DNA from: an uncultured Gammaproteobacteria bacterium
Lineage (GTDB): Bacteria > Patescibacteriota > Microgenomatia > Daviesbacterales > UBA10151
Assembly: GCA_964522265.1 (NCBI GenBank)
Contig: CAZFVS010000022.1
Coordinates: 1-13,122, forward strand
DNA: 13,122 nt
Direction of reading: 5' to 3'
The notes beneath the pieces are model-generated. The model did not search any database. It was not told the DNA's origin and was given only the letters and a program-made list of their open reading frames with translations. Of this stretch, positions 1-13,122 are shown piece after piece. The first letter of the stretch is position 1. Every line of letters begins with the position of its first letter. Made by a program: the position numbers and the translations under genes.

Positions 1-347
1 TTAAAAGCGATTATATAACCGCTGACGATATAGTAGTGGCTAAAAATTATTTAAGTGAAAATGAACTCAATCAATTAAATATGATCGTTTCGCTATATAT
101 TGATTTTGCGGAGTTGCAAGCAAGCAGCGGCCGTCTTATGAAAATGCAGGGTTGGATCAACAAACAGGTCGAGTTTTTATCTATTAGTGAAAAGAAATTA
201 CTTCACAGTTCCGGCAAGGTGAGCGCAAAGCAGGCAGAAAAGAAAGCATTGGCAGAATATGAAAAATACCGTAGCGAGTGGGACAAAAATTATATTTCAG
301 ATTTTGACAGGGAGATTAAAAAACTTTTGAAGAAAGCTAAGAAATGA
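1..347 (+). CDS. RhuM-family protein, C-terminal ~115 aa only; the 5' end lies upstream of the window
   Basis: The frame is open from nt 3 (KSDYITADDIVVAKNYLSENELNQLNMIVSLYIDFAELQA...) to TGA at 345-347. The AKNYL..E.EL..LN.IVS.Y.D.AE ... SAKQAEKKALAEYEKY pattern matches my recollection of RhuM C-termini. Recall-based, no search run. Confidence 0.6.
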   Translation, partial: KSDYITADDIVVAKNYLSENELNQLNMIVSLYIDFAELQASSGRLMKMQGWINKQVEFLSISEKKLLHSSGKVSAKQAEKKALAEYEKYRSEWDKNYISDFDREIKKLLKKAKK

Positions 348-409
348 CCCAATATTATAATGAACAGTTTAGATTAAGCAGTATCCCAGTACGAAAAATG
401 ATAAGAGTA

Positions 410-418
410 TGTTAATAT
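410..418 (+). promoter_or_regulatory. Candidate extended -10 element (TGTTAATAT) for the 454..2622 gene
   Basis: TG at 410-411, one spacer nt, then TAATAT at 413-418, about 36 nt upstream of the ATG at 454. No convincing -35 was seen. Confidence 0.25.
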
Positions 419-453
419 AAACCTGAAGGCTTGTTTAAACAAGTTTATATTCT

Positions 454-2622
454 ATGAGTGTCTTGAGTTACCTGTCCAAATTCCTCCCTTTTCCTAAAAA
501 AAATCCAACAGAGAATTATTTTTTTGCTTTGAATATCGGTCCAAAAATAGTTGAGGCAGCTCTTTGGGGAATTGAAGGACGGAGATTACAAATTATTGCA
601 AAAACTCATTCAGAATACCCGGCTGAAGATGAATTAATAGATACTGCAAATGTGGCTTTAGATGAAGCTTTGGCAGATTTTCAGCCTGAACCGCAAAAAA
701 TTCTCTTTGGTGTACCCCAATCCTGGCTACAGGATGACAACCTCAAACCCGAGCACCTTGATTATTTAAAAAAGATGGTTAAAGAATTAGGAGTTTCCCC
801 GATGGCTTATGTTTCAACTGTCCAGGCGGTTTCACATTACCTGCAAAAAAAACAGGGAGTTCCACTGACAGCAGTTTTAGTTGAGATAGAGGATCCCTTG
901 ACAGTTAGTGTGGTCAAAGCCGGGAAGATTGTTGCATCTAAAGACCAAAAAAGATCAGCTAATTTGCCAGAAGATATTGAAAAAGCACTTTTGACCTTTG
1001 GTGATATCGAGGTATTGCCTTCAAGAATACTCATCTATGGTACTAAACCTAATGGTTTGGATCAACTCAAAGATGAGCTTTCATCTTTCCCCTGGATGTC
1101 ACAACTTTCCTTTCTGCACCTGCCCAAAATTGATACTTTAGAAACAGGAATTGGTTTGATTGCTGTTTGTTTAGCGGGAGCTTCTGAGATTAACCCAGGA
1201 TTATCTTTCCATGCAGCAGATTTAAGTTCTATTACACAAAAACCGCCAATTAAAACAGGCCATTTTAGCAAAAATACGGGTTTTGTATCCGGGGATATAG
1301 CGCAGTTGCAGGAGGAAGAATCATTCGGCCAGCCCATGGAGGCAGATTATCCTGCAGATAAAACTCAGAGTTATGTTCCTGTTAAAAGATCTGAACCGGG
1401 AAAGATACAAAAATTTTTAAGCCTGCCCCTTAAACTTCTGCCTGGTGGTGAAAGTATTTCCAGGCCGGGTAAACACCTGTTGATGTTCTCCAAACTCGCT
1501 ATTGTCTTGCCTGTGTTGGTGATACTGCTTATTCTGGCAGCATTACTATTTTTACCAAAAAGCAAGATTAATATTTTTATAGATTTACGAATTCTGGAAG
1601 AAGAGTCGACGGTTACAGCTGATCCCAATATTGCCCAAGTTCAAGAGGGGGATAAAAGAATACCCGGCAAGCTAGTTGAGACTACTGTAACAGGTTCCTC
1701 AAAGGGGTTAGCAACAGGTAAAAAACAGATTGGGGATCCGGCAAAAGGAAGTGTATTAATCTACAACAAAACATCTTCCCCTAAAACTTTTCCCCAGGGA
1801 ACAGTTTTAATCAGCCCGCAAAGCCTGATGTTTACGCTCGATGCAGCTGTTAATGTTGCTTCTTCCTCGGCAGTCGAGGGCGGTATAGCTTTCGGTAAGC
1901 AGACTGGTAATGTGACAGCTTCAAAGATTGGTTCTGACGGTAATCTTCCGGCCGGAACAGAATTAACAATTAAAGATCAGCCGGTTGCATCGTTTAACGC
2001 CAAATCCGATAGTGCTTTTTCCGGAGGGGTCAGCAAGGATGTGATGATTGTGACCACCGATGACCAAAAAAAACTTTTGGCCTTGCTTACCTCAGATCTG
2101 CGCAAAAAAGCACAAGAAGAATTACAGGGGAAACTTATTGCCGGTCAGAAAATTCTGGAGGAGGCATTGTCTGAAGATATCGTTAACTCAAGCTTTTCCA
2201 AAGGGGTTAATGACCAGGGTCAGGATTTTATGCTTAACTTGACTGTGCGTTATAAAGGCACTGCTTACAATGAGAACGACTTAAAGCTGATAGTGTCAAA
2301 ACTCATTGAGACAAATGTACCTCAAGGCTACGTGCTTGATCTCTCAAAGACAGAAACACAAGCGCAGGTTTCCAGGAAAGATAAAGATGGCAAGCTGATA
2401 TTTGTCTCTAAATTTAGAGCCAAACTCGCACCTAAGATTGACGTTGAACAGGTAAAAAAGGATTTAGCGGGTAGAAGCATTGAGGAAGCTGCGGAGAGGA
2501 TTAAGAGGATAGAAAATGTGATAGGATCTGAAATTGAGCTAAAACCCAAGTTACCCTTAAAATTTCTCCAAAGACTGCCGTTTTTACCGCAAAATATCAC
2601 TATAGAAGTAACGGCAAAATAA
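454..2622 (+). CDS. Large membrane protein: N-terminal degenerate FtsA/PilM-like actin-fold domain, one TM helix, C-terminal beta-rich extracytoplasmic domain (possibly baseplate-J-like)
   Basis: 722-aa ORF. The N-terminus follows the order of actin-fold subdomain motifs: FFALNIGPKIVEAALWGIEGRRLQII, ILFGVPQSW, ELGVSPMAYVSTVQAVSHYL, AVLVEIEDPLTVSVVKAGKIV. The phosphate motifs are altered (NIGP instead of DxG[ST]; EIEDPLT instead of DIGGGTT). A hydrophobic helix spans aa ~342-367 (nt ~1477-1554). The C-terminal segment (ATGKKQIGDPAKGSVLIYNKTSSPKTFPQGTVLIS...NVTASKIGSDGNLPAGTEL) resembles CPR proteins I recall being annotated baseplate J/gp47-like. Confidence 0.5.
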   Translation: MSVLSYLSKFLPFPKKNPTENYFFALNIGPKIVEAALWGIEGRRLQIIAKTHSEYPAEDELIDTANVALDEALADFQPEPQKILFGVPQSWLQDDNLKPEHLDYLKKMVKELGVSPMAYVSTVQAVSHYLQKKQGVPLTAVLVEIEDPLTVSVVKAGKIVASKDQKRSANLPEDIEKALLTFGDIEVLPSRILIYGTKPNGLDQLKDELSSFPWMSQLSFLHLPKIDTLETGIGLIAVCLAGASEINPGLSFHAADLSSITQKPPIKTGHFSKNTGFVSGDIAQLQEEESFGQPMEADYPADKTQSYVPVKRSEPGKIQKFLSLPLKLLPGGESISRPGKHLLMFSKLAIVLPVLVILLILAALLFLPKSKINIFIDLRILEEESTVTADPNIAQVQEGDKRIPGKLVETTVTGSSKGLATGKKQIGDPAKGSVLIYNKTSSPKTFPQGTVLISPQSLMFTLDAAVNVASSSAVEGGIAFGKQTGNVTASKIGSDGNLPAGTELTIKDQPVASFNAKSDSAFSGGVSKDVMIVTTDDQKKLLALLTSDLRKKAQEELQGKLIAGQKILEEALSEDIVNSSFSKGVNDQGQDFMLNLTVRYKGTAYNENDLKLIVSKLIETNVPQGYVLDLSKTETQAQVSRKDKDGKLIFVSKFRAKLAPKIDVEQVKKDLAGRSIEEAAERIKRIENVIGSEIELKPKLPLKFLQRLPFLPQNITIEVTAK

Positions 2623-2624
2623 TC

Positions 2625-4418
2625 TCATTTCTCCATCCGCCTTTTTTGAATTGCAAGCACGAACTCTGTCATTAGTGACCTTGCGTCGCTGATTAAATTT
2701 TGTTCACCGCGAAGTTTCTTTTGATATTCTTTCCTTAAAACTTCAGCAGCCTGCTTTTTATCGGAGTGAGGTATTCCTGAATACAGATGGTATTTTTGCA
2801 AAAGCTTAAGAACTCTTTGCAGGAAGTTGTTTCTTAAGGAGTCATATTCTGTATTTTCCCGCGATAACAAGACAGATAAAACTTGAACTTCATGTATTAA
2901 CCGGTAAGTATTTTTCCCAACTACCCGCGGAGTGCGGAACTCAACCCGAAAACGCGAAAGAGCATTTTCGACCCGCATTGTTAAAGAGTGTGCTTCTTTA
3001 ATCTCCCAAGCGTTCATATAATAGCTTTGTCTTGACGCTACCCTTCCGGCCGGAATAAATGCAAAAGTTAGGATATCGCTAATGGCTTCGGCAACTACCG
3101 GATAAATGATTTTTGCCCTAACTCTGCGATTTTCACTATCGTAAGAATGTGAGTTAAATTTTTTTGTCCCCCCGATGTTAATATGCATGGAGGCAAAAGT
3201 GTTATCAATCGGTACGAGTCCTGCTTTTCTCAGCTCAAAAATCATCCTGTTTTGGGTGGCAGCTGAGTGAGTTGGGGGGAACTCTATCTCTGTTGGGCTA
3301 TTGTTGGTAAATTCCTGTTTTGGGGTAAGTCCCATTGCTAGTAAATCCATTATTTTTTGTGGTTTGTGACTAAAGCCATCTTTATCATAAAAAACAAATG
3401 GAAAAAAATTAGAGGGGACTTCAATTTCAACCCCAACCGTTGGCAACCCTTTTTCCTTTGCAGCTTCTGTTTCTTTTTCGATAATTTTTTGGTAGCGGTC
3501 CAGTTCACCTGTGAGGTCAGCATCGGTGGCCTGTGGGTGGTCGGATAAAAAATTATAAATATGCAAATTCAAGGCAGGTCTAACGGTTTGCAAGGGACTG
3601 TCTTCCAAATAACTTCTCACAATTTTGACCGCTTTGCTAGCCTTTTTGCTCGCGGACGATGCAGATTCATGTGCAGTTTTTTCTGCTCGTTGGGTTTCTG
3701 CGTGAGAGTGGGTTGGCTCTTGATCTATTGCCTGATCATGTGTTATATCAGCCAATGTTACAAAACGGTATCTTTGCCGATTTGCAAAGTTTCTTGGGCT
3801 TGAAAGAAAACTTAGAAAATGAGCTTTTTCATGCGGTAGTAATCGGGCATTATCGATATACGATCTTGTCCCAGGTGTGCCGGTTGCTGCTAAAGCTTCA
3901 AGATATGAAAATAGTACATTCCGGTCAATTCCAGTGGAGTCGAGAATAGATGTTAGCTTGTTGCTGATTTCAATAAGTCTGATATTTGCCGGATTTTCCG
4001 TACGGATGGAGTAGATTAGCCTTAGTAAAGTGTCGCTGACATGTGCTGCTGCACTGGTATCGGAGTTGTTGTAAATTCCCTCAGACCCGGCAGAATCAAG
4101 TACCAACTCCAGGTCCTCTGCCTCTGCTAGGGCATCCTGGAAAAGGGTATAAAGAAATTTTTTATACAAACTACCCGATAAAGCTTCCCGTAAATAAGGT
4201 AAAATTTTTGGACCCAAGGCGAAAAGTGCCTGTTCTGCGTCTAAACGGTTGTGAAATTCTTGAAGAATACTATTATTGTCATATATTCCTAGTTTAACAA
4301 CAAGGGCGTCAATTTGGGATCTTTCTTGCTCAGTTAAACGGTAACGCTCCTGGTTGAAAAAACTTTCCTCAGAAGAAGATTGTCTTGTTGTCTCCATCGT
4401 CTCCATATTATCCATCAA
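2625..4418 (-). CDS. Hypothetical protein with a C-terminal amidoligase-like (glutamine-synthetase-fold carboxylate-amine ligase) domain and an unrecognised ~320-aa N-terminal region
   Basis: 597-aa ORF. Ordered motifs are VGVEIEV (E331/E333), PTEIEFPP (E377/E379), SMHINIGG (H412) and RVEFRTP (E493/R495), in aa ~325-520 (nt ~2859-3446). The codon at 4418 is TTG. The next codon (4415) is ATG and is the more likely start. Confidence 0.55.
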   Translation of the reverse strand: MMDNMETMETTRQSSSEESFFNQERYRLTEQERSQIDALVVKLGIYDNNSILQEFHNRLDAEQALFALGPKILPYLREALSGSLYKKFLYTLFQDALAEAEDLELVLDSAGSEGIYNNSDTSAAAHVSDTLLRLIYSIRTENPANIRLIEISNKLTSILDSTGIDRNVLFSYLEALAATGTPGTRSYIDNARLLPHEKAHFLSFLSSPRNFANRQRYRFVTLADITHDQAIDQEPTHSHAETQRAEKTAHESASSASKKASKAVKIVRSYLEDSPLQTVRPALNLHIYNFLSDHPQATDADLTGELDRYQKIIEKETEAAKEKGLPTVGVEIEVPSNFFPFVFYDKDGFSHKPQKIMDLLAMGLTPKQEFTNNSPTEIEFPPTHSAATQNRMIFELRKAGLVPIDNTFASMHINIGGTKKFNSHSYDSENRRVRAKIIYPVVAEAISDILTFAFIPAGRVASRQSYYMNAWEIKEAHSLTMRVENALSRFRVEFRTPRVVGKNTYRLIHEVQVLSVLLSRENTEYDSLRNNFLQRVLKLLQKYHLYSGIPHSDKKQAAEVLRKEYQKKLRGEQNLISDARSLMTEFVLAIQKRRMEK

Positions 4419-4446
4419 TTGAATAGTACATCATAAACTGGAGTGT

Positions 4447-4797
4447 TTAAAGCCCAAACATATCTAGAAAATCCATCCAGAGTTTGCCCCAAAAACCTGA
4501 TTTCCGGTACTTTTCATACCGCCGTTTTTTGTAATAGTCCCGGGTGCCTTCCAGGGGCGGGTCGATCCAGCAGGAGATAATCACCCATTGGTATTTATCA
4601 TTTTGTTTGGTAACAACCGTCACCTTTGATTTGCCAAACCATTTTTGGTACTGGGTGGATCCGTTTTTACCCCCCAATGTTTTGTCAGGGTAGTGGAATG
4701 CTTTCCAGGCTAAATCTTGGGATAAACCCCGATGCCCCAATCTATCCAAAGCATGATTTGTCCAAACAGCATCACCGTAATATTGTTGGCCAGCCAT
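4447..4797 (-). CDS. DUF4258-like small protein (toxin-like fold) with a basic/aromatic C-terminal tail
   Basis: 116-aa ORF with an ATG start. The N-terminal W-T-N-H-A-L-D-R-L-G-H-R-G-L-S matches the HAxxRxxxRG[IL]S signature I associate with DUF4258. It is followed by a beta-rich core (KVTVVTKQNDKYQWVIISCW). It lies 28 nt upstream of, and co-directional with, the 597-aa gene. Confidence 0.45.
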   Translation of the reverse strand: MAGQQYYGDAVWTNHALDRLGHRGLSQDLAWKAFHYPDKTLGGKNGSTQYQKWFGKSKVTVVTKQNDKYQWVIISCWIDPPLEGTRDYYKKRRYEKYRKSGFWGKLWMDFLDMFGL

Positions 4798-4862
4798 AAA
4801 TTAAATGTCTATTTAATTCTATATCAATTTCCAACGGATTTGGATATTATAATATTAGAACT

Positions 4863-5519
4863 ATGTTTTTTAAGGGTCTCTCGTTACTTTTTTTGGGTGC
4901 AGGAGTATTTGTATTGATGCAGGTAGCAGCACCTTTTTTAGCATTCCAGATTTGGGAGATTACCTCTTACGATAAAAGCCAGCTTTTGGCAGATCCATCT
5001 CCGGTGATTTTGGGCGGGAGTGCAGTTAACGGGGATGTCCTTGGGGTTTCCGTGGAAAGTATTGATAATTTTCCGGCGTTTATAACGAGCAGTAATCTGC
5101 TTGCCCCTTATCCGGAGTTTAAGTTGTCAATCAAAAGACTGAACCTGGATAATATTAAAGTTAAAGTTGCAAGTAATGATTTTGAGTCTAATTTGGCACA
5201 TCTACCCGGTACAGCTTTGCCCGGAGAGAGAGGGAACGTATTTATCACCGGGCATTCCTCTTTACCGTTTGCACCGGGAAATAAAAAGATCCCCTTTTTT
5301 GCCAATCTCCCGAATATTAAGAAAGGGGATGATATATTCATAGATGCTTTGGGGCAGAGGTTTGATTATGTTGTGGTGGGGATGAAGATAGTTGATCCAA
5401 AGGATACGTCAGTGATTGCCCCTCCGGAGCGGGAAGGGAGATACTTAACTCTGATGACCTGTGTCCCGCCTGGATTTAATACAAAAAGATTGATAGTATT
5501 GGCAAGGCTTAAATCTTAG
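4863..5519 (+). CDS. Sortase-family transpeptidase
   Basis: 218 aa with an N-terminal TM helix (LSLLFLGAGVFVLMQVAAPFLAF). Catalytic His in FITGHSS, TLxTC-type Cys in YLTLMTCVPPG, and conserved Arg in KRLIVLARL. Confidence 0.8.
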   Translation: MFFKGLSLLFLGAGVFVLMQVAAPFLAFQIWEITSYDKSQLLADPSPVILGGSAVNGDVLGVSVESIDNFPAFITSSNLLAPYPEFKLSIKRLNLDNIKVKVASNDFESNLAHLPGTALPGERGNVFITGHSSLPFAPGNKKIPFFANLPNIKKGDDIFIDALGQRFDYVVVGMKIVDPKDTSVIAPPEREGRYLTLMTCVPPGFNTKRLIVLARLKS

Positions 5520-5525
5520 ACGTTT

Positions 5526-5930
5526 ATGAAATATCTGGGTATTGATTACGGGAAGAAGAAAATCGGGCTGGCTATTTCAGAGGGGGAGATAGCAGAGCCT
5601 TTTATGATTTTAAAGGCTAACGGCCTCAAAGATGCTTTAGGAAAGATGTTAAAAGTAGTGGGAGATGAGCAGATCGATGAGGTAGTTGTAGGGGTGCCTG
5701 AAAGCGGGGATTCAAGAAAAATCACCAGAAATTTCATAGAACATTTTAAACAGATTAAAGCAATGAAAGCTGTTAAAATAGTTGAGGTAGAAGAGACCTT
5801 GAGTTCTAAAAGGGCGCAGGAGATAATGGTTAGACTGGGTATTTCCAAAAGTAAAAGAGAAGATGAAGACTCATATGCTGCAGCATATATTTTGCAGGGT
5901 TATCTGGATAATCTCACCATGTCATCCTGA
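5526..5930 (+). CDS. ruvX: Putative pre-16S rRNA nuclease / Holliday junction resolvase-like protein (YqgF family)
   Basis: 134 aa. The N-terminal YLGIDYGKKKIGLAIS matches the GxDxGxxxxGxA YqgF signature. VVVGVPE and the acidic C-terminal DEDSYAAAYILQGYL are typical of the family. Confidence 0.8.
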   Translation: MKYLGIDYGKKKIGLAISEGEIAEPFMILKANGLKDALGKMLKVVGDEQIDEVVVGVPESGDSRKITRNFIEHFKQIKAMKAVKIVEVEETLSSKRAQEIMVRLGISKSKREDEDSYAAAYILQGYLDNLTMSS

Positions 5931-5970
5931 ACTTGATTCAGGATCCTTCTTTCTATTATGATGGATTCCC

Positions 5971-6029
5971 GCCTGCCTGCCGGCAAGGTAGGCTTTCGCT
6001 CGCCTCGCTTCGCGGGCGAAGCGGGCGGG
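5971..6029. repeat. GC-rich tandem hairpin element between ruvX and mltG, containing repeat copy A (core 6000-6026)
   Basis: Hairpin 1 pairs GCCUGCC (5975-5981) with GGUAGGC (5987-5993), loop GGCAA, with one G-U pair. Hairpin 2 pairs CGCTTCGC (6006-6013) with GCGAAGCG (6016-6023), extendable by CGCC/GGCG with one bulged U. The GC richness contrasts sharply with the AT-rich flanks. Confidence 0.7.
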
Positions 6030-6062
6030 AATGACAAAATAGGTTTTGTTGCTCTCAAACAC

Positions 6063-7034
6063 ATGAGAAATAATAGCTGGAAGAAAATACTGGTCTGGGT
6101 AATTATTCTGGTGGCCCCGTTTTTTACAGCTAAAAGCTATTGGAATTTTTTGAAATCCCCTGTTGACCCAAAAGGACAGGCTGTCATATTTGTTGTTACA
6201 AAAGGAGAGCCGGTTGTGAGTATTGCCCAACGATTGCAAACACAAAAATTAATCCGTTCTAGTTGGGTTTTTAAATTTGAATTAAGACAGTCAAGTTTAG
6301 ATTCAAATATTGATGCGGGTGATTTTAAACTTTCTGCGGCTATGTCCACAGATGAAATTGTCAAAAGTTTAACATCAGGGTCTTTAGATAAGTGGGTAAC
6401 CTTAATTGAAGGCTGGAGGATAGAGGAGATGGCTCAAGTTCTGAAATCGGATGTCGGAATTCCGATATCCGATTTTTTAAAAACAGCAAAGGAGGGGTAT
6501 ATGTTTCCGGACACCTACCTGTTTAATCCTGATGTGACTGCAGAAACTGTTGCCCGGACAATGAGAGATAATTTTGACAAAAAATACACAACTGATTTGA
6601 GGAGCAAGATCAATGAGTTGGGTTTGACTACTGATGAAGGGGTGATATTGGCATCTATTGTCGAGAGAGAGGCCAGAAGTGGCGAGGTAAGAAGAATGGT
6701 GGCGAGTATACTACTTAAGAGATTTAAAATAGGTATGGGTCTTAATGCTGATGCAACAGTGCAATATGCTGTAGGTTATCAGAAGGATGAGAAAAATTGG
6801 TGGAAAAGACATATAACTGCTGGGGATAAAAAAATTGATTCACCTTACAATACTTATCTGCACGCGGGTTTACCTCCTAAACCAATCAGCAACCCGTCTT
6901 TGTCTTCTTTAAAAGCCGTATCAGAAGCAGACCCATCAACCCCATATCTGTATTACTACCATGATTCAAAAGGGAACAGTTATTATGCCAAAACTTTAGA
7001 TGAGCACAATGAAAACGTTGCGAACCACCCATAA
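6063..7034 (+). CDS. mltG: Endolytic murein transglycosylase MltG (YceG-like)
   Basis: Motifs YMFPDTYLF, ASIVEREA and SPYNTYLHAGLPPKPISNPSLSSLKAV. N-terminal TM helix KKILVWVIILVAPFF. I place the start at ATG 6063 (MRNNSWKK...). The track start at 5958 reads through the GC-rich repeat. Confidence 0.85.
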   Translation: MRNNSWKKILVWVIILVAPFFTAKSYWNFLKSPVDPKGQAVIFVVTKGEPVVSIAQRLQTQKLIRSSWVFKFELRQSSLDSNIDAGDFKLSAAMSTDEIVKSLTSGSLDKWVTLIEGWRIEEMAQVLKSDVGIPISDFLKTAKEGYMFPDTYLFNPDVTAETVARTMRDNFDKKYTTDLRSKINELGLTTDEGVILASIVEREARSGEVRRMVASILLKRFKIGMGLNADATVQYAVGYQKDEKNWWKRHITAGDKKIDSPYNTYLHAGLPPKPISNPSLSSLKAVSEADPSTPYLYYYHDSKGNSYYAKTLDEHNENVANHP

Positions 7035-7050
7035 ATCATCCAACACCCTT

Positions 7051-7701
7051 TTAATACAATTCAACAATAGATAGCTTTAAACTGTTGTTAGTATAATCAA
7101 AATTAAAAGTGATGTCTTTGGAGCGGTTGCTGGTGATATATAAGTTTTGCATAGAATTACTGTACCTGTTGCCCGGAGTATAATAAATAGAAACACCATA
7201 TTTTTTGGGCACATCAGGAATGGCTGCAAAATCATGGTTAGTTGGGGCTTCCGTCTCAAGATGCGCATCTTTGGCTGCCCAGTAGATAAGTGAGGCTAAG
7301 TGGCATATACCATCGCCATACAGATAACCGTCAGACTTAAAGCCGTCAGAATAGTTGAAATGAGCATTGGTTGTTTTAACCACTTTTCCCCGGTATTTAT
7401 CCAAAACATCATCATGGAAAGCAAAAGTCTGCCCGGGTTTTAAGGTAAATGAATACTTTGAATCTTTTTCAATTTGAGCCCAGTCTATCTGAGATTTGTT
7501 GGTAATAACATCATTCATGTAGTTTAAATTAAGTAAAATGTTGTCCTTGAACACACTATTAACAAATCGGTCAGGTTGACGGTTAGAAAGAGGTAGGGTG
7601 TGAGTGGATAAAACCACGTAAGCTTTCCCTGGAATCTGCTGAGGGGTGGAAAGAGCCAGAAATGAGATAGTTGCAAAAGCCACAAAATTATTTTTAAACA
7701 T
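7051..7701 (-). CDS. VanW-like domain protein, secreted
   Basis: The core GYLYGDGICHLASLIYWAAKDAHLETEAPTNHDF...YGVSIYY...NLYITSNRSKDITF parallels the VanW pattern G-GGGxCQxS[ST]xLYxAA...H...Y..G.DA. A signal-like N-terminus (MFKNNFVAFATISFLALS) follows if the start is ATG 7701. The track start at 7737 lies in the loop of a terminator hairpin. Confidence 0.6.
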   Translation of the reverse strand: MFKNNFVAFATISFLALSTPQQIPGKAYVVLSTHTLPLSNRQPDRFVNSVFKDNILLNLNYMNDVITNKSQIDWAQIEKDSKYSFTLKPGQTFAFHDDVLDKYRGKVVKTTNAHFNYSDGFKSDGYLYGDGICHLASLIYWAAKDAHLETEAPTNHDFAAIPDVPKKYGVSIYYTPGNRYSNSMQNLYITSNRSKDITFNFDYTNNSLKLSIVELY

Positions 7702-7720
7702 AAACTTTTTGTTCGGACAT

Positions 7721-7746
7721 AAAAAAACAGGTCGCATGACCTGTTT
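7721..7746 (-). terminator. Intrinsic terminator-like hairpin plus U-tract, downstream of the 7834..8130 gene
   Basis: A perfect 9-bp stem, aaacaggtc (7725-7733) with gacctgttt (7738-7746), and a 4-nt loop. On the minus strand the hairpin is followed directly by TTTTTTT (complement of 7721-7727). Confidence 0.65.
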
Positions 7747-7833
7747 AATGTAGCTAAGTATAACATACTATAAGTCAAAAGTCAAGTTTACGGGAGATTA
7801 CGAAATATAAATAATTTGGGTTGTTATGGCAAT

Positions 7834-8130
7834 CTAAAATTGAGATGTTTCTTTGTGGAGATTGGTAAAATCCTCTGAATAATCCGTTGGTGTTAATTTT
7901 TCTATCTCGCCTTTCAGGTTAGAATTTTGGTCAATTGGGGGTAGGGAGGGCTTGCCCGCTTCGCCAGCGAAGCGAGGCGAGGGAGTGGGTAATGGTAAGG
8001 CTTGTTTAGTAATTTTAGGAAATATTAGCTGTGTTTCTTTGTTTCCGGAAAATATTTTTATTCCATAAAATAGCGCAAAACCGATTAAAATAGCAACTAT
8101 AATTATGAAAACCAGTTTTTTAAAATTCAT
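7834..8130 (-). CDS. Small membrane-anchored, Pro-rich hypothetical protein
   Basis: 98-aa ORF with an ATG start and N-terminal TM helix LVFIIIVAILIGFALFYGIKIF. The rest is low-complexity and contains repeat copy B, read as SPRFAGEAG. No family recognised. Confidence 0.4.
   Translation of the reverse strand: MNFKKLVFIIIVAILIGFALFYGIKIFSGNKETQLIFPKITKQALPLPTPSPRFAGEAGKPSLPPIDQNSNLKGEIEKLTPTDYSEDFTNLHKETSQF
7954..7980. repeat. GC-rich palindromic repeat, copy B (inverted relative to copy A at 6000-6026)
   Basis: GCCCGCTTCGCCAGCGAAGCGAGGCGA is the reverse complement of 6000-6026 (TCGCCTCGCTTCGCGGGCGAAGCGGGC) at 26 of 27 positions. The internal palindrome is CGCTTCGC..GCGAAGCG. Confidence 0.85.
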
Positions 8131-8140
8131 AAATTAAGTA

Positions 8141-8250
8141 GTTTGTTTGGGGTCCTGCCTCCTCAGTATCCCGCGTGCGTCCTCGGGGCTAACAAGCCCC
8201 TGCGGTCGACGCGCGGGGATCCCTCTTCGGAGTCACCCCTGCACAAACCC
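8141..8250. ncRNA. GC-rich structured intergenic element; candidate ncRNA or structured intercistronic RNA of unknown class, strand undetermined
   Basis: Nested helices can be drawn by hand. Outer helices: 8141-8145/8244-8248 and 8149-8153/8235-8239. A 10-bp helix: 8170-8175 plus 8178-8181 with 8208-8217. Hairpin GGGGCU-AACA-AGCCCC at 8185-8200. Hairpin CUC-UUCG-GAG at 8223-8232. There is no U-tract on either strand. It lies in the 138-nt gap between two minus-strand genes. Confidence 0.35.
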
Positions 8251-8268
8251 GAAACTATCTCAATTAAG

Positions 8269-8811
8269 TTACCTGGACTCTGGATTCTTGTTACTTGCTA
8301 CTAGGTTCTTGATAATCTTTTGTGATTTAAGCACTTTTGAGCTTAAAATATTTGTATCAGATTCAAGCAGGGAAATAGCGGCGTCAGCATCAGATTTAAT
8401 ATTTGCTTCAGATGTGAGATTAAAAATATAAATTTTTGCAGCTTGGTATGCAACAGCCTCATGAGCAAAAGTAAGCCAATACCTGGCATTTTCTACAGGT
8501 TCACTTAAATTTCTGGTGATACCATTATTGCTTTTCTCCTCAAGGCTGTTCCGTCTGATATATTCTTCTAAAATTTGGCCCTGCCTTTCCATATTCTGTC
8601 CCAGCTCAGTAGTAATTTTTTTGTTTAAGCCGGCAATTTTTTGGGATAAATCTTCCAGTGTTTGTTTATGGTTAGGGGAGTATAAGGCAACTTTTTGATC
8701 ATAGACAGATTTTTGTGAGTTTAAGATATCAGCAGGAGTGGTTCTGGCTGATGTTGCAGCAGCAAAAAAAGAAGCTATTAAAATTAGGATCAAACACAAA
8801 AGTATTTTCAC
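8269..8811 (-). CDS. Secreted alpha-helical hypothetical protein
   Basis: 180-aa ORF with a signal-peptide-like N-terminus (KILLCLILILIASFFAAATSA). The start codon is GTG (8811-8809) and overlaps the tdk TGA stop by 4 nt (GTGA), which suggests translational coupling. No family recognised. Confidence 0.5.
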   Translation of the reverse strand: MKILLCLILILIASFFAAATSARTTPADILNSQKSVYDQKVALYSPNHKQTLEDLSQKIAGLNKKITTELGQNMERQGQILEEYIRRNSLEEKSNNGITRNLSEPVENARYWLTFAHEAVAYQAAKIYIFNLTSEANIKSDADAAISLLESDTNILSSKVLKSQKIIKNLVASNKNPESR

Positions 8812-9455
8812 TTAAAATTTGGTTTTCCGGACACAATATGATGGATTAGACACCTTGCGCCATATGTTACTCTACTGTTTTTCAACGGGTCTTTGCCTCC
8901 AACAACAACCCGGTTGCTATCATAAGGCGCCGGCAGGCCATCAATAAACATTTGGGTTCTGGTAGCATTGTCAAGCCCGCACTCATTGCAGCCTGAAACA
9001 AGCTTTTCAATACTCGTTGCAACAGCCATCATGGCAGCAGATGTCGGCCAAACTTCTTCATTAAAATATTGGTCCAGACCTGCGGCATATACTTTAATAC
9101 CCCTTTTTTGTGCTTCAACAGCAAGAAGGGCAAGTCTGGTATCAAAAAACTGCATCTCATCAACAGCCAGAACCCTTGGCTTAGTGCTTTTATCAAATAG
9201 GTGTTTTGTTATCATCATTTGATAGATCTCGTCAGCAGAGGATGCGTTTTCAGCAGGCAGCATGAGGCCGTTTTTTGATTTTAAGATTTTTTCTCCTGCC
9301 CGTTTTATCTCTAAAGTATGTGTAACGATAAGATGAGGATTGTTGAAATGCAAATGTTTTGCAACTTTGAGCCCCAGCCAGCCTGTTTTGTCGGCAAACA
9401 TTGGACCTGCTGCCACTTCAATAGTTCCGAGTTCATGAGAGTATTCAGGCCCCAT
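8808..9455 (-). CDS. tdk: Thymidine kinase (TK1-type)
   Basis: P-loop region AAGPMFADKTGWL, VLAVDEMQFFD, VYAAGLDQYF, and a zinc-ribbon-like C-terminus (SGCNECG ... YGARCLIHH). Length (215 aa) and motif order are as in bacterial Tdk. Confidence 0.8.
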   Translation of the reverse strand: MGPEYSHELGTIEVAAGPMFADKTGWLGLKVAKHLHFNNPHLIVTHTLEIKRAGEKILKSKNGLMLPAENASSADEIYQMMITKHLFDKSTKPRVLAVDEMQFFDTRLALLAVEAQKRGIKVYAAGLDQYFNEEVWPTSAAMMAVATSIEKLVSGCNECGLDNATRTQMFIDGLPAPYDSNRVVVGGKDPLKNSRVTYGARCLIHHIVSGKPNFK

Positions 9456-9461
9456 GCAATT

Positions 9462-9490
9462 AAATTAAAAGAAGTTCCAAGAAATAGCAA
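9462..9490 (-). promoter_or_regulatory. Candidate sigma70-like promoter for tdk, possibly giving a leaderless or near-leaderless mRNA
   Basis: The minus strand reads TTGCTA (9490-9485), a 17-nt spacer, TAATTT (9467-9462), 6 nt, then the ATG (9455). No SD is present. Confidence 0.3.
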
Positions 9491-9531
9491 GAGGGCAGAG
9501 ATTCCGTGGGTAAACTTTGGACAAAGTATGT

Positions 9532-9546
9532 ACACTATCATAGTGT
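9532..9546. promoter_or_regulatory. Perfect 7-1-7 palindrome ACACTAT-C-ATAGTGT; candidate operator
   Basis: Read directly from the divergent tdk / nuclease-cmk intergenic region. Confidence 0.35.
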
Positions 9547-9550
9547 TCTC

Positions 9551-9569
9551 GAAAATTATAGAAAATTAT
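9551..9569. repeat. Tandem direct repeat GAAAATTAT with 10-nt period (two copies)
   Basis: gaaaattata gaaaattatt, read directly. It lies between the two palindromes. Confidence 0.5.
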
Positions 9570-9583
9570 TTGTATACCAAAAA

Positions 9584-9597
9584 TTCACAATTGTGAA
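9584..9597. promoter_or_regulatory. Perfect 14-nt palindrome TTCACAA-TTGTGAA; candidate operator
   Basis: Read directly. Its centre is about 51-52 nt from the centre of the 9532-9546 palindrome. Confidence 0.35.
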
Positions 9598-9727
9598 GAA
9601 ATGGTATAACAGTATAACCTGGTTTTCTGAACTCCCACATTCCATGTGGGAAGCTACTTCAAAGGCTAGAGATCAAACGCAAAAATTAAACGATCGTTGC
9701 ATATGGTGAGTCTTTACAGGAGAAAAC

Positions 9728-10621
9728 TTGTGGAGTATCTTGAATGATATGCCTTATGGTGATGGGATAGAAAGAATCAACTGCTTTTCGCTGACGGATT
9801 TTCATGATTTTGATGATTGTGAGTTCAGGTTTTATGTGAGACACAATCTTGACCGAAAATATGAAATTGATGAGGGCTCCCCTCAAATGGCTTTGGGCTC
9901 GCTTTTGGACCAGTCAATAAAAAAATTCCATAAATCAAAAGCATACGGAGTGAGTGCTGATTATCTGTCAAATATTGTGAGAGCTTCTGCAAATTTTATG
10001 AAAGAGCAGGTTTTAGAAAAAGGCCCACGCTCTTTTTTTGGCTCAAGCGCTCCTTTCTTAACTGAAGATTTAATCTTGAGGGCAGCAGATATTTTTAAAA
10101 ATTATTATGAAAAAAAGAAGGGTAAAATCAGGCAGTCTTTGGGGGATGTTGGATTTTGTGAGTGGATCATTAGAGAGGATAGATCCTTTAAACTTTGGGG
10201 CGGGCCGGATACTTTGGAGATGGGGGATGATGGGGTAGCAGAGATTGTGGATTATAAAAGCCGTGAGAATTTGGATAAAAATTTTGATATGGAACTTATG
10301 CCCAAAATTTATACACTGCTTGTTGCAAAAAAACTTTTGGAGATGGGGCATAAAAAAGCGCGGTTTGTGATTAGAATTTGGCAGGATCCGGCAGATGAGG
10401 ATATCTTTGAAGAGTTTGATTTAGAAAATTTAGGGGATATTGCAAAATTGTTTAGAGAGAAGATTGATATAATTTTGGAAAATACTGAAATTCAATTTTG
10501 CAACAGGAAATATTGCAGGGCATGCAATAGCGAAAAAAGGGATGAATATCTAAAAGAGCTTAAGAAGATGGGATTGACAGTTAAACTGGATTCTGAGTTG
10601 TTCCGAGTTTTTCCGAAATAA
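9728..10621 (+). CDS. PD-(D/E)XK nuclease, Cas4/RecB-like, with four candidate Fe-S cluster cysteines
   Basis: GGPD (D161) followed by AEIVDYKS (E172, D175, K177) forms a D...(D/E)xK core. The N-terminal Cys context FDDCEFRFY (C31) is Cas4-like. The C-terminal cysteines are C258-x4-C263-x2-C266. TTG at 9728 is preceded by AGGAG (9718-9722). ATG at 9749 is an alternative start. Confidence 0.65.
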   Translation: MWSILNDMPYGDGIERINCFSLTDFHDFDDCEFRFYVRHNLDRKYEIDEGSPQMALGSLLDQSIKKFHKSKAYGVSADYLSNIVRASANFMKEQVLEKGPRSFFGSSAPFLTEDLILRAADIFKNYYEKKKGKIRQSLGDVGFCEWIIREDRSFKLWGGPDTLEMGDDGVAEIVDYKSRENLDKNFDMELMPKIYTLLVAKKLLEMGHKKARFVIRIWQDPADEDIFEEFDLENLGDIAKLFREKIDIILENTEIQFCNRKYCRACNSEKRDEYLKELKKMGLTVKLDSELFRVFPK

Positions 10622-11148
10622 TGAAATTTAAAAACATCGCTGTTTCAGGAGGGATCGCCACCGGTAAATCTACTTTAGCCAGGAATCTGGCTCAAACTTT
10701 AGGCTGGGATTGGTTGTCTGCCGGGGAATATTTCAGGAAATGGCATGGTAAGCATAAAATTCCTCTCCATCGTTCAGGAAAAGTACCGCAGGAGTTAGAC
10801 AAAAAATTTGATAAACATTTCCAAAGCTTAATGAAAAATAAAGCGCATGTGGTGTTTGAGTCGCATTTAGCAGGTTTTTTTGCCAAGGATTTCCCGGAAA
10901 CTTTTAAGGTGCTTTGCTACGCTGACCTGAAAACCAGGATTAAAAGGGCAGCGATAAGGGATGTGGTGAGTGAGGAAGAAGCTGCAAAAAATATCAAAGC
11001 GAGGGCAGAGTCACACAGAAAAAAATTTAAAAAGTTATACGGGGTGGAAAACAGACTGGATGAGAGCTATTTTAATCTTGTGGTGGATACTACTAAGATG
11101 ACACCTGAGGAAGTTTTGGGGGTAGTTCTCACTTCGTTCGAACAATAA
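10621..11148 (+). CDS. cmk: Cytidylate kinase, archaeal-type (short Cmk / CMP kinase 2 family)
   Basis: 175 aa. P-loop VSGGIATGKST. SAGEYFRK, FESHLAGFF, a lid-like KTRIKRAAIRD, KKLYGVENRLDESYFNLVVDTTKMTPEEV. These are collinear with the archaeal-type Cmk sequences I recall. The ATG overlaps the upstream TAA by 1 nt (TAATG). Confidence 0.7.
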   Translation: MKFKNIAVSGGIATGKSTLARNLAQTLGWDWLSAGEYFRKWHGKHKIPLHRSGKVPQELDKKFDKHFQSLMKNKAHVVFESHLAGFFAKDFPETFKVLCYADLKTRIKRAAIRDVVSEEEAAKNIKARAESHRKKFKKLYGVENRLDESYFNLVVDTTKMTPEEVLGVVLTSFEQ

Positions 11149-11199
11149 TATGTCCGGATTTTGTCCAGTGGAGTTGCCTTTTAGTGTTAAAATAACCCT

Positions 11200-12594
11200 A
11201 TGCCAATTTTAAAAAGAACAATGTTTCGTGAATACGATCTGCGGGGACGCGAATCAGAAGATGAGTTGAATGATGAATCTTTGTATTACATTGGGAGGGG
11301 ATTTGGCACTTATCTAAAAAAAAGAAATATCACAGAAGCTGTAGTTGGGCATGACGCCAGAGGAACTTCAGAGAGTTTCCATGCAAATGTTATAAAAGGA
11401 CTTTTGGAATGCGGGATTAATGTTATAGATATTGGAACAGTGACTACCCCAATGGGTTATTGGGCGCAGTACCATCTCAAAGTTAAGGGGCTTGTGACTG
11501 TTACAGCCAGTCATAATCCGGTTGGATGGAATGGTGTTAAGTTAGGCTCAGATTTTTCCTACACACTCCTAACAGATGAGCTAAATGAGGTTTATGACAT
11601 CATCTGTAAAGAAGAGTTTGCAAACGGCAAAGGGACGATCTGTAAAGAAGATATTTTAGAGCATTATACAAAAGATCTGTTATCTAAGGTAACAATTTCC
11701 AAAAAATTTAAAATTTTAATCAATACGGGCAACGGTACAGCAGGCATTGTTGATCCTAAAATTTTTAAAAAAGCCGGTTGCGAAGTGGTGGAGCATTTCA
11801 CTGAAATTGATCCTTCATATCCTAACTACACACCCAATCCAGACGGCACAGCCATGATGGAGGATACAGGCAAACAAACTGTTAAAAATAAATGCGACCT
11901 AGGGTTCGCTTTTGACGGGGATGGTGATAGATTAGGGTTAGTTGATGAAAAAGGTGAGATTATTTGGCCGGATAGATATATTATTTTGCTTTCCAGATTA
12001 ATCTTGTCAAAAAAACCAGGGGCGAAAATTGTCTTTGATGTGAAAGTTTCAGAGGCTTTGCCTGAGGATATTAAAGCTCATGGTGGACACCCAATTATGT
12101 GGAAGACAGGTCATTCTTATATCAAAGCTAAACTGGCTGAGGAAAAAGCTGAGTTGGCAGGGGAAATGAGCGGGCATATATTTTTTGTGCATGATTTTTA
12201 TGGTTTTGATGATGCAACTTTTGCCGGACTTAAATTATTAGAATATTTATCAACTCAGGATCAGTCGTTGTCAAAGATCGTTGCAAAAACTCCTTATTAT
12301 GTTTCAACCCCTACAATTCAGGTTGAAACTACAGATGAAGATAAATATAAAGTAGTAGAGGCTTTAACTAAAGAATTTAAATCTGAGGGTTATAAAGTAA
12401 TAGATATAAATGGGGCGAGAGTTTATACAGAATATGGTTGGGGATTATTGCGTGCCTCATCTAATACTCCGACTTTAGTGCTCAGGTTTGAGGCTAAAAC
12501 TGAAGAGGATCTGGAGAAAATAAGGGTTATTTTTAAAGAAAAACTGGACAAATTTCCAATAGTCTCTAAAACCTGGGATTCTACCGGGCATTAG
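11200..12594 (+). CDS. Phosphomannomutase/phosphoglucomutase (alpha-D-phosphohexomutase family)
   Basis: Active-site Ser loop TVTASHNPVGWNGVK, Mg loop FAFDGDGDRLG, sugar loop GEMSGH, and phosphate loop LLRASSNTPTLVLRFEA (AlgC/ManB-like rather than GlmM-like). Confidence 0.9.
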   Translation: MPILKRTMFREYDLRGRESEDELNDESLYYIGRGFGTYLKKRNITEAVVGHDARGTSESFHANVIKGLLECGINVIDIGTVTTPMGYWAQYHLKVKGLVTVTASHNPVGWNGVKLGSDFSYTLLTDELNEVYDIICKEEFANGKGTICKEDILEHYTKDLLSKVTISKKFKILINTGNGTAGIVDPKIFKKAGCEVVEHFTEIDPSYPNYTPNPDGTAMMEDTGKQTVKNKCDLGFAFDGDGDRLGLVDEKGEIIWPDRYIILLSRLILSKKPGAKIVFDVKVSEALPEDIKAHGGHPIMWKTGHSYIKAKLAEEKAELAGEMSGHIFFVHDFYGFDDATFAGLKLLEYLSTQDQSLSKIVAKTPYYVSTPTIQVETTDEDKYKVVEALTKEFKSEGYKVIDINGARVYTEYGWGLLRASSNTPTLVLRFEAKTEEDLEKIRVIFKEKLDKFPIVSKTWDSTGH

Positions 12595-12761
12595 ATATTT
12601 CTCAGAGGTACTTCTAAATGGGTTTGAATAGCTTCTGCTAAGTTTTTTTTGGTTTCCGCAACAGTTTTCCCCCAAGTATGGACGCCTTTGAGTAATGGGA
12701 CAAAACCATGATAGCCATCTTCATCAGGTTCAATAATTGTGCGGTAAGTATAAGTTTTCAT
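12591..12761 (-). CDS. HicB-like / UPF0150 family small protein (antitoxin N-terminal fold only)
   Basis: MKTYTYRTIIEPDEDGYHGFVPLLKGVHTWGKTVAETKKNLAEAIQTHLE fits the HicB N-terminal domain pattern (y.a.ie.d.dG.y.a.vP.l.Gc.t.G.T.eEa..n..eAi). I place the start at ATG 12761. The longer track ORF from 12815 would overlap the tgt start. Confidence 0.55.
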   Translation of the reverse strand: MKTYTYRTIIEPDEDGYHGFVPLLKGVHTWGKTVAETKKNLAEAIQTHLEVPLRNI

Positions 12762-12774
12762 GGTTGTATTATAA

Positions 12775-13122
<348 letters not shown>

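Follow-up and report, generated by a model that had tools for sequence, protein, structure and literature searches.

Ligases built on the glutamine synthetase (GS) fold make glutamine, glutathione precursors and metabolites of phages and plasmids, and one member of the group, PafA, works with a ubiquitin-like protein tag. The catalytic strand motifs of GS itself are ExE, E, HxH, R...R and ExR. Small-molecule ligation is the presumed role of the GCS2/YbdK enzymes and of most members of Amidoligase_2, and enzymes with this fold can be hydrolases too, as is the case for Dop. The superfamily has a six-stranded core, of sheet order 231465, in which the helices following strands 3 and 6 are conserved (Iyer, Burroughs & Aravind 2008, PMC2588565). 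Strand 1 carries GhExE or Ex[EH], strands 2 and 3 have acidic residues, strand 4 has [HD]x[NH] and strand 6 Ex[RK]x2D; strand 5 holds one arginine and the loop leading into it another. GhExE reportedly marks out the ligase branch and is missing from the guanido-kinase branch (PMC2588565).

The window (the whole stretch of DNA that was analysed, 13,122 nucleotides) comes from an ultra-small CPR/Patescibacteria-type bacterium and contains a gene whose product resembles these enzymes. The sequence-only reading had placed a minus-strand ORF of 597 amino acids at 2625-4418, and this is present in the ORF list. The product is read here, with a probability of roughly 0.7, as a two-module enzyme in which a GS-fold ATP-dependent ligase would be joined to an N-terminal adaptor through a disordered linker. 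The parts of the locus are as follows.

2625..4418, minus strand: the putative ligase gene, complete, 597 codons from a TTG start, with alternative ATG codons at positions 2, 5 and 8 (ORF list)
3789..4361, minus strand: all-helical module of the N-terminal region (aa ~20-210), which recurs in varied fusions and may be an ARM/HEAT-like solenoid
3660..3794, minus strand: low-complexity linker rich in His, Ser, Ala, Lys and Glu (aa ~209-253), pLDDT below 50
2628..3635, minus strand: predicted catalytic domain (aa 262-597), comprising a three-helix cap, a six-stranded GS-type core and a C-terminal helical bundle
4447..4797, minus strand: 116-aa ORF upstream of the ligase gene, 28 nt from it and on the same strand

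Translation may begin at the TTG or at M2, M5 or M8; the database copy, P0001 (590 aa), begins at M8 and is a 100% match to the ORF. A syntenic homologue, P0002, shows 41% identity.

The family was difficult to detect. A word-index homology search gave one homologue and its profile version three, and an exhaustive HMM search was required to recover the family, which is rare and patchy with 184 representatives at 50% clustering and occurs mainly in genome-reduced CPR bacteria. Most relatives are stand-alone catalytic domains of 330-430 aa, and about 100 of the 130 compared have the catalytic domain without the N-terminal module. Searches of the protein with Pfam, NCBIfam and PADLOC gave no match, nor did Pfam and PHROGs with 82 family members, nor sequence searches of the PDB with the protein and two profiles. 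A check against the Pfam models of Amidoligase_2 and GCS2, suggested by the sequence-only reading, matched neither family at sequence level: PF12224 was not matched at E up to 10 by the protein or at E up to 1 by the 82 family members, and PF04107 was matched neither by the protein at E up to 10 nor by any of 81 relatives. The positive controls behaved as they should, phage tf gp21 matching PF12224 and E. coli YbdK scoring 328 bits with PF04107. Taken with the fold matches and conserved residues described below, this makes the ligase a new, unmodelled family within the known carboxylate-amine ligase superfamily. No match was found by tblastn in 50,697 phage genomes, and a phage origin of the gene was rejected on that basis. 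A paper on a Klebsiella 'amidoligase' has no bearing here, as it concerns ATP-grasp enzymes.

Structure prediction and homologue alignment also corrected the extent of the domain. Limits of aa 325-520, as first proposed, were too short and the conserved domain covers aa ~262-597. An AF2 model of aa 262-597, built from an alignment of 82 sequences, had a pLDDT of 87.9 and a pTM of 0.88; the pLDDT of the full-length model was 57. The 23 best Foldseek matches in the PDB were all glutamine synthetases or YbdK/GCS2 proteins (1tt4, 1r8g), with E from 1.5e-4 to 0.09; the first 19 had a probability of about 1 and the other four one of 0.66-0.97. The TM-scores were low, 0.30-0.39, with high rmsd. Seven proteins named amidoligase were among the top matches in BFVD, a library of viral models. 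The GS-like fold similarity predicted from the sequence was therefore found in both libraries, and the proposal that an accessory N-terminal part precedes a GS-fold carboxylate-amine ligase domain gains support from these matches and from the residue conservation described below.

The elements follow one another as strand (GhExE), strand, strand (E), helix, strand (HxN), helix, strand (R), strand (ExR) and helices. All six core strands, and the helices after strands 3 and 6, were in the right order along the sequence in the models, strand 5 being seen in the low-confidence model only. This order fits the superfamily core (PMC2588565) and was counted as support for the GS-fold ligase reading. 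Profile-profile comparison gave its best, though weak, match with an alignment of 13 GCS2 sequences (hhalign; P 0.0064, probability 5.9%), in which GhExE, the two acidic positions, HxN and SP were in register, with ExR joining in the extended alignment. The match with Amidoligase_2 had a P of 0.025 and the HH probabilities across the comparisons were 2-6%. Comparison by hhalign with the single sequences of YbdK and the phage tf amidoligase was uninformative. The negative Pfam, NCBIfam, PHROGs and PDB sequence searches, HH probabilities of just 2-6%, TM-scores of 0.30-0.39, the lack of partner genes hinting at a substrate and the existence of GS-fold hydrolases such as Dop were all counted against the ligase reading.

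Conservation was counted over 130 homologous domains of ~20-25% identity. Direct translation confirmed that GVEIE, TEIE, SMHINIG and RVEFR lie at the residues given in the sequence-only reading, and the corresponding core elements are these.

3420..3434, minus strand: core strand 1, GVEIE or GhExE (aa 329-333; G329, E331, E333), predicted metal/ATP ligands
3246..3314, minus strand: core strands 2 and 3, EFTNNSPTEIEFPPTHSAATQNR (aa 369-391; acidic E369 and E377), running into the family-specific helix start S383-x-S385-x3-Q389-x-R391
3171..3191, minus strand: core strand 4, SMHINIG or SxHxNxG (aa 410-416; H412, N414), which fits the superfamily [HD]x[NH]
3030..3044, minus strand: core strand 5 region (R459, R463), predicted phosphate-binding arginines
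2925..2948, minus strand: core strand 6, RVEFRTPR or RxExR (aa 491-498; R491, E493, R495), which fits the superfamily Ex[RK]x2D

Strand 1 is formed at aa 328-334 in both AF2 models and was aligned by hhalign to GiEeE of GCS2; G329 is present in all 130 domains, E331 in 127 and E333 in 128. The second motif had been read as another ExE. It is really a single glutamate, E377 (130/130), since E379 is not conserved and is mostly N, S or A. The position of E369 is acidic in 89 of the 130 domains (E in 73, D in 16). In the model of aa 262-597 the strands here are aa 365-368 and 376-379 and the helix is aa 386-398, the segment at its start being well kept (S383 112/130, S385 105/130, Q389 123/130, R391 96/130). 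Strand 4, at aa 408-415 or 410-416 depending on the model, carries H412 (129/130), N414 (124/130) and G416 (120/130), and its SxHxNxG was aligned with HvHVG of GCS2 and THxH of Amidoligase_2. R459 is invariant (130/130) and R463 is found in 109 domains; the AF[TS]SP preceding strand 5 was aligned to AsSP of GCS2. Residues 457-462 are a strand in the low-confidence full-length model only and a helix in the better model of aa 262-597, and the second conserved arginine, R463, comes after R459 and not in the loop before strand 5 as in the superfamily. Strand 6 runs over aa 489-496 and is followed by a helix at aa 501-518 (aa 262-597 model); R491 is kept in 125 of the 130 domains and E493 in 129, and position 495 is R in 105 and K in 23. 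Position 498 is E in 100 domains and D in 4, with R498 here and in 15 others. An invariant glutamate, E316, lies in the three-helix cap. The residues singled out in the sequence-only reading are therefore near-invariant as regards E331, E333, H412 and R495, E379 being the exception, and the pattern goes well beyond what chance would give. The arginine at the +3 acidic position, R498, and the placing of the second arginine after strand 5 were also counted against the ligase reading.

From this fold and set of residues, the domain is most likely an ATP-dependent amide-bond-forming enzyme. In such a reaction, ATP and two or three Mg2+ or Mn2+ ions would be bound through E331/E333, E369/E377, H412/N414 and E493. 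The carboxylate of the substrate would be phosphorylated to an acyl-phosphate, which R459, R463, R491 and R495 may stabilise, and attack by an amine would then give the amide, ADP and Pi. The N-module (aa ~20-210), carried on the disordered linker, would bring the enzyme to its target or partner.

The N-terminal part had been taken for a large unrecognisable region. It is not unique to this protein: among the 150 best family representatives, 46 gave a separate match to this module, and 16 of these 46 are without the ligase domain. It is all-helical in the AF2 model. Foldseek with this low-confidence model gave a CLASP TOG domain, symplekin HEAT repeats, beta-catenin and importins, with E of 0.15-0.5 and probability up to 0.98, and P0004 showed a weak Telomere_reg-2 match. 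No Pfam repeat family matched the module. Support for the suggested HEAT-like helices is weak, coming from the ARM/HEAT/TOG fold matches of the low-confidence model. The His/Ser/Ala/Lys-rich linker is predicted to be disordered (aa 209-253, AF2), and among homologues it is unalignable and variable in length. The module is fused to a Fic domain in P0080; in other proteins its partners are further enzyme heads, one of which may be a nucleotidyltransferase, judging from a sub-threshold match. A PRTase-like motif in the head of P0040 and P0123 was not confirmed on follow-up and is not relied upon. These fusions hint at a macromolecular target of the ligase and lend indirect support to the target-recognition role first proposed for the module. 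Judged from its fusion to Fic and other nucleotide-using heads in other bacteria, the module most likely serves as an adaptor through which the enzyme reaches a target or partner that is macromolecular and probably a protein.

The absence of the usual amidoligase partners was borne out. No class-II amidotransferase, peptidase, alpha-E, transglutaminase or ATP-grasp gene is found in the window, the usual partners are likewise missing from 29 related loci, and no neighbouring gene is conserved across the 30 loci. The genomic contexts of the ligase are housekeeping chromosomal genes. The 116-aa ORF is probably co-transcribed with the ligase gene. It adjoins the ligase gene in the window and at locus L001 only, the two copies being 75% identical; it gave a sub-threshold match to DUF4258 (E 0.06 and 0.012) and its protein ends in ...FGL. 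As it recurs only in the closest relative, a role as conserved operon partner was ruled out.

The enzyme might instead ligate small molecules, for instance as a gamma-glutamyl-amine, peptide or cofactor synthetase, with the N-module serving only regulation or oligomerisation. The nearest folds, GS and YbdK, are both metabolite ligases, the relatives consisting of the catalytic domain alone do without an adaptor, and housekeeping surroundings would suit such an enzyme. However, the 30 loci have no conserved biosynthetic partner, be it an amidotransferase, a peptidase, a cyclotransferase or another ligase, the rare and patchy distribution is unlike that of a core metabolic enzyme, and the adaptor is shared with a Fic-domain protein. 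We regard this explanation as possible and give it tentative weight. Far more doubtful is a change of chemistry at the GS-fold site, either to a Dop-like amidase or deamidase with ATP/ADP as cofactor or to a phosphotransferase halting at the phosphorylated intermediate. Dop and PafA do catalyse opposite reactions despite their common fold and motifs (PMC2588565), and R498, which this subclade has at the acidic position of Ex[RK]x2D, could alter the reaction. Nevertheless the full ligase-type set of residues is kept, including both arginines and GhExE, no gene nearby encodes a Pup-like partner or another that bears an amide, and PafA and Dop lie outside the top 50 fold matches.

The low TM-scores, together with the lack of significant profile-level homology, raise the question of whether the likeness is superficial, the domain being a GS-shaped binding protein or pseudoenzyme, or another fold that AlphaFold has mis-modelled. 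This is very improbable, given that eight charged or polar residues are near-invariant at the catalytic positions of the superfamily, and in their order, at ~20% identity, a pattern that marks an active site, that the top fold matches agree in two independent libraries (PDB and BFVD) and that model confidence is high. Returning to the two-module ligase, a broader proposal is that a set of modular enzymes in bacteria that depend on a host, namely Patescibacteria and some proteobacterial MAGs, share the N-module for targeting or delivery. Their nucleotide-dependent protein-modifying heads would be interchangeable: the GS-fold ligase, a divergent GS-fold variant, Fic, a nucleotidyltransferase of the pol-beta type and one or more unknown heads. 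On this view the GS-fold head would be a new amidoligase directed at proteins, perhaps a glutamylase or, in the manner of PafA with Pup, an enzyme that conjugates amines, and its target would be a host or self protein in an episymbiotic lifestyle. We consider this proposal speculative and rather unlikely as a whole.

The roughly 180 sequence clusters of the family are covered by no curated model and keep the whole predicted catalytic apparatus. With the CPR range and the lack of biosynthetic partners, this points to uncharted ATP-dependent amidation. The adaptor common to Fic proteins and other nucleotide-using enzymes offers a testable handle on possible protein modification by these poorly understood episymbionts. 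With the alignment and motifs defined here, databases could at least annotate these 'hypothetical proteins' as carboxylate-amine ligases.

Among the known systems, type I glutamine synthetase (PDB 8fbp, 9n4x, 4s17, 1lgr) gave the best Foldseek E, 1.5e-4 to 1e-2. It has the same catalytic strand motifs at ~12-14% identity and a TM-score of 0.35-0.39, whereas the ligase is without the GS N-terminal domain and the signature inserts (adenylylation loop, Glu flap) and shows no sign of a dodecameric ring. PafA and Dop, as GS-fold enzymes acting on proteins, are a precedent for a protein-modification reading, although neither is in the top 50 Foldseek matches in the PDB. They share with the ligase GhExE, [HQ]x[NH] and arginines in and near strand 5, and differ on strand 6, where the ligase has ExR and the PafA type [QH]x4D (PMC2588565). 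No Pup-like gene ending in G[EQ] is found nearby and no proteasome genes are found in the window; a Pup ligase is ruled out by the lack of a Pup-like neighbour and the wrong strand-6 motif. A guanido kinase or McsB is ruled out by the invariant GhExE, and arginine kinase ranked only 37 (E 0.33).

Amidoligase_2 (PF12224; Pseudomonas phage tf gp21) is, like the present domain, a compact GS-fold without the GS N-domain, and the two share the order GxExE, a Trp/Glu second motif, Hx[HN] and EFR. In the extended HH alignment three of the four motifs co-align, EFR falling on a second E-F-R of the family that lies five residues further on. The phage subfamily has an invariant W...DGSLR motif that is missing from the ligase. 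The phage tf enzyme has as neighbours an ATP-grasp protein, a glutamine amidotransferase of class II and an AIG2-like protein, none of which is found at the ligase loci, and the ligase is chromosomal in CPR bacteria and not phage- or plasmid-borne. GCS2/YbdK (PF04107; PDB 1r8g, 1tt4) ranked 3 and 7 in the Foldseek PDB list. Unlike GCS2, the ligase family has the three-helix cap with invariant E316 and the S-x-S-x3-Q-x-R segment, and the ligase has N for the second His, R498 for the acidic residue after ExR, the adaptor module and a taxonomic range that is mostly Patescibacteria. The GCS2 catalytic domain is nevertheless of like size, does without an N-terminal beta-grasp domain as here, and shares with the ligase, in the same order, GhExE, the acidic strands 2 and 3, Hx[HN], the SP...R segment and ExR.

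The description that best fits the C-terminal domain of the ligase protein (C-domain) is that of a new family, so far unmodelled, in the glutamine synthetase (GS)-fold carboxylate-amine ligase superfamily; this enzyme class is well supported, at a probability of about 0.7. The sequence-only reading of the protein as an amide-bond-forming ligase of this fold is supported, with corrections. The start of the gene is ambiguous, being either TTG or an ATG at codon 2, 5 or 8; M8 is the first residue of the public copy (P0001) and the alignment of the nearest homologue starts at M5. Translation of the exact coordinates from the ORF list recovered the motifs that had been read in this ORF.

2625-4418, minus strand: ligase ORF, 597 codons and the basis of all residue numbering here, encoding
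aa 329-333: GVEIE
aa 369-391: EFTNNSPTEIEFPPTHSAATQNR
aa 410-416: SMHINIG
aa 459-463: RVASR
aa 491-498: RVEFRTPR

Pfam, NCBIfam and PADLOC gave no meaningful match to the ligase protein, and neither the protein nor two family profiles retrieved any PDB sequence. Amidoligase_2 and GCS2 gave zero matches even at E up to 10. These failed tests exclude the protein from both Pfam families, which corrects the sequence-only reading. A word-index search found one homologue only (P0002, 41% identity). When 1.84 billion cluster representatives were searched exhaustively with a profile, 184 relatives reached E 1e-3 or better, and 24 of these E 1e-30 or better. Judged by sequence relatedness, the protein belongs to a real family despite the silence of the databases. 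Domain mapping of the best 150 relatives placed the C-terminal region in 130, mostly stand-alone proteins of 330-430 aa, and corrected the domain limits given earlier to aa 262-597. The N-terminal region (aa ~20-210) was present in 46, together with the C-terminal region in 30 and without a standard one in 16. No Pfam or PHROG family consistently matched 82 family members, and tblastn of 50,697 phage genomes found no relative.

Genome-collection matches were in Portnoy-, Taylor-, Nomura-, Levyi- and Saccharibacteria, in an Oligoflexales MAG (L013), and in five MAGs that carry the label Gammaproteobacteria. Locus L015 (contig CAZURG010000012.1, 62.5% GC) comes from a MAG with this label, as do L018, L022 and L023; thus, going by MAG labels and leaving aside possible binning errors, the family is not restricted to Patescibacteria. 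The window itself, with a GC content of about 40%, looks like a fragment of a Patescibacteria chromosome. It encodes a sortase, RuvX, YceG/MltG, a VanW-like protein, thymidine kinase, a PD-(D/E)XK nuclease, a cytidylate-kinase-like protein and a phosphoglucomutase/phosphomannomutase, as well as the following.

36-347, plus strand: the last ~100 residues of a RhuM-family protein (167-247 of the 252 positions in the Pfam profile), also PADLOC candidate system PDC-S05; either a gene remnant or a gene interrupted at the contig end
454-2622, plus strand: 722-aa protein, encoded convergently to the ligase gene
4447-4797, minus strand: 116-aa ORF, preceding the ligase gene by 28 nt
12591-12815, minus strand: small ORF of antitoxin type, HicB/UPF0150-like, close to the contig end

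The contig of P0002 (L001) is syntenic, sharing the 116-aa upstream gene and the convergent membrane protein (711 aa there), with sortase, RuvX, YceG and thymidine kinase near P0002. The 722-aa protein has a mid-protein transmembrane helix and is otherwise without annotation apart from a marginal Baseplate_J-like match (E 1.3e-4, just above threshold). The 116-aa ORF is 75% identical between window and L001, where the ligase reaches 41-43%; its C-terminal tail is rich in Trp and Phe, and it has a sub-threshold match along the whole DUF4258 (toxin-like) profile. Among 30 loci it recurred only in L001, the closest relative, and clustering of all ORFs gave no neighbour conserved beyond near-identical genomes, individual contexts being unrelated housekeeping genes. 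The usual amidoligase partners are absent from the window, as had been noted, and, across these loci, from the family as a whole. A GC-rich 31-nt inverted repeat (5996-6026 and 7954-7984, 94% complementary), each arm with its own palindrome (CGCTTCGCGGGCGAAGCG), lies within the 5' ends of the YceG/MltG gene and a 98-aa ORF, both arms encoding SPRFAGEAG at the peptide level; the repeat resembles a small palindromic element of REP type flanking the YceG and VanW-like genes.

The N-terminal region is all-helical in the AlphaFold model and is followed by a disordered linker (aa 209-253). It had been called unrecognisable; it is not particular to this protein, the same module recurring before other heads. 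These are the Fic domain of P0080 (Pfam E 6e-12), with P0090 and P0097 as truncated relatives, its best NCBIfam similarities, below family cut-offs, being to the effector-type Fic proteins XopAC and AnkX; a divergent GS-like domain (P0073, P0139); a sub-threshold pol-beta nucleotidyltransferase (P0081); and a head of ~250 C-terminal aa common to P0040 and P0123, for which Pfam, NCBIfam and PDB gave no match. On visual inspection the last carries a '(V/I)(L/V)(I/V)FDSCIHSG' motif that may be reminiscent of phosphoribosyltransferases. In P0004 (1325 aa, with the module twice) and P0005 (1106 aa) the module precedes the ligase, which is followed by a ~450-aa uncharacterised extension that closes with a nucleotidyltransferase domain of MNT/pol-beta type. 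P0005 lies at 8001-11321 of locus L024, directly downstream of secA. An architecture in which the helical module stays constant while the attached nucleotide-using enzymes vary suggests that the module is an adaptor for a common macromolecular target, partner or delivery route. Of the description 'HEAT-like', helical stands; the likeness to HEAT stays tentative because ARM, HEAT and TOG proteins were matched by Foldseek at non-significant E-values with a low-confidence full-length model.

That model, built from only two sequences, was poor (pLDDT 57). With an 82-sequence alignment the C-domain was modelled at pLDDT 87.9 and pTM 0.88, and its best 23 Foldseek matches in the PDB were all glutamine synthetases or the YbdK/GCS2 structures 1tt4 and 1r8g (E 1.5e-4 to about 0.09; the top 19 had a probability of about 1, the other four 0.66-0.97), bearing out the GS-like fold proposed from sequence. 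Among viral predicted structures, 7 of the top 18 matches were named 'amidoligase'. TM-scores were low (0.30-0.39), as expected if the shared core is only ~150-200 residues, and the predicted likeness is one of fold class, not of a close structural relative.

Residues of the C-domain and the published superfamily pattern (PMC2588565), assigned to strands by secondary-structure order of the predicted models
Strand 1: G329-x-E331-x-E333; fits GhExE
Strands 2 and 3: E369 and E377; fit the acidic residues
Strand 4: H412-x-N414; fits [HD]x[NH]
Strand 5: R459, then R463; published, Arg and a second Arg in the preceding loop
Strand 6: E493-x-R495; published, Ex[RK]x2D

According to PMC2588565, guanido kinases, the other GS-fold superfamily, lack GhExE. 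Among 130 C-domains aligned with MAFFT, which share ~20-25% identity with the query, the near-invariant residues G329, E377 and R459 are present in all 130, H412 and E493 in 129, E316, E333 and R/K495 in 128, E331 and Q512 in 127, P326 and R491 in 125, N414 in 124, Q389 in 123, G416 in 120, S410 in 119, and R463 and R580 in 109 each. Position 369 is E or D in 89/130. Conservation of the residues listed from sequence holds for E331, E333, H412 and R495 and fails for E379, which is mostly N, S or A.

Purpose-built alignments for Amidoligase_2 (33 relatives of the Pseudomonas phage tf amidoligase) and GCS2 (E. coli YbdK and 12 plasmid-borne homologues) were compared with the family by hhalign, giving P values of 0.025 and 0.0064 (probability 5.9%) respectively, neither significant by HH-suite standards. 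Both alignments were co-linear, pairing GhExE with GiEeE or GxExE, E369 and E377 with two GCS2 glutamates, SLHINLG with HvHVG or THxH, AF(T/S)SP with AsSP and, in the extended GCS2 alignment, RLEIR with TLEVRV. These pairings weakly corroborate the superfamily link and do not prove it. A PafA-like identity was ruled out, the strand-6 motif being wrong and Pup and proteasome genes absent nearby.

By analogy with the superfamily, the most likely mechanism is one in which the glutamates and H412 would bind ATP together with two or three divalent metals, the substrate carboxylate would be phosphorylated to an acyl-phosphate stabilised by N414, R459, R463, R491 and R495, and an amine would then attack to give the amide. 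The family-specific invariant residues E316 (helical cap), S383/S385/Q389/R391 (after strand 3), Q512 and R580 are candidates for substrate binding. The substrate may possibly be a small molecule, at appreciably less than even odds; a protein-directed ligase is only a little less likely than that, and a modular effector is rather unlikely.

Within the GS-fold ligases the protein departs from the published pattern in two respects. The second arginine (R463) follows R459 instead of preceding it, and the acidic residue after ExR (position 498, E or D in 104/130 C-domains) is replaced by Arg in the subclade of the ligase protein. The family and its architecture are new, within a superfamily already known.
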